Positions 1 to 64,000 of a stretch of DNA of 64,000 nt are shown here, piece by piece. Position numbers and translations under genes: made by a program. The notes beneath the pieces were generated by a model. It saw only the letters and a list, made by a program, of their open reading frames with translations. It did no database searches and was not told the origin of the DNA. The stretch comes from Parcubacteria group bacterium (GTDB lineage: Bacteria; Patescibacteriota; Minisyncoccia; Phycocordibacterales; WO2-35-19), in contig JAAZAU010000012.1 of NCBI GenBank assembly GCA_012514175.1, positions 3,479-67,478 on the forward strand, written 5' to 3'. Numbering within the stretch: position 1 is the stretch's first letter; every line of letters begins with the position of its first letter.

Positions 1-858
1 TTAAAAGCTACAAAACCAGATGTTATTTTGCTTAGTGGCACATATTATGTGCCTTGGATCATATCTATTGCCGCAAAACAAGAAAAAATACCTATTGTTT
101 TATGGTATTCTGGAGTTTTGTCAAAAGAAGTAGAAAATCAACCTGCCAAGATGAGGAATATATTTTCGGCAATGGAAAAATCTATGATTACCAGAGCAAT
201 TAAAATTATTTTTCCATCCAAAATATGTAAAGATGTGGTAGAAAAAGAGGTGGTCAAACGTAAAATTAAAAATAGTTTTATAATTCCTAATCCCATTTCT
301 AGCTTGTTTACTGAACCGTGCGCTGTTGAATATTCGGTAGAACGTAGAATAGCTGCAGTGGGTCGTTATTCTAAAATAAAAAATTTTGATGTTTTTTTTG
401 AATTACACAAAAATCTTTTGCGCCAAAAGTGGGAACATAGCGCTTGTTTTGTAACTAATTCTAACAATGCTTATATTAAAAAAATTCCAAAAACTATAGA
501 GGTTTTACCACCTATGACTTTTAAAGGTCTGAAAAAATTTTATTTATCACAAGGGTTAATCATTTGTCCATCAATATTTGAAACTTTTGGAAATGTTCCA
601 ATGGAAGCAGTTTGTCTTGGAATTCCGGTTTTAGTAAGCGATAAGATGGGTTGCGCTGAAATATTAAAAAAAGTTGGTTTGTCTAATATGGTTATATCTT
701 TTGATAATATAAAAGAAGTTACTGAACGTGTAAAAGAATTGTGCGGCCAATCAGTTTTACCAAAGCAAATGAATGCTTTAAAAAGAATTTTAGATAGTCG
801 TTTTATAAGTGAAGAAATAAATGCAATACTCATAAGCGTCGCTAAGCAAAAAATATAA
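1..858 (+). CDS. Glycosyltransferase family 1 (GT4-like), 5'-truncated at window edge
   Basis: Frame 1 is open from base 1. The C-terminal region carries the GT1 signature ...ICPSIFETFGNVPMEAVCLGIPVLVSD... (E-x7-E motif). Confidence 0.6.
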   Translation, partial: LKATKPDVILLSGTYYVPWIISIAAKQEKIPIVLWYSGVLSKEVENQPAKMRNIFSAMEKSMITRAIKIIFPSKICKDVVEKEVVKRKIKNSFIIPNPISSLFTEPCAVEYSVERRIAAVGRYSKIKNFDVFFELHKNLLRQKWEHSACFVTNSNNAYIKKIPKTIEVLPPMTFKGLKKFYLSQGLIICPSIFETFGNVPMEAVCLGIPVLVSDKMGCAEILKKVGLSNMVISFDNIKEVTERVKELCGQSVLPKQMNALKRILDSRFISEEINAILISVAKQKI

Positions 859-866
859 TATAAAAT

Positions 867-895
867 AAAAACATCTCACACGAGATGTTTTTATT
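867..895. terminator. Bidirectional intrinsic terminator between convergent GT1 and rpsA genes
   Basis: Hairpin acatctc-acac-gagatgt flanked by an A-run on the 5' side and ttttatttt on the 3' side. Confidence 0.5.
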
Positions 896-917
896 TTATA
901 AAAGCTGTTTTTGAATT

Positions 918-2024
918 TTATTTTTCTTCCATAAAACTCAAAGCCATCTTTTGTTCTTTTGGATCAAAGATATTTATTTTGAAATTATAAACTTTGCCAA
1001 GTTCTAATTTTTCGCGCAATTTATCTTCAGTGCCAAATTCAGATACGTGAACCAACCCAGCCACACCTTCTTCAATAGAGGCTAAGGCGCCATGTTTGTT
1101 AAATTTAATAATAACGCCAGAAACCATATCATCTTTCTTGTATTTTTTAGCAGCTTCAGTCCAAGGATTTTCTTTCATAGCTTTGATAGAAAGAGAGATT
1201 TTGTCGTCTTTTATTTCTATAACTTTAACTTTTATATTGTCGCCAACTTTAGCAAATTTACGAGGATCATCAACCAAACCCCAATCAATTTCAGAAATGT
1301 GAACCAAACCTTCAAGACCATCTTCAATTTTAACAAAAATACCGAAATCTACGATACCAGTAACTTCACCTGAAAGTTCATCGCCAAGACTATATTTATC
1401 AACAATTTTTTCTTTCTTGCTGTTTTCTGGGTCTTTTTCTGAGAAAATAAGTTTACCCTCTTTGGCGTTAGTAGCAATAATAGCCACTGAAAGTTTTTGT
1501 CCAACAAGTTTTCTAAGTTCTTCTAATATTTTGTCTTTATCGCCATCAGCTATTCTTGGGTAGTGTTCAGTTTTGAGTTGAGAAGCTGGCAAGAAGCCAG
1601 TGATACCTTGCCAAACCAGCATAAGCCCACCTCGGTTCGCTTCTTTAACCGGCAGTTCAAAAACTTTTTTATCTCTGATAGCTTCTTCAGCTTCACTCCA
1701 AATAAGAGCTTGTTTGGCTTCTTTAAGAGAAATTTCAATGTAACCTTCTTTGTTACTACTACCAGTAATTTTACCGGTGATATTATCTCCTATGTTTATC
1801 TTTTTTATAATATCGCGAGCATTGATGTATTCTCTACCGAAAATAACACCAGTACCCCAGGGTGGCAAATCAACAAAGACCGAATTTCGACCAAAAGCAA
1901 TAACAGTGCCTTCAATTATAGAATCTTTAGCGGGTGGTAAAACCAAATTATCCATAAGTTTAGACATTTGGTTTTCTTTCACAATTTCCTTTTCACTGGA
2001 AACAACTTCTTCTTTTTTAACCAT
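918..2024 (-). CDS. rpsA: 30S ribosomal protein S1 (short, 4x S1 domains)
   Basis: Repeated S1 OB-fold domains (GTVIAFGRNSVFVDL..., GEVTGIVDFGIFVKI..., SGVIIKFNKHGALASI...). Confidence 0.75.
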   Translation of the reverse strand: MVKKEEVVSSEKEIVKENQMSKLMDNLVLPPAKDSIIEGTVIAFGRNSVFVDLPPWGTGVIFGREYINARDIIKKINIGDNITGKITGSSNKEGYIEISLKEAKQALIWSEAEEAIRDKKVFELPVKEANRGGLMLVWQGITGFLPASQLKTEHYPRIADGDKDKILEELRKLVGQKLSVAIIATNAKEGKLIFSEKDPENSKKEKIVDKYSLGDELSGEVTGIVDFGIFVKIEDGLEGLVHISEIDWGLVDDPRKFAKVGDNIKVKVIEIKDDKISLSIKAMKENPWTEAAKKYKKDDMVSGVIIKFNKHGALASIEEGVAGLVHVSEFGTEDKLREKLELGKVYNFKINIFDPKEQKMALSFMEEK

Positions 2025-2265
2025 ACAAATAACAAAAAAACCATGAGTTTTTCTACTTTTCTCTAGCCATTTTGCAGTTAGTAGAAGGTTAGACTCCTGG
2101 AACTTCTTTTAATGAAAATTATATTAGCACCTTGATTTTTGTAGGTCAAGGGTGTAAACTCATAGATGTAAGTGTTAAGTCTCTTTGTTTGTTTTGCGGC
2201 TTTAAAAATCGCGAACAGCAAGTGAATCACTTGGTCGTTTAATCGCAATAATTTAAAGCACGTAA

Positions 2266-2541
2266 ATGAAAAAGCTTTTCGTAGGCAATTTACCTTACAA
2301 AACTACCGATACCGAATTGAAAGAAATGTTCTCTCAAAACGGTGAAGTCGCTGAAGCTGTCATCATTATGGACAGAGAAAGAGGTGTTTCAAAAGGTTTT
2401 GGTTTTGTAACTATGACAAATGACGCCGAAGCTGATGCTGCTATCAATGCTTGGAATGGTAAAGAAGTTGATGGTAGAGCTCTCACCGTAAATGAAGCTC
2501 GTCCTCAAGAAGCACGTCCTCGCAGAGATAACTTTCAGTAA
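2266..2541 (+). CDS. RRM-type RNA-binding protein
   Basis: RNP-2 LFVGNL and RNP-1 KGFGFVTM motifs in a 91 aa single RRM. Confidence 0.7.
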   Translation: MKKLFVGNLPYKTTDTELKEMFSQNGEVAEAVIIMDRERGVSKGFGFVTMTNDAEADAAINAWNGKEVDGRALTVNEARPQEARPRRDNFQ

Positions 2542-2569
2542 AAAATAATTTTCTGTGAAAGTTTTGAAA

Positions 2570-2595
2570 AACCACCCGCTCGGGTGGTTTTTCTG
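2570..2595 (+). terminator. Intrinsic terminator after the RRM gene
   Basis: aaccacccg-ct-cgggtggtt hairpin followed by a T-tract. Confidence 0.6.
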
Positions 2596-2610
2596 TTATT
2601 ATTTAAATAA

Positions 2611-3069
2611 ATGAAAAAAAATCTAATCACTCTAATCGTTGTAAGTGTTGTTGCTTTGCTAATTTTGTTATTTAGTCTTGTTTTTTCTAATAGAAACGAA
2701 AAAGTTGCTATTTTAAAGATAAACAACACTCAAATAAATATAGAGGTAGCCGACAATGATCTTAAAAGAGAAAAAGGTCTTTCAGGAAGAGTTGAAATTG
2801 CTAAGGATGAGGGGATGTTGTTTGTTTTTGAAAGAGAAGATTATTATGGGTTTTGGATGAAAGATATGAATTTTCCAATAGATATTGCTTGGTTAGATAA
2901 AAATAAAAAGATTGTGCATATTGAAAACAGCGTCTCTCCGGAAACGTATTCAAAAAAAATACCACCAAAAGTTTTTAAACCAAACTCTCCAAGTTTGTAT
3001 GTTTTAGAAACTCAAGCTAATTTTTTTAAAAATCACAACATCAACATCGGAGATTTTGTAGAGTTTTGA
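2611..3069 (+). CDS. DUF192-family protein with N-terminal TM/signal segment
   Basis: GMLFVFERED..FWMKDMNFPIDIAWLD matches the conserved DUF192 (COG1430) core; hydrophobic N-terminus. Confidence 0.55.
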   Translation: MKKNLITLIVVSVVALLILLFSLVFSNRNEKVAILKINNTQINIEVADNDLKREKGLSGRVEIAKDEGMLFVFEREDYYGFWMKDMNFPIDIAWLDKNKKIVHIENSVSPETYSKKIPPKVFKPNSPSLYVLETQANFFKNHNINIGDFVEF

Positions 3070-3262
3070 AAAGCCTCTTAGAAAGACCTTTAATAGTCAG
3101 TCTTTAATTTCGTTTTTGGTTTACACTTTTGCTTTTGTATTTCACGATGATTTTTTTATACCTTATCCACAGTTTTTTTAACTCAAAAAGTTATAAAATG
3201 AAGAGGCGAAATTTTTAAATTTTTGCAAAAAATTACAAGATTTTAAGTTTTTTTATAAAAAT

Positions 3263-5572
3263 ATGCCTGAAAAAATCAAAAAAAAGCCAAAAAAGTATGC
3301 AATGGAGGATTTTATTAAAAAAGTTCAAAAGCGAGATGGTTCAATTGTTAAATTTGATTTTGAAAGGATTGTCATAGCGATAACCAAAGCTATGAAAGCT
3401 GCAGATGAAGGCTCTGAAGGTGAGGCTAGATTAGTCGGTCACAAAGTGCTTGGTGAATTAGTTAGAATTTCTAAAAAATTTAAAAATTTTGTGCCTACAG
3501 TTGAAGGCATTCAAGACATCGTAGAAAAAGAGTTGATGGCTTCCGAGTATCCCAACACCGCGAAAGCTTTTATTCTTTACCGAGCCGAAAGAACTAAAAT
3601 GCGCGAACAAATTAATCTTATACCTCAAGATGTTAGAGAAAAGATTAAAGAAAGCAGTAAGTATTTCAAAAGTTCATACCAAGAATTTATTTTTTATCAA
3701 TTTTATTCTAGATGGGTAGATGAGTTGGGTCGTAGAGAAACTTGGGTTGAGTCTATAGACAGATTTATGGATTTTATGAAAGAAAATATGGGCAACAAGC
3801 TTACTGCAACCGAATATTCCGAAGTGCGAAAAGCTATTTTAGACCAAGAGATTTGTCCCTCTATGCGATTACTTTGGTCTGCTGGTAAAGCAGCTAGGAA
3901 AACTAATGTCTGTGCTTATAACTGCGCTTATATAGCTCCAGTTTCGTGGCGCGATCTTTCGGAGATAATGTATATATCAATGTGTGGCGCAGGTTGTGGT
4001 TTTTCAGTTGAACCAGAAAATGTTGGTAAGTTTCCTCAAATTCAAAAACAAACTGGAAAAATGGCTCCAAAAATAATCGTTGAAGACAGTAAGGTTGGTT
4101 GGTGTAAAGCTTTTGTTGCCGCTTGTGAAGCTTGGGAAAATGGTAAAGATGTTGAAATAGATTATTCCTTGGTTAGACCAGCGGGTGCCAAATTGCAGAC
4201 TATGGGTGGCCGAGCTTCTGGTCCTGAGCCACTTAAAGAATTAATGTCTTTTACAAAAAGAAAAATATTATCCAAACAAGGCCGAAGATTGTCTTGTCTT
4301 GATTTACACGACATTATTTGCCAAATCGGTTTGATAGTGGTTGCGGGCGGTGTTAGACGTAGCGCCCTTATTTCGCTTTCTTCACTTGATGACATAGAAA
4401 TGCGTGATGCAAAAAAAGGTGCTTTTTGGCAAACAGAAGGGCAACGTTCAATGGCTAATAATTCAGCAGTTTATGAGACCAAGCCTTCAGCTGAAGAGTT
4501 TTTAGAAGAATGGACAGCTCTCGTTACTTCTCATTCTGGTGAACGTGGCATTTTCAATCGTGGTGGTCTTGCTACTCAAATGCCTAAAAGACGCTGGGAA
4601 GTAGTAAAAAACGCTAAACAGCTCGGTATGAATCCTTGTGGCGAAATTTATCTACAATCTAAACAGTTTTGCAATTTAACATCTATTGTAGTGCGCCCCA
4701 AGGACAATATGGAAGACTTAAAACGCAAAATGAGATTGGCTACTCTAGTTGGTAGTTATCAAGCCACTCTTACTGATTTTGAATATCTTTCAAAAGAATG
4801 GAAAGAAAATTCTGAAAAAGAACAACTCTTAGGTGTTTCTATCACTGGCTATTATGATAATAAATTGGTGCGTGATGAAAAAAATTTAAGAGATTTACGC
4901 GAGGAAGGTGTCAAGACTAACAAAAAATATGCCAAAAGATTTGGAGTTAACGAATCCACCTCTATTACTTGTGTTAAACCTCATGGCAATTCTGGTCAAT
5001 TATTAGGTGTGGGTTCTGGTATGCACACTTGGTACGCTAAATATTACGTTCGTAGAGTGCGTATTTCGGTTACTGACCCTCTTTTAAAATTAGCTAAAGA
5101 TCAAGGTGTGCCTGTTCATCCAGAAATTGGTTACTCTACTTCAAATGCCACTACTATGGTTCTTGAATTCCCGTGCAAAGCTCCAGAAGGCGCAATCGTC
5201 AACAAAGATGTAAACGCTTTAGAGATGTTAGAGGAATGGAAAAAACTCAAAATTAATTTCACCGAACATAATCCTTCCGTAACGATCTATGTTGGCGATG
5301 ATGAATGGATCGCTGTCGCTAATTTTATTTATAAAAACTGGGACATAATTGGTGGACTTTCGTTCTTGCCACGTGACAACCATGTTTATAAACTGGCTCC
5401 TTATGAAGAAATTACGAAGGAGGAATACGAAACTCGTCTGAAAGCCCTCGGACAACTTGATTTTTCTAGACTACTTATTTATGAAAAAAGCGACCAAACC
5501 ATTGGAGCCAAAGAACTTGCTTGCGCTGGCGGTACTTGTGAAATCAGTGATTTTGTCAAAGTAGAAGCATAA
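3263..5572 (+). CDS. nrdJ: Ribonucleotide reductase, class II (adenosylcobalamin-dependent), with N-terminal ATP-cone
   Basis: ATP-cone (VQKRDGSIVKFDFERIVIAITKA), a large RNR catalytic barrel, and the C-terminal redox Cys pair CAGGTCEISDF. Confidence 0.8.
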   Translation: MPEKIKKKPKKYAMEDFIKKVQKRDGSIVKFDFERIVIAITKAMKAADEGSEGEARLVGHKVLGELVRISKKFKNFVPTVEGIQDIVEKELMASEYPNTAKAFILYRAERTKMREQINLIPQDVREKIKESSKYFKSSYQEFIFYQFYSRWVDELGRRETWVESIDRFMDFMKENMGNKLTATEYSEVRKAILDQEICPSMRLLWSAGKAARKTNVCAYNCAYIAPVSWRDLSEIMYISMCGAGCGFSVEPENVGKFPQIQKQTGKMAPKIIVEDSKVGWCKAFVAACEAWENGKDVEIDYSLVRPAGAKLQTMGGRASGPEPLKELMSFTKRKILSKQGRRLSCLDLHDIICQIGLIVVAGGVRRSALISLSSLDDIEMRDAKKGAFWQTEGQRSMANNSAVYETKPSAEEFLEEWTALVTSHSGERGIFNRGGLATQMPKRRWEVVKNAKQLGMNPCGEIYLQSKQFCNLTSIVVRPKDNMEDLKRKMRLATLVGSYQATLTDFEYLSKEWKENSEKEQLLGVSITGYYDNKLVRDEKNLRDLREEGVKTNKKYAKRFGVNESTSITCVKPHGNSGQLLGVGSGMHTWYAKYYVRRVRISVTDPLLKLAKDQGVPVHPEIGYSTSNATTMVLEFPCKAPEGAIVNKDVNALEMLEEWKKLKINFTEHNPSVTIYVGDDEWIAVANFIYKNWDIIGGLSFLPRDNHVYKLAPYEEITKEEYETRLKALGQLDFSRLLIYEKSDQTIGAKELACAGGTCEISDFVKVEA

Positions 5573-5597
5573 AAAGTAGAATAATACTCAAGATAAG

Positions 5598-5624
5598 AAC
5601 TCGTTTGAAAGAACGAGTTTTTTG
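5598..5624 (+). terminator. Intrinsic terminator after nrdJ
   Basis: aactcgtt-tgaaag-aacgagtt hairpin + tttttg. Confidence 0.55.
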
Positions 5625-5636
5625 TCCACTAATTTT

Positions 5637-5666
5637 TTATCAAATGAGAGATTTATTTGTTATAAT
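5637..5666 (+). promoter_or_regulatory. Candidate sigma70-type promoter for gap
   Basis: -35 ttatca, roughly 18 nt spacer, -10 tataat about 30 nt upstream of the gap ATG. Confidence 0.35.
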
Positions 5667-5695
5667 TTATATTTAATAGGTTAAATTATAAAATA

Positions 5696-6730
5696 ATGCA
5701 CGAGAAAAAAATTCGCATCGCAATAAATGGCGCTGGAAGAATAGGTAGAGCGTTTATAAGACTGGCTTTTAATAATCCCAATATAGAATTTGTCGCTATA
5801 AATGATTTGGGTGATATAGAAAACATTGCTTATCTTATGAGATATGACACCGCTTATGGTGTAGCCCCTTTTGAAGTAAAAGCAAAAGAAGATCAGACCG
5901 CAATTATTGTAAACGGTAAAGAAATTAGGTTTTTAAATGAAAAAGATCCTGCCTTATTACCTTGGCAAGATTTGAATGTGGATATAGTTATTGAAGCCAC
6001 TGGCGTTTTCACTGCATACGAAAAAGCAAGAGACCACATTACCGCTGGAGCAAAAAGAGTAGTTATTACTGCTCCAGCCAAAGGCGAACCAAAAGATGAA
6101 ACAGAAGTGATGGTTCTTATGGGTATCAACGATGAAAAATTAGAAAAAAGCGTCATAAGTTCAAATGCTTCTTGCACGACCAATGCCATTTCTCCAGTTA
6201 TTCAGATACTGAATGAAAAAATTGGTATTGAAAAAGCAATACTTAATACCACTCACGCTTATACAGCCAGCCAAGCAATTGTTGATGGTCCAAACAAAAA
6301 AGATTGGAAAGAGGGCAGAGCTGGAGCTCAAAACATTATTCCAACTTCAACTGGTGCCGCTAAAGCTCTCACAAAAATAATAACTGATTTAGAAGGTAAA
6401 TTTGACGGGCTTTCAATGCGAGTGCCGGTAGTTGCTGGTTCTATTGCTGATGTAACTTTTATCAGTAAAAGAGAAACAACTGTAGAAGAAGTAAATAAAG
6501 TCTTAAAGGAAGCAACTAGGGAACCTAGGTGGCAAGGTATTTATACTGTAGCTGAAGATTTAATTGTTTCTAGTGATATTATTGGTTCACTTTTTGGTTC
6601 AATTGCTGACTTAGGACTTACTAAAGTTATTGATGGCAACTTAGTAAAAGTTTGCGCCTGGTATGATAACGAAATAGGATACACCAACACCCTTATTAAA
6701 CACGTGCTTACGATAGGTAAATATTTGTAA
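5696..6730 (+). CDS. gap: Glyceraldehyde-3-phosphate dehydrogenase
   Basis: NAD-binding INGAGRIGR and active-site SNASCTTNA motifs. Confidence 0.9.
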   Translation: MHEKKIRIAINGAGRIGRAFIRLAFNNPNIEFVAINDLGDIENIAYLMRYDTAYGVAPFEVKAKEDQTAIIVNGKEIRFLNEKDPALLPWQDLNVDIVIEATGVFTAYEKARDHITAGAKRVVITAPAKGEPKDETEVMVLMGINDEKLEKSVISSNASCTTNAISPVIQILNEKIGIEKAILNTTHAYTASQAIVDGPNKKDWKEGRAGAQNIIPTSTGAAKALTKIITDLEGKFDGLSMRVPVVAGSIADVTFISKRETTVEEVNKVLKEATREPRWQGIYTVAEDLIVSSDIIGSLFGSIADLGLTKVIDGNLVKVCAWYDNEIGYTNTLIKHVLTIGKYL

Positions 6731-6775
6731 TTAATTTGTATTTAGACGAAATTTACAATAACAACTAAAAATTTT

Positions 6776-7219
6776 ATGAAAATATATTTTGCAACAGATC
6801 ATGCTGGATTTGAAATGAAAAACAAACTTTTAGAGTTTGTGAAAGAGCTCGGTTTTGAAGTGGAAGATTGTGGTGCTTATGAATTTAATCCGGATGATGA
6901 TTATCCTGAATTTGTAAAAAAAGCTGCACAAGCAGTGTCAGAGGCTCCAGAATCGTCAAGGGCGATAGTTTTAGGTGGTAGTGGTCAAGGGGAGGGTATA
7001 GTGGTCAACAAGTTCTTAAATGTGCGCTCAACGGTTTATTATGGTGGCAACCTAGAGATTGTTAAATTATCTCGTGAACACAACGATGCTAACGTGCTTT
7101 CTCTTGGGGCTAGATTTTTATCTTTAAATGAAGCGAAAGAAGCAATTAAGTTGTGGCTTGAAACCCAATTTTCTAAAGAAGAAAGACACAGAAGAAGAGT
7201 TGCTAAGATTGAAAACTGA
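6776..7219 (+). CDS. rpiB: Ribose-5-phosphate isomerase B
   Basis: MKIYFATDHAGFEMKNKL... is typical of RpiB/LacAB. Confidence 0.85.
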   Translation: MKIYFATDHAGFEMKNKLLEFVKELGFEVEDCGAYEFNPDDDYPEFVKKAAQAVSEAPESSRAIVLGGSGQGEGIVVNKFLNVRSTVYYGGNLEIVKLSREHNDANVLSLGARFLSLNEAKEAIKLWLETQFSKEERHRRRVAKIEN

Positions 7220-7246
7220 TATGGTGTAAAAATTAACAAAATAAAT

Positions 7247-7918
7247 ATGATCGAAATTATTCCAGCCATCATACCTCAAGATTTGGATGAAATTCGAAAA
7301 AAATTCGGCAGAGTTTTGGGTTTAGCAAAAAAAGTTCAGGTAGATATTTTAGATGGTCAATATGCACCAGTAAAAAGTTGGCCTTTCATTGAAAAAAATT
7401 CTGACGATCTTTTTAAAATGGCTAAAGGCGAATTAAAGTTTCCATTTATTGATGAGTTTTTGGTGCAAATTGATTTGATGGTGTTGCATCCGGTTGAATA
7501 TTTAAATGATTTTATTTCCTTAGGCGCTAAAAGTTTTGTTATTCATATAGACTCAACTAATCATATTCGCGAGTGTTTAAGTATGATTAAGGGTTTAGAT
7601 TGTAAAGTTGGTCTTGGTATCAAACCTTCTGTTGATACAGCTCTTTTAGAACCGTTTATGGAACAAATAGATTTTGTACAATTTATGGGTAATGATAAAA
7701 TTGGATACAATGGCGTTGAACTTGATAATTCTGTCATAAACAAAATAAAATATTTTCATCATAAAAATAGAGAGATGCCTATTCAGATTGATATAGGTGT
7801 CAGCGAAGAAACAATTCCAATTTTGAAAAGTATTGGTGTTACTTCTTTCATTTCTTGTTCAGCGATTTTTAATTCTCTAGACCCAGAAGAGTCTTTTAAA
7901 AAAATGCAAAACTTATGA
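7247..7918 (+). CDS. rpe: Ribulose-phosphate 3-epimerase (divergent)
   Basis: Blocks IIPAIIPQDL, VDILDGQYAP, IDLMV, CKVGLGIKP, IDIGV and FISCSAIF line up with Rpe motifs; located in a PPP cluster. Confidence 0.6.
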   Translation: MIEIIPAIIPQDLDEIRKKFGRVLGLAKKVQVDILDGQYAPVKSWPFIEKNSDDLFKMAKGELKFPFIDEFLVQIDLMVLHPVEYLNDFISLGAKSFVIHIDSTNHIRECLSMIKGLDCKVGLGIKPSVDTALLEPFMEQIDFVQFMGNDKIGYNGVELDNSVINKIKYFHHKNREMPIQIDIGVSEETIPILKSIGVTSFISCSAIFNSLDPEESFKKMQNL

Positions 7919-8760
7919 TGTGGCCTACTGAAGAAAAAATAAAATGGTTGGAAGAAAAAGCAAGAGACATTAGAGTCTCGGTTATTGAAATGCTTGAAGA
8001 AGCCGGAAGTGGACACAGCGCGGGAGCTTTAGGAATGGCAGATATTTTTACAGCACTTTATTTCCACATTTTAAAACACGATCCAACCAATCCGACGTGG
8101 TCAGACAGAGACAGATTAGTTCTCTCAAACGGTCATATTTGTCCTGTTTATTACGCGACGCTTGCTCATGCGGGTTATTTTAAATTAGAAGAATTAAAAA
8201 CTTTGAGAAAATTTGGTTCGCGTTTGCAAGGTCATCCAGAAAGAAAATTTTTGCCTTTTGTTGAGACTACATCAGGCCCGCTCGGTTCTGGTCTTTCACA
8301 AGCTATTGGTATGTGTCTTGCTGATACCATTGACAACAGCAAATCTTCAGGTAAACAATTCTACGCACTTTTAAGCGATGGCGAACTCAATGAGGGTAAC
8401 ACTTGGGAGGCAGTAATGCTTGGCGCTAAAGAAAAATTACAAAATCTTACAGTAATTATAGACAGAAATTGTATTCAATTGGAGGGTTATACTGAAGACA
8501 TAATGCCTCTTGAGCCACTCAAGCAAAAATGGGAAGCCTTTAATTGGCAAGTTCAAATTATAGATGGTCATAGTTTTAATGAAATTATCAAAGCGGTGAG
8601 TGAAGCGCATGCGGTTTTCAACAAGCCGAGTGTTATTATTGCAAACACCATACCCGGTAAAGGCGTTTCTTTTATGGAACGCGATTGGCGTTGGCACGGT
8701 AAAGCGCCGAATGAAAAAGAAGCGCAACAAGCTCTAAACGAATTACAGAATACGAATTAA
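7915..8760 (+). CDS. Transketolase, N-terminal (TPP-binding) subunit
   Basis: GSGHSAGALGMADIFTALYF..., GPLGSGLSQAIGM; the gene is split. Confidence 0.85.
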   Translation: MMWPTEEKIKWLEEKARDIRVSVIEMLEEAGSGHSAGALGMADIFTALYFHILKHDPTNPTWSDRDRLVLSNGHICPVYYATLAHAGYFKLEELKTLRKFGSRLQGHPERKFLPFVETTSGPLGSGLSQAIGMCLADTIDNSKSSGKQFYALLSDGELNEGNTWEAVMLGAKEKLQNLTVIIDRNCIQLEGYTEDIMPLEPLKQKWEAFNWQVQIIDGHSFNEIIKAVSEAHAVFNKPSVIIANTIPGKGVSFMERDWRWHGKAPNEKEAQQALNELQNTN

Positions 8761-8765
8761 AAAAT

Positions 8766-9767
8766 ATGTTAAACCAATCATTAAAGCTCAATAATAAAAT
8801 TTTTGATCCAGAGGTTGAAAAAATATCTACTCGCCAAGGTTTTGGTGAAGGTTTAGTTTTAGCCGCTGATCAGGATAAAAATGTGGTAGGGCTCTGCGCA
8901 GATTTGAACAGTTCAACTCAAATGAGTCTCTTTGCGAAAAAATATCCAGAAAGGTTTGTGCAAATAGGTGTAGCTGAACAAAATTTGGTAACAGTAGCAA
9001 GTGGAATGTCCGCCATGGGCAAAATTCCTTTTGCCGCTTCTTATGCTGTTTTTAGCCCGGGACGCAATTGGGAACAAATAAGAACCACTATTGCACTTAA
9101 TGATAGGCCTGTAAAAATAGTTGGTAGTCATACAGGAGTTTCGGTGGGAGCAGATGGTGCAACTCACCAAGCTCTAGAAGATATCGCACTTATGAGAGTT
9201 TTACCAAACGTCATTTTAATTTCTCCTTGTGACAGCATTGAAGCAAAAAAAGCTACTATAGAAGCAGCAAAAATAGATAAACCAGTTTACATTCGTTTAA
9301 CGAGAGAAAGTACGCCTGTCATTGCAACTGAAGACACACCTTTTGAAATTGGTAAAGCTCAAATCTTTTTTGCCCCACCAATGACGCCTCAAGTTGGTAT
9401 TGTTGCAACTGGACCTTTAATTTACGAAGCAATATTAGTTGCTCAAAAATTAGCAGAAAAAGGTATTTCAGCAAAAGTGATGAATATCAGCAGTATTAGA
9501 CCACTTGATTTTACAGCTATTATAAATTTAGCCAAAGAAGCAGGCTCTATAGTTAGTGTGGAAGACCACCAAGTAGTTGGAGGTCTAGGCTCTGCAATTG
9601 CAGAAGTTTTGGTGCAAAATTATCCAGTACCAATGGAACTTATAGGTGTCCACGACAAATTTGGTCAATCTGGAACACCAAAAGAACTTAAAGAATATTA
9701 TGGAATGGGTGTTTCTGACATTGAAAAAGCTGTAGAAAAAGTTTTAGCCAGAAAAATTACTCAATAA
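8766..9767 (+). CDS. Transketolase, C-terminal (pyrimidine-binding) subunit
   Basis: Pyr and C-terminal domains (VGADGATHQALEDIALMRVLPN). Confidence 0.85.
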   Translation: MLNQSLKLNNKIFDPEVEKISTRQGFGEGLVLAADQDKNVVGLCADLNSSTQMSLFAKKYPERFVQIGVAEQNLVTVASGMSAMGKIPFAASYAVFSPGRNWEQIRTTIALNDRPVKIVGSHTGVSVGADGATHQALEDIALMRVLPNVILISPCDSIEAKKATIEAAKIDKPVYIRLTRESTPVIATEDTPFEIGKAQIFFAPPMTPQVGIVATGPLIYEAILVAQKLAEKGISAKVMNISSIRPLDFTAIINLAKEAGSIVSVEDHQVVGGLGSAIAEVLVQNYPVPMELIGVHDKFGQSGTPKELKEYYGMGVSDIEKAVEKVLARKITQ

Positions 9768-9779
9768 AATTTTCTCAAA

Positions 9780-10805
9780 TTACATAATTTTCTGAGGGAA
9801 ATAATCTTTAGGAGCTTTAGTCAAAAATTTCAATATTTCTTCTTGAGTAAGTAGACCTTCCTGAGCGCCAATTTTTTGAACAACTGACATTGAATTAATC
9901 GGGGCCCAAAGGAAAGCATCGTAAAGCGATTTTCCTAGCGCAAGAGCAGATGTAAAAGTCGCTGAAAAAGCATCACCAGCGCCGGTGCGGTCGTATGGGG
10001 GTTTTTCATCAGGATAAGGTCTCATAAAGAAACCTTCATAACCATCATAAGCGTAAGCACCTTTTACTCCATCGGTAATAGCAACAACATTTGGTCCAGC
10101 TCTGTGCATTTCTTTCAAAAGATTTTTTATATCCTGTTCGTTCGGCATATTTAAAATTCTCTTTGCTTCTTCCACGTTACAAAAGAAAACGTCGGCGCGA
10201 GCATAAATTTCTCTAAGACCTTCTACCCCCATTTTTATTTGAAAAGTGCCCGGTTGAAAAGCTAATCTAATATCTGGATGATTTCTTAAATATTCAATTA
10301 TTTCTTTGTGATAATCTAGAGAATTTTCACCAATAGAAGTAAGATAAACCCATTTTGGTTCACCTATATCAGGAAATTTATAGTCGTAGTGTTCGTGTTT
10401 AATCAGAATTGTGCGATCATCTTCAAACCATAAAACATAATGGTAATTAGTTTTTTTGTCTTTGTGAACAGTAATAAAGTCCGTGGCAACCTTGTTCTTT
10501 TGTAAGGTTGCTCTGCATTCATAACCCTGATGATCGTCGCCCATATCAGTAACAAAGGCTGAATTTAAACCAAGTCGTGTCGCACAAACAGCGGCATTAG
10601 CACTATTGCCAACAGCTTGAACCTCCTCAACAAATTCATAAGGCACTTTGTCACCAAAACTAAGAATTAATTCTGATCTCCTGCCGTCGGGGCCATCAGC
10701 GACTCTAGCATCTTTCAATCTAATAAAAGCGTCTGAAACAACATCACCGATAGAGACAAAATCAAATTTTTTTTCCGAGAAAAAACTCATATAGTTATTA
10801 TACAC
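9780..10805 (-). CDS. PfkB-family sugar/nucleoside kinase (ribokinase-like)
   Basis: GNSANAAV... and the C-terminal DRTGAGDAF anion-hole motif. Confidence 0.7.
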   Translation of the reverse strand: MYNNYMSFFSEKKFDFVSIGDVVSDAFIRLKDARVADGPDGRRSELILSFGDKVPYEFVEEVQAVGNSANAAVCATRLGLNSAFVTDMGDDHQGYECRATLQKNKVATDFITVHKDKKTNYHYVLWFEDDRTILIKHEHYDYKFPDIGEPKWVYLTSIGENSLDYHKEIIEYLRNHPDIRLAFQPGTFQIKMGVEGLREIYARADVFFCNVEEAKRILNMPNEQDIKNLLKEMHRAGPNVVAITDGVKGAYAYDGYEGFFMRPYPDEKPPYDRTGAGDAFSATFTSALALGKSLYDAFLWAPINSMSVVQKIGAQEGLLTQEEILKFLTKAPKDYFPQKIM

Positions 10806-10860
10806 TTTAAAAGATTTTTAAAAAATGAAAATATGATAGTATTGTGGATACCGCACAAAT

Positions 10861-11721
10861 ATGAAAACTTTACGTGAATACATTACAGAAGCCGAAGAAA
10901 AAAAAGTAGCCATCGGGCATTTTAATATTTCTGATAGTGTTGGATTTTGGGCTGTGGTAAATGCGGCTAAAAATTTAAATCTACCCGTAATCATCGGTGT
11001 CTCCGAGGGAGAAAGAGATTTTATTGGCGTCAAACAAGTTAAAGCGCTTGTGGAAACTTTAAAAAGTGAGGGTATGCCAATTTTTCTAAATGCTGACCAC
11101 ACTTATTCTTTAGAAAAAGTAAAAGAAGTAGTTGATGCTGGATTTGACGCTTGCACTGTTGATGGCGCTGAGAAACCTTTTGAAGAAAATTTAAAAATAA
11201 CTAAAGAATCAGTTGATTACGCGAAAAATAAAAATCCAGATATTTTGATAGAAGCGGAACTAGGTTTTATTGGCAAATCTTCAAAATTACTTGACGTTTT
11301 ACCCGAAGAAATAGAAGTCTCAGATGATACTTTAACCAAACCCGATGAAGCTAAAGAGTTTGTTGAACAGTCTGGTGTAGATTTGTTTGCTCCAGCGGTC
11401 GGCAATATTCACGGTATGGTAAAAGGAGGTAATCCAAAAATAAATATTGAAAGAGTAAAAGCTATAAGGGAAGCAACGGGAGTTCCTTTAGTTTTACACG
11501 GTGGTTCTGGTATTACCGATGAAGAATTTAGGCAGGCTATTATTGCAGGCATTTCCATTATTCATATCAATACAGAATTACGCTTAGCTCACCGTCAAGG
11601 TTTACAGAAATTTATTTCCGAAAATCCAGACGAAATCGCTCCTTATAAATATATGAAATTAGCTCGCGAACAAATGCGAGCCGTTGTCCAAAAGCGCCTC
11701 GCTCTGTTTAATAATTTATAA
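10861..11721 (+). CDS. fba: Fructose-bisphosphate aldolase, class II
   Basis: GHFNISD, NADHTYS and LVLHGGSG motifs. Confidence 0.8.
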   Translation: MKTLREYITEAEEKKVAIGHFNISDSVGFWAVVNAAKNLNLPVIIGVSEGERDFIGVKQVKALVETLKSEGMPIFLNADHTYSLEKVKEVVDAGFDACTVDGAEKPFEENLKITKESVDYAKNKNPDILIEAELGFIGKSSKLLDVLPEEIEVSDDTLTKPDEAKEFVEQSGVDLFAPAVGNIHGMVKGGNPKINIERVKAIREATGVPLVLHGGSGITDEEFRQAIIAGISIIHINTELRLAHRQGLQKFISENPDEIAPYKYMKLAREQMRAVVQKRLALFNNL

Positions 11722-11790
11722 ATTTCAAAGCCTTATTTAAAGAATTTAAACTGGACGAAATAAGGTTTATTTGCTATTATACCTCGCATT

Positions 11791-12438
11791 ATGACAATCA
11801 ACATAAAAGCCGAAAAAAGAACTAAAATAAAAAAATTGGATTCTTTAAGAAAAGAAGGTCTTATGCCAGCAATTTTTTATGGCCATAAAAAAGAAGCCAC
11901 CCCAATTCAAATTAAAAAAGCTGATTTTATTAAAGCTTGGAGAAATGCTGGGGAATCAACTGTTATCAAACTAACCACCCCAGAAGAAGAAATAGAAGCT
12001 CTTATTCGTGATGTTGACTTAGATCCACTAACTAACGAACCTAGACACGCAGACTTCTACGTGTTTCAAAAAGGTCATAAGGTTGAAATTGACGTGCCAC
12101 TTGAATTTATAGGAGTTTCTCCGGCAGTTAAGGATCTTGGTGGTTCCTTAATTAAAATTTTACACGAAGTGAAAATTAAAGCTGAACCTTCTAATTTACC
12201 TCATCAAATTGAAGTTGATATTTCTTCAATTACCGAACTTGAAGGACAGATTTTAGCCAAAGACATTGTGTTGCCAAAAGGAGTAGAGCTCATAGAAAAT
12301 GAAGAAGTAGTAGTGGCAACTGTAGCTACTCCAAGAGCTGAAAAAGTTGAAGAAGAAGCACCAGCTGATCTGTCTTCTATTGAAGTTGAGAAGAAAGGCA
12401 AAACTGAAGAAGTTGCCGAAAGTGAACCTCAAGAATAG
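11791..12438 (+). CDS. rplY: 50S ribosomal protein L25/Ctc
   Basis: N-terminal L25 signature (KAEKRTK...GLMPAIFYG) plus an acidic C-terminal tail. Confidence 0.75.
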   Translation: MTINIKAEKRTKIKKLDSLRKEGLMPAIFYGHKKEATPIQIKKADFIKAWRNAGESTVIKLTTPEEEIEALIRDVDLDPLTNEPRHADFYVFQKGHKVEIDVPLEFIGVSPAVKDLGGSLIKILHEVKIKAEPSNLPHQIEVDISSITELEGQILAKDIVLPKGVELIENEEVVVATVATPRAEKVEEEAPADLSSIEVEKKGKTEEVAESEPQE

Positions 12439-12471
12439 AGGTGTAAAAGAATTATGATATAATTAAGCTGT

Positions 12472-13878
12472 ATGAAAAAATACAGCTTAATTTTTATTTT
12501 GGCTTTGATTTTTGTCATTCCAATTAGTTCCACTCACGCCACCGTTGATTGTCTAAAAATTACTTCAAATTCTCCAGAATCCGATAAAAATTATTGTAAA
12601 AATGAATTGACCCAAATAGAAGCTGAGCTCAGTGAGCTCGTAGCTAAACAAAAAGAACAACAAAAACAAACAGGAACTTTAAAAGGCGACATTAATTATT
12701 TAAATTCCCAAATAACAGCTTTACAAGCTAAGATAAAAGCTAGATCTTTAGCAATTGCCCAATTAAAAGTTTCTATAAATGAAAAAGTTAACAAAATAGA
12801 ATCGCTAGAAGAAAAAATCGCTCGCGAACACGAATCCCTAGCAGAAATGTTGCGCAAAACAAATGAAATAGATAATGAAAGTTTAGCTTACGTTATCCTT
12901 TCTAAAGGAACTCTTTCTGATTTTTATACCAATTTGGATTATTATTTTTCTATAAAAGACGCTATTAAAAAATCTGTTGACTTGGTAAGAGGTGTTAAAA
13001 ACGAAACAGAAATTGAAAAGAAAACTCTTGAACAAAAACAAGACGCTGAAACAGACGCTAAAATTGATTTGGAAGCTAGCAAAAAGAAAGTTTCCCAAAG
13101 CGAAGCTGAAAAAAAACAACTTTTATCAATTAGTCAACAAAAAGAAAGTGAGTACCAAAAATTGGCAGCGGAAAAAAGAGCTAGAGCAGAAAAAATCAAA
13201 AGCGCATTATTTAATCTAGCCGGAACTTCTCAAAAAATAGAATTCGGCACAGCTCTACAATATGCCAAAGAAGCTCAAAGTAAGACTGGAATTGATCCTG
13301 CTTTTCTTTTAGCTGTGATCACTCAAGAAAGTAACTTGGGCGCCAATGTTGGACAATGTTATTTAACCAACCAAGAGACTGGTGCCGGAGTTGGTAAAAA
13401 TACCGGCACACCTTTCCTCAATGTTATGAAGCCCATGAATAAACCTGGCAGAAAAGGTGACGTGGAAGATTTTCTTGATATAACTTCAAAACTTGGTTTG
13501 ATTTGGGATCGAACTCCAGTTTCTTGTCCAATTGCTAGCGAAGGTGGCTACGGTGGAGCTATGGGGCCAGCTCAATTTATCCCGACCACATGGAAACTTT
13601 TTGAAACTAGATTAAAAAACGTTTTAGGATATGATCCTAACCCTTGGCTTCCAAGAGACGCTTTTATGGCTTCAGCTATGTATCTCACAGATTTGGGCGC
13701 CGTGGGTTCAAGTTATTCAGCACAAATCAAAGCTGCCTGTAAATATTATGGAACAGGAGGAACTACCTGTGCTTATGGTAAAAGCGTTATGTCCATCAAG
13801 GCTGGCATCCAAACCAATATTGATTACCTAAATCAATATGGTTCCGTAATTACCACCCCAACCACAGCAATGCGATAA
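12472..13878 (+). CDS. Secreted coiled-coil protein with C-terminal lytic transglycosylase (SLT/lysozyme-like) domain
   Basis: Signal peptide, a long heptad-rich Q/K/E segment, then AFLLAVITQESNLG (catalytic Glu context) and GPAQFIPTTW. Confidence 0.55.
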   Translation: MKKYSLIFILALIFVIPISSTHATVDCLKITSNSPESDKNYCKNELTQIEAELSELVAKQKEQQKQTGTLKGDINYLNSQITALQAKIKARSLAIAQLKVSINEKVNKIESLEEKIAREHESLAEMLRKTNEIDNESLAYVILSKGTLSDFYTNLDYYFSIKDAIKKSVDLVRGVKNETEIEKKTLEQKQDAETDAKIDLEASKKKVSQSEAEKKQLLSISQQKESEYQKLAAEKRARAEKIKSALFNLAGTSQKIEFGTALQYAKEAQSKTGIDPAFLLAVITQESNLGANVGQCYLTNQETGAGVGKNTGTPFLNVMKPMNKPGRKGDVEDFLDITSKLGLIWDRTPVSCPIASEGGYGGAMGPAQFIPTTWKLFETRLKNVLGYDPNPWLPRDAFMASAMYLTDLGAVGSSYSAQIKAACKYYGTGGTTCAYGKSVMSIKAGIQTNIDYLNQYGSVITTPTTAMR

Positions 13879-13924
13879 AAAAATAGCACTTGCTTAAAAT
13901 CTATATTGTGTTACACTTTCGCGT

Positions 13925-14155
13925 ATGAAAACTGAAATTCACCCAAAATACTATACAGATGCTAGTGTCAGCTGCTCTTGCGGTAATACTTTTTCTGTGG
14001 GCTCAACTCAAAAAGATATCAAAATTGAAATTTGCAGTAGTTGCCACCCATTTTTCACAGGTAATGAAAAGGTTATTGATGCTGCTGGAAGAGTTGAAAA
14101 ATTTAAAGCCAGAAGAGCTGCCGCTAAAACTAAAGCCACTAAATCAAAGAAATAA
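13925..14155 (+). CDS. rpmE: 50S ribosomal protein L31
   Basis: [10 protein letters not shown]...CSCGNTF...[10 protein letters not shown]. Confidence 0.85.
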
Positions 14156-14257
14156 ATTTTTGTCCCTCTTTTTGTAGGAGAGGGATTAGGGGTAAGTTAT
14201 TTTTAAAAATAACCCTTTAACCCTCTTTACACCAAAGTGAGACAGGAACAAAATCAA

Positions 14258-15211
14258 ATGTTTGATCTCTCAAAATACAAACAAAACGATAAGACTAAAT
14301 ATTTGGCTGAAAATTTAGAAAGACTCCTAAAAGAAGAGAGTGAGGTTTTAGTTTTGGCAAAAAATCCAGATATGAAAGAAATGGCCGAAACGGATTTACA
14401 AAACATAGCAAGTCAAAAACAAATTCTGTTAGAACAAATGGATAAAATAATAGAAGAAGATGAGCGCAAACAAAAAGAGGAGGAGGAATTTCCAAACGAA
14501 ATAGTCTTAGAAGTGCGAGCTGGAGTGGGTGGGGAAGAAGCGGCTCTTTTTGCTCAAGAATTAGCCGATATGTATCGTAAATACGCGGATACCAAAGGTT
14601 GGACAGTTTCTGTGCTTGATGAGTCAGAATCGCCCTTAGGGGGCTATAAAGAGGCTTCTTTTGAAATACGTGGTAAAGATGTATATAAGGAAATGTGTTA
14701 TGAGACCGGTATTCATAGAGTTCAAAGAATCCCAGCTACTGAAAAAACAGGCCGAGTGCATACCTCTACTGCTTCTGTAGCTATTCTGCCGATCAGAAAA
14801 AATATTAAAGTAACAATAAACCCAGCTGATTTAGAAATAGCATTTTCCAGATCTGGCGGTAAAGGCGGTCAAAATGTAAACAAGGTAGAAACTGCTGTGC
14901 GTCTTACTCATAAACCCACCGGCATTGTAATAAGTTGTCGTGCGGAAAGAAGTCAGCAGGCAAATCGTGAAAAAGCTATGGCTATTCTAGAAGCCAGACT
15001 TGACGAGATGGCAAGAACAGAAGATGCTAAAAAATATGCTGCCGATCGCAAAGAGCAAGTCGGCACCGCAGACAGAAGCGAAAAAATCCGAACTTACAAT
15101 TTTCCTCAAGACCGAATAACAGATCATAGATTAAACAAAAGCTGGCACGGTATAGAAATTATTATGAAAGGTCAACTTGCTCCGATTATTGACGCTTTTA
15201 AACAAATTTGA
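14258..15211 (+). CDS. prfA: Peptide chain release factor 1
   Basis: GGQ motif ([17 protein letters not shown]) and a PAT tripeptide (RF1-type). The ORF track starts at a GTG at 14237; the first ATG, with an upstream aggaa, is at 14258. Confidence 0.8.
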
Positions 15212-15227
15212 TAGGATTTCTCATTAT

Positions 15228-15920
15228 ATGACAGAAACAACAAAAACCGATCCGAAAATTGAAGAGCTCTTCAAAGTTGGAGCTCATTTTGGGTTTAATA
15301 AGAGTAGGAGACATCCAAGTATAGCTCCTTACATATTCGGTTCAAAAAACAGAGTTGATATATTTGACTTAGAAAAAACTAACGAAGCCCTCCAAAAGGC
15401 CTTAGAATTTGTATCCAAATTGGTAGAAACTAAAGGGGTTATTCTTTTCGTTGGAGGTAAAAATGAGGCTCAAAGTATTATAAAAGAACAAGCTGAAATT
15501 GTTGGTATGCCTTATTCAGCCAGTCGTTGGATTGGAGGCACTCTCACCAATTTCCCAGAAATAAGAAAGAGGGTAGATATGATGCTTGATTTAACCTCTC
15601 AAAAAGAAAAAGGCGAGCTTGTTAAATACACAAAAAAAGAAAGAGTTTTGATAGATAAAAAGATTGAAAAACTCCAAAAGATGTTTGGTGGTATAAAAGA
15701 TATGACCGCTTTACCAAAAGCTTTGTTTATAATTGATCCAAGATATGAAGAAATTGCTTTAAAAGAAGCTCTCACTCTAAAAATACCAGTTATCGCTTTG
15801 TGTGGTTCTGATACTAATATTGAAGATATTGATTACCCAATTCCAGCAAATGATTCAAATGTTGCAAGTATTGGATTTTTCGTAGAAAAAATTACAGAAG
15901 CTTGCAAAAAATTGTCCTAA
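15228..15920 (+). CDS. rpsB: 30S ribosomal protein S2
   Basis: VGAHFGF..RHPSIAPYIFGSKNRVDIFDL. The start is taken at the ATG at 15228 rather than the upstream TTG. Confidence 0.8.
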   Translation: MTETTKTDPKIEELFKVGAHFGFNKSRRHPSIAPYIFGSKNRVDIFDLEKTNEALQKALEFVSKLVETKGVILFVGGKNEAQSIIKEQAEIVGMPYSASRWIGGTLTNFPEIRKRVDMMLDLTSQKEKGELVKYTKKERVLIDKKIEKLQKMFGGIKDMTALPKALFIIDPRYEEIALKEALTLKIPVIALCGSDTNIEDIDYPIPANDSNVASIGFFVEKITEACKKLS

Positions 15921-16029
15921 TTTGAATGAGTCCGAATGGGGATTGTGAGTTGAAAAATTAGGTTTTTTTGTAATAATAATAGTTAGAGCACTAAAAGACG
16001 ATTAAAAATTTAAGTTTAAGAATCTAAAT

Positions 16030-16617
16030 ATGGCAATAACCACAGAATTAATCAAAGAACTCAGAGACGCTACCGGCGTTTCAGTTATGCAGTGTAAAAA
16101 AGCTTTAGAAGAGGCTGGGGGTGATATAGAAAAAGCTAAAATAATTCTCCGTAAAATAAGCAAACAGTCCGCCGACAAAAAAGCCAGCAGAACATTAGGG
16201 GCTGGAGTTGTGGCTACTTATGTTCACAATACTGGTTCGGTCGGAACTATGGTAGAACTTCTTTGTGAGACTGATTTTGTAGCCCGCAATGAAGATTTTA
16301 AAGCTTTAGCTAAAGATATTGCTATGCATATCACTGCTCTCGCTCCAGAATACTTAAAAATGGAAGATATTAAAGAAGAAGATAAGACTAAAGCTAAAGA
16401 ACTATTTGAGGAAGGTGTTGATAAGAACAAACCTCAAGAAATGCGTGATAAAATAATAGAGGGCAAACTTAATGCTTATTTTAGTGAAAAAGTATTGCTT
16501 GAACAGGCATTTATTAAAAATCCAGAATTAAAAATTAGCACTTTAGTAGAACAGGCCAATCAAAAGTTCGGCGAAAGAACAGAGATTGGAAGATTTGTAA
16601 GGTTTTCAATTAACTAA
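16030..16617 (+). CDS. tsf: Elongation factor Ts
   Basis: MAITTELIKELRDATGVSVMQCKKALEEAGGDIEKA. Confidence 0.8.
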   Translation: MAITTELIKELRDATGVSVMQCKKALEEAGGDIEKAKIILRKISKQSADKKASRTLGAGVVATYVHNTGSVGTMVELLCETDFVARNEDFKALAKDIAMHITALAPEYLKMEDIKEEDKTKAKELFEEGVDKNKPQEMRDKIIEGKLNAYFSEKVLLEQAFIKNPELKISTLVEQANQKFGERTEIGRFVRFSIN

Positions 16618-16632
16618 AATTAATCAAAAAAT

Positions 16633-17016
16633 ATGACAACAATAGTTGTGTTCGCTTCGTCGTTTGTCGCAATGTCAGCTTTAGTTGGTTTTAAAGCACT
16701 TGAACTCAAAGATGGTAAAAAAAATATCACTCTAAAATGTGTTGGGTTGTTTGATAGAAAAGCTGAAAAATTAATATCAAACATTAAGTTCAGATTTGTG
16801 CAAATTATACAAACAGCTCGTTTTTTAGTTTTAGTTCAAGTAAAAGTAATTTTCAAAAAATTACTTAAAAAAATAGAGGCTGACATAAAGTCAAAACAAA
16901 CTGTCTTAATGGGTCAAAAAAACATTATCAACAAAGGTTCTGTTTCTTTTTACCTTAAGAAAATTGCTGAAGATAAAATAAATAATGGGGGAGGAAAGAT
17001 AGAAGAAAGTTTTTAA
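16633..17016 (+). CDS. Hypothetical small membrane-anchored lysine-rich protein
   Basis: ORF with an N-terminal hydrophobic segment; no recognisable domain. Confidence 0.3.
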   Translation: MTTIVVFASSFVAMSALVGFKALELKDGKKNITLKCVGLFDRKAEKLISNIKFRFVQIIQTARFLVLVQVKVIFKKLLKKIEADIKSKQTVLMGQKNIINKGSVSFYLKKIAEDKINNGGGKIEESF

Positions 17017-17104
17017 AGTTATTGATTGCGAACAAAATCTAAGCTTGAAAAAATGCTAAATTTTGTTAGTCTGTGATAGACTGATGTTAGTCTTGGTTCA
17101 GTTT

Positions 17105-17177
17105 GCCGACATAGCTCAGTTGGTAGAGCGCCACTTTTGTAAAGTGGATGTCCGGGGTTCGAGCCCTCGTGTCGGCT
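17105..17177 (+). tRNA. tRNA-Thr (anticodon TGT)
   Basis: Cloverleaf by hand-folding: acceptor gccgaca/tgtcggc, anticodon loop tttgtaa, T-loop ttcgagc. Confidence 0.8.
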
Positions 17178-17198
17178 CAGATATAATCAGAAATAATT

Positions 17199-17894
17199 TT
17201 ATCTTTCAGTAGTAGAAGCTTTATCAGAAGCTTTTTTGATGTTCTTTTGTTTGTCAATCTCTTTGAGAGCTGGAATAACGTCTTTAATCTCGTCAATTGA
17301 TTTAAAGCCATAATAAACCTTATCATCTATAAGAAGAGCTGGCTGTTTGTCTTCTATTTTGTAAATTGAAATAAGAGTTTGTAGAGCAGAAAGTTGAAGA
17401 TTGTAATCAAATGAATAAACTCTGAGTTCTGGATAATCTTGTCTCAATCTTGTTAAGACATAACCTTCTTTTTCACAGTCTTTGCAATCATTTTCTATAT
17501 TAGAATAAAAATACATTATAAAAAGATGTTTACCGCCACATCTTTCATTTATTTTCTGCATCAAAATAAAATCTTTAATTTGCAGTAGGGAATAATATTT
17601 TTTAAGATTGATAACTTCTGCGTTATCCGAACCTCTACTCTCTTCAGTATAAGAAAGCTTGTCACCTAAAGTTGCCAATTCTTTAGACAAAAATTCACTA
17701 CTAATATCTTTACAAGAAAGCTCAGAAAGCAAAGAGAACTGAGTTTCAGAAGCAGAAATATCTATAGAAATCTGACTTTCTATATTTTTTATTTCGTTTA
17801 TCTTTTTTTGATTAAAATAATTACTAGCAAAAATAGCGGTTATAAAAATGATAACCGTAATAAAAAAAGTGTAAGTGTATTTTTTCCAGTCCAT
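17199..17894 (-). CDS. Membrane-anchored thioredoxin-fold protein with CxxC motif
   Basis: N-terminal TM helix, FIMYFYSNIENDCKDCEKEG (CxxC) and a downstream PALLIDDKVYYG (cis-Pro-like region). Confidence 0.4.
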   Translation of the reverse strand: MDWKKYTYTFFITVIIFITAIFASNYFNQKKINEIKNIESQISIDISASETQFSLLSELSCKDISSEFLSKELATLGDKLSYTEESRGSDNAEVINLKKYYSLLQIKDFILMQKINERCGGKHLFIMYFYSNIENDCKDCEKEGYVLTRLRQDYPELRVYSFDYNLQLSALQTLISIYKIEDKQPALLIDDKVYYGFKSIDEIKDVIPALKEIDKQKNIKKASDKASTTER

Positions 17895-17906
17895 ATCTTA
17901 GTCTTA

Positions 17907-19163
17907 TTAGCGCCATTTAGTGCCTTTTCTAACAAAAACAAAATTATAAACCGCCCAAAGCATCCAAATAGGTGAGATAAAAGTGTAGAACATTAAATAA
18001 AGCGCGCTATCTAAGCCAAATTTGCTATCTTCAGAGGCCAATTTCCTAGAGATAGCAATAAGAACAAACATACCGCTGATAGCAATAATCGCAACAAAAA
18101 CTAAAATGTTTGTATTTATATAAAAGAGATCAAAATTAAAACCTTTGGAATAAAAACCTACAGTATATATTTCTTTTATTTTTGAAATTAAAACACTTAA
18201 AAAGCTCCAGATTCTGGTAAAGAAGAAAAACACACAAGAAATGATAGAAAAACCTGCGGCTGGCAAAACAATCAACCCCAGATTGCCATATTTGGGATTG
18301 AAAAACATATCTCTATAATCAACAGCGTTTTTCAAAAAACCATAAACCCAACGTAAACGTTGTTTTAATAAAGGTTTAATCTTGGTAGGAACTACAGTGT
18401 AGATGTAAGCATCGTGAGCATTGCTGATTTTCATATGATTTTTTTGCATACGCAATGCAATTTCATTGTCTTCAGTATTATAAGCGTGCCTATAACCACC
18501 TATTTCTCTAAATACCGAACGACGAAAAATAGAAAAAGGTCCTGGGGTAATATAGATAGCATTTAAACATTGATTGGCTCTTCTGATAAAAATACCAAAG
18601 AAATATTCTGCTTTTTGAATAAGACCCAAAAAGCCCTTCGGTTCAAATACTACAGTGGAAGGAGTAACAGCCATAACCTCCTCGTCTTCAAATTTAGCAA
18701 CAATTCTTCTTAAGGCTTCCGGATGAACAAACGAGTCTGCATCCAAACAACCAACCAAATCTGTATCAATAAATTCTAAAGCATAATTTAAAGCTGTGTA
18801 TTTGCCACCGTTTTCTTTTTGAAGCAATTTAACTTGCTTGTGTTTAGCAAACCTTTGAACCACCTGCCAAGTATCGTCAGTGCTTCCATCATCTACTACG
18901 TATATAAACAATTTATTTTTAGGGTAATTTAATCTTAAGATAGAAAAAATTGTCTTTAAAATAGTTTTGCCTTCATTCCATGCTGGCACAATTACAGCAA
19001 CAGAAGGGAGTTTTTTATCAGAAATTTTGGTTTTCTTGAAATTAGATTTTTTAGAATTTTTTTCTTTTTCAGTAATTTCAAAATAAGATATAAGAAAAAA
19101 AACCTCAATATAGAGAGCGACAAAAAGAAATATGTAGGTTAAAACTTCAGAGATTATGTGCAT
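17907..19163 (-). CDS. Processive family-2 glycosyltransferase (membrane; PgaC/cellulose-synthase-like)
   Basis: VIVPAWNEG, YVVDDGSTDDT, LDADSF and QRLRWVYG (QxxRW) motifs plus C-terminal TM helices. Confidence 0.75.
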   Translation of the reverse strand: MHIISEVLTYIFLFVALYIEVFFLISYFEITEKEKNSKKSNFKKTKISDKKLPSVAVIVPAWNEGKTILKTIFSILRLNYPKNKLFIYVVDDGSTDDTWQVVQRFAKHKQVKLLQKENGGKYTALNYALEFIDTDLVGCLDADSFVHPEALRRIVAKFEDEEVMAVTPSTVVFEPKGFLGLIQKAEYFFGIFIRRANQCLNAIYITPGPFSIFRRSVFREIGGYRHAYNTEDNEIALRMQKNHMKISNAHDAYIYTVVPTKIKPLLKQRLRWVYGFLKNAVDYRDMFFNPKYGNLGLIVLPAAGFSIISCVFFFFTRIWSFLSVLISKIKEIYTVGFYSKGFNFDLFYINTNILVFVAIIAISGMFVLIAISRKLASEDSKFGLDSALYLMFYTFISPIWMLWAVYNFVFVRKGTKWR

Positions 19164-19182
19164 AAGAGCTATAATACAATAA

Positions 19183-20328
19183 TTAACGAATAATCGCTAG
19201 AAATGTTTTCTCGGTTTCTTCTTCAAGTTTTTTGTGCAAAACATCTACTTCTGTATTAAGTAAAGTTCTCTCCAAAGAACGGTAAACTATACGAAAAGTA
19301 TAGCTAATCTTACCTTCACCGAATTTTTCAACATTTTCAAATTTATCAATTAATTTGACTTCTTCAATAATATTTTCGCCTACAGTTTCGCGTATTAAGT
19401 CAAAATAATTATTAGGCACAAAAACGTTGTCTACTATGAAAGAAATGTCACGGACGATTGGTGGATACTTACTAACTTCTTTGTATTTATTTCCTAATTT
19501 GAGTTGTTTTTTCACTCTTTCATCTTCTGACCAAAGCAAACGAATATCAGGAAGTTCCATACCAATAATAGCCAGTCTTTCCAAACCAAAACCGAAAGCC
19601 CAACCGGTATAATTTTGAGAATCCACACCTAATTTGTCTAAAACACTCGGAAATACGACACCACAACCTAAAACCTCTATCCATTCTCCTCCCACTTCAA
19701 TCTCCATTTCTAAACTTGGATTAGTGTAAGGAAAAGTATCTGGATTAAAACGATATTTAATATCTTTACCAAAAATTGATTGCACAATTTCAATCAGGAT
19801 TTCCTCTAAATGTTTTATATTTATAACACCTTTTTCTTTTGGAATAATATACCAACCATCAATCTGATGAAAAACATTCATATGGTTGCGATCAATCTCA
19901 TCTTTGCGATAAACTTTGCCGTAAGAAAGCACACCGATAGCCTCATTATTTTTAACCTTTTCTTTGCCAAAATCAGAAGTCAAATAATAATACCAAGAGA
20001 CTGTAGTTTGGGTGCGTAAAACATTTTTCTCATCTACGAAGTAGGTATCTGATTTACTTCTAGCAGGATGATCTGGTGGGTAATTAAAAAGATCAAAATT
20101 CACATCATAAGGCACGACTTCTGGAATTTTTATATCGTCAAAACCTTCAAGACCTTTTACAGCCTTAACTCTGTCTATAAGTTCTTTGATTGGACTACCT
20201 TCTGTGCGAGATAAATCGGGCATAGCCAAATAACGCCTCATACGCACCGCATCAGTATCTTGTCTTTCACTCAAACCCTTAAGCAATCTTTTTTCTTCTT
20301 CTGTTGAAATTGTGTAATTTTTCACCAA
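19183..20328 (-). CDS. pheS: Phenylalanine--tRNA ligase, single-chain form (PheS catalytic core fused to a C-terminal FDX anticodon-binding domain)
   Basis: Class II motifs (YRKDEIDRNHMNVFHQIDG; GWAFGFGLERLAIIG) followed by about 100 aa resembling the PheT C-terminal FDX-ACB domain (RDISFIVD...KISYTFRIVYRSLERTL). Confidence 0.7.
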   Translation of the reverse strand: MVKNYTISTEEEKRLLKGLSERQDTDAVRMRRYLAMPDLSRTEGSPIKELIDRVKAVKGLEGFDDIKIPEVVPYDVNFDLFNYPPDHPARSKSDTYFVDEKNVLRTQTTVSWYYYLTSDFGKEKVKNNEAIGVLSYGKVYRKDEIDRNHMNVFHQIDGWYIIPKEKGVINIKHLEEILIEIVQSIFGKDIKYRFNPDTFPYTNPSLEMEIEVGGEWIEVLGCGVVFPSVLDKLGVDSQNYTGWAFGFGLERLAIIGMELPDIRLLWSEDERVKKQLKLGNKYKEVSKYPPIVRDISFIVDNVFVPNNYFDLIRETVGENIIEEVKLIDKFENVEKFGEGKISYTFRIVYRSLERTLLNTEVDVLHKKLEEETEKTFLAIIR

Positions 20329-20370
20329 TTTATATTAGCAAAAAAAAGAAAAATTTGCTATAATGAGGTA

Positions 20371-22428
20371 ATGACAAAGGAAGAAAAGAAGAAGAAAAGC
20401 AATTATAGCGCTGAATCTATCACTGTTTTGGAAGGGTTAGAGCCAGTCCGCCGAAGACCAGGAATGTATATCGGCACCACAGGACCAGATGGCTTACATC
20501 ACCTTATTACCGAAATTTTTGATAACTCCAGAGACGAAGCTATGGGTGGTTTTGCTAACGATATTGAAATAGCTTTTTTACCCGGAAATCGTGTAAGAAT
20601 CGTAGATAATGGCCGAGGTATTCCTGTTGATGTTCATAAGCAAACCAAAGTCTCTGTTTTGGAAACGATCTTAACCACTCTACACGCAGGTGGTAAATTT
20701 GGCGGTGATAGCTATAAAGTCTCAGGCGGTTTGCATGGCGTTGGTGCTTCAGTGGTGAACGCACTTTCTATTTTTATGCGCGCCGAAATTCATAAAGATG
20801 GCGGTATTTATGTTCAAGAATATAGTAAGGGTAAAAGAAAATCACCGGTAAAAAAGATTGGTTCAACTAAATTAAGTGGTTCTATTATCACCTTTGAACC
20901 AGACGCCGAAATTTTCAAAGAAGGCACTGACTTTGATTTTAATAGAGTGGTTCAACATATGCGCCAACAAGCCTATTTAGTCAAAGGTCTTAAAATCTCT
21001 ATTATTGATTTGCGTAATTCTAAAAATAAAGTTAAAGATACTGAAACCTTTTATATAAGAGATTTAGGATTGGAAGCACCCGCTATGTCTTTTTATTTTG
21101 ATGGTGGTTTGATCTCACTTATTAGATTTTATAATCAAACTCAAAAACCTATTCACAAGAATATTTTTTATGTAGAGAAGATGAATGAAAATTTTGAGGG
21201 TGTAGAAGTAGCTTTACAATACGTAGACGATATTTCAGCTAGAATAATGCCTTTTGCTAACAATATTTATAACAACGAGGGTGGTACTCATATCACTGGT
21301 TTTAAAACAGCTCTCACTAGAACCTTAAACAATTACGCTAAAAAGAACAATATCACCAAAAACGGCGACGATAGCTTTACCGGTGATGATGTTTTGGAAG
21401 GATTAACGGCTGTTGTTTCTGTTAAACTTCGGGAAATTCAATTTGAAGGTCAGACTAAAGCAAAATTAGGATCAGTAGAAGCCAGAGGAATGACCGAGAG
21501 TATTTTTGGTGAAGCTTTTGATATGTTCCTTGAAGAAAATCCAGATGATGCTAAAGCGATAATCAACAAAGTCATCTTGGCTCTTCGGGCTCGTAAAGCT
21601 GCTAAAGCCGCTAAAGACTCTATTCTTAGAAAAGGGGCTTTGGAAGGTATGACTTTACCGGGTAAATTAGCCGACTGTCAAAGTAGTTCAGCTGAAGAAT
21701 CAGAAATATTTATCGTAGAGGGAGACAGTGCTGGTGGCACCGCTAAAACCGGACGTGACAGAAGAATTCAAGCCATTTTACCACTTAGAGGCAAAATCTT
21801 GAATGTTGAAAGAGCTAGACTTGATAGAATGCTCGCTTCTGAACAAATAAAAAATATGGTGGTGGCTTTTGGTACTGCTATCGGGGACACTTTTGATATT
21901 AGCAAACTTCGTTATCATAAGATTATTATTGCTACCGATGCCGATGTTGATGGTGCTCATATTCGCACACTGATTTTAACCTTACTTTATAGATATTTCA
22001 GACCACTTATTGACGGAGGTTTTGTATACATCGCTCAACCACCTCTTTATAAAATAAAAAAAGGGAAGGAAGTTTTTTACGCTTATAGCGACGAAGAAAA
22101 AGCTAAAATAATTGGTGAGGATGTTGAGGCTGAAATACAAGAAGTTGAATCGGTTGAAGAAGAAACATCTGAAGAAGAAGAAGAAGAGCAAACAAACAAA
22201 AAGAAAAGTAGTAAGATTTCTGTTCAACGTTACAAAGGTCTTGGAGAAATGAACGCTGAAGAACTTTGGGAAACTACTATGGATCCCAAAAAACGCATCT
22301 TAAAGAAAGTTACCATAGAAGACGCTCAGGGGGCTGATCATGTTTTTGATATCCTTATGGGCACCGATGTTCCTGCTCGCAAATCTTTCATCCAGTCTAA
22401 CGCCAAACTGGCAACTATTGATATTTAA
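20371..22428 (+). CDS. gyrB: DNA gyrase subunit B
   Basis: ATPase N-terminus (GLHHLITEIFDNSRDE), TOPRIM EGDSAGG and a C-terminal KGLGEMNAEELWETTMDP; contains an acidic insertion. Confidence 0.9.
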   Translation: MTKEEKKKKSNYSAESITVLEGLEPVRRRPGMYIGTTGPDGLHHLITEIFDNSRDEAMGGFANDIEIAFLPGNRVRIVDNGRGIPVDVHKQTKVSVLETILTTLHAGGKFGGDSYKVSGGLHGVGASVVNALSIFMRAEIHKDGGIYVQEYSKGKRKSPVKKIGSTKLSGSIITFEPDAEIFKEGTDFDFNRVVQHMRQQAYLVKGLKISIIDLRNSKNKVKDTETFYIRDLGLEAPAMSFYFDGGLISLIRFYNQTQKPIHKNIFYVEKMNENFEGVEVALQYVDDISARIMPFANNIYNNEGGTHITGFKTALTRTLNNYAKKNNITKNGDDSFTGDDVLEGLTAVVSVKLREIQFEGQTKAKLGSVEARGMTESIFGEAFDMFLEENPDDAKAIINKVILALRARKAAKAAKDSILRKGALEGMTLPGKLADCQSSSAEESEIFIVEGDSAGGTAKTGRDRRIQAILPLRGKILNVERARLDRMLASEQIKNMVVAFGTAIGDTFDISKLRYHKIIIATDADVDGAHIRTLILTLLYRYFRPLIDGGFVYIAQPPLYKIKKGKEVFYAYSDEEKAKIIGEDVEAEIQEVESVEEETSEEEEEEQTNKKKSSKISVQRYKGLGEMNAEELWETTMDPKKRILKKVTIEDAQGADHVFDILMGTDVPARKSFIQSNAKLATIDI

Positions 22429-22430
22429 AT

Positions 22431-22455
22431 AAAAAAAGCGCTGAGCGCTTTTTTA
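22431..22455. terminator. Bidirectional terminator between gyrB and thrS
   Basis: aaaaagcgctgagcgctttttt. Confidence 0.4.
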
Positions 22456-24237
22456 TGTCTTGTCTTGAATTTGTGTTTTGAGAAGTTCTAAAAGCTGTTC
22501 AAAGTAGAGAGCTTCGGTCTTTTGACCCTCGCGAGATTCAAGAGTAAATTCTTTTGATTCAACTTCTTTGTCACCAATAACTACCCAATAAGGGATTTTT
22601 GAGACTTTAACAGCGCGAACTTTTTTGCCTAAGTTTTCATCTTCCAAATCAATTTCCGCTCTTATATTATTTTGTTTAAGCATTTCATAAACCTCCTTCG
22701 CATAAACGTTATGTGATTCGCGCACAGGAATCACCTTGATTTGCACCGGTGAAAGCCAAAGAGGGAAAGCGCCCGCATAATGTTCAATAAGTAAACCAAT
22801 GAATCTTTCAAACGAACCAAAGAGCGCCCGATGAAGGACATAAGGTCTCTCTTCTTTACCTTCATTGTTAGTGAAAACCATATCAAATCTTTCTGGTAAA
22901 TTAAAATCAAATTGAAGTGTTGAACATTGCCACTCGCGACCAAGCACATCATTAATTTTAAAATCTAATTTTGGTCCATAAAAAGCAGCTTCACCAAGTT
23001 CTTCTATAAAATCTAGCTTTTTTTCTTTAGCTACCTTACGCAAAATTCCTTCAGTAAAATCCCAACCAGAATCACTGCCGGCATATTTATCTTTATTTTT
23101 AGGGTCTCTAAGTGACAAATAAACCTTAACTTTTTCAAGATCAAAACCAAATGATTTATAAATAAACAAAATAAAATCAATAACTTTTTTAAGTTCGTCT
23201 TCAACTTGATTTTCACGACATATAATATGTGCATCATCTTGAGTAAAACCTCGCACTCTAGTCAAACCTGAAAGCTCACCCTTCTTTTCAAAACGATAAA
23301 CAGTTCCACATTCAGCCCAGCGCAGAGGTAAATCTCGGTAAGATTTTGGGCTACTTTTGTAAATTTCAACATGAAAAGGACAATTCATCGGTTTTAAAAG
23401 ATATTCTTCAGAAGTTTCAGTTTTTTTATTTTGTTGTTTTTCTTCAAGAGACTGACCAATTTCCATTGGTGGATACATTGATTCGTTATAAAAACCCCAG
23501 TGACCCGAAGTTTCCCAAAGAGTTCTGTTGCCAATGTGGGGAGTTTTCACTAACTCATAACCATTTTTTAAATGTTCCTCATACCAAAAGTCTTCAATAA
23601 TTCTCCAGAGTAGAGCACCTTTAGGATGCCAAAGAGGAAGACCTAAACCAACCATATCGTCTATATGAAAAAGATTGAGCTCTTTGCCGAGTTTTCTGTG
23701 GTCTCTTTTTTTGGCCTCTTCTTGATTGTGTAGATATTCTTCAAGTTCTTCTTGAGTCTCAAAAGCCAAACCGTAAATGCGAGTGAGCATTTTATTTTTT
23801 TCGTCTCCACGCCAATAAGCTCCTGCCACTCTATCTAATTTCCAAGAACCACTTTTTATGTTTTTTACATTATCAATATGTCCACCAGCACAAAGATCGG
23901 TAAAATTACCTGCCGTGTAAAAATTAATTTTTTCTCCCGCCTTTTCTAATTCTTCAATAAGTTCAAGTTTGTATTCGTTGTCTTTAAAAAATTCTTTAGC
24001 TTCTTTGGCACTAACTTCTTTGTCTTCAAATTTGTCCCAAGTTTTCAAAACTTCCCGCATCTTGTTTTCAATTTTCTCTAAATCATTTTCAGAAATAGGC
24101 AAAGGTAAATCAAAATCGTAATAAAAACCGTTTGGGATAACCGGCCCAATAGTTGGTTTGGCATCCGGAAAAATTTCTAAAACCGCAGCCGCGAGCAAAT
24201 GTGCTAATGAGTGGCGTTTTTTATCTATATTTTCCAT
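22453..24237 (-). CDS. thrS: Threonine--tRNA ligase (lacks N-terminal TGS domain)
   Basis: Editing-domain HxxxH (RHSLAHLLAAAV), class II core and a C-terminal anticodon-binding domain. Confidence 0.85.
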   Translation of the reverse strand: MENIDKKRHSLAHLLAAAVLEIFPDAKPTIGPVIPNGFYYDFDLPLPISENDLEKIENKMREVLKTWDKFEDKEVSAKEAKEFFKDNEYKLELIEELEKAGEKINFYTAGNFTDLCAGGHIDNVKNIKSGSWKLDRVAGAYWRGDEKNKMLTRIYGLAFETQEELEEYLHNQEEAKKRDHRKLGKELNLFHIDDMVGLGLPLWHPKGALLWRIIEDFWYEEHLKNGYELVKTPHIGNRTLWETSGHWGFYNESMYPPMEIGQSLEEKQQNKKTETSEEYLLKPMNCPFHVEIYKSSPKSYRDLPLRWAECGTVYRFEKKGELSGLTRVRGFTQDDAHIICRENQVEDELKKVIDFILFIYKSFGFDLEKVKVYLSLRDPKNKDKYAGSDSGWDFTEGILRKVAKEKKLDFIEELGEAAFYGPKLDFKINDVLGREWQCSTLQFDFNLPERFDMVFTNNEGKEERPYVLHRALFGSFERFIGLLIEHYAGAFPLWLSPVQIKVIPVRESHNVYAKEVYEMLKQNNIRAEIDLEDENLGKKVRAVKVSKIPYWVVIGDKEVESKEFTLESREGQKTEALYFEQLLELLKTQIQDKT

Positions 24238-24246
24238 AGATTTATA

Positions 24247-27200
24247 TTACAGCTTCTTAGCTTTTTCGGCAATGAGAGACTTCTCGCCGTTACGCAAAGA
24301 AACTTTAGCTTTAACAACCACACACTGATCTTCAACAAATATTTCTGAAAATTCCTTAAAAATTCTAGGAAAAACCACCACCTCAACACTGTCAGTTAAA
24401 TCTGTAAACTTTATAAACAACATTCTTTCTCCGTTTTTAGTTAAAATTTCACGCACACTTTCTATCAGACCTCCGATTACCACAATTTCACCCTCTTTAG
24501 AATTTTCTTTTATTTTTAATACAGTTGTTTTTTGATTTTGCAGTTTTTCTTTAAATTGCTCTAAAGGATGACCAGAAACAAAAAGGCCGAGGAGCTCCTT
24601 CTCCCAAGCTAATTTTTCTGCGGTAGTAACCGAACCAGACTCCGGCAAATGTAACATTGAGTAATGTTCTCCAGAATCAAAAAGTCCAAAAAGAGAATTT
24701 TGGTCTGAATTAGCCGAAGCCTCTTTATTGTATTCAAGCAAAATATCTAAATTTGCAAGCAATTGACCTCTGTCACCAAAAGTATCCATAGCACCACTTT
24801 TTATTAAAGCCTCAAGAGATTTTTTATTTAGATTTCTATCTTGAATACGAGTCAAAAAATCTTCCAAAGATTTAAACTTACCATTATTTTTTCTTTCTGT
24901 AGTAATAATGTGAGAAATATTTTCACCAAAATTTTTGATAGTAGTGAGTCCAAATCTAATAGTCTCACCAGTTTTTTCAAGCTCTTCTTTACTTTTTTTA
25001 ATAAGAGTAAAATCTGAAAAACTTTCGTTAATATCTGGAGGTAGTATTTCAATACCCATTCTTTTACATTCGTTAATAGAAACAGCTACCTTTTCAGTGT
25101 CGCCAGATTCAGCCGAAAGCACCGCTCGCATATACTCACCAGGAAAGTTAGCTTTGAGGTAAGCGGTTTGGTAAGCCACAAGACCATAAGAAACTGAGTG
25201 AGCTTTATTGAAACCATAAGAAGCAAAAGGTTCAATCCACTTCCAAACTTGTTTAGCTTTTTTTTCGCTCCATTTGGAATGTTTGATACATCCGTCTATA
25301 AATTTTTCTCTCTGTCTCTCCATCTCTTCAGGAATTTTTTTACCAACCGCTTTTCGGAATTTGTCTACTTCACCCCAAGTATAACCAGCTAACTGGTTCG
25401 CCATCATCAAAAGGTCATCTTGATAAACCAAAATACCGTGAGTTTTTTTCAAAATCGGTTCTAGTGCTGGATCAAGATAAGTGATTTTAGAAGGGTTATG
25501 TTTACGTTCAATATAATCTGGAATAAATTGCATCGGACCCGGACGATAAAGGGCGACCATGGCGTTAATGTCATGAATAGTTGTTGGTTTAAGTTCAACG
25601 AGAAATCTAGTCATCCCATCACCATTAAGTTGAAAGAGATCTTCAGTCTCACCGCGAGCCAACATTGCAAAAGTTTTTTTGTCATCAATTGGTATTTGAC
25701 TTAAATCAATATCAATATCTTTAGTTTTTTTAACCAATTCAATGGTGGCGGCAATAATAGAAAGATTTTTAAGACCCAAAAAATCAAATTTTAGAAGTCC
25801 GGCGCCATTTTCATCAACGCTATACATATCATATTGAGTAATAATTTTGCCTTCACCTTTGGGATCAAATTGTAAAGCTGTAAAATCAGTCAAATCAGTA
25901 GGGGAGATGACAACACCCGCAGCGTGCACACCGATATGTCTGGCACAACCTTCAATTTTTTTGGCCATATCAATAATTTTTTTGGTGTCAGCGTCTTGTT
26001 TGTAAAGCTCTAAAAGTTCTGGCACTTCATTTAGAGCTCTATCTATAGTCATAGGAAACCCTTGAGCGCCCATAGGTATTAATTTTGATATTCTATCGCC
26101 AACCGAATAAGCAAAACCTAAAGCTCGCGCGGTATCACGCACACTACCACGAGCCATCATAGTGCCGAAAGTTCCTATTTGAGCGACTTTATTTTCTCCG
26201 TATTTTTGTTTAGCATACGCCACCATTTCATCACGTCTATTATCAGCAAAATCCATATCAATATCAGGAGCCGAAGGACGATCCGGGTTTAAAAATCTTT
26301 CAAACGGAATTTCGTATTCAATAGGATTAATATTCGTAATACGAGTCACATAAGTGGTAAGCGATCCTGAAACCGAACCTCTAATGTTAGTTAAAATCCC
26401 ATTTTCACGAGCATGCCTTAACAGATCGGCTACCACCAAAAAATAAGGGGAATATCCTTTCTTTTTTATAACCTCAAGCTCATATTCTAAACGATCTATA
26501 ATTTCTTGCGTCTTTGGTAACCCACGTATATCCAAACCTTTATAAGCCAAATCACGTAATTCATCATCAGCACTTTTACCAGATTCTATTTTGATTTCCG
26601 GAAAAGACCACTTACCAAGTTCTATTTCTAAATTACATAAACTACTAATTTTTTGGTTATTAAAAAGCGCTTCCGGCATATCTTTAAATCTTTCTTTGAT
26701 TTCCTCTATTGAAAGAAAAGACATATTTTCTTCTTCATTGCCCCAAGCGCTTCGTTCTCCACCCCCAACAGGAGCGCCTTGTTGAACTGCCATAAGTGTA
26801 TCTCTAGCTTCTTTATCTTCAGGATTAATATAATAAACATCATGACAAGCCACTGCGCCCACCCCATTTTCTTTAGCAAAATTATACAACTCTTGCATAT
26901 GTTCATTATGTCCGGCGAGTTCCGGATGCATTGTAATTTCTATATAAAAATCTTCACTTTCATTATTAAAAAATATTTTTTTGTATTTCTCTATCAAGGT
27001 TTTTGCTAATTCAAAGTTTCTGTTCCGAAGTGCTGTGGAAACATCACCACTCCAAGAAGAAGATATGCAAATGAGACCTTCTTTATATTTTTCTAGAAGT
27101 TCAAAATCAACACGAGGTTTGTAATAAAAACCCTCCAAGTATGACGCGGTTACCAATTTCAAAAGATTTTTGTAACCTTTTTCATTTTTACAAAGCAAGA

Positions 27201-27465
27201 TTAGCCTGAATCTGTCTTTGTCTATCCCAGCTTGTTTATCAAAACGAGTGCGACTTGCTAAGTATGCATCAACCCCAACAATAGGTTTCAATCCCTGTTT
27301 TTGACACTCTTTATAAAACTCAATAGCACCGTAAAGATTGCCATTATCAGTAAGCGCCAACGCTTCCATACCTTCTTTTTTGGCTGCTTCCACTAATTCT
27401 GGAAGCTTGGGAAGAGCCTGTAATAAAGAATAATGAGAATGAGTATGGAGATGGGTGAATTTCAT
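24247..27465 (-). CDS. dnaE: DNA polymerase III alpha subunit
   Basis: PHP domain HLHTHSHYSLL at the N-terminus; 1072 aa. Confidence 0.9.
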   Translation of the reverse strand: MKFTHLHTHSHYSLLQALPKLPELVEAAKKEGMEALALTDNGNLYGAIEFYKECQKQGLKPIVGVDAYLASRTRFDKQAGIDKDRFRLILLCKNEKGYKNLLKLVTASYLEGFYYKPRVDFELLEKYKEGLICISSSWSGDVSTALRNRNFELAKTLIEKYKKIFFNNESEDFYIEITMHPELAGHNEHMQELYNFAKENGVGAVACHDVYYINPEDKEARDTLMAVQQGAPVGGGERSAWGNEEENMSFLSIEEIKERFKDMPEALFNNQKISSLCNLEIELGKWSFPEIKIESGKSADDELRDLAYKGLDIRGLPKTQEIIDRLEYELEVIKKKGYSPYFLVVADLLRHARENGILTNIRGSVSGSLTTYVTRITNINPIEYEIPFERFLNPDRPSAPDIDMDFADNRRDEMVAYAKQKYGENKVAQIGTFGTMMARGSVRDTARALGFAYSVGDRISKLIPMGAQGFPMTIDRALNEVPELLELYKQDADTKKIIDMAKKIEGCARHIGVHAAGVVISPTDLTDFTALQFDPKGEGKIITQYDMYSVDENGAGLLKFDFLGLKNLSIIAATIELVKKTKDIDIDLSQIPIDDKKTFAMLARGETEDLFQLNGDGMTRFLVELKPTTIHDINAMVALYRPGPMQFIPDYIERKHNPSKITYLDPALEPILKKTHGILVYQDDLLMMANQLAGYTWGEVDKFRKAVGKKIPEEMERQREKFIDGCIKHSKWSEKKAKQVWKWIEPFASYGFNKAHSVSYGLVAYQTAYLKANFPGEYMRAVLSAESGDTEKVAVSINECKRMGIEILPPDINESFSDFTLIKKSKEELEKTGETIRFGLTTIKNFGENISHIITTERKNNGKFKSLEDFLTRIQDRNLNKKSLEALIKSGAMDTFGDRGQLLANLDILLEYNKEASANSDQNSLFGLFDSGEHYSMLHLPESGSVTTAEKLAWEKELLGLFVSGHPLEQFKEKLQNQKTTVLKIKENSKEGEIVVIGGLIESVREILTKNGERMLFIKFTDLTDSVEVVVFPRIFKEFSEIFVEDQCVVVKAKVSLRNGEKSLIAEKAKKL

Positions 27466-27549
27466 ATTTAAATATTAGCAGAAAAACAACCTACTCCCAA
27501 ACTTCTTTTTTTACCTCAAAAAAACAAAACTCTGTCAATAAGTTAAATA

Positions 27550-28224
27550 ATGTATAATGTTTTTATGCAACTAATTATTGGGGTAGACGAAGCGGGCAGA
27601 GGACCACTAGCAGGACCAGTGAGTGTTGGCGTATTTGGAGCAGAAAAACAAATGGAAAAATGGCTACTTAAAAATATTTTTAATAACAAATTGCAAGATT
27701 CAAAAAAATTATCTTCAACAAAAAGGGAAGAGATCTACAAAAAATTTTGTGAACTAAAAAAATCAGGAAAGATTCACTTCTGCGTTTCGCATATTTCTAA
27801 TAAAATAATTGATGAAAAAGGAATTTCTTTTGCCATAAAATTAGGGCTTAAAAAATCTTTAAACCGCATAGCAATGAGATATTGCGCAAGCACAACTGAC
27901 GCAAAAATTTCACATATTTCAGAGTTATCGGTGAAAGAGATTTTTTTGCGACTAGATGGCTTACTGAAAGCGCCCGAAAAATTTAAGAATCAAAAAACCA
28001 TAATAAAAGGTGACGAAAAAGATGTTTTCATTGCTTGCGCTTCCATAATCGCCAAAGTTGAAAGAGACCGTTTAATGTGTCGTCTGGGCTCAAAATATCC
28101 CCTCTATGAACTTCAAATTCATAAAGGGTATGGAACAGCGCTTCACCGCAAACACCTCCAAAAACACGGTCTGTCTCCTTTACACCGAAAATCATTTTGT
28201 AAAAATTATTTGCCTTATTTTTAG
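27550..28224 (+). CDS. rnhB: Ribonuclease HII
   Basis: IIGVDEAGRGPLAGPV. Confidence 0.85.
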   Translation: MYNVFMQLIIGVDEAGRGPLAGPVSVGVFGAEKQMEKWLLKNIFNNKLQDSKKLSSTKREEIYKKFCELKKSGKIHFCVSHISNKIIDEKGISFAIKLGLKKSLNRIAMRYCASTTDAKISHISELSVKEIFLRLDGLLKAPEKFKNQKTIIKGDEKDVFIACASIIAKVERDRLMCRLGSKYPLYELQIHKGYGTALHRKHLQKHGLSPLHRKSFCKNYLPYF

Positions 28225-28245
28225 AAATATATTAGTATGTAGCGC

Positions 28246-28476
28246 ATGGTAGTGCGAATGAGACATAACCGAGGTCAAACAGGCAGTAGAAGAAGTCATC
28301 ATGCTTTGAAGACGGCTGTTTTGTCATTGTGTAAAGATTGTGGTAGCCCTAAAAAACCTCATGACATTTGCACTGTTTGTGGTAAGTATAAAGGTAAGCA
28401 AATTGTTGACGTTCACACAAAAATTGCTAAGAAGAACGCGAAAGCTAAAGAAAAAGCCAAAAAAGCTGGAAAATAA
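28246..28476 (+). CDS. rpmF: 50S ribosomal protein L32
   Basis: Basic N-terminus with RRSHHAL and a CxxC...CxxC zinc ribbon. Confidence 0.7.
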   Translation: MVVRMRHNRGQTGSRRSHHALKTAVLSLCKDCGSPKKPHDICTVCGKYKGKQIVDVHTKIAKKNAKAKEKAKKAGK

Positions 28477-28578
28477 TTAAAGATTAAAAAATATCTAGTT
28501 CACAGGCGCGTATTTTGCGCTTATTTTTTTATCTTGTTATACTGTATGAAGTTAATGGTTACTAACTACTAGCTTAAA

Positions 28579-29460
28579 ATGTCCAATAGGCACCTTGCAA
28601 GAACAGTCGTACTACAAACACTCTATGAGTGGGATTTCGGCAACAGCAAAGAAGACCCGAAAGAGATTTTAAAAAGAGATATTTCTGAATTTGCTCCGGG
28701 TATGGATAACAGACATTTTATGCACGATCTTTTGGAAGGAGTTATTTCAAAACAAAAAGACATAGACAATATTATCGTCTCAGCTGCTCCAGAATGGCCT
28801 TTGGACAAAATAAATGCAATAGATAGGAATATTTTAAGGCTTGGTTTGTTTGAGCTTCTTTTTGCTGACAGAGAACAGGTGCCACCCAAAGTAGCCATCA
28901 ACGAAGCAATAGAATTAGCAAAAAAATTTGGAGGCGAAACTAGCAGTAAATTTGTAAACGGAGTCTTGGGTGCTGTTTATAAAGAAATGGGTGAACCAGG
29001 TAAAGATCAGAAAAGCGCCTCTCAAAAACCAGCCACCCAGGAAGCTCATGTTGGAGCTGTGGTTTATGCAAAACATAAAGGTGAAATATACGTGGCCTTG
29101 GTTCATGATGTGTTTGGACACTGGACACTCACCAAGGGCAGGTTAAAAGATGGTTTAAGCGAAGAAGTTGGTATTGTAAATGAAGCCAAAGAAGAACTTG
29201 GTATAGATATAAAAGTTAAAGAAAAGCTCGGTGAAAATTCTTACGAAACTTTCCACCCAGAACGAGGCAAGATTAAAAAACACATCGTTTATTTTCTAGC
29301 TGAAGCCCCGTTTGAAGAATTAACCTTAGAAAACAAGAAAGAAAAAGGTGGTTTAGATGATGTAAAATGGTTTAAATTGAGTGAAATATTGAATTTAAAC
29401 TTCTATGATGATATTTTACCAATAGTCACAAAGGCGATAAATTTATTAGTAAAAAATTAA
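28579..29460 (+). CDS. nusB: Transcription antitermination factor NusB fused to a C-terminal Nudix-like domain
   Basis: NusB N-terminus (RHLARTVVLQTLYEWDF). The C-terminal KGRLKDGLSEEVGIVNEAKEELGI aligns without gaps to the 23-residue Nudix box but with E-to-L and R-to-N substitutions. Confidence 0.65.
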   Translation: MSNRHLARTVVLQTLYEWDFGNSKEDPKEILKRDISEFAPGMDNRHFMHDLLEGVISKQKDIDNIIVSAAPEWPLDKINAIDRNILRLGLFELLFADREQVPPKVAINEAIELAKKFGGETSSKFVNGVLGAVYKEMGEPGKDQKSASQKPATQEAHVGAVVYAKHKGEIYVALVHDVFGHWTLTKGRLKDGLSEEVGIVNEAKEELGIDIKVKEKLGENSYETFHPERGKIKKHIVYFLAEAPFEELTLENKKEKGGLDDVKWFKLSEILNLNFYDDILPIVTKAINLLVKN

Positions 29461-29542
29461 CCTAATTAACCTAATTGCTCTAAATCTCAATTAAGATTGA
29501 ATTTATTTAGAATAATTAGGATACTTAGGTCAATTAAAAAAA

Positions 29543-30244
29543 TTGACCATGGAAAAAAATTTTGACGAATTTGAAAACATTATTGGTGTAAAGTTCAAGA
29601 ACAAAGACTTGCTACAGCAAGCTCTGACTCATCGTTCGTTTCTAAACGAACATAAAGCCCTAAAAAACAAACACAATGAACGTTTGGAGTTTTTGGGAGA
29701 CGCCGTTCTTGAACTTGTAATCACCGATTATTTATATAAAGAATACCCAGATAAAACTGAGGGTGATTTAACCTCTATTAGAAGCGCTTTAGTTAACGCA
29801 ACCACTTGCGCCAAAGTTGCAAAAAATTTGGCTGTAAACGACTTTATTCTCCTCTCTAAAGGTGAGACTAAAGACACTGGTAGAGCTAGACAATACATTT
29901 TAGCTAACGCTCTTGAAGCTATCATTGGCGCTATTTATTTAGATGCTGGTTATGAAAGTGCTAAAGATTTCATAATGAAAAATATTGCCCCTATGACAGA
30001 AGAAATTGTAAAAGAAAAACTTTGGATGGATGCAAAAAGTAAATTTCAAGAAAAAGCTCAAGATATAGCAAGCATTACACCTTCATACAAAACACTTAAA
30101 GAGACCGGACCAGACCATGACAAAAAATTTACCGTTGGAGTTTTCCTTGGCGAAACTTTAGTAGCCGAAGGAACAGGTAACTCAAAACAAGACGCTGAAC
30201 AATCCGCTGCTCGTCATGCTCTTCAAAAAAAAGGTTGGGATTAA
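29543..30244 (+). CDS. rnc: Ribonuclease III
   Basis: ERLEFLGDAVLELVI signature plus a C-terminal dsRBD. Confidence 0.9.
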   Translation: MTMEKNFDEFENIIGVKFKNKDLLQQALTHRSFLNEHKALKNKHNERLEFLGDAVLELVITDYLYKEYPDKTEGDLTSIRSALVNATTCAKVAKNLAVNDFILLSKGETKDTGRARQYILANALEAIIGAIYLDAGYESAKDFIMKNIAPMTEEIVKEKLWMDAKSKFQEKAQDIASITPSYKTLKETGPDHDKKFTVGVFLGETLVAEGTGNSKQDAEQSAARHALQKKGWD

Positions 30245-30264
30245 AATTGTGATAAAATAGTTTT

Positions 30265-32520
30265 ATGCTTAAATCACTTCAGATTTCTGGATTTAAAAGT
30301 TTTGCTAAAAAAACAGAACTTGAATTTAAATCACAAATTACCGCTATTGTTGGACCAAACGGTTCCGGTAAATCCAATGTAGCTGAAGCTTTTCGTTTTG
30401 CTCTTGGTGAACAATCCATTAAGTCTATGCGTGGCAAACGCGGTGAAGACCTTATTTGGAACGGTAGCGCTGAAGTTAGTAGAGCTGGACGAGCGTCAGT
30501 AAAAGTCGTCTTGGACAACAAAAACAATCTTTTTTCCGCTGTAAGCAAGGCAACCGAAGGGGGCGATTTTGAAGAAGCTGTTATAGAAAGAGTAGTAAAC
30601 CGTGACGGCACCAACGAATATTATTTAAACGGTTCACTAGTGCGTCTTAAAGATATTATTGAACTACTTGCTAATGCCCATATTGGCGCTTCTGGACATC
30701 ATATTATTTCTCAAGGTGAAGCAGATCGCATACTCAGCGCTAATATGAAAGAAAGAAAAGAAATGGTTGAAGACGCTTTGGGACTTAAAATTTATCAATA
30801 TAAAAGAGAAGAGAGCGAAAGAAAACTTGCTAAAACTGAAGAAAATATTAAACAAGTGGAATCACTCCGCAGGGAAATTGCGCCCCATATTCGTTTTCTT
30901 AAAAAACAGGTTGAAAAAGTTGAGAAAGCTGAAGAACTAAAAAACAAACTTTCTAAATTTTACAGAGAGTATCTAAAACGAGAAAAAATTTATTTAGACA
31001 CACAAAAAAACCAATTAGCAAAAGAGAAAAATCCGGTAATAGAAAGATTGGTTCAGTTGGAAAAAGAAATGGAAGAAGCTAAGCGTATTTTGGCAAATTC
31101 AGCTAAAAAAGATGAGAAAAGCGAAGAGCTCATAGCAATTGAAAACAAAATAAAAAATGAGCGAGACAGCAGAGACAAACTTTACCGCGATATAGGTAGA
31201 ATAGAGGGCGAGATCAACGCTAATCGCAGAAATATTGAGAGAATAGAAGCCGAACAGAGATCTGAAGAAACAAAAACTATACCTCTTAGAGAAGTAGAAG
31301 AATTGGAAAAAGAAATTTCTCAATATTCAGAAGTAACAAAAATTATACAGAAAATAAGAGATTTTATTATTAAACATAAAACTAACTTCAATAGTAAAAA
31401 TTTAAATGAAATTATAGAAAATAATCAAAATCTAGAAAATAAAAAAATAGAAATAGAAGAAAGTATAAAAATTATAGACAACACGCTAACCAATTTCACT
31501 GCCGAATATCAACAAATAAAAGATTCCATAGAAAGAGAAAAAGATTCTAGTCGGGAAGCTGAAAAAAATATTTTCAAAATATCGGGCGAACAAAGCGAAA
31601 CCAGAAGCAAACTTGAACTGCTCAAAGAAAAAGAATACAGATTAAATTTAGAAGAGAATGATTGGAAATTGCAGATTCAAGAAGGTGGGGTATTGTTGGG
31701 CACAGCTATTTTAGGATTTGAAAACGAAACACTAACCGAAGAAAATCAGTCAGAAAACTTTTCTTCAAATAATTTTACAAACCTTGAACCACGCGAAAAA
31801 CAAGAGGAAAGAAAAAAAGAACTTGAAAGGATGAAAATTAGATTAGAAGAACTCGGTGGAGCAGGCGGTAGTGAAGTAATAAAAGAATACAAAGAAACTT
31901 CAGAAAGAGATGCGTTTTTAGCCAAAGAATTAGAAGATTTAAAAAAGTCAGCCGAATCTTTACAACAACTCATCAAAGAACTTTTAGAAAAATTAGATGT
32001 GGAATTCAGAGAAGGTATAAATAAAATCAATAAAACTTTTCAGGAATTTTTCTCAATGATGTTTGGAGGTGGCGAAGCCAAGTTAGAAATAATTAAAAAT
32101 TATAAATTAAAAGCGAAAAATCCAATTGAGGAAGAAATAGAAAACACAGAAGAACAAAAACCGGAAGAAGGTATAGAAATAAACGTTTCGCTTCCTCGTA
32201 AACGTATACGAGGTCTGGATATGCTTTCTGGTGGCGAAAGAGCTCTAACCTCTATCGCGCTTCTTTTCGCTATTTCGCAAGTAAACCCACCACCATTTAT
32301 TATTTTGGATGAAACTGACGCGGCATTAGACGAGGCTAATTCTAAAAAATACGGCGATATGATTGAATCACTTTCTAAAGTCTCTCAACTTATTTTAATT
32401 ACTCATAATCGCGAAACTATGTCTCGTGCTGGTATTATTTACGGTGTAACTATGGGACGCGACGGTGTCTCGCGACTACTTTCTATTGCTTTTGATGAAG
32501 CTGTTACAGTCGCAAAATAA
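30265..32520 (+). CDS. smc: SMC-family chromosome segregation ATPase (short, 751 aa)
   Basis: N-terminal Walker A (ISGFKSFA...GPNGSGKSN), long coiled coils, and a C-terminal LSGGERALTSIALLFAI...FIILDETDAALD. Confidence 0.65.
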   Translation: MLKSLQISGFKSFAKKTELEFKSQITAIVGPNGSGKSNVAEAFRFALGEQSIKSMRGKRGEDLIWNGSAEVSRAGRASVKVVLDNKNNLFSAVSKATEGGDFEEAVIERVVNRDGTNEYYLNGSLVRLKDIIELLANAHIGASGHHIISQGEADRILSANMKERKEMVEDALGLKIYQYKREESERKLAKTEENIKQVESLRREIAPHIRFLKKQVEKVEKAEELKNKLSKFYREYLKREKIYLDTQKNQLAKEKNPVIERLVQLEKEMEEAKRILANSAKKDEKSEELIAIENKIKNERDSRDKLYRDIGRIEGEINANRRNIERIEAEQRSEETKTIPLREVEELEKEISQYSEVTKIIQKIRDFIIKHKTNFNSKNLNEIIENNQNLENKKIEIEESIKIIDNTLTNFTAEYQQIKDSIEREKDSSREAEKNIFKISGEQSETRSKLELLKEKEYRLNLEENDWKLQIQEGGVLLGTAILGFENETLTEENQSENFSSNNFTNLEPREKQEERKKELERMKIRLEELGGAGGSEVIKEYKETSERDAFLAKELEDLKKSAESLQQLIKELLEKLDVEFREGINKINKTFQEFFSMMFGGGEAKLEIIKNYKLKAKNPIEEEIENTEEQKPEEGIEINVSLPRKRIRGLDMLSGGERALTSIALLFAISQVNPPPFIILDETDAALDEANSKKYGDMIESLSKVSQLILITHNRETMSRAGIIYGVTMGRDGVSRLLSIAFDEAVTVAK

Positions 32521-32668
32521 AAGAGCCGTTACACCCAGTGGAGGAAAGTGTAACGGCTATCAGGCTCTTGTGTGTCCGGCCCGGTGAACTAACCAACACC
32601 AGGCAAAACAACTTGACGCACAAATGAACCTGACAACCTTATTATACTCTTATTTAAAATTTTGTCAA
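32521..32668 (-). ncRNA. Candidate small structured RNA or extended terminator region (GC-rich) between convergent smc and rnr
   Basis: Minus strand: -35 ttgaca, 16 nt spacer, -10 tataat immediately after the rnr stop; about 120 nt of GC-rich sequence; then a strong hairpin (aagagcc/gccgttacac...gtgtaacggc/ggctctt) followed by ttttattttg. Confidence 0.3.
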
Positions 32669-34690
32669 TCAGACTAATTCAAAGTCCAAAGTTTTGCGAT
32701 CTAAGTCAGCTGAGATAAGTTTAACCTTAACAATATCACCAAGAGCAAGTTTGTTTTTGGTGTGTTCACCAATTATGCAATAATTTTTAGAATTTAGTCT
32801 GTAGTGATCGTCTGTTAAACTTTTAATACGCACCAAGCCTTCCGCTTTAGTCTCTGGATCTTCCACATAAACACCCCATTCAGTCACACCAGAAACCACA
32901 ACCTCAAACTCTTCGCCAATTTTATCTTGCATAAATTCAACTTGCTTATACTTAACACTGTCTCTTTCAGCTGTTTGAATAATTATTTCTTTTTCACTAG
33001 CTTTTTCTGCGATCTTTTTTAATTTGGCAATTTCATTTTTAGGAATTGGCTCACCTTTTAGATATCTATTTAAAATACGATGCACCACTAAATCTGGATA
33101 ACGACGAATGGGAGATGTGAAATGGGTATAATATTTAAAAGCCAAACCAAAATGACCAATATTTCTAGTAGAATATTCTGCTTTAGCCATAGAGCGAATA
33201 ACAGCGGTTTTTACAAGAGATTCACCGATATGACCTTCTATTTGAGAAAATAGAAAATTCAAATCTTTAGCTCTAACGCCTTTTCCGCTAATTGGTAATT
33301 TGTATCCTAAAGCTTTCACAAAAACGGAAAGTTCTTCAATTTTTTCCATATCTGGCAAATCGTGAACTCTAAAAATACTAGCTCCTCCTCTTTTTTTTAT
33401 TTTATCGCTTATAAATTTGGCAACTTCACGGTTCGCAAGAAGCATCCATTCTTCAATCATTTTCATAGTGTCTAATCTTGGCTCCTTATAAATTCTGAGA
33501 GGTTTACCTCTTGCATCAAGCTCAAACTTGATTTCGTCTGCTTCAAATTCTATAGCGTCGTTTTTGCTTTTTTCTTTTCTGTAAATTTCAGCAATACGAT
33601 TAAGTTCCTGAAGAGGCACCACAAAGTTAAGCGAAGAAGATGAATCTTTTGTTGTATTTAATATTTCTTGCGCTTCTTCATAACTAAATCTTCTGTTTGA
33701 ATTGATTATGGTCTTACCAAACCAACGATCTAAAACTTCGCCAGTCTTTTTTTTGATATCAAACACAGCTGAAAAAGTATAACGATCCGCATTTGGCATA
33801 AGTGAACAAATATCATTACTTAAAACTTCTGGAAGCATCGGAATAGTCCTGTCTACTAAATAAGTAGAAAAATTTCTCTCAGAAGCTTCTCTGTCTAGCG
33901 CCGAACCCGGACTTACAAAATGAGAAACGTCGGCAATGTGGATACCAACTCTGATTTTACCATCACCAATTTCTTCATACGAAAGGGCATCATCAAAATC
34001 TTTTGCATCTTTAGGATCTATTGTGAAAGTAATTGCATTTCTGAAGTCAAGACGTTTATTACCTCTAGGAAAATTCTTTAAAGAAAGTTTAGATAAGTTT
34101 TGCGAAAAAACTTGAACACTTTCTGAAGAAAATTTTTTCTTTAAATTAGTAGCTTCTTTTTCAACTTGAGCAGGAAAGTCATAAACAATACCTTTATCAA
34201 GCAAAATACTCTGCATTTCAGTTTCGTGAACGCCTTTTGGACCGATTATAGTAACAATTTGACCTTTAGGATTAAGATTTGGGTTAGTCCAATTTTCAAT
34301 TTTTACTAAAACTTTAAGTCCCGCTTTCGCTTCTTTAGGAAAATTTAAAATATCCACTTTTCTATAAAATTTCCAATCATCAGGCACAAAAGATAACCCG
34401 TTGCCAGATTTTTCCAGAGTGCCCACAAAATTAGTTTTGTTTCTTTTTATTATTTTGGTTACTTTGCCTTTTTTTCTATCTCTATCTTTACCAATAATTT
34501 CTATTTCTACTTCATCCTTGTCTAGAGCACAATTCAAATTTTCTTCAAAAACTATAATGTCCTCACCTTGCGTCGCACCCCGACCTTTAACGGAAATGGA
34601 TCTCGGAATCACCACAAAACCAACTGGCCTGTCTGTGATCTTGATGGTTCCCACATATTTTTTCTTTTTCGTTTTTCTTTTTTTAGCCAT
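32669..34690 (-). CDS. rnr: Ribonuclease R (RNB-family 3'-5' exoribonuclease)
   Basis: RNB motif HFGLAFKYYTHFTSPIRRYPDLVVHR and a C-terminal S1 domain. Confidence 0.85.
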   Translation of the reverse strand: MAKKRKTKKKKYVGTIKITDRPVGFVVIPRSISVKGRGATQGEDIIVFEENLNCALDKDEVEIEIIGKDRDRKKGKVTKIIKRNKTNFVGTLEKSGNGLSFVPDDWKFYRKVDILNFPKEAKAGLKVLVKIENWTNPNLNPKGQIVTIIGPKGVHETEMQSILLDKGIVYDFPAQVEKEATNLKKKFSSESVQVFSQNLSKLSLKNFPRGNKRLDFRNAITFTIDPKDAKDFDDALSYEEIGDGKIRVGIHIADVSHFVSPGSALDREASERNFSTYLVDRTIPMLPEVLSNDICSLMPNADRYTFSAVFDIKKKTGEVLDRWFGKTIINSNRRFSYEEAQEILNTTKDSSSSLNFVVPLQELNRIAEIYRKEKSKNDAIEFEADEIKFELDARGKPLRIYKEPRLDTMKMIEEWMLLANREVAKFISDKIKKRGGASIFRVHDLPDMEKIEELSVFVKALGYKLPISGKGVRAKDLNFLFSQIEGHIGESLVKTAVIRSMAKAEYSTRNIGHFGLAFKYYTHFTSPIRRYPDLVVHRILNRYLKGEPIPKNEIAKLKKIAEKASEKEIIIQTAERDSVKYKQVEFMQDKIGEEFEVVVSGVTEWGVYVEDPETKAEGLVRIKSLTDDHYRLNSKNYCIIGEHTKNKLALGDIVKVKLISADLDRKTLDFELV

Positions 34691-34767
34691 ATTCGCCCTA
34701 TATTAACACAGTTTTATGATAGATGTCGCGACACTTTATACTGAGCACCAATAAACTCTTGATAGGG

Positions 34768-34795
34768 TTGACTAATATTTGGAAAAAGTTATACT
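34768..34795 (+). promoter_or_regulatory. Candidate promoter for the 16S rRNA gene
   Basis: -35 ttgact, 16 nt spacer, -10 tatact, about 350 nt upstream of the 16S 5' end. Confidence 0.45.
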
Positions 34796-35140
34796 AAATA
34801 TACTCTTTAAATAAGAGCTGTTTTTTGAGTTCGTTGACATATCTTGAAATAACAAAGTACAAGAAAAGAGTTGTTCACTTTGAGCCTAGGTAAGGTTTGG
34901 TGAGCAACTGCAAGTCTCAAATTTTAAGTAGTCCGTTTAGACTATTATAAAAATGTTGAAAACTTAGTGATTTCGAAAAAACTGACCAGGATCAAATCAA
35001 GAGTAAAAACTAAAAAATATTTTTTGTTTTGTTCCGTTCTGTTTATTTTGATTTATCAAAATTAAGCATCTGCCAACAAGGCAGAAACTAAAGTAACGAA
35101 AATTATCCGTCTCTTTGGCGGATAAAATAAACTTCGTTTT

Positions 35141-36820
<1,680 letters not shown>

Positions 36821-36912
36821 GCTTTGCTTTGCAAAGTGTCAACGGAGGTTGGGTTTTGAAAAGCCTTTGGCTAACAAAATCCACGAACGGAACAAAACAA
36901 AAAATATTTTTC

Positions 36913-36940
36913 AAAAAAGCGCTTATCTGAGCGCTTTTTT
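36913..36940 (+). terminator. Intrinsic terminator directly downstream of 16S
   Basis: aagcgc-ttatctga-gcgctt hairpin + tttt. Confidence 0.6.
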
Positions 36941-36967
36941 GTTACCATTTTGTTGTCATTTTTCCTC

Positions 36968-36997
36968 TTGACTTTTATACACGAATTATGCTATAAT
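36968..36997 (+). promoter_or_regulatory. Near-consensus extended -10 sigma70 promoter (module 1)
   Basis: -35 ttgact, 18 nt spacer, tgc-tataat. Confidence 0.55.
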
Positions 36998-37023
36998 TAG
37001 GGGTAGGAAAGGAGGAAATTATA

Positions 37024-37251
37024 ATGAAAAATTTCCTTATCAGTGTTGTTGTTTTTTTCTTTTTTTGCTTTGTTCTGCACCTTGTTGCAGAGCAAAGCAG
37101 CAAAAAGATGTTGTTTGTTGAGAAGGTTTGGCCCGATGGTCCAATAGTGAGGATTGTAAACCATAAGGGCCAAGAGGTTAGCATTGACACTAACCTCGAA
37201 AATAGGACTTATGAAGTAATCTGGGTCGCCCCGGAACACTTTCGTAAATAA
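37024..37251 (+). CDS. Small secreted protein (75 aa; signal peptide + about 50 aa mature domain)
   Basis: Strong SD aaaggagg 8 nt upstream of the ATG; hydrophobic N-terminus MKNFLISVVVFFFFCFVLHLVA; elevated GC relative to neighbours. Confidence 0.5.
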   Translation: MKNFLISVVVFFFFCFVLHLVAEQSSKKMLFVEKVWPDGPIVRIVNHKGQEVSIDTNLENRTYEVIWVAPEHFRK

Positions 37252-37269
37252 GTAAAAGGGGCGACCTAA

Positions 37270-37300
37270 GCGGCATAGTTACAGTTTATGCCGCTTTTTT
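37270..37300 (+). terminator. Intrinsic terminator of module 1
   Basis: gcggcata-gttacagtt-tatgccgc hairpin + tttttt. Confidence 0.6.
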
Positions 37301-37301
37301 C

Positions 37302-37329
37302 TTGCAAAAATTATTTTTTGTGCTATAAT
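37302..37329 (+). promoter_or_regulatory. Near-consensus extended -10 sigma70 promoter (module 2)
   Basis: -35 ttgcaa, 16 nt spacer, tgc-tataat; shares the gctataatta core with module 1. Confidence 0.5.
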
Positions 37330-37373
37330 TATAGCAGAATAACACCACCAATCAAAAACAAAAAGGAGGTAAG

Positions 37374-37613
37374 ATGACTTGGAAAAAAGTGGCGGAAGGT
37401 TTGTTTACTGTCTCTTTTCTGATTGCCTGCGTTGTGATTGGATGGGTGATCAGAGGTTGGACGTTCGGAGTCGGTATCGCAATAGGAGCACTGACAGTGT
37501 GGCTGTTGCTGAACCGGCGATCCTCAAAACCTGAGCTTTTCGTTGTGGTCAAAAGCTACAACGAGAAACAGGTAGCGGACAATTGGCGCGGCCTGAATGA
37601 TCAGGATATTTGA
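37374..37613 (+). CDS. Small membrane protein with two predicted TM helices (79 aa) and a charged C-terminal tail
   Basis: SD aaggaggt 3-4 nt upstream of the ATG; two hydrophobic helices (GLFTVSFLIACVVIGWVI and FGVGIAIGALTVWLLL); about 48-50% GC against a roughly 36% background. Confidence 0.5.
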   Translation: MTWKKVAEGLFTVSFLIACVVIGWVIRGWTFGVGIAIGALTVWLLLNRRSSKPELFVVVKSYNEKQVADNWRGLNDQDI

Positions 37614-37635
37614 TCATGGGCCGCCAAAACAAATC

Positions 37636-37675
37636 AGGAGGTGAATCAAACGTTCGCCTCCTTTTTCTTTTTCTT
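37636..37675 (+). terminator. Intrinsic terminator of module 2
   Basis: aggaggtg-aatcaaacgtt-cgcctcct hairpin + tttttctttttc. Confidence 0.6.
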
Positions 37676-37746
37676 GTTTTAAATAATATTTTTTGTTATA
37701 TTTTTAATAGATTTGATCCGCCTTTGCTAAAGCTTTGGCGGAATAA

Positions 37747-37824
37747 GCGCGTGTAGCTCAGTCTGGTTAGAGCACCCCACTGATAATGGGGAGGTCTCAG
37801 GTTCGATTCCTGACACGCGCACCA
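37747..37824 (+). tRNA. tRNA-Ile (anticodon GAT), CCA encoded
   Basis: Acceptor gcgcgtg/cacgcgc, anticodon loop ctgataa, T-arm tcagg-ttcgatt-cctga, 3' acca. Confidence 0.85.
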
Positions 37825-37852
37825 TATTTTTAAAAAACCTCAAAAAATTAAT

Positions 37853-39145
37853 TTAAGAGCGGTCGTTTAAGATGTCTTCTTCAATTCTAAGGAGTTCGTT
37901 GTATTTAGCGATACGTTCACCTCGAGAGAGTGAACCGGTTTTTATGTATTTACTAGAAACTCCTACCGCAAGATGAGACACGGCCGTATCTTCAGTTTCT
38001 CCAGAACGATGAGAGATGATAGTCGTCCAAGAAGATTCTTTAGCTTTTTTAACAACATCTAAAGTCTCACTCAAAGTTCCTATCTGATTCAGTTTGACCA
38101 AAATAGTGTTGGCGGCTTTCTTTTCTATACTTTCAATCAATCTTTTCATATTAGTAACAATCAAGTCGTCACCAACTATCATAATGTTCTCACCAAATTT
38201 TGCAGTGAAATTTATGCTAGCCTCCCAATCATCTTCAGCAAAAGGATCTTCTACAGAAATAATCGGATAATTTTTGATAAGACCTTCATAATAATCAGAA
38301 AGCTCATCGCCAGTCATCTCCTTGTTTTCTGATTTCAAAACATATTTGCCGTTTTTGTGTGCTTCTACGGAATCTTCAGACGAATTAGAATAAAATTCAG
38401 AAGCAGCGACATCAAGAGCAATACCAAAATCAACACCCGGACTAAAACCTGCTTTTTGAATAGCTTGCATTATTAAATCCAAAGCATCTTTATGAGAAGG
38501 AATTTTAGGAGCGAAACCACCCTCATCTCCAACCGCAATACTAAGATTATTTTCTAACAAAACATCCTTCAAACACATAAAGATTTCGTTGCAATTTTCT
38601 AACACTTTCCGAAAAGTGCCATATCTTTGGAGTGGCACAATCATAAATTCTTGAATATCCAAATCATTATCAGCGTGAGCGCCACCATTTATAATGTTAA
38701 CCATAGGAATGGGAAGGGTGGGGAAATTATTCCCAAGAAGAGTAGCGATATAACTATGAAAAGGAATATTTTTTCTGAGCGCCTCCGCTTTGGCAAAAGA
38801 CATAGAAATACCAAGTGTAGTATTGGCGCCAAAATTTGATTTATTTTCTGTCCCGTCTTTTTCTATAAGATAATCATCTAAAGAGCGTTGATCAAAATCT
38901 TTGCCGATAAATTCTTTGCTAATATCATTTTCTATTTTTTTTGCTAATTTAGCTACTCCTTTACCAGCAAAGTGTTCAGGATCAGCATCTCTTTTCTCTA
39001 AAGCTTCGTATTTGCCAGTAGAAGCTCCACTGGGAACGCTAAAACGCCCCATCATTCCGCCCTCAAGAATTGTATCTACTTCAAGAGTGGGATTACCTCT
39101 AGAATCTAATATTTCTCTAGCGTTAATTTTAGTTATTTTAGACAT
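37853..39145 (-). CDS. eno: Enolase
   Basis: MSKITKINAREILDSRGNPTLEV...; start taken at the internal Met matching the canonical enolase N-terminus. Confidence 0.9.
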   Translation of the reverse strand: MSKITKINAREILDSRGNPTLEVDTILEGGMMGRFSVPSGASTGKYEALEKRDADPEHFAGKGVAKLAKKIENDISKEFIGKDFDQRSLDDYLIEKDGTENKSNFGANTTLGISMSFAKAEALRKNIPFHSYIATLLGNNFPTLPIPMVNIINGGAHADNDLDIQEFMIVPLQRYGTFRKVLENCNEIFMCLKDVLLENNLSIAVGDEGGFAPKIPSHKDALDLIMQAIQKAGFSPGVDFGIALDVAASEFYSNSSEDSVEAHKNGKYVLKSENKEMTGDELSDYYEGLIKNYPIISVEDPFAEDDWEASINFTAKFGENIMIVGDDLIVTNMKRLIESIEKKAANTILVKLNQIGTLSETLDVVKKAKESSWTTIISHRSGETEDTAVSHLAVGVSSKYIKTGSLSRGERIAKYNELLRIEEDILNDRS

Positions 39146-39175
39146 ATATAAATTATATCGCATCTAAAAAAATAA

Positions 39176-39205
39176 AAAACCGCCGATTGCCAGGCGGTTT
39201 TTTAT
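39176..39205. terminator. Bidirectional terminator between ppsA and eno
   Basis: aaaaaccgcc-gattgcca-ggcggtttttt. Confidence 0.5.
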
Positions 39206-39208
39206 TTT

Positions 39209-41617
39209 TTAACTTTGCTTCTTTTCTTCTTCAGAAATAGCGAGAATCATTGGAATAATGGAATCAGGATTGAGAGAGATCGCTTCAATGTTGTTAGAAA
39301 CTAGGAAACGAGTGAAATCAGGATAATCTGAAGGAGCTTGACCGCAAAAACCGATATATTTACCTCGTTCACGACATTTTTTGATGGCCATAGAAACCAA
39401 AGTTTTAACTGTTGGATCGTTTTCGTTGGAAATGTGAGCAACTACTCCAGAATCTCTATCTAAACCGAGCGAAAGTTGAGCTAAATCGTTTGAGCCAATG
39501 GAGAACCCGTCAAAAATATCCAAAAATTCATCAGCTCGTAATACATTGGATGGTATTTCACACATAACATAAACTTTAAACCCGTCCATACCTTTTTCCA
39601 AACCTTCTTCTTTCATAATATCTAAAACCTTCTGACCTTCTTCGGGAGTGCGACAGAAAGGAACTAGAGCGGCAATATTTTTAAGACCAAACTGTTCTCT
39701 AACTTTCTTAAAAGCTCTACATTCCAGTTTAAAAGCTTCTTTAAATTTTGGATCATAATAACGCGAGGCGCCACGCCAACCTATCATAGGGTTTTCTTCT
39801 TGAGGCTCAAATTCTTCACCACCAAGCAAAGTTGAGTATTCGTTAGTTTTGAAATCAGAAAATCTCACTATTACATCGTTTGGATAAAAAGCAGCACAAA
39901 TTTGACCAATACCTTCAGCGAGCTTATCAACATAATAACTTATCTTGTCGTCATAGCCAGCAGTAATCTTTTCAATTTTGTTTTGAAGAGTTTTGTTTAG
40001 ATTTTCAAAATTCAAAAGCGCATTTGGGTGAACTCTAATGTGAGAAGCGATAATAAACTCTTCACGAGCCAATCCAACACCTTTGTTTGGAATAAACGAA
40101 TGTATAAAGGCGCTTTCAGGAGAGCCAATATTCATACAAACTTTAGTTCTAGTCTCAGGGATATTGGTAATATCGTAAGCTTTTTCTGTCCACTCCAATT
40201 TGCCCTCAAACACACTGCCCACAGTACCACTTGAAGTATCTACTGTTACCAACTGACCGTTTTTAAGCTTAGAGAGAGCATCACCAGTACCAACTATAGC
40301 CGGAATACCAAGTTCGCGAGAAACGATAGCAGCATGACTGGTGCGCCCACCTTTTTCAGTCACAATAGCCGAAGCAATCTTCATAATCGGCTCCCAATCA
40401 GGGTCAGTAATTTCGGCGACTAAAATTTCACCTTTTTCAAATTCGTGTAATTTTTTTACATCGTTAATGATACGAACTTTACCGGAAGCGATTTTGTTAC
40501 CAACTGCAATACCTGTCGTTAAAACAGAATCACCTTTAGTAACCAAAGAATATTCAGTGATTGTGTTATGTTTTTTCTCTGATTGAACTGTCTCTGGTCG
40601 GGCTTGAACAATAAAGAGTTCGTTAGTAATGCCATCTTTGGCCCATTCTATATCCATCGGCATTGGTTTGCCGGCACGTTCTACATAATGTTTTTCAATC
40701 TCCACACCCCAACGAGATAAGGTTAGAATTTCTTCGTTATTTAAAACAAAAATATTTCTATCTTTTTCTGGAACATCTACTTCTTTAACTGGACTTTCTT
40801 TAGAAGTAGAATAAATCATTTTGTTTTCTTTGGAACCAATAGTTTTTCTGATAACGGCAGGAAAACCTTGGTTCAAAGTTGGTTTGAAAACCAAATATTC
40901 ATCTGGAGTAACTTTACCTTGCACTACCATTTCCCCAAGACCCCAAGAAGCATCTATTTGCACCACGTCTTTAAAACCACTTTCGGTATCAATAGTAAAC
41001 ATCACACCCGACGCACCTTTATCAGAACGCACCATTTTTTGCACACCGACGGAAAGAGCGACATCAAGATGATCAAAACCTCGGTCTACACGATAAGAAA
41101 TAGCTCGGTCAGTCCAAAGAGAAGCCATCGCCATTTTGACTGCCTCAAGAATTTTTTTCTCACCAACAACATTAAGAAAAGTTTCGTGTTGACCAGCAAA
41201 AGAAGCGTCTGGCAAATCTTCAGCTGTAGCAGAAGAACGCACTGCGGTATCAGTTTCCTTAATACCATAAGCATTTGAAAGATTTTTATAAGCTTCAGCA
41301 ATTTCTACTCGTATTTCTTCAGGCATATCTGATTTTACGATTGCATCTCTTATAGCTTTACCTCTCTTTTGTAAATCTTTAATGTTGTGTGTATCTAAAC
41401 CTTTAAGAGTTTTTTCAATAAAAGGAAGTAAGTTTTCTTTTTCAATAAAGTATCGGTAAGCGTAAGCCGTTACTATAAAACCATTTGGCACTCTGACGCC
41501 TCTATTTGTAAGAATGGTATACATCTCGCCAAGTGAGGCGTTCTTGCCTCCAACTATAGCGACGTCGTCATTGTTGACCTGATCAAACCAAAGAACAAAT
41601 TTTTTATCTTTTTCCAT
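39209..41617 (-). CDS. ppsA: Phosphoenolpyruvate synthase (pyruvate, water dikinase)
   Basis: 802 aa; N-terminal ATP-grasp, phosphohistidine domain GGRTSHAAIVSRELGIPAIVG and a C-terminal PEP-utilising domain. Confidence 0.85.
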   Translation of the reverse strand: MEKDKKFVLWFDQVNNDDVAIVGGKNASLGEMYTILTNRGVRVPNGFIVTAYAYRYFIEKENLLPFIEKTLKGLDTHNIKDLQKRGKAIRDAIVKSDMPEEIRVEIAEAYKNLSNAYGIKETDTAVRSSATAEDLPDASFAGQHETFLNVVGEKKILEAVKMAMASLWTDRAISYRVDRGFDHLDVALSVGVQKMVRSDKGASGVMFTIDTESGFKDVVQIDASWGLGEMVVQGKVTPDEYLVFKPTLNQGFPAVIRKTIGSKENKMIYSTSKESPVKEVDVPEKDRNIFVLNNEEILTLSRWGVEIEKHYVERAGKPMPMDIEWAKDGITNELFIVQARPETVQSEKKHNTITEYSLVTKGDSVLTTGIAVGNKIASGKVRIINDVKKLHEFEKGEILVAEITDPDWEPIMKIASAIVTEKGGRTSHAAIVSRELGIPAIVGTGDALSKLKNGQLVTVDTSSGTVGSVFEGKLEWTEKAYDITNIPETRTKVCMNIGSPESAFIHSFIPNKGVGLAREEFIIASHIRVHPNALLNFENLNKTLQNKIEKITAGYDDKISYYVDKLAEGIGQICAAFYPNDVIVRFSDFKTNEYSTLLGGEEFEPQEENPMIGWRGASRYYDPKFKEAFKLECRAFKKVREQFGLKNIAALVPFCRTPEEGQKVLDIMKEEGLEKGMDGFKVYVMCEIPSNVLRADEFLDIFDGFSIGSNDLAQLSLGLDRDSGVVAHISNENDPTVKTLVSMAIKKCRERGKYIGFCGQAPSDYPDFTRFLVSNNIEAISLNPDSIIPMILAISEEEKKQS

Positions 41618-41647
41618 TTTTTACTTCATTTATTTAATTTTAGTAAA

Positions 41648-42934
41648 TTACTTATATAACATTATAAACAAATCTGAAACATTACTCCCAAGCCTGCCTG
41701 TGCATATCGCACCGCCAGCTTGTTTGAAAAAATTATAACTGTCACTTTTTTCTAAAAATTCTTCGGGCACTAAATTTAAATTTTTTGCTTTCTCAAAAAG
41801 CTCTGAGTCAGCGAGAGCACCAGCGTGTTCAGTGTTGTCCCAACCATCTGACGACGCACAAACCAAAACTGAATCGGGTTTTATAAAAGGAAGAGCAGCT
41901 AAAGCCATAGTTTGATTTCTTCCGCCTTTGCCTTGATTATTAGAAATGACTGTTGTTGTCTCACCTCCAAATAAAATGCAAGTTTTTGGTTTAGGTTCTC
42001 TTTTTGCTAAATCTTCACCGGATTGTTTAGCGTCTCCAGAAAATCTATCAGTTTCAATAGTTACGTTATAACCTAATTCTTCAGCCCTATCTCCCATTAT
42101 TTCTAACGAATCAGTATTGCTGACGAGCATTATATTTCTAACTTTTTCAAAATACATAGCGTCTTTAGGTGTTTCTACAAATTCCAAATCCATTTTTATT
42201 GAATACTTCTCTAAAACCTTTTTGGCCGTTTCAACATCTGTCCTGTCTAAAACAGTGGGGCCAGAAGCAATCGTGGACATATCATTGCTGGGCACATCTG
42301 AAAAAATAAGAGAGATTACTTGAGCAGGAAAACAAATCTTCGCAAAACCACCACCTTTTACTTTGGAGAGATGTTTTCTCACAGCGTTAAGTTCAAAAAT
42401 ATCTGCCGCTTTTTCGGTTAAACTTTTTGTAATTTCTACAAGAGTAGAAATGTCTACCGTCGGTAAATCAAAAAGGGAAGAGCCTCCACCGGAAATTAAA
42501 GTTATAACCAAATCTCTTCTAGAAAGATTCTCTATCATTTTTAAAACTTCTTTTGTGGCTTCTATATTTTGCTCTGATGGATACGGGTGAGTGCCAACAA
42601 AATATCTGATCTTGCCACAACTTACTAAACTTTCTGCTTCAGCTGAAGTTTTCACATCAATCACAATACCTTCTGTCAAATAATCTCCCAAAATACTGCC
42701 GATAACTTTGGCGCTATCCAAAGCGCACTTACCGATACCCACAAAGAAAATTTTTTCATAAGATTTAAGATCCAAAAGATATCCATCAATATTTAAAGTG
42801 TCATTCTCAACAAAAATTTTTCTGTTTAAAACTTTTTCAGTATCAATCGCCTGAAGACCTTTCTCTAAAATATCAAGTGCGTCTCTGCGCAATTCATTAG
42901 TGACTAACTCTTCTTTGTTTAAAATTATAGACAT
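41648..42934 (-). CDS. Glycerate 2-kinase (MOFRL family)
   Basis: N-terminal FVGIGKCALDSA and a C-terminal GGETTTVISNNQGKGGRNQTMALAAL...ASSDGWDNTEHAGA matching the MOFRL signature. Confidence 0.7.
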   Translation of the reverse strand: MSIILNKEELVTNELRRDALDILEKGLQAIDTEKVLNRKIFVENDTLNIDGYLLDLKSYEKIFFVGIGKCALDSAKVIGSILGDYLTEGIVIDVKTSAEAESLVSCGKIRYFVGTHPYPSEQNIEATKEVLKMIENLSRRDLVITLISGGGSSLFDLPTVDISTLVEITKSLTEKAADIFELNAVRKHLSKVKGGGFAKICFPAQVISLIFSDVPSNDMSTIASGPTVLDRTDVETAKKVLEKYSIKMDLEFVETPKDAMYFEKVRNIMLVSNTDSLEIMGDRAEELGYNVTIETDRFSGDAKQSGEDLAKREPKPKTCILFGGETTTVISNNQGKGGRNQTMALAALPFIKPDSVLVCASSDGWDNTEHAGALADSELFEKAKNLNLVPEEFLEKSDSYNFFKQAGGAICTGRLGSNVSDLFIMLYK

Positions 42935-43002
42935 AGTATTCTACATTTTAACATTTATGCACCAAAAACACTCCACTTAATCGTGGAAAACTTAGAATAA
43001 AG

Positions 43003-43073
43003 TCGGGGTGGGGAAAATCGAATTCCCGTCTCACGAACCCGAATCGTGTATACTACCACTGTACTACACCCCG
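43003..43073 (-). tRNA. tRNA-Pro (anticodon CGG)
   Basis: Reverse complement folds as cggggtg..., anticodon loop ttcgggt, T-arm gggaa-ttcgatt-ttccc, acceptor caccccg. Confidence 0.75.
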
Positions 43074-43178
43074 AATTTTCTTTTTTACTCTACATTAAAA
43101 ATTTAATAAAATGAAGTCTATAAATTATAAGTATCCCCATTCTGATTAGACTGGTTAGAAAAAATAAACTTCTTCAGG

Positions 43179-43260
43179 TGGGCACGGGGAGATTTGAACT
43201 CCCAAGCCTTGCGGCATACGCTTCTGAAGCGTACGCGTATACCAATTCCGCCACGTACCC
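43179..43260 (-). tRNA. tRNA-Leu (anticodon CAG), long variable arm
   Basis: Reverse complement: acceptor gggtacg/cgtgccc, anticodon loop ttcagaa, 13 nt variable arm, T-arm gggag-ttcaaat-ctccc. Confidence 0.75.
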
Positions 43261-43320
43261 AACAAAAACAATATAACAGATTTGACCTTATTTAGATAAT
43301 CTGCTAATCTAATTGGCGTA

Positions 43321-43839
43321 ATGTTAAAGATTAGATTACAAAGAGTTGGCAGGAAGCATGAGCCGGTGTTCCGGCTTGTTTTGACTGACTCAAAAAATGG
43401 ACCTAAAAGTGGTAAATTTTTAGAAATTTTAGGTCATTATGATGCCAGGAGAGGGGAAAAAGCCGAATTCAAAATAGAAAAAATAAAGGAACTTATGTCC
43501 AAAGGAGCAAAACTTTCTGACACTGTGCATAATTTGCTAGTGGATAAAAAAGCAATAGAGGGCAAAAAGATAAATGTTTTGCCTAAAAAGACAGTTATCA
43601 AAAAAGAAGTTGTTGAAGAAGCTAAAACAGAAGAAACTAAAGTAGCTACACCAGAAGTAGCTTCAGAAACAGCTCCTGCACCTTCCGAAACTCCAGCAGA
43701 GTCAGTAGAACAAACAGAACCAACAAAAACTGAAGAAGTTAAAGCAGAAGAAACTTCAGTAAACACAGTTGATACAACCGCAGAAACACCAGCTGAAACC
43801 AACCCAGAAGAGTCAAAAACTGAAGAACCTAAAGCTTAA
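43321..43839 (+). CDS. rpsP: 30S ribosomal protein S16 with low-complexity T/E/A/P-rich C-terminal extension
   Basis: MLKIRLQRVGRKHEPVFRLVLTDS...; about 90 aa acidic repeat-like tail. Confidence 0.8.
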   Translation: MLKIRLQRVGRKHEPVFRLVLTDSKNGPKSGKFLEILGHYDARRGEKAEFKIEKIKELMSKGAKLSDTVHNLLVDKKAIEGKKINVLPKKTVIKKEVVEEAKTEETKVATPEVASETAPAPSETPAESVEQTEPTKTEEVKAEETSVNTVDTTAETPAETNPEESKTEEPKA

Positions 43840-43938
43840 TTTTAGATAAGCACAGTTTTCATTTGCACTTGTCAAACATTTATAATATAATTCCAGACGG
43901 AAAAGTTTTATTACTTATTAGTTTTTAGCCTAACTTAA

Positions 43939-44256
43939 ATGGAAAAAGACGCAGAATTTTTAGAATATGTTGTTAAAGGATTAGTGGATCATCCAGAATC
44001 AGTGAAGATCAATCGTACTGTTGATGAAATGGGAGTACTTTTGAATCTTGACGTTCATCAAGATGATATGGGTAAAATAATTGGTCGCTCAGGCAATACC
44101 GCCAAAGCTATCAGAATTTTACTCCGCGTTGTGGGTATGAAAAATAACGCCAGAGTTAATCTTAAGATCAACGAACCAGAAGGTGGCAGAAAAAGCACCA
44201 CAACCACTGATGACGTAAAATCAGTTGATGATGTTATTGAAGATTTGAAAATATAA
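43939..44256 (+). CDS. KH-domain RNA-binding protein (YlqC/UPF0109-like)
   Basis: GKIIGRSGNTAKAIRILL KH motif; located between rpsP and trmD. Confidence 0.7.
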   Translation: MEKDAEFLEYVVKGLVDHPESVKINRTVDEMGVLLNLDVHQDDMGKIIGRSGNTAKAIRILLRVVGMKNNARVNLKINEPEGGRKSTTTTDDVKSVDDVIEDLKI

Positions 44257-44319
44257 TTCAAAAAATAAAAAACGAAGATGCTCCTAGACATAGGGGCATT
44301 TTTGTTATATTATTAATAA

Positions 44320-45039
44320 ATGACATTTCACATTATAACTTTGTTTCCACATCTGTTTGATTCATATTTAAGCGAATCTATTTTAGGGCGTGCTCAAAAA
44401 AATAAAAAAGTAAAAGTGCAATTTTATAACCCGAGAGATTTTGTAAAACCATCTAAAACCCAAGCTAAAAATGAAAAACCTTATCTCAGAATAGATGCCA
44501 AACCTTATGGCGGTGGAGCAGGTATGATATTGCAAGCTGAGCCGATCTTAAAAGCTGTTCAAAAAATTGAAAAGAAAATAAAAAACCGAAAGAAAAAAAT
44601 TGTTATTTTTTCAGCTAAAGGAAAAACTTTCAATCAAAAAATGGCACACAATTGGGCTAACAAATATCAAGATATAGTATTTATTACTGGACGCTATGAA
44701 GGTATAGACGAAAGAGTGAAAAAAGCCTTAAGAGCCGAAGAGGTTTCTATTGGTCCTTACGTCTTAACTGATGGTGATATCGCTTCAATGGTAGCTTATT
44801 CAGCTGTGGTACGACTTATTCCTGGAGTTATAAAGCTTGAATCATTAGAAGAAGAATCGCATTGGAATCTTTTACTCAAAAATGAAAAGAAAAACAAGCT
44901 TGGTGAGAATGGTTTAGAATATCCACACTATACTCGTCCAGAAGTTTTAGAATACAAAGGTAAAAAATACCGAGTACCAAAGATTTTGCTCTCTGGCAAC
45001 CACAAAAAAATTGAGGAGTGGCGCAAAAAAAACCGATAA
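44320..45039 (+). CDS. trmD: tRNA (guanine37-N1)-methyltransferase
   Basis: MTFHIITLFPHLFDSYLSESILGRAQ... Confidence 0.85.
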   Translation: MTFHIITLFPHLFDSYLSESILGRAQKNKKVKVQFYNPRDFVKPSKTQAKNEKPYLRIDAKPYGGGAGMILQAEPILKAVQKIEKKIKNRKKKIVIFSAKGKTFNQKMAHNWANKYQDIVFITGRYEGIDERVKKALRAEEVSIGPYVLTDGDIASMVAYSAVVRLIPGVIKLESLEEESHWNLLLKNEKKNKLGENGLEYPHYTRPEVLEYKGKKYRVPKILLSGNHKKIEEWRKKNR

Positions 45040-45205
45040 CCCAAATAAAATTATCAAATACAGAAAATGTCAAAGGTGCCTTATGGCATTTTTTGTGTTC
45101 TATGTGTATATCTTTTGTGCATTTTTTCTAAAGAATAGTAGAATAAAACTATTAACAATAATTTTTCCGCCTTCACTCAAACTATAGGTGGGTAAATAAA
45201 AAAAT

Positions 45206-45403
45206 ATGGAGAGTTTAAACTTTGAAAAGAAACCAACAATTGAAGTAGAAAATTTAGCAAACCCAGAAACCACCAGTAAGGAAAAAATTGCTATGGCTGA
45301 AAAAGTTATAGCAGACCGTTTTGAAAAAGTGCAAAAACTAGCCATAGCAAAAATAACTCAAAATCCATATTTTCGAGATCCCAGATATTTAGAACATTTA
45401 TAG
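45206..45403 (+). CDS. Hypothetical small protein
   Basis: ORF only. Confidence 0.25.
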   Translation: MESLNFEKKPTIEVENLANPETTSKEKIAMAEKVIADRFEKVQKLAIAKITQNPYFRDPRYLEHL

Positions 45404-45423
45404 TTACATTTTAAACATATTCT

Positions 45424-45741
45424 ATGAAGCATCCTATTAAAGACGAAATAGATTTTTTGATTGCGCAGGCGCAAAACGAAACCGACATCGCTAAAGAAAT
45501 CGTTGATGATATCAGAAGCAGAAGCGGAGACGATGCTAAAAAATATTACGAAGAAAAATTGGCTCTAAAGATGCTGGAATTTTTCAAAGAAGAAGAGAAG
45601 ATTATTTCTCTTTATGTTGAGGCCAAAAAAAATTATCCAATACTGGCAGAACTTATGGAAAACAAGAGGCCTTGCCTTAAAGAAATGCTTGTTGAAGCTA
45701 AAAAATTATACAAAAAGAATGTGCTAGGTGAAAACACTTAG
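45424..45741 (+). CDS. Hypothetical protein
   Basis: ORF only; helical and charged. Confidence 0.3.
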   Translation: MKHPIKDEIDFLIAQAQNETDIAKEIVDDIRSRSGDDAKKYYEEKLALKMLEFFKEEEKIISLYVEAKKNYPILAELMENKRPCLKEMLVEAKKLYKKNVLGENT

Positions 45742-45755
45742 ACAAAGTTGAAAAT

Positions 45756-46829
45756 ATGAATGAAGATATCCTAGACAAACATTTAGCTAATATTCGCTCT
45801 TTACAATCAAAAAGTGGGCTTTTTACAGCTTCTCGTAGTGATGTTTCCACGGGTTATAACAAAGCTTGGCTCCGAGACAATTTTTACACCTGTCTAGCTT
45901 TTGAAGAAATTGAAGATTGGGCAACGGTTAAAAAAACTTGGAAAGCAATACTCAACATTTTTAAAAAACATAAAAACAAAATAAACTGGGCAGTAGAAAA
46001 TAAACCTTATCAAACTTTCCAATATATCCACGCTAGATATCATCCAGAAACCTTTGAAGAGTTTTGGGAAGAGTGGGGCAACAAACAGAATGACGCTATT
46101 GGCGCTATTCTTTTTAAGATTGGTGATTTAGAAAGTAGGGGTATAAAAATCATAGAAAATGACGAAGAAAGAGAAGTGTTACAAATTTTAGTGGATTATC
46201 TCAATTCTATTGAATATTGGCACGACCCAGACAATGGTGTTTGGGAAGAATACGAAGAAGTGCACGCCTCTTCAGTTGGCGCTTGTGTGGCAGGACTTAA
46301 ATCTATTTCTAAACTCGGATTTATTAGGATGCCTTACAACTTGGCAGAAATAGGAGAAGAAAATTTAAAAAAAATATTACCACGAGAATCAAGTAGTAAA
46401 TTTGTAGACTTAGCTCTTCTTTCATTGATCTACCCTTTTAATGTAGTTCCCGAAAAAACTGCTCGTGAAATAGTTAGACATATAGAATACCACTTAGAAA
46501 GAGACCGCGGAATCATCAGATATAAAAACGACCGTTATTTTAATAAAAATATAGATGGAGTTAGTGAAGAAGCGGAATGGTGTTTTGGTTTTCCTTGGCT
46601 TTCTATCATTTATCGCAGATGGTCTGAAGATGGAAAAAACTTTGGTGACATCACTGACAATGATGACGCTTTGAGAGCCAACGAATATTTAGAAAAAGCT
46701 TTCAAGACTATTTACAAAGGCCAAATCCCCGAACTTTATTTTTCTGATTCTGATCAACCCAATGATAATGTTCCTTTGGGTTGGTCTGAATCTTTATTTG
46801 TGGTGGCTTTGTTAAGAGCTGGAAAATAA
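45756..46829 (+). CDS. Glycoside hydrolase family 15-like (glucoamylase/glucodextranase (alpha/alpha)6-barrel)
   Basis: YNKAWLRDNFYT, WEEYEEVHASSVGACVAGL, VPLGWSES. Confidence 0.6.
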   Translation: MNEDILDKHLANIRSLQSKSGLFTASRSDVSTGYNKAWLRDNFYTCLAFEEIEDWATVKKTWKAILNIFKKHKNKINWAVENKPYQTFQYIHARYHPETFEEFWEEWGNKQNDAIGAILFKIGDLESRGIKIIENDEEREVLQILVDYLNSIEYWHDPDNGVWEEYEEVHASSVGACVAGLKSISKLGFIRMPYNLAEIGEENLKKILPRESSSKFVDLALLSLIYPFNVVPEKTAREIVRHIEYHLERDRGIIRYKNDRYFNKNIDGVSEEAEWCFGFPWLSIIYRRWSEDGKNFGDITDNDDALRANEYLEKAFKTIYKGQIPELYFSDSDQPNDNVPLGWSESLFVVALLRAGK

Positions 46830-46883
46830 TCTCTTCAACAAACACTTTCTCAAAAGCGAAAATTTTTTATCCACAGCAAGCGG

Positions 46884-46920
46884 TTGACAAGCTTGACAGT
46901 TGTGCATAGAAGTGTATACT
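46884..46920 (+). promoter_or_regulatory. Candidate rpoBC promoter (tandem -35 elements) with about 240 nt leader
   Basis: ttgacaagcttgaca, 16 nt spacer, tatact. Confidence 0.45.
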
Positions 46921-47158
46921 AGTGTTTACTATTGATTGATTGAGTTATGGCTTGTCAATGGTAGGCTGTTAATAGCCAAATCTCTTTATTTTAAGAGATT
47001 AATTACAAGCGAAATTCTCTGGCTTGATATATAAAATAGAAAATAGTTAAAGAGCGGAGGAAATAAAAAATCCCAAGAACATTGGGGTGTATTTTCGTGT
47101 TTGTGTTTAATAATTTAATAGGAAAGTAAGTAGTAAATTTTATATTAACAACAATTAT

Positions 47159-50100
47159 ATGACAACAACCGAAACAAAAGACAAAGTTCTGACCGGTAAA
47201 GTGTTGCCGAAAAAATATTTCAGCAAGTTCAAAAAATCACTAGCCCCAATCCCTAATTTAGTCAAAGACCAAATAGAATCTTTCAATTGGCTTATAGAGA
47301 AGGGTATTAAAGAAATCTTTGATGAGTTTGCTGTTATTAACGACCCGTCCGGTAAAAAATTCAAATTTGAATTTTTGGGTTTTGAATTAGAGCAACCAAA
47401 ATACGATGAATATTATGCTAAAGAAAAGAAACTTTCCTATGAAGCACCCCTCAAAGTCAGAGTTAAACTCACTAATAAAGTTTTAAACACCGAAAAAGAA
47501 CAAGAGCTTTTCTTGGCTGATTTTCCGATGATGACTCCGCACGGCACTTTTATAATAAGTGGTATTGAGAGAGTAATAGTGCCACAACTTGCCAGATCTT
47601 TCGGTGTGTTTTTCACTAAAATTGAACTTAAAGGCAGATCTTTATTTGGTGTCAAAATCATTCCTGCCCGTGGCGCTTGGATTGAGATTGAGACTGATAT
47701 TGATAAAACTATATACGTTCGTATAGATAGAAAAAGAAAATTCCCAGTCACTGCCTTGTTGCGAGCTTTTGGCGCTGAAACAGACTCTGAGATATTTGAA
47801 TTATTTAAAGACAATAAAGAAGCTAAAGAATACATAGAAAAATCTTTAGCTAAAGATCACACCAAAACTGCTGATGAGGCTTACATAGAAATATACAGGA
47901 GACTTAGGGATGGAGATTTGGCCACCGCTGAAAATGCTAAAGAATTTTTCATAAACCTTTTTGAATCAGACAGATACGACTTACAAAAAGTTGGCCGTTT
48001 CAGATTTAATTCCAGATTCAATTTACCAACAGATGGTAAAGATGCTGACAGAAGAACTTTAAACCTTGAAGATCTAAAACTTGTGGTGAATCATATAATC
48101 ACCCTGAACACAACTCCAGGATCAATTGAAGATGATATTGATCACTTGGGTTCTAGAAGAGTTCGCTATGTTGGTGAAATGATGCAACAAAAATTCCGCG
48201 TCGGAATGGTTCAAATAAAAAGAAATATGCAGAACAGAATGTCCACAGTTGATACTGATGTAACTTTACCTGTTCAATTTATAATACCAAAACCACTACA
48301 AGCTAGGCTCAAAGAGTTCTTTGCCACCAACCAACTTTCACAATTTATGTCTCAAGAAAACGCGTTGGCGGAAATAGAACACTTGAGATTGCTTTCAGCC
48401 TTAGGACCAGGAGGACTCAATAGAAGTCGAGCAGGATTTGAGGTTCGTGATGTGCACCCTTCACACTACGGCAGACTTTGTCCAATACACACACCCGAAG
48501 GTCCAAACATTGGTCTTATATTGCACCTTGCTCTTTACGCTCGTGTCAACGAATTCGGAATGATTGAAACTCCTTATGTGAAAGTTAAAAACGGCAAAGT
48601 AACAAACGAAATAGAATATTTTAATGCGTTAGAAGAAGAAAAATTTGCTATTGCTCATGCTGCTACCGGTAGAGATGAGGCCGGTAATATTACTGAAGAA
48701 ATGGTAGAAATCCGTATCGGTGGCAAACCAGATATGATTCAAAAAGACAAAGTGGAATATATGGACGTGTCTACAAGTCAAGCTTTCTCAATTGCCACTT
48801 CACTTATACCGTTTTTAAATCACGACGATGCAAACCGCGCACTCATGGGTTCAAATATGCAAAAACAAGCTACGCCATGCGTTGAGCCCGAACCACCGTT
48901 GGTAGCTACTGGCATTGAGGGTCCAGCAATGAGAGACACTGGCAGATTGGTTATAGCTGAAAAAGAAGGCGTTGTTTCAAAGGTTGATGGAAGCTCTGTT
49001 GAAGTTACCGACAACAAAGGCACAAAAAAGGAATACAAATTGGTCAATTTTGCTAAAACTAACGGCGCAACTTGTTTCCACCAAAGACCTACTGTAAACA
49101 TAGGAGACAAGGTTAAGTCGGGAGACGTTTTAGCTGACACACTTATGTCTGTGCAAGGAGAAATGGCTCTAGGTCAAAATATTCTCATCGGTTTTCTTTC
49201 GTGGTCAGGCGCAAACTATGAAGACGCAATCATTCTTTCTGAAAGACTTATTAAAGAAAATAAATTTACAACTATTCATATTGATGAAATTACAGTTAAT
49301 GTGCGTGATACCAAACTTGGACCAGAAGTTACAACTTGTGATATACCAAACGTTGGTGAAGCTAAACTCAAAAATTTAGCTGAGGATGGCATAATTAGAG
49401 TCGGCGCCGAAGTCAACCCGGGAGATATTTTAGTGGGTAAAATTACTCCAAAAGGCGAAACTCAACTCACCCCAGAAGAACGACTTCTCAGGTCTCTCTT
49501 TGGTGAAAAAGCTAGAGATGTCAAAGACACTTCTAAGAGAGTAGAGGGTGGTAAAAAAGGCAGAATCATAAATGTGCAAGTTTTTTCAAGAGAAAAAGGC
49601 GATAAACTTGAATCAGGCATTATTAAAAGAATTCATATTGAAATAGCTCAAATTAGAAATGTTTCAGTTGGTGATAAACTTGCGGGACGTCATGGAAACA
49701 AAGGTGTTATCTCCACAATTTTACCTGTTGAAGATATGCCTTATATGGCTGATGGTACTCCAATAGATATGATACTTACTCCACTCGGCGTGCCTTCACG
49801 TATGAACCTTGGACAAATTTTAGAACTTCATTTGGGAGCAGCCGCCAAAAATTTAAATTATCAAGCTGTTGTTCCTCCATTCGCAGGATCAACTGATCAA
49901 GAAATCAAAGAGGAGCTCAAAAAAGCGGGGCTCAGTGAAGACGGAAAAGTGCAACTTTACGACGGCAGAACTGGAGAAGCTATAAAACAAAAAACTGCTG
50001 TGGGTTATATGTATATGCTCAAACTTGACCATATGGTTGAAGACAAAATCCATATGCGCTCTATTGGTCCTTACTCTCTCATTACCCAGCAACCTTTGGG

Positions 50101-50398
50101 TGGTAAAGCTCAAGGTGGAGGACAAAGATTTGGAGAAATGGAAGTTTGGGCACTCCTTGGTCATGGTGTTGCCTACACTTTGAGAGAAATGCTCACAGTG
50201 AAATCTGACGACATCATTGGTAGAAGCGCTACTTTTGACGCTATTGTTAAGGATGAAAGAATACGAGTAGAAAACTTGCCAGCCGCATTTAATGTATTAG
50301 TTAACAACCTAAGAGGCTTAGCTCTAAACATTGAATTGTTAAAAGATCAAACCCAAACCAATAAAAAATTAGAAGCAATTGAAAGTGATAATAACTAA
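47159..50398 (+). CDS. rpoB: DNA-directed RNA polymerase subunit beta
   Basis: 1079 aa with canonical beta motifs (GRHGNKGVIS, QRFGEMEVWAL). Confidence 0.95.
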   Translation: MTTTETKDKVLTGKVLPKKYFSKFKKSLAPIPNLVKDQIESFNWLIEKGIKEIFDEFAVINDPSGKKFKFEFLGFELEQPKYDEYYAKEKKLSYEAPLKVRVKLTNKVLNTEKEQELFLADFPMMTPHGTFIISGIERVIVPQLARSFGVFFTKIELKGRSLFGVKIIPARGAWIEIETDIDKTIYVRIDRKRKFPVTALLRAFGAETDSEIFELFKDNKEAKEYIEKSLAKDHTKTADEAYIEIYRRLRDGDLATAENAKEFFINLFESDRYDLQKVGRFRFNSRFNLPTDGKDADRRTLNLEDLKLVVNHIITLNTTPGSIEDDIDHLGSRRVRYVGEMMQQKFRVGMVQIKRNMQNRMSTVDTDVTLPVQFIIPKPLQARLKEFFATNQLSQFMSQENALAEIEHLRLLSALGPGGLNRSRAGFEVRDVHPSHYGRLCPIHTPEGPNIGLILHLALYARVNEFGMIETPYVKVKNGKVTNEIEYFNALEEEKFAIAHAATGRDEAGNITEEMVEIRIGGKPDMIQKDKVEYMDVSTSQAFSIATSLIPFLNHDDANRALMGSNMQKQATPCVEPEPPLVATGIEGPAMRDTGRLVIAEKEGVVSKVDGSSVEVTDNKGTKKEYKLVNFAKTNGATCFHQRPTVNIGDKVKSGDVLADTLMSVQGEMALGQNILIGFLSWSGANYEDAIILSERLIKENKFTTIHIDEITVNVRDTKLGPEVTTCDIPNVGEAKLKNLAEDGIIRVGAEVNPGDILVGKITPKGETQLTPEERLLRSLFGEKARDVKDTSKRVEGGKKGRIINVQVFSREKGDKLESGIIKRIHIEIAQIRNVSVGDKLAGRHGNKGVISTILPVEDMPYMADGTPIDMILTPLGVPSRMNLGQILELHLGAAAKNLNYQAVVPPFAGSTDQEIKEELKKAGLSEDGKVQLYDGRTGEAIKQKTAVGYMYMLKLDHMVEDKIHMRSIGPYSLITQQPLGGKAQGGGQRFGEMEVWALLGHGVAYTLREMLTVKSDDIIGRSATFDAIVKDERIRVENLPAAFNVLVNNLRGLALNIELLKDQTQTNKKLEAIESDNN

Positions 50399-50402
50399 TA
50401 AA

Positions 50403-53400
50403 ATGAGTAACAAAAATATAAATCTAAATACAGATTTCGACATCGTTAGACTTTCCCTTGCTTCTCCGGAAATTATTGAGAGTTGGTCTCATGGCGAAGT
50501 CACCAAATCTGAAACCATAAACTACCGCACTCAAAGAAGTGAGCGTTATGGTCTTTTTGATGAGAAAATTTTCGGACCTGATAAAGATTATGAATGTTAT
50601 TGCGGTAAATACAAAGGTATTAGATACAAAGGTATCGTTTGTGAAAAATGTGGAGTAGAAATAACTCGTTCAATCGTTAGAAGAGAAAGAATGGGGCACA
50701 TAGAATTGGCTGCACCAGTTGCGCATATTTGGTTTTTAAAGAGTATGCCTTCACGTATTGCTTTACTTCTTGGTATTAGCTCAGTTGATGTAGAAAAAGT
50801 TATTTATTTTGCAGGTTATATCATTACCAAAGTCTCAGACGAAGAAAAACAAGGTATTTTGAAAGAACTTGATGCTGAATATAAATCAAGAGTAAAAAAT
50901 TTGACAGACGAAAAAGAAAAAGAAGAACTTAAGGAAAAATTACTTGCGAGAAAAAAAGAGATTGAAAGCATCGTAGAAGGCAGAGTTATTGATGAAGTTG
51001 CTTACCATAGTTATTCTATGAAATACGGCACATTCTTTGAAGCTAAAATAGGAGCTGAAGCTATCTATAACATATTCAAAACTATAGACTTACAGAAATT
51101 TGAAGAAAAAATAAAAGAAGAATTAGAAACTTCTAAATCAGCTGATTCAACCAAAATTGCTAAAAGATTAGCTTTGGTTCAATCTATAATCAGATCTGGC
51201 ATTAGACCTGAATGGATGTTTCTTACAAAGATACCAGTTATTCCTCCAGCTATGAGACCAATGGTGCCTCTTGAAGGCGGTAGATATGCTACTTCAGATG
51301 TAAACGATCTTTATCGTAGAGTTATCAACAGAAATAATCGCTTAAAAAAACTTTGCGAAATCAACGCGCCAGATGTCATTTTAAGAAACGAAAAGAGAAT
51401 TCTCCAAGAAGCGGTAGACGCTCTCATAGATAATTCTATAAGACATGGACAAAACCAAGGCGCTACTCAAGCTGGTAAATCCAGAGAGCTTAAATCACTC
51501 GCCGACAATCTTAAAGGTAAAAAAGGTCTCTTCCGTCAAAATCTTTTAGGTAAACGCGTAGACTATTCTGGACGAAGCGTTATTGTGGTCGGTCCAGACC
51601 TTAAATTGCACCAATGTGGTTTGCCAAAACATATGGCGTTAGAACTTTTCAAACCGTTTATCATTTCACAACTTTTGAAACAAGAGCTAGCTTATAACGT
51701 TCGTGGCGCTAGTCGTCTTATAGACGACAAGATACCAGAAGTTTGGGCAATTCTTGAAGAAGTTATTAAAGATAAATACGTCCTTCTCAATCGCGCTCCA
51801 ACCTTACACAAACTTGGTATCCAAGCTTTCCAACCGGTGCTGATTGAAGGTAACGCTATCCAAATCCACCCACTTGTATGTAATGCTTTTAACGCAGACT
51901 TTGACGGCGACCAAATGGCTGTTCACGTACCACTTTCACCTGAAGCTCAAATGGAAGCTCAAATGATTATGGCTTCAGATAAAAACATCTTGAAACCTGG
52001 ATCAGGTGAACCAACAATTTCTAACAAACTTCTAGATATAATTTTAGGTTGCTATTGGATGACCAAAGATGTTAGTGGAGAAAAAGGAGAGGGAATGATT
52101 TTCCCAAATCCAAATGCAGCTATTACCGCTCATGATTTTGATCTGATTGAATACAGAGCAAAAATAAAAGTTCTAGCTACTGATTCAGCTAAATATAAGG
52201 AATTTAAAGATCAGATGTTTGAAACTACCGTAGGCCGACTCTTGTTTAACTCAATATTACCGAATGATTATCCTTACATAAACGAAGAAATCACCGGTAA
52301 AAAAATGAAAATCTTAGTTGACAACCTTATCCGAAAATACGGAATAGAATCTATACCATCTATAATGGATAAAATAAAAGAGTTTGGATTTAAGTATGCT
52401 ACCATTGCCGGAATTACTTGGGGTATTGACGACATTAAAGTGCCAGAAAATAAAGATGAAATAATCAATAAAGCTAATGAAAAAGTTTCTTTGGTTCAAG
52501 AACAATACGATGCCGGATTACTCTCTTACAATGAGAAAAAAATAAAAAATATAGAAATCTGGAATAACACCAAAGACAGCATTGAAAAATCTCTTCAAGA
52601 ATCAATGGATAAAAGTGGTTCAGTCTACGATCTTGTAAAATCAGGCGCCAGAGGTTCTTTAAGTCAACTTACTCAAATGGCAGGTATGAAAGGTCTTATT
52701 GTGAACACCGCTGGGGAAACTATTGATTTCCCAGTCGTATCTTCAAACAAAGAAGGTTTAACACCAATTGAATACTTCATTACTACTCACGGCGCCAGAA
52801 AAGGTCTTGCCGACACTGCGCTCAACACTTCTAAAGCCGGTTACTTAACAAGAAAACTTTTTGATGTTTCTCAAGATTGTCTTGTGACCGAAGAAAATTG
52901 TGGTAGCAAAGAAGGTGTTATGCTTTCTAAAATAACTTCTTCCGGTATGGAAGTCTCCATTGCAAAAATTGCTAAAGGTAGATTTTTAGCTGAAGATGTT
53001 AAAGATAAAGAAGGTAATATTCTCTTCAAAAGAAATCACTTTTTGACAGGTGAAGATGCTGCCAAAATAGAAGACGCGGGTATTACAGACATTATGGTCA
53101 GGTCACCTTTAACTTGTAAAACTTTGGATGGAGTTTGTGTCCATTGTTATGGTTCCGATTTGGGTAAAGACAAAAAAGTGGAACTTGGTGAAGCGGTCGG
53201 CACTATTGCCGCTCAAGCCATTGGTGAACCTGGTACTCAACTCACGATGAGAACTTTCCACGCTGGAGGTACTGCATCTGTTGGTGGTGACATCACCCGA
53301 GGTTTACCAAGAGTTGAAGAAGTTTTTGAAAACAGAACCCCTAAAAATCCAGCTGTTATTTGTAAAGTAGATGGTGTTGTTAGTGAAATAAAGAGTGAAG

Positions 53401-54059
53401 GTAAAGATAAAATTATAATTGTTTTACCAGAAGATGGTGAAAAATCTAAAACCAAATCAAACACTGACTACGTAGCCAACTACAACAGAATGATTACTGT
53501 AAAAGTTGGAGACAAAGTTTCTAAAGGTGATTTACTGACTGATGGTTCCGTAGATTTAAATGAATATTTCAGATACGCAGGCAAAGAAAAGACTCAAAAT
53601 TATATCATTCACGAAATTACCAAGATTTACGAATTGCAAGGCGAACCGGTTTCTCGAAAACACATTGAGGTTATTATTAAACAAATGTTTTCAAGGAGAA
53701 AAATTAAATCAGCTGGTGATACTAAGTTTTCTCAAGGAGATATTGTATCTCAAAGCGATCTTTTTGTTGAAAATGAGAAAGTTAAAAATGCTGGAAAAGA
53801 AGAGGCCAAAGCAGAACCATTGCTTATCGGCATTACTGGCGTTTCGTTATCTAGAAAAAGTTTTCTTTCTTCCGCTTCGTTCCAACACACTACCCGAATG
53901 CTTATCCAGAGCGCTCTAAGTGGCACCGAAGATGAACTCAAGGGTCTCAAAGAAAATGTCATTATTGGTAGACTTATTCCAGCTGGCTCAGGATTCTCTG
54001 GTAGCGAAAAATACAAGATGATCAAAGATCTTCAAGAAAAATTGGATGCTCAAAGTTAA
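50403..54059 (+). CDS. rpoC: DNA-directed RNA polymerase subunit beta'
   Basis: Zn-finger CYCGKYKGIRYKGIVCEKCGVE and NADFDGDQMAVH. The start is taken at the ATG 5 nt after the rpoB stop. Confidence 0.95.
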   Translation: MSNKNINLNTDFDIVRLSLASPEIIESWSHGEVTKSETINYRTQRSERYGLFDEKIFGPDKDYECYCGKYKGIRYKGIVCEKCGVEITRSIVRRERMGHIELAAPVAHIWFLKSMPSRIALLLGISSVDVEKVIYFAGYIITKVSDEEKQGILKELDAEYKSRVKNLTDEKEKEELKEKLLARKKEIESIVEGRVIDEVAYHSYSMKYGTFFEAKIGAEAIYNIFKTIDLQKFEEKIKEELETSKSADSTKIAKRLALVQSIIRSGIRPEWMFLTKIPVIPPAMRPMVPLEGGRYATSDVNDLYRRVINRNNRLKKLCEINAPDVILRNEKRILQEAVDALIDNSIRHGQNQGATQAGKSRELKSLADNLKGKKGLFRQNLLGKRVDYSGRSVIVVGPDLKLHQCGLPKHMALELFKPFIISQLLKQELAYNVRGASRLIDDKIPEVWAILEEVIKDKYVLLNRAPTLHKLGIQAFQPVLIEGNAIQIHPLVCNAFNADFDGDQMAVHVPLSPEAQMEAQMIMASDKNILKPGSGEPTISNKLLDIILGCYWMTKDVSGEKGEGMIFPNPNAAITAHDFDLIEYRAKIKVLATDSAKYKEFKDQMFETTVGRLLFNSILPNDYPYINEEITGKKMKILVDNLIRKYGIESIPSIMDKIKEFGFKYATIAGITWGIDDIKVPENKDEIINKANEKVSLVQEQYDAGLLSYNEKKIKNIEIWNNTKDSIEKSLQESMDKSGSVYDLVKSGARGSLSQLTQMAGMKGLIVNTAGETIDFPVVSSNKEGLTPIEYFITTHGARKGLADTALNTSKAGYLTRKLFDVSQDCLVTEENCGSKEGVMLSKITSSGMEVSIAKIAKGRFLAEDVKDKEGNILFKRNHFLTGEDAAKIEDAGITDIMVRSPLTCKTLDGVCVHCYGSDLGKDKKVELGEAVGTIAAQAIGEPGTQLTMRTFHAGGTASVGGDITRGLPRVEEVFENRTPKNPAVICKVDGVVSEIKSEGKDKIIIVLPEDGEKSKTKSNTDYVANYNRMITVKVGDKVSKGDLLTDGSVDLNEYFRYAGKEKTQNYIIHEITKIYELQGEPVSRKHIEVIIKQMFSRRKIKSAGDTKFSQGDIVSQSDLFVENEKVKNAGKEEAKAEPLLIGITGVSLSRKSFLSSASFQHTTRMLIQSALSGTEDELKGLKENVIIGRLIPAGSGFSGSEKYKMIKDLQEKLDAQS

Positions 54060-54067
54060 AATAAAAT

Positions 54068-55618
54068 ATGTCTACAAACGTAGAACAAATAAAGGAACGT
54101 CTGAACATTGTTGATGTTATATCTTCTTATTTGAAAATAGAAAAAGCCGGCATAAATTATAAAGCCAGATGTCCCTTTCATAACGAAAAAACACCATCCT
54201 TTTTCATTTCTCCTCAAAGACAAAGTTTCTACTGTTTTGGTTGTGGTGAAAAAGGAGACATTTTTTCGTTTGTAGAAAAATTTGAAAATGTAGATTTTAA
54301 AGAAGCAATGAAAATTTTGGCTGAACGTGCCGGTATAGAACTTAAAGGTTTTAGAAAAGAAGAAAACAAAGACGAAAAAGAAGAGCTCTTAAAAGTAATG
54401 GAAGTAGCGACTAAGTTTTATGAAGAAGCTTTGGTAGAAAACAAAAACGCCTTACAGTACCTTAAAAATAGAGGTTTACTCCCAGACTCAATTTCCAAAT
54501 GGAGAATCGGTTTTGCCAAAGAAGGCTGGAGGAATCTGTATGATTTCCTGACTGAAAAAGGTTTTTCTCAAAAAACAATGTTAGAAGCGGGGCTCTTAAA
54601 AAAAACTGAGGGGAAAATGGGCTCCGAAGATGAGCGTTATTATGACACTTTCAGAAATCGCATTATGTTTCCGATTTTTGATAATAACGGTAAAGTAATC
54701 GCTTTTTCTGGTAGAGCAATGAGAGAAGATGAAAAAAACCCAAAATATTTAAACTCCCCTGAGACCAAACTTTTTTACAAATCAGAAACTCTTTACGGTT
54801 TTCATATTGCCAAAAACTATATTCGCAAAAATGATTACACAGTTTTAGTAGAAGGTCAGATGGATTTACTTATGTCACATCAAGTTGGCACATTAAACAC
54901 AGTTGCTTCATCGGGCACAGCTCTAACAGAACTGCATTTGAAAAAACTGCAAAAACTCTCTAATCGTATTATAATAGCCTATGATTCTGATGAGGCTGGA
55001 GAAAGCGCTGCCAGAAGAGCAGCCGAATTGGCTCTTTCTCTTGGTATGGAAGTTAAAACAACCTTTTTACCTAAAAATGAAGATCCAGACTCTATCATCA
55101 GAAAAAACCCTAGCGAATGGAAAGAGATTCTAAAAAACTCTGAATATTTTTTAGACGCCTTATTAAGCAAAGCGTTGCAAAAATACAAAGACAGAGCTTT
55201 GACAAAAGAAATAACAAACAACATTTTACCTTTAGTTTCTTTAATTAAAAATGAAATAGAAAAATCTCATTTTATAAAAAAGATAGCTCTAAAGATGCGG
55301 GTTACTGAAGACACAATATTAAAACAACTTGAAAAAATCAAAACTGACACCGCAAGAGTTAACTCCAATGAAGAAAATCAAAACCAAAAAGACCAAAAAG
55401 AAGAACTCCTGTTTGAAATAGAACGATACGGATTAAAAATAGATGTAGAGCAGGAAAACGCAGAAATATTAAAAAGGGATGAAATTAAAGAATTAAAGAA
55501 AAAACATCAAGAAATTGCGATCACTCTAGACGATAAAGATATTACCCAAGAAGACAGAAAAAACCTAGAAAATGATTTAAAAAATATTGAAAAACGTTTA
55601 AAAGAAATTAATAATTAA
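54068..55618 (+). CDS. dnaG: DNA primase
   Basis: CHC2 zinc finger [11 protein letters not shown]...CFGCG and [14 protein letters not shown]...DSDEAG. Confidence 0.9.
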
Positions 55619-55628
55619 ATTACTGGCA

Positions 55629-56840
55629 ATGAGCAAAAAAACTAACAAAACAAAATTTAAAAAACTCAAACAAACTCGCTTAAAAAAAGCGAAGAAAGTC
55701 AAACCTGCGCCAAAGCCAAAAAAGAAACCGATAAAAAAAACGGTTAAAAAAGCAATAAAGAAAACCAAAAAAACAAAATCGGAAGCCGAAAATAAAAAAA
55801 AGATTTTGATTACCAAAGGTAAAGAAAGAGGATTTATAACTTTTGACGAAATTCTGAAAGAATTTCCAACTATTGAAGATGATATTATGCTTCTTGAAGA
55901 AATTTATGAAGAATGTTCAACTGCTGGTATAGACATCTTGGAAGGGGGCAGACTTTTAGAAGAAGCTGTTGTTAGTAAAGATAAAGATCAGTTTAAGGAT
56001 GTTACTTCTTATGACTCTATCCAAATGTATCTTAAAGAGATAGGTCAACACCCTCTCATTACAGGCGCTCAAGAAAAAGAGCTCGCCAAAAGAATACTTA
56101 ATGGCGACGATGAGGCCAGAAATATTTTAGCTAAAGCTAACCTGCGTCTCGTAGTTTCTATCGCTAAAAAATATGCCAACCGTTCATCTGACTTAACACT
56201 TCTAGATCTCATTCAAGAAGGTAACTTGGGGCTCTTTAAAGCTGTTGACAAATTTGATTATACTAAAGGTTATAAATTCTCCACCTACGCCACTTGGTGG
56301 ATCAGGCAAGCTATTACCAGAGCCCTAGCGGATCAGTCACGCACTATTCGTGTGCCAGTGCATATGGTAGAAACCATAGCTAAATACAAGCAAGTAGTCA
56401 GAAGACTGAGCCAGGATTTAGGTCGCGACCCATTACCAGAAGAAATTGCGGTTGAAATGGGATTAGATTCTGACAAAATCTATATGATAGAAAAAATTGA
56501 TCAAGGAATAGTCTCTCTAGAAACTCCAGTGGGGGATGAAGATGATGGTAAATCAACTGTTAGTGATTTCGTAGCCGATGAAAAAATTATCGCCCCAGAT
56601 CAAGAATCAAATCGTCGCATTATTCGCGATCAACTTCAAGAAATATTGGCTGATCTACCAATCAAAGAAAAGAGAATAATTGAAATGAGAAATGGACTTT
56701 TAGATGGTGTTTATCACACACTAGAAGATGTGGGTAAGGAGTTTGGTGTCACCCGTGAACGTATCCGTCAAATTGAAGCCAAAGCTCTTGAAAAAATGCG
56801 TCAGCACGAAAAAATCAAACGCCTCCAGCATTTCTTTTAA
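55629..56840 (+). CDS. rpoD: RNA polymerase sigma factor RpoD with lysine-rich basic N-terminal region
   Basis: Regions 1.2-4 ([45 protein letters not shown]); about 60 aa K-rich N-terminus. Confidence 0.9.
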
Positions 56841-56920
56841 CCACATAAGAGAATATGAAGGAATACGAAAGCCAGAATAACAAGTTCTTATTCTTGTTGT
56901 TTTTATGCTAATCTTATTTT

Positions 56921-59887
56921 ATGAACGACAACCTTTTCGCGGAAAAATACAAAAAACTAAACGTAAAACAAAAAGAGGCGGTGGATGCTGTTGAAGGACC
57001 AGTTATGATAGTAGCCGGACCAGGCACAGGTAAAACCACGATTTTAACTCTCAGAATTGCCAATATTTTAAAAAAAACAGACACTCAACCAGAAAATATT
57101 CTAGCTTTAACTTTTACTAATTCTGGTGTAAACGCTATCAGAAAAAATCTTCTAGAATATATAGGCGACAGAGCTTATCGTATAAATATTTTTACCTTTC
57201 ACGCCTTTGCTGAACATATTATTAAAGAATTTGGATTCTATTTTAAAGAACTTGAGTTTTCAAAAGTTATAAGCGATTTAGAAAAAGTAGAAATTATTGA
57301 AGAAATTCTTACAAAAGGTCGTTTCAAAGAAATCGTTTCTAAAAGTGATTTATTTAGTTCACTTTCTCAAATTAAAAAAGCTATAAATAGGATAAAAAAA
57401 GAAGGTCTAAGCCCTCTAGAATTTAAAAACCGAATTCCTGAATGGGAAAAAGAACTTTGGTTGGATGAAAATCTTTTTTACAAAAGAAAGTTCGGTAAAT
57501 ACAATGAAGGTGATGTAAAACCAGCCGAAAAAGAAAAATTGGAGAAAAAAATTGCAAAAGCAGAAGAAATTGCCGAAGTTTTTGAAAAATATCAACAAGA
57601 AATAAAAGAGAGGGGATTTTATGATTTTGACGATATGATTTTAAATGTTTTAAAAGAATTAGAAAAAAACGAAAATTTGAAACTAGATCTTCAAGAACAA
57701 TATCAATATCTTTTGATTGACGAACACCAAGATACTAATGATGGTCAAAACCGATTGATTGAGCTTTTAACCGATGCGAAACATTTAAATCGCAGACCAA
57801 ATCTCTTTACAGTGGGTGACGAAAAGCAATCTATTTACCGATTTCAAGGCGCTAGTGAAAAAACTTTCCGACATTTTAACAAAATGTATGAAGATATAGA
57901 CTTAATAAACTTGGAAGACAATTACCGTTCTACCCAAAATATTTTAGACGCGGCACATAGCCTAATTTCTCACACCCTAAAAGATTCTGTAAAACTCAAG
58001 GCTTTTAATAAAAAAACGAATGACAAAATTAAATTTTTAGAATTTTCAAATTACAAGTTTGAACTACTTTATCTGGCTGAAGAAATACAAAACAAAATTA
58101 AAAAAGAAAATGTAAGTCCAGAAGAAATTGCGATAATTTACCGAAACAATAGGCAAATTGAAGAAATAAAAGACATCTTCAGTCAAAAAGGTTTACCTTT
58201 TACAATTGTTTCCAACGAATATTTGCTAGAGGATATAAATATTGTGAATCTAATTTCTATACTGAGAGTTATAAATAATCCTAAAGACAATCACAGTTTA
58301 GCTAAATCTCTCCTAGTAAACTTTTTAAATATAGATTCTTATTTAGTAACTGACATTTTGGAAAAATTTAACAAAGAAAACAGGAGAGAAAATAGAGCGC
58401 TGTTTGATTTTATTGCCGAACGAGAAGAATTTAAAGAATTTGCCAATAAAATAAAATCCCTAAAAACTAAATCTGCTAATACTAAATTTGATGGTTTCTT
58501 TAAAGAGTTTCTCAATGAAATTGGTTATATCAAACATATGCTTCAAAGCAAAAATAGCCGACACGAACTCATCAAAATAGACAAACTATTTGATGAAATA
58601 AAAAGACAAGTGCAAAATAAAAAGAATTACTCTTTGAGTGATTTTATTAAATTTATTGATGCTTATAAAAAATATAATTTAGACATTGAAACTAAAGATC
58701 CAGAAATAACTCAGGGTGTTCAACTTATGACCGCTCACCGATCCAAGGGTTTAGAGTTTGAATATGTTTATATTGTAGACACTGTCAGAAAAAGTTGGGA
58801 AAAAAGTAGAGGTTTTGGTGAAATAGCTTTACCAATTGATGACTACAAAGGCGACATCCATGACGAAAGAAGACTCTTTTACGTCTCAATGACTAGAGCT
58901 AAAAAAGGTCTTTTTATCAGTAGCTCACTCACCGACTGGGAAGGTAAAGAACAAGACAAAAGCCAATTTATTTCTGAAATTGCCGAGGAAACTCTGGAAA
59001 TTATAGATACTTATGAATTTGAAAAAGAGCACATCAATAGTTTAGCTTTATTTATCACTCACACCGATTCCAACAAAAGTCTTTTTGATAAAGAGTATCT
59101 AAAAAAACTTTTTCTTGAAAAAAACCTAAATGTTACCGCTCTTAACAATTATTTAGATTGCCCAATAAAATATCTTTTTAGAAATCTAATACAATTACCA
59201 AGTGACTATTCAGAAAGTCTCTTATTTGGAGATTTAATCCACGATAGTTTAGAAAAGTTTTTTGAAGAAAGCAAAAAAAACAAAAAACTTCTAACTAAAA
59301 ACTCTTTAATAAAAATTTTCAAAAATCTCATAGAAAAATCTTCATTTTACGGAAAAGAATACGAAAGATATCTAGAAAGAGGCACCGAAGCTCTTGAAGA
59401 ATATTATGATCAATACAATAAAGACTGGAGTTTAAATATAGAAAACGAAAAACATATCAACCGAGAATTTGAATTAGAAAACGGAGAAAAAATAAATATT
59501 AGTGGCCGATTAGATAAGATAGAGTTTTTAGATTCACCTTTAGAAGGTCGGATAAATATTATAGATTACAAAACTGGCAAACCTTTTAGTGACAAAACCA
59601 AAAAAGAAGAAAGAGAAAATTTGAAACGCCAATTAGTTTTCTACCATATTCTTTACGAAAATTATGCCGAAAATAAATTTTCAATCAACAAAGCCACTTT
59701 AGATTTCGTTGAGAAAAATAAAAAAGGGAATTTTGAACCTTACACCATAGAAGTATCAGCCGACGATATAAAAGAAGTAAAAAAAGAAATAAATAAAATA
59801 GTTAAAGAGGTGACAAGTGGAGAATTTTTAAAATTAGGTTGTAATAAAAAGAATTGCGAATATTGCGCTTTGAAAAAATCTTTATGA
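56921..59887 (+). CDS. UvrD/PcrA-family SF1 helicase fused to a C-terminal Cas4/AddB-type PD-(D/E)xK nuclease with Fe-S cysteines
   Basis: Walker A GPGTGKTT, DEHQD, helicase motif MTAHRSKGLEFEYVYIVD. The nuclease region has GRLDKIEF...INIIDYKTGKP...QLVFYHILY, with Cys in YLDCPIKY and GCNKKNCEYC. Confidence 0.75.
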   Translation: MNDNLFAEKYKKLNVKQKEAVDAVEGPVMIVAGPGTGKTTILTLRIANILKKTDTQPENILALTFTNSGVNAIRKNLLEYIGDRAYRINIFTFHAFAEHIIKEFGFYFKELEFSKVISDLEKVEIIEEILTKGRFKEIVSKSDLFSSLSQIKKAINRIKKEGLSPLEFKNRIPEWEKELWLDENLFYKRKFGKYNEGDVKPAEKEKLEKKIAKAEEIAEVFEKYQQEIKERGFYDFDDMILNVLKELEKNENLKLDLQEQYQYLLIDEHQDTNDGQNRLIELLTDAKHLNRRPNLFTVGDEKQSIYRFQGASEKTFRHFNKMYEDIDLINLEDNYRSTQNILDAAHSLISHTLKDSVKLKAFNKKTNDKIKFLEFSNYKFELLYLAEEIQNKIKKENVSPEEIAIIYRNNRQIEEIKDIFSQKGLPFTIVSNEYLLEDINIVNLISILRVINNPKDNHSLAKSLLVNFLNIDSYLVTDILEKFNKENRRENRALFDFIAEREEFKEFANKIKSLKTKSANTKFDGFFKEFLNEIGYIKHMLQSKNSRHELIKIDKLFDEIKRQVQNKKNYSLSDFIKFIDAYKKYNLDIETKDPEITQGVQLMTAHRSKGLEFEYVYIVDTVRKSWEKSRGFGEIALPIDDYKGDIHDERRLFYVSMTRAKKGLFISSSLTDWEGKEQDKSQFISEIAEETLEIIDTYEFEKEHINSLALFITHTDSNKSLFDKEYLKKLFLEKNLNVTALNNYLDCPIKYLFRNLIQLPSDYSESLLFGDLIHDSLEKFFEESKKNKKLLTKNSLIKIFKNLIEKSSFYGKEYERYLERGTEALEEYYDQYNKDWSLNIENEKHINREFELENGEKINISGRLDKIEFLDSPLEGRINIIDYKTGKPFSDKTKKEERENLKRQLVFYHILYENYAENKFSINKATLDFVEKNKKGNFEPYTIEVSADDIKEVKKEINKIVKEVTSGEFLKLGCNKKNCEYCALKKSL

Positions 59888-59894
59888 GATAACT

Positions 59895-59918
59895 AAAACT
59901 CCCCGGTTGGGGAGTTTT
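59895..59918. terminator. Bidirectional terminator between the helicase gene and the dsbA-like gene
   Basis: aaaactcccc-ggtt-ggggagtttt. Confidence 0.6.
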
Positions 59919-59939
59919 AGTTGTTTAATTATTACGAAA

Positions 59940-60665
59940 CTAAGATTCCAGAATTATATCAATAAATTGTTTAACTTGAGTATAAGGATAAGCTCCTTCA
60001 AGAGGATAATGTTCTTCAGTTTTAGTATCAATAATCACACTGTATGGTGTTCCAAAAATACCTGCCGCCTGTGCGTTTTGAATATCAGTTGCTATTTTAG
60101 ACGCAAATTCGCCACTCTCCAAACAAGCATTAAACTCAGAAGAAGAGAGGCCTATCTCGGTAGCAATAACCGGAAGTTTGTTTAAATCTAAACCATCATT
60201 AGATTCGGTCATTTCATAAACTTTATTTATATATTCCCAAAATTTGCTGTTGCCACCCAATTTGGCAGCGCACTCTGTCGCCTCAGCTTCTTTAATGGAA
60301 TTAGCGTGCAGTTGTTCAATAGGGTAGTGTCTATAAACCCAAGCCACATCTCCACTACTGCCGTATTCCTGCATAATCGTATTCATAGTGACGTGAAAAG
60401 GTTTACAATAAGGACATTCTGTGTCAGAATATTCAACCACAATAATCCTAGCTTCAGGACTGCCTATGATATGATCGCTAGCGTCAATAGGTTTAATAGC
60501 GTTAGCGAGCTGTTTTGATTCCATCTGTTGTTTTTGAGAAGGAGTCGGATTGTTTGAAGTAATTTTACCGTTCATATATATACCGCCAGCAATCAAAAGA
60601 CCCGCCAAAACTATAGAAATTGGCAAAGACATTTTTTCGCCTAAACTTTTTTTATTTTCCTCCAT
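59940..60665 (-). CDS. DsbA-family thiol:disulfide oxidoreductase, membrane-anchored
   Basis: N-terminal TM helix, CPYCKPFH active site, thioredoxin fold. Confidence 0.7.
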   Translation of the reverse strand: MEENKKSLGEKMSLPISIVLAGLLIAGGIYMNGKITSNNPTPSQKQQMESKQLANAIKPIDASDHIIGSPEARIIVVEYSDTECPYCKPFHVTMNTIMQEYGSSGDVAWVYRHYPIEQLHANSIKEAEATECAAKLGGNSKFWEYINKVYEMTESNDGLDLNKLPVIATEIGLSSSEFNACLESGEFASKIATDIQNAQAAGIFGTPYSVIIDTKTEEHYPLEGAYPYTQVKQFIDIILES

Positions 60666-60722
60666 ATAATTTATCTTTTCAATTAATAATACTTAACCTT
60701 TAAATTGTAACACGATTTCTTT

Positions 60723-61301
60723 TTAAAAAGGTAACGTGAAGTTTAGAGCCGAAATATCTGAAGGTGTCTCCCAGTCTTTGGTGTCTAATTTAACTTCATT
60801 TAAATTGGGGCCTTCTTTAAAGAAAAGTTTGCCCTCTCTTAATACATATTCGTAGAGATCTTTAGTAATCCTGACATCATCCAAACAGTATTTTTTAACT
60901 TTTTCAACTTCACCATCACGCCACCATTTTATTGCATCTAACCCATGACCGCTTTTGTGAATACCTAAAGTCCCTTCCGCAATTTGATCAAGCTTCATTC
61001 TGCGACCAGCAGCTTTATGCATCTCTTTAAGTAAATCCAAATTTTTAACTTTCAATAAATCTCCCGGATAATATTTGTTTAACAAGGGAACATCAAAATG
61101 ATCACCGTTAAAAGTGATAAACATATCTGCATTTTCAATAATCTTCCAAAGTTCGTTAAACTCTTCAAGAACAAAAGTGCTATATTTATCTTTTTCATAT
61201 TCATAAATACCAACCACCGAAACATCCAAATCGGCTGGATTGTTTGACCCAACTTCTTGAAAAGTATTTAAAGTCTCAACATCAAAAACTACTTTTTTCA
61301 T
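60723..61301 (-). CDS. DEDDy-type 3'-5' exonuclease (RNase H-like fold; PolB-exo/YprB-like)
   Basis: Exo I FDVETLN, Exo II FNGDHFDVPLL, Exo III YCLDDVRITKDLY. Confidence 0.55.
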   Translation of the reverse strand: MKKVVFDVETLNTFQEVGSNNPADLDVSVVGIYEYEKDKYSTFVLEEFNELWKIIENADMFITFNGDHFDVPLLNKYYPGDLLKVKNLDLLKEMHKAAGRRMKLDQIAEGTLGIHKSGHGLDAIKWWRDGEVEKVKKYCLDDVRITKDLYEYVLREGKLFFKEGPNLNEVKLDTKDWETPSDISALNFTLPF

Positions 61302-61316
61302 ATCACTCAGTTAAAT

Positions 61317-62615
61317 TTAAGAATTATCACGAATAACAGAAACAATTTCGTCAATACCACCAGATTTTTCTTTTCTGGTTTCAACATTTCTAATTACAAA
61401 CACTTTTTTTTCTAACTCTTCAGAGCCAATAGTTGTAACAAAAGGAATGCGTCTCTTGTCTAAAGATTTGAGCTGATCGCTTAGTTTGCGTCCTGAAATA
61501 TCAACAGTTACATTTATTTCTTTATCTTTTAATTCGTCAGCAATTTGATAAATTTTGGCCACATCAGCACCGGGCGCAACACAAATGTAAAGGTCTGTTC
61601 TGGATTTTATTTTTGGCAATAATTTGTGAGTTTCCAAAAAATCTTTGGTAGTTACATCACCCATACCAAAACCAATTCCTGACATAGATTGATTAGAGAA
61701 AGAACTTAAAAGATTATCATAACGACCACCGCCAAATATAGCGCGCGGATTTTCAGGATTAGTATCAAAAACTTCAAAGACTACCCCTGTGTAATAATCA
61801 AAACCTCTAGTAATAGTCGGATCAAAAACCACATTAGACACACCTCGGTCTCTCAAGGTTTCAATTGTCTGGTTGAGATGTTTGGTGGCCACACTTTGAT
61901 TCATAGTAGTTAAAAGACCTTCACCAAAATAAAAAGTTTTCAAAAGTTCTTCGGTTTTTTCTTCACCAATTAAAGTTACCAAAGAATGCCTAAAACTTTC
62001 ATCTGACATCTTGTTTTTTTTGTCTATAAGACGATACACAAACTGCACTTTATCTCCATCTATACCGATATTTTTAAAAAGATCATCCAAAAAAGCTCTA
62101 CTGTTTATTTTTATTTTGAAATCTTTATCATCAGCACCAAATTTTCTTAAGATGTCTGAAGCGATAGAAATAACTTCCACTTCTGCCCAAAAATCAGAAA
62201 CCCCAAACATGTCCACATTAAGTTGCCAATGTTCACGTAGACGACCGCGTTGAGGTTTTTCATAGCGAAAAAGGTTAGGAATAGAGAACCAGCGAATTGG
62301 CACTGGTAATTCTTGAATTTTGGAAGCAATCATCCTAGCTACAGTAGGAGTCATTTCTGGGCGTAAAGCCACTTCACGACCACCACGATCATTAAAAGAA
62401 TAGATCTGTTCATTAACTATCTCCTCACTAGTTTTTGATTTATAAAGAGAAAGAGGTTCTAACACCGAAGCCCCATATTCGTCATAACCCCAAGAAATAG
62501 CCACCTTTCTCATCATCCCAAAAATATAATTTTGAATAGCTTGATCCTCAGGAAAAAAATCTCTGACTCCTTTATAACTTTCCGTTGATATTTTTTTATT
62601 ACCAATTCCTAACAT
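61317..62615 (-). CDS. hisS: Histidine--tRNA ligase
   Basis: Class II motifs (RYEKPQRGRLREHWQLNVDMFG) and a C-terminal anticodon-binding domain. Confidence 0.9.
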   Translation of the reverse strand: MLGIGNKKISTESYKGVRDFFPEDQAIQNYIFGMMRKVAISWGYDEYGASVLEPLSLYKSKTSEEIVNEQIYSFNDRGGREVALRPEMTPTVARMIASKIQELPVPIRWFSIPNLFRYEKPQRGRLREHWQLNVDMFGVSDFWAEVEVISIASDILRKFGADDKDFKIKINSRAFLDDLFKNIGIDGDKVQFVYRLIDKKNKMSDESFRHSLVTLIGEEKTEELLKTFYFGEGLLTTMNQSVATKHLNQTIETLRDRGVSNVVFDPTITRGFDYYTGVVFEVFDTNPENPRAIFGGGRYDNLLSSFSNQSMSGIGFGMGDVTTKDFLETHKLLPKIKSRTDLYICVAPGADVAKIYQIADELKDKEINVTVDISGRKLSDQLKSLDKRRIPFVTTIGSEELEKKVFVIRNVETRKEKSGGIDEIVSVIRDNS

Positions 62616-62703
62616 CTCGCCTTCAATTATAGAAGATTTGCTCCAAAATCACAATAAAACATTATTTTGTTTTTGAGACAAAATATGTTATAAATACACA
62701 GTT

Positions 62704-62779
62704 GGGCCGTTAGCTCATTTGGTAGAGCGCCTCATTTGCACTGAGGAGGTGGCGGGTTCGAATCCTGTACGGTCCACCA
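62704..62779 (+). tRNA. tRNA-Ala (anticodon TGC), G3:U70, CCA encoded
   Basis: Acceptor gggccgt/acggtcc with a G3-U70 pair; anticodon loop tttgcac. Confidence 0.85.
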
Positions 62780-62835
62780 CTGGGATTTTTTCAATCATGT
62801 TTCGCCTTGGGAACAGAAAATCTATTCAAAATTAT

Positions 62836-63001
62836 TTTTTGACCGCGACCCAGGAAATCCTGTTCCGGTTAAAAAAATCCTAAAACATTTTGAGAGATTC
62901 GGAAAATACAAACAGCTTGCCGTTCATTACATTTGGGAAGATTTATTTTGGAAACGCAAAAATGAAAAAATCCCGTGGCTAGAAAAAGAAATTCGGCTTT
63001 A
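62836..63001 (+). pseudogene. Possible gene remnant (start-less 55-codon C-terminal fragment ...HYIWEDLFWKRKNEKIPWLEKEIRL*)
   Basis: An open frame with no start codon and moderate GC, lying immediately 3' of tRNA-Ala. Confidence 0.2.
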
Positions 63002-63243
63002 ATTTTTTGCCGATCTTTTCCCTTAGAAAACTGTTCAACAAAACCGAGTCTATTTCAGTTTTTAGGGTTTTCTGCAAAATGGGTTCTGACTTTTTCAAAC
63101 AAACACCACCAAATTGAATTTATCACCTTGTTCGCTGTTCCGCAAAAAAAGTTTTCTTTTCGCTTGATATGTTAATATAATTTCGTTATTATTGTTGCGG
63201 AGTTAATACAGTCTGTCTATTTTCAAACCAAAGGAGCTTTGAG

Positions 63244-63714
63244 TTGCAAGAATTAAAGAAATTTGTTTTTGAAGCGAAACAAGCAGGTTTTGCTCCCGGC
63301 AACCTTGGTATTAAAGAAAGCGATGGTTCCAAGACCATTATTTTTGAGAAAAATGACTGGAAACATCATAGCAACTATTTCGGCGGTGACCCTTATAGTG
63401 GTCGCGAAATTGTTTTATTCAAAGGGAAACCTATCTGGATAATGTTGTATTATGGTTGGGTAATTCTCAACGGTCACTACATCAGCACAAGGAAGATCTA
63501 CAACTGTCTGCGAGAAGCCTTGCTCGCCATTCCAGAAGACGGCCCTTATCGGGGACCACGAACCTTCTATCAGACAGAAACAAAAAATTTGATTTACACA
63601 AATTCTTGGATGGGGGAGATTAGTTGCTTCTCTGGCAAGGAAGCAGTCTACCTAAATGATCAAGCAGTTTACATCGCCACTTATTTGGGTGGCATGATTG
63701 ATCAGAAAAAATAA
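63244..63714 (+). CDS. Hypothetical conserved protein (156 aa), TTG start, elevated GC
   Basis: SD aaaggag 6 nt upstream of the TTG; about 43% GC against a roughly 36% background; no confidently recognisable domain. Confidence 0.45.
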   Translation: MQELKKFVFEAKQAGFAPGNLGIKESDGSKTIIFEKNDWKHHSNYFGGDPYSGREIVLFKGKPIWIMLYYGWVILNGHYISTRKIYNCLREALLAIPEDGPYRGPRTFYQTETKNLIYTNSWMGEISCFSGKEAVYLNDQAVYIATYLGGMIDQKK

Positions 63715-63724
63715 TCCTCAAACC

Positions 63725-63759
63725 GCCCAGAAAGCCGTTGGCTTTCTGGGCAACTTTTA
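63725..63759 (+). terminator. Intrinsic terminator
   Basis: gcccagaaagcc-gttg-ggctttctgggc 12 bp stem + aactttt. Confidence 0.5.
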
Positions 63760-63871
63760 AACACAATCTCTTAAAGTGGTTTAAAAACGGATTGGGTGTT
63801 GTTCTTTATAAAAAATGTTTATTAAAATAGTTTTAAACTATTACAAAAATTTAATTTAATACGTAATAAAA

Positions 63872-64000
63872 ATGAAAAGAGTTTTTTTAACACACGGTTG
63901 GCAAAGTTCACCGGAGAAGGGAATATTACCTTGGCTAAAAACCGAATTAACAAATCGGGAGTTTGAAGTGTTCGCTCTTTCAATGCCTGAACCCGAATAT
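63872..64000 (+). CDS. Alpha/beta-hydrolase (RBBP9/YdeN-like serine hydrolase), 3'-truncated at window edge
   Basis: MKRVFLTHGWQSSPEKGILPWLKTEL... N-terminus typical of the Ser_hydrolase family. Confidence 0.45.
   Translation, partial: MKRVFLTHGWQSSPEKGILPWLKTELTNREFEVFALSMPEPEY

Follow-up and report, generated by a model that had tools for sequence, protein, structure and literature searches.

A probable lineage-restricted small RNA gene with its own predicted promoter and terminator at the 3′ end of rnr in a Parcubacteria group bacterium

Introduction

What is encoded in the short stretch of DNA that separates the convergent genes smc and rnr in a Parcubacteria group bacterium? The original prediction, made from the sequence of the window (the whole 64 kb stretch of DNA that was analysed here), was that this spacer holds an independently transcribed small RNA on the minus strand. 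The question is of wider interest for the Patescibacteria (CPR), a small-genome and mostly symbiotic group for which a full-text literature search found no described small RNAs. A conserved promoter-driven RNA in such an organism would be a starting point for studying riboregulation. The locus is also a clear example of a site at the end of a gene that is taken up by an RNA gene here and, in sister lineages, is empty or holds small protein genes.

Here, the promoter, the fold, the terminator and the relatives of this spacer are described, and several explanations are weighed. The one that we favour, with modest confidence, is that the minus strand of the spacer carries a lineage-restricted gene for a small non-coding RNA, with its own predicted promoter and terminator.

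The smc/rnr locus

The genes at the locus are as follows.

30265-32520, plus strand: smc, encoding a short SMC protein (751 aa; Pfam SMC_N), convergent with rnr
32521-32668: smc/rnr spacer, 148 nt, between the convergent genes
32669-34690, minus strand: rnr, encoding RNase R (673 aa; Pfam RNB, CSD2 and S1)

The smc gene is the last of a row composed of nusB-nudix, rnc and smc, with rnc directly upstream of it. The closest relatives of the RNase R are found in uncultured Patescibacteria of the Paceibacteria / Zambryskibacteria group, with 60-73% protein identity. The contig carrying the smc/rnr spacer is present in several metagenomes. Two of the genes in this part of the window (28579-32520) have unusual forms, a NusB-NUDIX fusion protein of 293 aa and the short SMC. 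Typical bacterial SMC proteins have about 1,200 aa. Both the fusion and the short SMC recur in relatives, whose SMC proteins have 726-779 aa.

The spacer was first singled out for a GC content of 50% or more, unlike that of the other spacers. This figure holds for the part predicted to be transcribed (50.9%) and not for the spacer as a whole (43.9%), in a window of about 35% GC. The distinction from the other spacers stands: among the 24 spacers of at least 60 nt in the window, the one between smc and rnr has the highest GC content, and the others range from 20 to 39%.

A predicted promoter at the rnr stop codon

Three features at the rnr end of the spacer define where transcription is predicted to begin.

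32663-32668, minus strand: -35 hexamer TTGACA, directly after the rnr stop codon TGA (32669-32671)
32641-32646, minus strand: -10 hexamer TATAAT, separated from the -35 hexamer by a 16-nt spacer; 12/12 match
32634-32638, minus strand: predicted transcription start, from the sequence and the alignments

The sigma-70-type consensus (TTGACA, 16-18 nt, TATAAT) is matched at 12/12 positions, which makes this site a candidate promoter by sequence and bears out the proposal of a minus-strand promoter abutting the rnr stop codon. The match is the sole one of its kind in the 64 kb window, for which shuffled sequences give an expectation of 0.18, and the promoter scan of the whole window returned only two 11/12 matches.

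The site is shared with the two relatives, L084 and L105, in which homologs of the element were found. Their promoters combine TTGACA and a spacer of 16 or 17 nt with TAATTT as the -10 hexamer (9/12). TAATTT keeps T1, A2 and T6, which are three of the six consensus positions. In all three lineages (the window, L084 and L105), a purine lies 7 nt past the -10 hexamer, and the first helix of the RNA, P1, starts 5 nt past it.

Fold and terminator of the minus-strand RNA

Downstream of the predicted start, the following elements were located, listed from the 5′ to the 3′ end of the RNA.

32626-32635, minus strand: helix P1, 5′ strand (UGUCAGGUUC), from the fold; its outer 6 pairs include 2 that covary across the three lineages
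32603-32619, minus strand: segment GCGUCAAGUUGUUUUGC, hairpin A (6 bp) in L084 and L105, degenerate in the window
32579-32604, minus strand: apical hairpin P4 (GCCUGGUG / CACCGGGC) with a 10-nt loop UUGGUUAGUU (32587-32596), from the fold
32558-32567, minus strand: helix P1, 3′ strand (GAGCCUGAUA), directly abutting the terminator hairpin
32525-32557, minus strand: terminator hairpin, 12-bp stem GCCGUUACACUU / GGGUGUAACGGC with a 9-nt loop UCCUCCACU (32537-32545)
32513-32524, minus strand: U-tract UCUUUUAUUUUG, predicted from sequence and fold to be the 3′ end of the small RNA and of the rnr mRNA

Does this RNA fold better than chance? The folding check that the original prediction had proposed gave a stable minus-strand structure of -53.4 kcal/mol (z = -5.4), and none of 200 shuffled sequences folded as well. 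In the fold, helix P1 (10 bp) locks the 5′ end of the RNA and is followed by an inner helix and the apical hairpin P4, so that only three short loops and the U-tail are left unpaired. The window copy is without the 5′ strand of an inner helix and has been re-paired, with hairpin A turned into an internal loop: the 5′ part of GCGUCAAGUUGUUUUGC pairs with GACACAC (32568-32576), and AAGUUGUUUU forms the internal loop. About 85 nt of structured RNA precede the terminator hairpin; the figure of about 120 nt first given for this part is that of the whole transcript, terminator hairpin included.

The 3′ end of the RNA has the form of an intrinsic terminator, a GC-rich 12-bp stem followed by UCUUUUAUUUUG, and L084 and L105 both retain this arrangement. 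In these two lineages the stem is nearly identical and contains one covarying pair, and the cores of its loop read CCUCC (window), CUCC (L084) and UUCC (L105). A simple terminator scan misses the hairpin because its 9-nt loop exceeds the 8-nt limit of the scan. The hairpin and the U-tract described originally (a stem followed by ttttattttg) are thus present, and the tract extends further, to about 32513, where it overlaps the smc stop codon and the final smc codons on the opposite strand. The proposed outer stem, aagagcc...ggctctt around the inner one, is not real as drawn, since outer and inner stems would use the same GCC/GGC. Instead, GAGCC pairs with the 5′ end of the RNA in helix P1, a pairing that is also seen in the relatives.

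Homologs in two other lineages

The homolog in L084 lies directly after rnr (nhmmer E = 1.7e-17), and the RNase R of L084 is the sister of that of the window, with 80% aligned identity. The second homolog, in L105 from Hainich groundwater, is also located downstream of rnr, in a lineage whose RNase R falls on a different branch of the tree. The three copies have in common TTGACA, an AAGAGTA motif and a TAnnnT -10 hexamer. In L105 a distance of 63 nt lies between the rnr stop codon and the whole unit, and a 79-aa gene lies between the unit and smc. This displacement from both genes indicates that the promoter travels with the RNA and not with the gene junction. The homologs fold into a three-way junction in L084 (z = -8.2) and a four-way junction in L105 (z = -3.3).

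Covariation was assessed in a structural alignment (A5) of these three sequences, which was made by hand and forced through the aligner with N padding. In this hand-fitted alignment 95.5% of the cells pair. Seven pairs change on both sides while remaining paired, against a shuffle mean of 2.7, and none of 500 shuffles reached seven. They are distributed over P1 (two), hairpin A (two), P4 (two) and the terminator (one). Every cell of P4 is paired. The changes in hairpin A are between L084 and L105, and two of its six pairs are broken in the window. Control alignments slid by 1-3 columns gave 0-2 double-change pairs and 31-43% paired cells.

Nucleotide identity between the window and L084 is 75-90% in the flanking genes versus 43-73% in the middle of the element, and the element as a whole is no more identical to L084 than flanking coding DNA. 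Low identity with retained pairing means that the helices have been preserved as the sequence changed; conservation of the loops is poor among the three lineages. The statistics of covariation are weak because there are only three sequences, aligned by hand to suit the structure, so that covariation is supportive of the structure, short of conclusive. The conservation check thus yielded homologs with compensatory base changes and, judged from these comparisons, the minus-strand structured RNA is real and under selection.

A narrow distribution

How widespread is this element? The convergent rnr/smc layout is common in Paceibacteria, and the content of the spacer varies. In three relatives (L004, L102 and L103) the spacer is about 50 nt long and holds a plain hairpin, and in L088 it is reduced to 2 nt. 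Since relatives terminate with spacers of about 50 nt or 2 nt, the 85-nt domain is not needed for termination. In L101 and L107 the spacer contains an ORF for a basic, Cys-rich protein of 66-67 aa, and in L086 an ORF of 127 aa. The element was absent from at least 12 related rnr-smc spacers. Among the relatives whose loci were retrieved by synteny, only L084 and L105 carry it, and the other eight do not.

Searches for further copies were made in several ways. blastn and nhmmer against 80 rnr loci from GTDB genomes recovered only the organism's own copies, and covariance model R1, run over 93 sources (the window and 92 fetched loci), recovered only the three known copies. A metagenome pattern scan for the terminator hairpin returned the same species and chance matches only; its sensitivity is low, as a copy like that of L105 would be missed. 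Nothing real was found in the viral collection by two pattern scans and a covariance-model search of 80 viral loci. A repeat or mobile element was considered and rejected, as the window holds no second copy. The element is most likely a small RNA gene of a narrow Zambryskibacteria-like lineage.

The small proteins and hairpins of related loci deserve a mention of their own. The 66-67-aa ORFs (MSSKRR..CKFC..GWH..; L101:503-706 and L107:3912-4112) have no Pfam match. In L101 the ORF has a strong ribosome-binding site, AAGGAGG, and its own promoter-like site, which overlaps the stop codon of rnr. The hairpins GTAGCGATTAATCGCTAC and GCCCCGATGATTAGTCGGGGC recur 3′ of rnr (L085:4390-4460, L105:3297-3360 and L106:5110-5160) and may be conserved terminators of small opposite-strand genes.

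Comparison with RNA families

No Rfam family was matched by the window at the gathering threshold, or by the region, L084 and L105 at E values up to 10, where chance matches on the terminator were all that appeared. The original prediction held that the spacer would be simply a distal rnr terminator if it had no Rfam family and was lacking in relatives. The first is the case and the second holds for most relatives, with L084 and L105 carrying the element.

The original remark that the element resembles none of 4.5S/SRP RNA, tmRNA, 6S RNA and RNase P RNA agrees with both Rfam and ARAGORN. An SRP RNA would be recognized by a domain IV hairpin with a GNRA-type tetraloop, conserved internal loops (with an AGCA motif side) and a covariance match. 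Here, neither Bacteria_small_SRP nor Bacteria_large_SRP was matched, the apical loop has 10 nt and the domain IV motif is absent. For 6S RNA there was no Rfam match, and the folded domain, at about 85 nt, is shorter than the rod of some 150-200 nt, opened by a large central bubble, that characterizes 6S RNA. ARAGORN found five tRNAs elsewhere in the window and no tmRNA, and Rfam likewise gave no match to tmRNA or a tRNA-like RNA. The covariance models of 5S rRNA and RNase P RNA were not matched, nor was bacterial Y RNA in the window, L084 or L105. A riboswitch was rejected because in none of the three lineages is the element followed by a gene on its own strand. Coding potential was rejected as well, as indels of 9-16 nt separate the homologs and leave no conserved reading frame. 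An RNA of the RsaE/RoxS kind was set aside, since there is one pyrimidine-rich loop (CCUCC, CUCC or UUCC) and not at least two conserved C-rich motifs, again with no Rfam match. The element matches no known RNA family or described small RNA. On present evidence it is an orphan candidate of narrow distribution.

Alternative explanations

The proposal of an independent small RNA gains from the conservation of promoter, fold and terminator as a unit in two other lineages. It is limited by the relatives that are without the element, by a -10 hexamer that in the two homologs is only TAATTT, and by the position of the RNA, which is at the same time the 3′ UTR and terminator of rnr. In the window, as in L084, no terminator separates the RNA from the rnr stop codon. 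Transcripts of rnr should therefore read through the element, so that the RNA serves, at the least, as 3′ UTR and terminator of rnr as well.

Could the element be this and nothing else? It would then act in cis at the 3′ end of rnr, perhaps as a stable structure that blocks 3′ exonucleases or as a site through which RNase R exerts feedback, and the promoter-like bases would contribute little. In all three lineages the element follows rnr directly and on the same strand, also where smc is no longer adjacent. This position fits such a module, as do the missing rnr terminator, the stop codon that abuts or overlaps the -35 hexamer in the window and L084, and the weak -10 hexamer in two of the three lineages. 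Against it, all three lineages have a perfect -35 hexamer and a constant distance between the -10 hexamer and P1, the L105 promoter has moved together with the RNA, and all other examined relatives with the same rnr gene lack the element. We regard a purely cis-acting role as unlikely, if credible.

The extent of base pairing raises a second possibility, a protein-binding or housekeeping-type structured RNA, such as a partner or decoy of RNase R or RNase III, that does not regulate by base pairing. The RNA is almost fully paired, its 5′ end is sequestered, and its strong predicted promoter and GC-rich sequence recall those of stable RNAs. Its helices are kept while its loop sequences vary, and rnr and rnc are its neighbours. 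Such an RNA would hardly be expected to have so narrow a distribution or to lose a helix strand and hairpin A, as the window copy has, which is unusual for a fixed protein scaffold. It also has no match to SRP RNA, 6S RNA, RNase P RNA, tmRNA, 5S rRNA or Y RNA. This explanation is doubtful, and less probable than a cis-acting module. A specific form of it by analogy, in which the RNA would be a dedicated RNase R partner (a structured adaptor or decoy) much as Y RNA tunes PNPase through Ro, is a long shot. If true, it would mean a partner RNA that was kept linked to rnr in three lineages of a phylum that is not known to have any characterised regulatory RNA.

The third alternative is a two-way terminator or insulator between convergent genes, with the promoter match a chance product of AT-rich sequence. 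Both strands do fold well, on the plus strand AU-rich sequence comes after the long hairpin, and absence from most relatives is as expected for a dispensable spacer. The plus strand folds less well, however (-46.1 kcal/mol), and six G-U pairs of the window-copy model become A-C mismatches on it; together with covariation, the G-U pairs mark the minus strand. The plus strand has no promoter and no proper U-tract, and its U-rich run is set 5 nt away from the stem, unlike in a canonical terminator. A 12/12 match by chance inside 148 nt is expected about 4e-4 times (derived from the shuffle figure), and the promoter bases and spacing are conserved in three lineages. This alternative is improbable, slightly less so than a dedicated RNase R partner. 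Least probable of all is a cis-antisense RNA directed at the tail of the rnc-smc mRNA. Were smc transcripts to extend into the spacer, the two RNAs would form a perfect duplex, to be cut by the RNase III of the same operon. This would suit an smc gene without a canonical terminator on the plus strand and with rnc directly upstream, but the RNA of L105 faces an unrelated 79-aa gene in place of smc, and the RNA overlaps no more than a few bases of smc coding sequence. The conserved geometry of the promoter and the arrangement in L105 are what disfavour both the plain terminator and the antisense RNA.

A working model for the small RNA

The favoured explanation, a small RNA gene, can be put together as follows. 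A sigma-70-type promoter at the rnr stop codon would start transcription near 32634-32638 and give rise to an RNA of about 115-120 nt, which would end at the hairpin at 32525-32557 and its U-tract, at about 32513-32520. The rnr mRNAs would share this terminator and have the RNA as their 3′ UTR, from which it could be released; the small RNA most likely also forms the rnr 3′ UTR. The RNA is predicted to fold into a rod, with its 5′ end in P1 stacked on the terminator hairpin, P4 inside and, in the relatives, hairpin A.

How might such an RNA act? It may act in trans through an unpaired loop. The best candidate would be the terminator loop (CCUCC, CUCC or UUCC), which is pyrimidine-rich in all three lineages and thus suggests pairing with purine-rich sites on mRNAs. 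Pairing through this loop is the weak step of the model because the loops drift, no conserved target was found and most genes have no Shine-Dalgarno site. A target search with whole sequences (RNAduplex, 64 kb window) was non-specific, complements of the conserved loops occur in the 64 kb window at chance level, and no conserved pairing was found with the rnr start region. One candidate target was rejected: in the window the CCUCC loop pairs perfectly with the ribosome-binding site GGAGGAAA of ORF 37024, and the equivalent pairing fails in L105.

Translation signals and rRNA genes in the window

Several observations on translation and rRNA genes were made in the same window. Among 41 long ORFs (at least 150 aa), 34 have no Shine-Dalgarno-like 4-mer upstream. 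A TAnnnT hexamer ends 4-10 nt before the start in 19 of 40 long ORFs (background 15%), and 11 of these 19 have a TGn extension. From the scarcity of Shine-Dalgarno sites and these hexamers, leaderless mRNAs from extended -10 promoters look common. The three lineages have nearly the same sequence upstream of rnr (AAAACTGTGTTAATATAGGGCGAATATG; 34691-34730 on the minus strand, L084:470-505 and L105:1010-1045), and an extended -10-like sequence, TGTTAATAT, ends 9 nt before the ATG. This suggests that the leader of the rnr mRNA is very short or absent.

The 16S rRNA has no anti-Shine-Dalgarno at the canonical place: the Rfam alignment ends in GGAAUAUUUCAAGG in place of the consensus GGAUCACCUCCUUU (36660-36825). 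The nearest CCUCC to the end of the alignment is in AUAUCCUCCUUCG (36808-36820), about 135 nt further and after several hairpins. This could reflect an insertion before the 3′ tail or a lost anti-Shine-Dalgarno. No 23S or 5S gene is found in the 27 kb that remain after the 16S gene (35139-37824 region), so the rRNA genes appear unlinked. A tRNA-Ile gene lies 1 kb downstream of the 16S gene and a tRNA-Ala gene 26 kb away. Within 36968-37615, in the interval between the 16S gene and tRNA-Ile, two ORFs for small hydrophobic proteins, 37024 (75 aa) and 37374 (79 aa), lie downstream of an 11/12 promoter (TTGACT-18-TATAAT). These two ORFs have the only strong AAGGAGG ribosome-binding sites seen in the window.

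Comparison with known systems

Three kinds of known systems offer a comparison with the smc/rnr spacer RNA. The first is that of small RNAs from mRNA 3′ ends. DapZ and MicL of enterobacteria are 3′-end small RNAs that have their own promoter. Like them, the spacer RNA is situated at the end of a protein gene on the same strand, has its own predicted promoter at the gene end and uses a terminator common to RNA and mRNA, so that either a primary transcript or an mRNA-derived origin is possible. This same-strand 3′ position and the terminator shared with rnr give it the layout of a 3′-end small RNA, and L084 has it likewise. Unlike DapZ and MicL, to which it has no sequence or structural relation, it belongs to a different phylum and is far more fully base-paired.

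The second kind is found in Gram-positive bacteria, where C-rich loops of RsaE/RoxS and of the RNAIII hairpins cover ribosome-binding sites. The spacer RNA is similarly short, ends in a strong terminator and has a long stable stem that is capped by a pyrimidine-rich loop (CCUCC in the window). It differs in that this is a single loop, which drifts to CUCC and UUCC, and in that most genes of this organism are without Shine-Dalgarno sites.

The third kind is the intrinsic terminator between convergent genes. The spacer RNA resembles it in that a GC-rich 12-bp hairpin with a U-tract ends rnr and sits at the smc stop codon. A plain intrinsic terminator, for which relatives use far less sequence, has no counterpart to the consensus promoter and the conserved fold of about 85 nt that lie upstream of this hairpin.

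Follow-up and report, generated by a model that had tools for sequence, protein, structure and literature searches.

Two predicted small membrane-protein genes occupy a lineage-conserved slot behind the 16S rRNA gene in Parcubacteria without an anti-Shine–Dalgarno sequence

Introduction

Unlinked rRNA genes have been described earlier (Brewer et al., bioRxiv 10.1101/705046), and one subgroup of the Parcubacteria has a 16S rRNA 3' end without the CCUCCU motif, as set out in the portion of Tsurumaki et al. (2022, PMC9297842) on which we draw. In the Bacteroidia, Shine–Dalgarno (SD) sequences go unused genome-wide and a strongly SD-led gene is rare (rpsU autoregulation); the Bacteroidia 16S rRNA retains CCUCC, which is sequestered by bS21, bS18 and bS6 (PMC7797042, PMC9976891, PMC13000453).

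The 64,000-nucleotide stretch of Parcubacteria DNA analysed here (referred to as the window) includes a 16S rRNA gene which, like the unlinked rRNA genes, is not followed by a 23S rRNA gene and has its own terminator, but differs in that a conserved protein-coding slot lies between it and the remnant spacer tRNA. This 16S belongs to the Parcubacteria subgroup mentioned above, for which neither SD-bearing genes nor genes linked to the 16S 3' flank are described in that same portion of Tsurumaki et al. As in the Bacteroidia, SD use is absent genome-wide and a few genes keep a strong and conserved SD, and this implies a special regulatory route. In contrast to the Bacteroidia, there is no CCUCC in the 16S at all, and the SD-led genes encode small membrane proteins rather than a ribosomal protein.

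Results

The 16S rRNA gene and its downstream flank

The rRNA and tRNA features of the locus are as follows (all on the plus strand; related loci are referred to below by number, e.g. L009):

35013–35039, plus strand: 5' arm of the 16S processing stem, in the leader (exact reverse complement of 36885–36911)
35139–36680, plus strand: 16S rRNA gene (Rfam SSU, 1305.9 bits, model positions 1–1533)
36885–36911, plus strand: 3' arm of the 16S processing stem (GAACGGAACAAAACAAA...), pairing with 35013–35039
36913–36941, plus strand: intrinsic terminator of the 16S unit (AAAAAAGCGCT-tatctg-AGCGCTTTTTT), read from the sequence and paired in the predicted fold
37674–37702, plus strand: tRNA-Ile promoter-like site (TTGTTT-17-TGtTATATT), read from the sequence
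37747–37824, plus strand: tRNA-Ile (GAT)

The processing stem, with a 14-nt core that is matched exactly on both strands, surrounds the 16S gene alone and the terminator comes next, and we conclude that the 16S is a closed transcription unit with a leader–trailer stem and a terminator of its own. The interval that follows is not the 16S–23S internal transcribed spacer of an rrn operon, as the stem and terminator close the 16S and there is no 23S downstream. The motif of the 3' arm is also found in L009, L010, L014, L016, L020, L024 and L026–L028, and the terminator is almost unchanged in L009 and L010 (the L010 copy is detected on the minus strand as well). The tRNA-Ile has its own conserved promoter-like block, nearly invariant in L009 and L010, which we refer to as a putative promoter because the site falls under the –35 threshold of our scan. 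Beyond the tRNA-Ile lies the enolase gene on the opposite strand, and the flanking genes are those for RNase R, enolase, PPDK and a glycerate-kinase-like gene. An Rfam scan of 36450–37850, permissive thresholds included, passed only the 16S and the tRNA, with everything else far below. Twenty-four contigs of the same organism are 99.9–100% identical and differ by a single SNP (37347 A/G); as this lies in the ORF2 leader, population variation gives no signal of selection.

Two independent promoter–ORF–terminator units

Between the 16S terminator and the tRNA-Ile lie the following features, again all on the plus strand:

36968–36997, plus strand: promoter P1 (TTGACT-18-TGcTATAAT; promoter scan 11/12)
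37009–37015, plus strand: SD-like AAGGAGG in the ORF1 leader (~20 nt), 8 nt before the ATG
37024–37251, plus strand: ORF1, 75 aa, with an N-terminal TM/signal segment and a conserved β-rich domain of ~45 aa
37174–37197, plus strand: hairpin within the ORF1 coding sequence (GAGGUUAG...CUAACCUC; covariation and RNAalifold consensus)
37268–37301, plus strand: ORF1 intrinsic terminator (hairpin and T-run at 37268–37296)
37302–37329, plus strand: promoter P2 (TTGCAA-16-TGcTATAAT; promoter scan 10/12)
37363–37369, plus strand: SD-like AAGGAGG in the ORF2 leader (~38 nt)
37374–37613, plus strand: ORF2, 79 aa, a hairpin of two TM segments whose C-terminal tail, KS[YF]xxxQVxDNWxG, is conserved
37636–37668, plus strand: ORF2 intrinsic terminator (AGGAGGUGaaucaaacguUCGCCUCCU and a T-run, hairpin and T-run at 37636–37662; L009 has an equivalent)

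The original prediction of two monocistronic units between the 16S and tRNA-Ile genes, each with a promoter, SD-like motif, small ORF and terminator, therefore stands with every listed feature in place, including the gctataatta core shared by P1 and P2 (repeat D5). Judged by their sequences, P1 and P2 appear to be near-consensus extended –10 promoters of independent monocistronic units. A P1-like site which also scores 11/12 is found in L009 and L010, and TTGACx-17/18-TGnTATAAT follows the 16S terminator in L014, L016, L020, L024 and L026–L028. The P2 counterpart in L009 is TTGTCT-17-CATAAT preceded by TG, the ORF1 terminator of L009 keeps the stem with a shorter loop, and the AAGGAG of the ORF2 leader is kept in L009 and L024. 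P2 and the promoter region of tRNA-Ile are themselves diverged direct repeats (D1, 37295–37331 and 37670–37706, 73% identical).

ORF1 and ORF2 as protein-coding genes

Comparison with L009 gave pN 0.18 and pS 0.96 for the mature part of ORF1, with differences distributed 12/9/32 over the three codon positions, and pN 0.23 and pS 0.51 for the ORF2 tail; ORF1 and ORF2 are real genes under purifying selection. A structured non-coding RNA in place of genes was rejected, as there is no Rfam match at gathering or permissive thresholds and the codon-position pattern is that of protein coding. We also rejected a minus-strand 80-aa ORF (36997–37239) reported by some gene callers, which is not conserved in L009 and conflicts with the third-position pattern of the plus frame.

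Hydropathy agrees with the original prediction in giving one N-terminal hydrophobic segment for ORF1 and two hydrophobic segments for ORF2. A signal-peptidase-like site looks cleavable in the window (LVA|EQ) and in L009 (LIA|EW), but P0005 and P0007–P0011 have TM anchors without such a site and it does not appear to be conserved in the ORF1 family, where the conserved part is the soluble domain and not the TM segment. An AlphaFold (AF2) model of ORF1 had a pLDDT of 79 with seven sequences (with two sequences it was 63 and unusable), and on this model the ORF1 product is predicted to consist of one TM segment and a small β domain that fits no known family or fold. The ORF2 product is a two-TM hairpin with a conserved tail, and it too fits no known family or fold. 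Peptides encoded by the two ORFs include VWPDGPIVR, TYEVIWVAPEHFR and QVADNWR.

Searches of Pfam, NCBIfam, PADLOC and PHROGs gave only sub-threshold matches to the TM segments, of which the best was Pfam YxzE (E 0.17; score 13.4 bits, cutoff 40; residues 1–28 only). Among solved structures, a sequence-profile search provided no lead and the best Foldseek match in the PDB had an E of 0.7 and a TM score below 0.4. The JGI name for ORF2, TrbD/VirB3, was rejected for want of a Pfam match up to E 10 or an NCBIfam match up to E 1, and the flanks contain no type IV secretion genes.

A conserved gene slot behind the 16S rRNA gene

Among 15 billion proteins, ORF1 forms about six clusters at 50% identity. 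In an exhaustive HMMER search, 1.84 billion representative proteins yielded only six small relatives of ORF1, and all six lie directly behind a 16S gene (L009, L010, L026, L027, L028 and L029–31). At each of these loci the 16S has no anti-SD and is followed by a terminator and TTGACx-17/18-TGnTATAAT before ORF1, with the tRNA-Ile adjoining; in L009 the order is 16S, terminator, P1, ORF1, terminator, ORF2, terminator and tRNA-Ile. Two more members, from loci chosen by their 16S tail, are L016, directly behind the 16S, and L017, which is ~1.8 kb downstream of it after a 433-aa ORF. A protein-pattern scan of genome contigs with ORF1 found no relative. Relatives of ORF2 were found in L009 and L024, and word-index searches with ORF2 and its L009 homologue each matched only the query itself. 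L010 and L016 have ORF1 but no ORF2, and L024 has a relative of ORF2 but no ORF1; ORF2 is a later cassette between two promoter-block copies and is not tied to ORF1 as an obligate partner.

The closest ORF1 relative is a 64% identical protein, and the window and L009 have a common gene order with enolase 81% and ORF1 55–64% identical. In 13 informative loci selected by 16S tail (75–98% 16S identity), 350–2300 nt separate the 16S from the first tRNA, and this interval mostly holds one or two candidate small TM ORFs (those outside the ORF1 and ORF2 families were picked by eye and are candidates only). We conclude that the 16S-to-tRNA-Ile interval is a lineage-conserved gene slot and not a foreign island. 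The clade which has this slot consists of Parcubacteria with a 16S without an anti-SD, and the relatives are labelled Taylorbacteria, Zambryskibacteria and Minisyncoccia.

The original prediction had suggested that the locus was foreign or horizontally acquired. A departure in composition from the host genome is indeed present. In related genomes, the interval is occupied by orthologues which hold the same position with the same signals (L009, L010, L026, L027, L028 and L029–31, and in our island test L016 as well), and by the prediction's own reckoning this tells against a foreign origin. No relatives were found in the viral and plasmid collections, and there are no att-like direct repeats, the flanking repeats being copies of the promoter block only.

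It is most improbable that the two genes are a horizontally acquired bacteriocin/immunity, toxin/immunity or holin-like pair, as was also suggested originally. The hydrophobic N-terminus of ORF1 with its LVA–EQ site and then a protein with two TM segments and a charged tail, the atypical GC and GC3, and the weak YxzE match to the signal segment are what might be expected of such a pair, but this is contradicted already by the synteny, with the search-found family keeping its position behind the 16S. The genes are separate transcription units, each occurs without the other in some loci, the cleavage site does not appear to be conserved, no family match is above threshold, and the flanks have no transporter, lysin or phage genes. 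A class II bacteriocin/immunity pair in particular was rejected on the terminator and promoter that lie between the genes and the occurrence of ORF1 alone in L010 and L016, and a holin on the lack of lysin or phage genes nearby, a PHROG holin model giving only E 0.34 and this for the L024 relative.

SD-like motifs in a genome without an anti-SD

The 16S 3' tail is GGAAUAUUUCAAGG where GGAUCACCUCCUUU normally stands (tail alignment), and there is therefore no anti-SD. CCTCC, CTCCT and TCCTC were sought across the whole 16S gene and none was found. The SD-like motifs exceed what chance would give: the 64 kb contain seven AAGGAGG/CCTCCTT sites, four of them in this 1 kb, and apart from ORF1 and ORF2 no intergenic ORF of 30 aa or more in the window has a GGAGG at the right distance. 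Calculated against the canonical anti-SD, a sequence absent from this 16S, the duplex energies are –11.6 kcal/mol for the ORF1 leader and –12.9 kcal/mol for the ORF2 leader, compared with a median of –0.3 kcal/mol over 44 large ORFs of which just two reach –6 (0.7% of random 20-mers reach –9 kcal/mol). The strong SD motifs are thus as exceptional for this genome as had been proposed, and neighbouring genes are SD-less or leaderless. An SD-like AGGAGG or G-rich motif at canonical spacing is found in seven of the eight ORF1-family leaders (–8.7 to –15 kcal/mol).

For canonical SD-led initiation, the GGAGG 5–10 nt upstream of the start is present and the complementary 16S CCUCC is absent. We considered CCUCCUU at 36813–36819 as a displaced anti-SD and rejected it: it is an arm of a trailer hairpin, and this hairpin is deleted in L009 and covaries in relatives (GUCCC/GGGAC in L024 and ACCCC/GGGGC in L014). 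An anti-SD moved into the first hairpin after the 16S tail was also rejected, as duplexes within a genome (–8.8) have no advantage over those between genomes (–8.2); this hairpin appears complementary in L026, L028 and L010, but not in the window or L009. No covariation was found between the 16S 3' extension and the leaders.

The ORF1 SD-like motif is predicted to pair with U/C-rich early codons, and the G-rich core is predicted to be paired in most leaders (P 0.5–1.0) and mostly unpaired in L010 (P 0.33). With CCUCC missing from the 16S, we take pairing in cis, and not a classical SD function, to be the most likely action of the purine-rich motif, although this role does not account for the exact SD consensus at SD spacing in those seven of eight leaders. 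It is doubtful, though conceivable, that this anti-SD-less clade, with nearly all of its genes translated without an SD or leader, keeps a second, GGAGG-reading route of initiation or control for a tiny set of 16S-anchored genes, or that the ORF1 transcript is a structured, ribosome-linked RNA which also encodes a membrane protein. If such a route were real, there would be an unrecognised reader in the form of a trans RNA with CCUCC, a protein, or a differently matured rRNA end.

Composition, codon usage and predicted mRNA structure

The GC content of ORF2 is above background as originally described (48.3% against 35.4% for the window), and the contrast is larger than was seen then, with a GC3 of 0.447 for ORF1 and 0.537 for ORF2 compared with 0.259 ± 0.030 for 43 genes. 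All of 206 coding chunks (240 nt each) have a lower GC3 than either ORF, and the codon-usage score is beyond all 206. GC3 is similarly raised in L009 (0.48 and 0.43 against 0.22–0.27) and L010 (0.40 against 0.30). Synonymous sites are saturated between the window and L009, and raised GC3 common to orthologues with saturated synonymous sites must therefore be maintained rather than reflect a lag in amelioration. Elsewhere in the window, the DUF5680 gene at 63244 likewise has an SD-like motif and high GC3, and for that gene an acquired origin is therefore possible.

Predicted folding of the ORF1-family genes gave z scores of –5.4, –8.1, –4.8, –5.5, –3.4, –2.5, –2.3 and –2.1, and of ORF2 –4.1 and –2.3, compared with –0.21 ± 1.09 (minimum –2.9) for 56 control chunks; predicted z scores for the transcripts without their terminator hairpins are –5.4 and –6.1. 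In six of seven genes the native sequence outperforms permutations of its synonymous codons. The high GC3 and unusual codon choice accompany mRNA structure which, in these models, is far stronger than composition predicts. The hairpin at 37174–37197 has eight pairs which are 100% paired in five selected homologues, with compensatory changes in three (the covariation rests on three to five related sequences), and is also in the RNAalifold consensus. None of 500 shuffles matches its pairing or covariation score and slid controls are 25–50% paired; in L016, L028 and L030 the hairpin is missing or has been rearranged.

An exchange of cassettes among related Parcubacteria, in which promoter–ORF–terminator modules are swapped by homologous recombination in the conserved flanks (16S, promoter or terminator, and tRNA-Ile) and GC3 derives from higher-GC donors, would fit the varied content of the slot in the clade (members of the ORF1 or ORF2 family, or small TM ORFs of other kinds), the position of ORF2 between 37-nt promoter-block repeats and its absence from L010, the GC3 above host background in three AT-rich genomes, and flanking regulatory DNA that is much better conserved than the coding DNA. 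We nevertheless consider it quite unlikely, as no near-identical donor copy was found (the closest ORF1 relative being only 64% identical), the window and L009 share gene order with a divergence that fits the rest of the genome, foreign GC3 should have decayed given the saturation of synonymous sites, and the permutation test indicates that codon placement is selected and not composition alone.

It is unlikely, but deserves consideration, that the transcripts, that of ORF1 above all, are dual-function RNAs tied to the rRNA locus, each serving both as a structured RNA and as a small-protein mRNA, with 16S maturation, translation control or partnership with a factor that reads CCUCC or GGAGG as candidate roles. 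This would account for the 16S adjacency, the conserved structure, and the kept GGAGG/GAGGU and ACCUC motifs. Linkage to the 16S 3' flank is seen in all six search-found members as well as the two from 16S-selected loci, the fold z scores are far beyond those of the coding controls, and the SD-like motif has been retained with no CCUCC in the 16S. Furthermore, the GAGGU...ACCUC hairpin is kept in L026, where the 3' arm is read as Phe-Thr-Ser and not Asp-Leu, and this retention despite a changed reading points to selection at the RNA level. Against this, protein-level selection is clear, so the ORF1 RNA is at least an mRNA; no Rfam match was found at permissive thresholds, nor a target or partner; the hairpin is not retained in L016, L028 and L030; and synteny can last without a functional link.

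A type I toxin–antitoxin or hok-like system, with small hydrophobic proteins, stable folded mRNAs, sequestered initiation and silencing by antisense RNA, is very unlikely here. In its favour, both products are small membrane proteins encoded by mRNAs with strong predicted structure, in which the purine motif and start codon are predicted to be paired, and a minus-strand promoter-like site at 37355–37328 is directed at the 3' end of ORF1. That site, however, is due to the palindromic TATAATTATA in P2; L009 has no counterpart, and none is seen in L010, where P2 and ORF2 are missing. Conservation of ORF1 is in the soluble domain and not the TM segment, synteny is strictly vertical and single-copy, no PADLOC model matches, and 75–79 aa exceeds the size of typical type I toxins.

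Discussion

The evidence leans towards ORF1 and ORF2 being native genes for small, strongly expressed envelope proteins, made from stable and structured mRNAs in a conserved slot linked to the 16S. Both units would be strongly and constitutively transcribed, and their structured mRNAs would be long-lived, giving abundant small envelope proteins. The ORF1 product would be anchored or secreted with its small β domain outside the cell, and for that of ORF2 we would expect an N-in/C-in hairpin whose tail lies in the cytoplasm. The purine-rich motif would pair in cis with the U/C-rich early codons, and in doing so may shape the region of initiation or the mRNA 5' end.

Two uncharacterised families of small proteins are defined by this work. 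The loss of the anti-SD in a Parcubacteria subgroup has already been described, and ORF1 and ORF2 provide a compact natural test case for what replaces SD control, with promoter, SD, small ORF and terminator conserved across class-level divergence despite a 16S which is unable to pair with the SD. If the motif is functional, there is either a new reader of GGAGG or an SD-like sequence kept for a purely structural role in the mRNA, and either would bear on start-site choice in reduced genomes. Given the strong selection on mRNA folding, the two families are candidates for abundant components of the envelope in uncultured episymbionts. It should also be noted for annotation that high GC3 and an SD motif in an AT-rich, SD-less genome mimic horizontal transfer, though here the genes are probably native.

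Three known systems invite comparison. Class II bacteriocin and immunity operons have a gene for a small exported peptide followed by one for a small multi-TM protein. The order of a small exported protein and then a multi-TM protein is the same here, but there is no co-transcription, obligate pairing, transporter or family match, and inheritance is vertical at a housekeeping locus. Type I toxin mRNAs (hok/Sok, aapA1/IsoA1) and dual-function sRNAs (RNAIII/hld, SR1/SR1P, SgrS/SgrT) are short folded transcripts which encode small, mostly hydrophobic proteins, and the short transcripts described here are likewise predicted to be folded with a structured initiation region. They differ in having no conserved antisense promoter and no known RNA target, and in the conserved soluble domain of ORF1 and the vertical, single-copy synteny.

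The Braun lipoprotein gene lpp of E. coli has a monocistronic, very stable and highly structured mRNA for an abundant 78-aa envelope protein. ORF1 and ORF2 differ from lpp in having no lipobox and no sequence or fold similarity, and in being fixed behind the 16S in a host without an anti-SD. They are like it in having ~75–80 codons, a strong promoter of their own and a strong intrinsic terminator, an N-terminal segment for export or anchoring, and mRNA secondary structure predicted to be unusually strong. On these likenesses, the logic by which ORF1 and ORF2 are expressed may well resemble that of lpp.

Layout of the interval between the 16S rRNA and tRNA-Ile genes

The 16S rRNA gene and its surroundings are organised as closed transcription units. 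In the 16S leader, 35013-35039 is a perfect 27-bp complement of the trailer (36885-36911), making the usual processing stem which encloses the 16S gene alone, and the rRNA genes are unlinked as no 23S rRNA gene comes after this unit. RNase R lies upstream of 16S, and beyond enolase are PPDK and a glycerate-kinase-like gene. The promoter, Shine-Dalgarno (SD), small-ORF and terminator signals of the original prediction are present in the interval, as follows:

35139-36680, 16S rRNA gene
36913-36941, strong terminator of the 16S unit, directly after the trailer arm
36968-36997, promoter-like site P1, TTGACT-18-TGcTATAAT (11/12)
37009, AAGGAGG motif before ORF1
37024-37251, ORF1 (75 aa)
37268-37296, terminator-like hairpin and T-run behind ORF1
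37302-37329, promoter-like site P2, TTGCAA-16-TGcTATAAT (10/12)
37363, AAGGAGG motif before ORF2
37374-37613, ORF2 (79 aa)
37636-37662, terminator-like hairpin and T-run behind ORF2
37674-37702, block TTGTTT-17-TGtTATATT, almost invariant in relatives
37747-37824, tRNA-Ile(GAT)
past tRNA-Ile, opposite strand, enolase

We infer that the block at 37674-37702 is tRNA-Ile's own promoter. The palindromic TATAATTATA of P2 also yields a minus-strand promoter-like site (TTGATT-16-TATAAT, 37355-37328, 10/12) facing the ORF1 3' end, with no conservation in the related locus L009.

Conservation of the slot behind 16S

The source organism is an anaerobic-digester Parcubacteria MAG found on 24 contigs, and selection is not measurable from these because they are 99.9-100% identical (the sole variant in the 1066-nt interval, among eight fetched loci standing for the 24 contigs, is 37347 A/G in the ORF2 leader of L002 and L006). 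L009 (GCA_964459755.1), whose enolase is 81% identical to that of the window, has the same order of 16S, terminator, P1, ORF1, terminator, ORF2, terminator and tRNA-Ile. Compared with L009, the mature part of ORF1 has pN 0.18 and pS 0.96 (12/9/32 differences by codon position) and the ORF2 tail has pN 0.23 and pS 0.51, with fast evolution in the hydrophobic parts of both; judged by these substitutions, both are real genes.

An exhaustive HMMER search with an ORF1 profile returned six small relatives and no more (67-86 aa; P0003, P0005, P0007, P0008, P0009 and P0011), all with an N-terminal TM segment and a ~45-aa domain. These were picked by protein similarity without reference to 16S, and every relative with retrievable DNA (L009, L010, L026, L027, L028 and L029-31) shows one common layout: a 16S gene ending in GGAAUAUUUCAAGG or GGAUUAUUUCAA, then the trailer motif (GAACGGAACAAAACAAA, kept throughout the clade) with a terminator, a promoter of the form TTGACx-17/18-TGnTATAAT, a G-rich motif lying 5-9 nt upstream of the start codon, and the ORF with its own terminator, adjoining tRNA-Ile. 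A 16S-tail search of species-representative genomes gave 15 loci (16S identity 75-98%), and in the 13 informative ones tRNA-Ile or tRNA-Leu follows within 350-2300 nt of 16S, mostly with a small TM ORF or a couple of them between, encoded on the same strand as 16S. Two of these loci have ORF1-family members (L016, and L017 at ~1.8 kb downstream), L024 has a clear ORF2-family member (...VKSFDKNQVVDNWHG), and L020 may have a second. Judged by gene order, ORF1 and ORF2 are native to a clade-wide slot behind 16S. It should be noted that the partial 16S of L010, a groundwater relative, has an AT-rich insertion of ~150 nt (~55-200) absent from the window 16S; its BLAST match to the latter begins only at 188, while the Rfam alignment begins at position 1.

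The ORF2 unit is flanked by 37-nt direct repeats (37295-37331 and 37670-37706, 73% identical) which are diverged copies of a promoter block covering the P2 and tRNA-Ile promoter regions. In L010, which has no ORF2, the ORF1 terminator directly abuts the tRNA promoter and there is one copy of the block; ORF2 is therefore a later cassette rather than a partner of ORF1. Cassette exchange among relatives is the rival we rank second, and the repeats may be read in its terms; the window and L009 synonymous sites are saturated, so the GC3 excess they share is an equilibrium and bears no trace of recent import.

Predicted proteins

The ORF1 protein is predicted to have a TM helix (residues 2-25) followed by a sheet of three to four strands and a short helix (AF2, seven sequences, pLDDT 79). 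In ORF2, two hydrophobic segments precede NRRSSK and a conserved tail, and by the positive-inside rule both termini of ORF2 should be cytoplasmic. Neither protein significantly matched any family model, solved structure or fold, and viral and plasmid collections held no relatives. JGI/IMG annotates ORF2 as 'type IV secretory pathway TrbD component', a name apparently produced by mere resemblance between TM segments, with no VirB3/TrbD model match and no T4SS genes nearby. Small TM proteins of this kind could belong to type I toxin-like modules, the third-ranked rival. The bacteriocin/immunity island originally proposed ranks last: each gene has its own terminator, ORF1 occurs alone in L010 and L016 and ORF2 alone in L024, and neither has a family match.

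Composition and mRNA structure

The atypical composition first noticed is upheld, with ORF2 at 48.3% GC against 35.4% for the window, and no 240-nt coding chunk of the window attains the GC3 of either ORF; their synonymous-codon scores are likewise outliers. A foreign origin does not follow, as the same position and signals recur in L009, L010, L026, L027, L028 and L029-31, and L009 and L010 share the GC3 excess.

GC3 and fold z (computed against dinucleotide shuffles) of the two genes and their relatives
Window: GC3 ORF1 0.447, ORF2 0.537, background 0.259±0.030; fold z ORF1 -5.4, ORF2 -4.1
L009: GC3 ORF1 0.476, ORF2 0.433, flanking genes 0.22-0.27; fold z ORF1 -8.1, ORF2 -2.3
L010: GC3 ORF1 0.395, ORF2 gene absent, flanking genes ~0.30; fold z ORF1 -4.8
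Other ORF1-family fold z: L026 -5.5, L027 -3.4, L028 -2.5, L030 -2.3, L016 -2.1
56 control coding chunks: fold z -0.21±1.09, minimum -2.9

Separate fold runs agree with these scores, and in six of seven genes the native sequence folds more strongly than permutations preserving protein and codon counts (z -2.7 to -7.0). The GC3 excess goes with RNA structure, as predicted from few related sequences. A hairpin inside ORF1 (37174-37197, GAGGUnnn...nnnACCUC) has all pairs formed in five selected homologues, and three of the pairs carry compensatory changes; 0/500 shuffles match this pairing and slid registers reach 25-50%. In L026 the hairpin is kept though its 3' arm encodes other amino acids, suggesting that the RNA as such is under selection. 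Dual-function, ribosome-linked RNAs, our first-ranked rival, would also be folded; the substitution patterns are those of coding genes. The 230-nt 16S trailer has a fold z of -8.4.

We note that a DUF5680 gene (63244-63714, TTG start; region 63140-63714), downstream of tRNA-Ala(TGC) (62704-62779), carries TTGATA...TATAAT as a promoter-like site, AAAGGAG as an SD-like motif and GC3 raised to 0.43, and so joins ORF1 and ORF2 as a third case in which an SD motif and high GC3 coincide.

SD motifs without an anti-SD

The window 16S ends in GGAAUAUUUCAAGG (36667-36680) in place of GGAUCACCUCCUUU, as in L009-L028, and CCUCC, CUCCU and UCCUC are absent from the entire gene (35139-36680). Anti-SD loss is already described for a Parcubacteria subgroup (PMC9297842), which the window 16S fits. 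Many window genes have a TGnTAtAAT extended -10 box ending 6-10 nt upstream of ATG and no SD (e.g. 20371(+), 12472(+), 44320(+), 56921(+), 30265(+), 27465(-), 19163(-), 34690(-) and 62615(-)), and leaderless or near-leaderless mRNAs are therefore probably widespread.

The SDs of ORF1 and ORF2 are as exceptional as first claimed (SD-duplex energies of -11.6 and -12.9 kcal/mol, against a median of -0.3 for 44 large ORFs, only two of which reach -6), and no other intergenic ORF of 30 aa or more in the window has a properly spaced GGAGG. GGAGG-type motifs occur in 7/8 ORF1-family leaders checked, with energies of -8.7 to -15 kcal/mol when paired to the canonical anti-SD. Of 19 small post-16S clade ORFs, picked by eye from related lineages, 53% reach -8 kcal/mol or lower; the share is 4% for the 57 large ORFs of these loci (Mann-Whitney p = 5e-6). 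Relocation of the anti-SD to a 16S 3' extension was unsupported. In most predictions the motif is paired with early codons rich in U and C, and these models suggest a cis-structural role, which leaves its exact consensus and spacing without explanation. In L030, a more distant relative whose 16S tail is also without CCUCC, the region between the ORF1-like gene and tRNA-Ile (3410-3500) has hairpins of UUCCUCCUUU/AAAGGAGGUG and GGAGGAUUU...AAAUCCUCCUU, in which SD and anti-SD sequences are mutually paired.

Interpretation

The best-supported reading is that ORF1 and ORF2 would be native small envelope-protein genes, each strongly expressed independently of the other, with mRNAs selected for stable folding, and both in the conserved slot that follows the autonomous 16S unit; we infer the transcription start sites and strong expression from sequence. 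The closest analogue in expression logic is E. coli lpp. Bacteroidia rpsU (PMC9976891, PMC13000453) comes closest as a rare SD-led gene where the lineage makes no use of SDs, although the Bacteroidia keep the anti-SD whereas the window 16S is without it.
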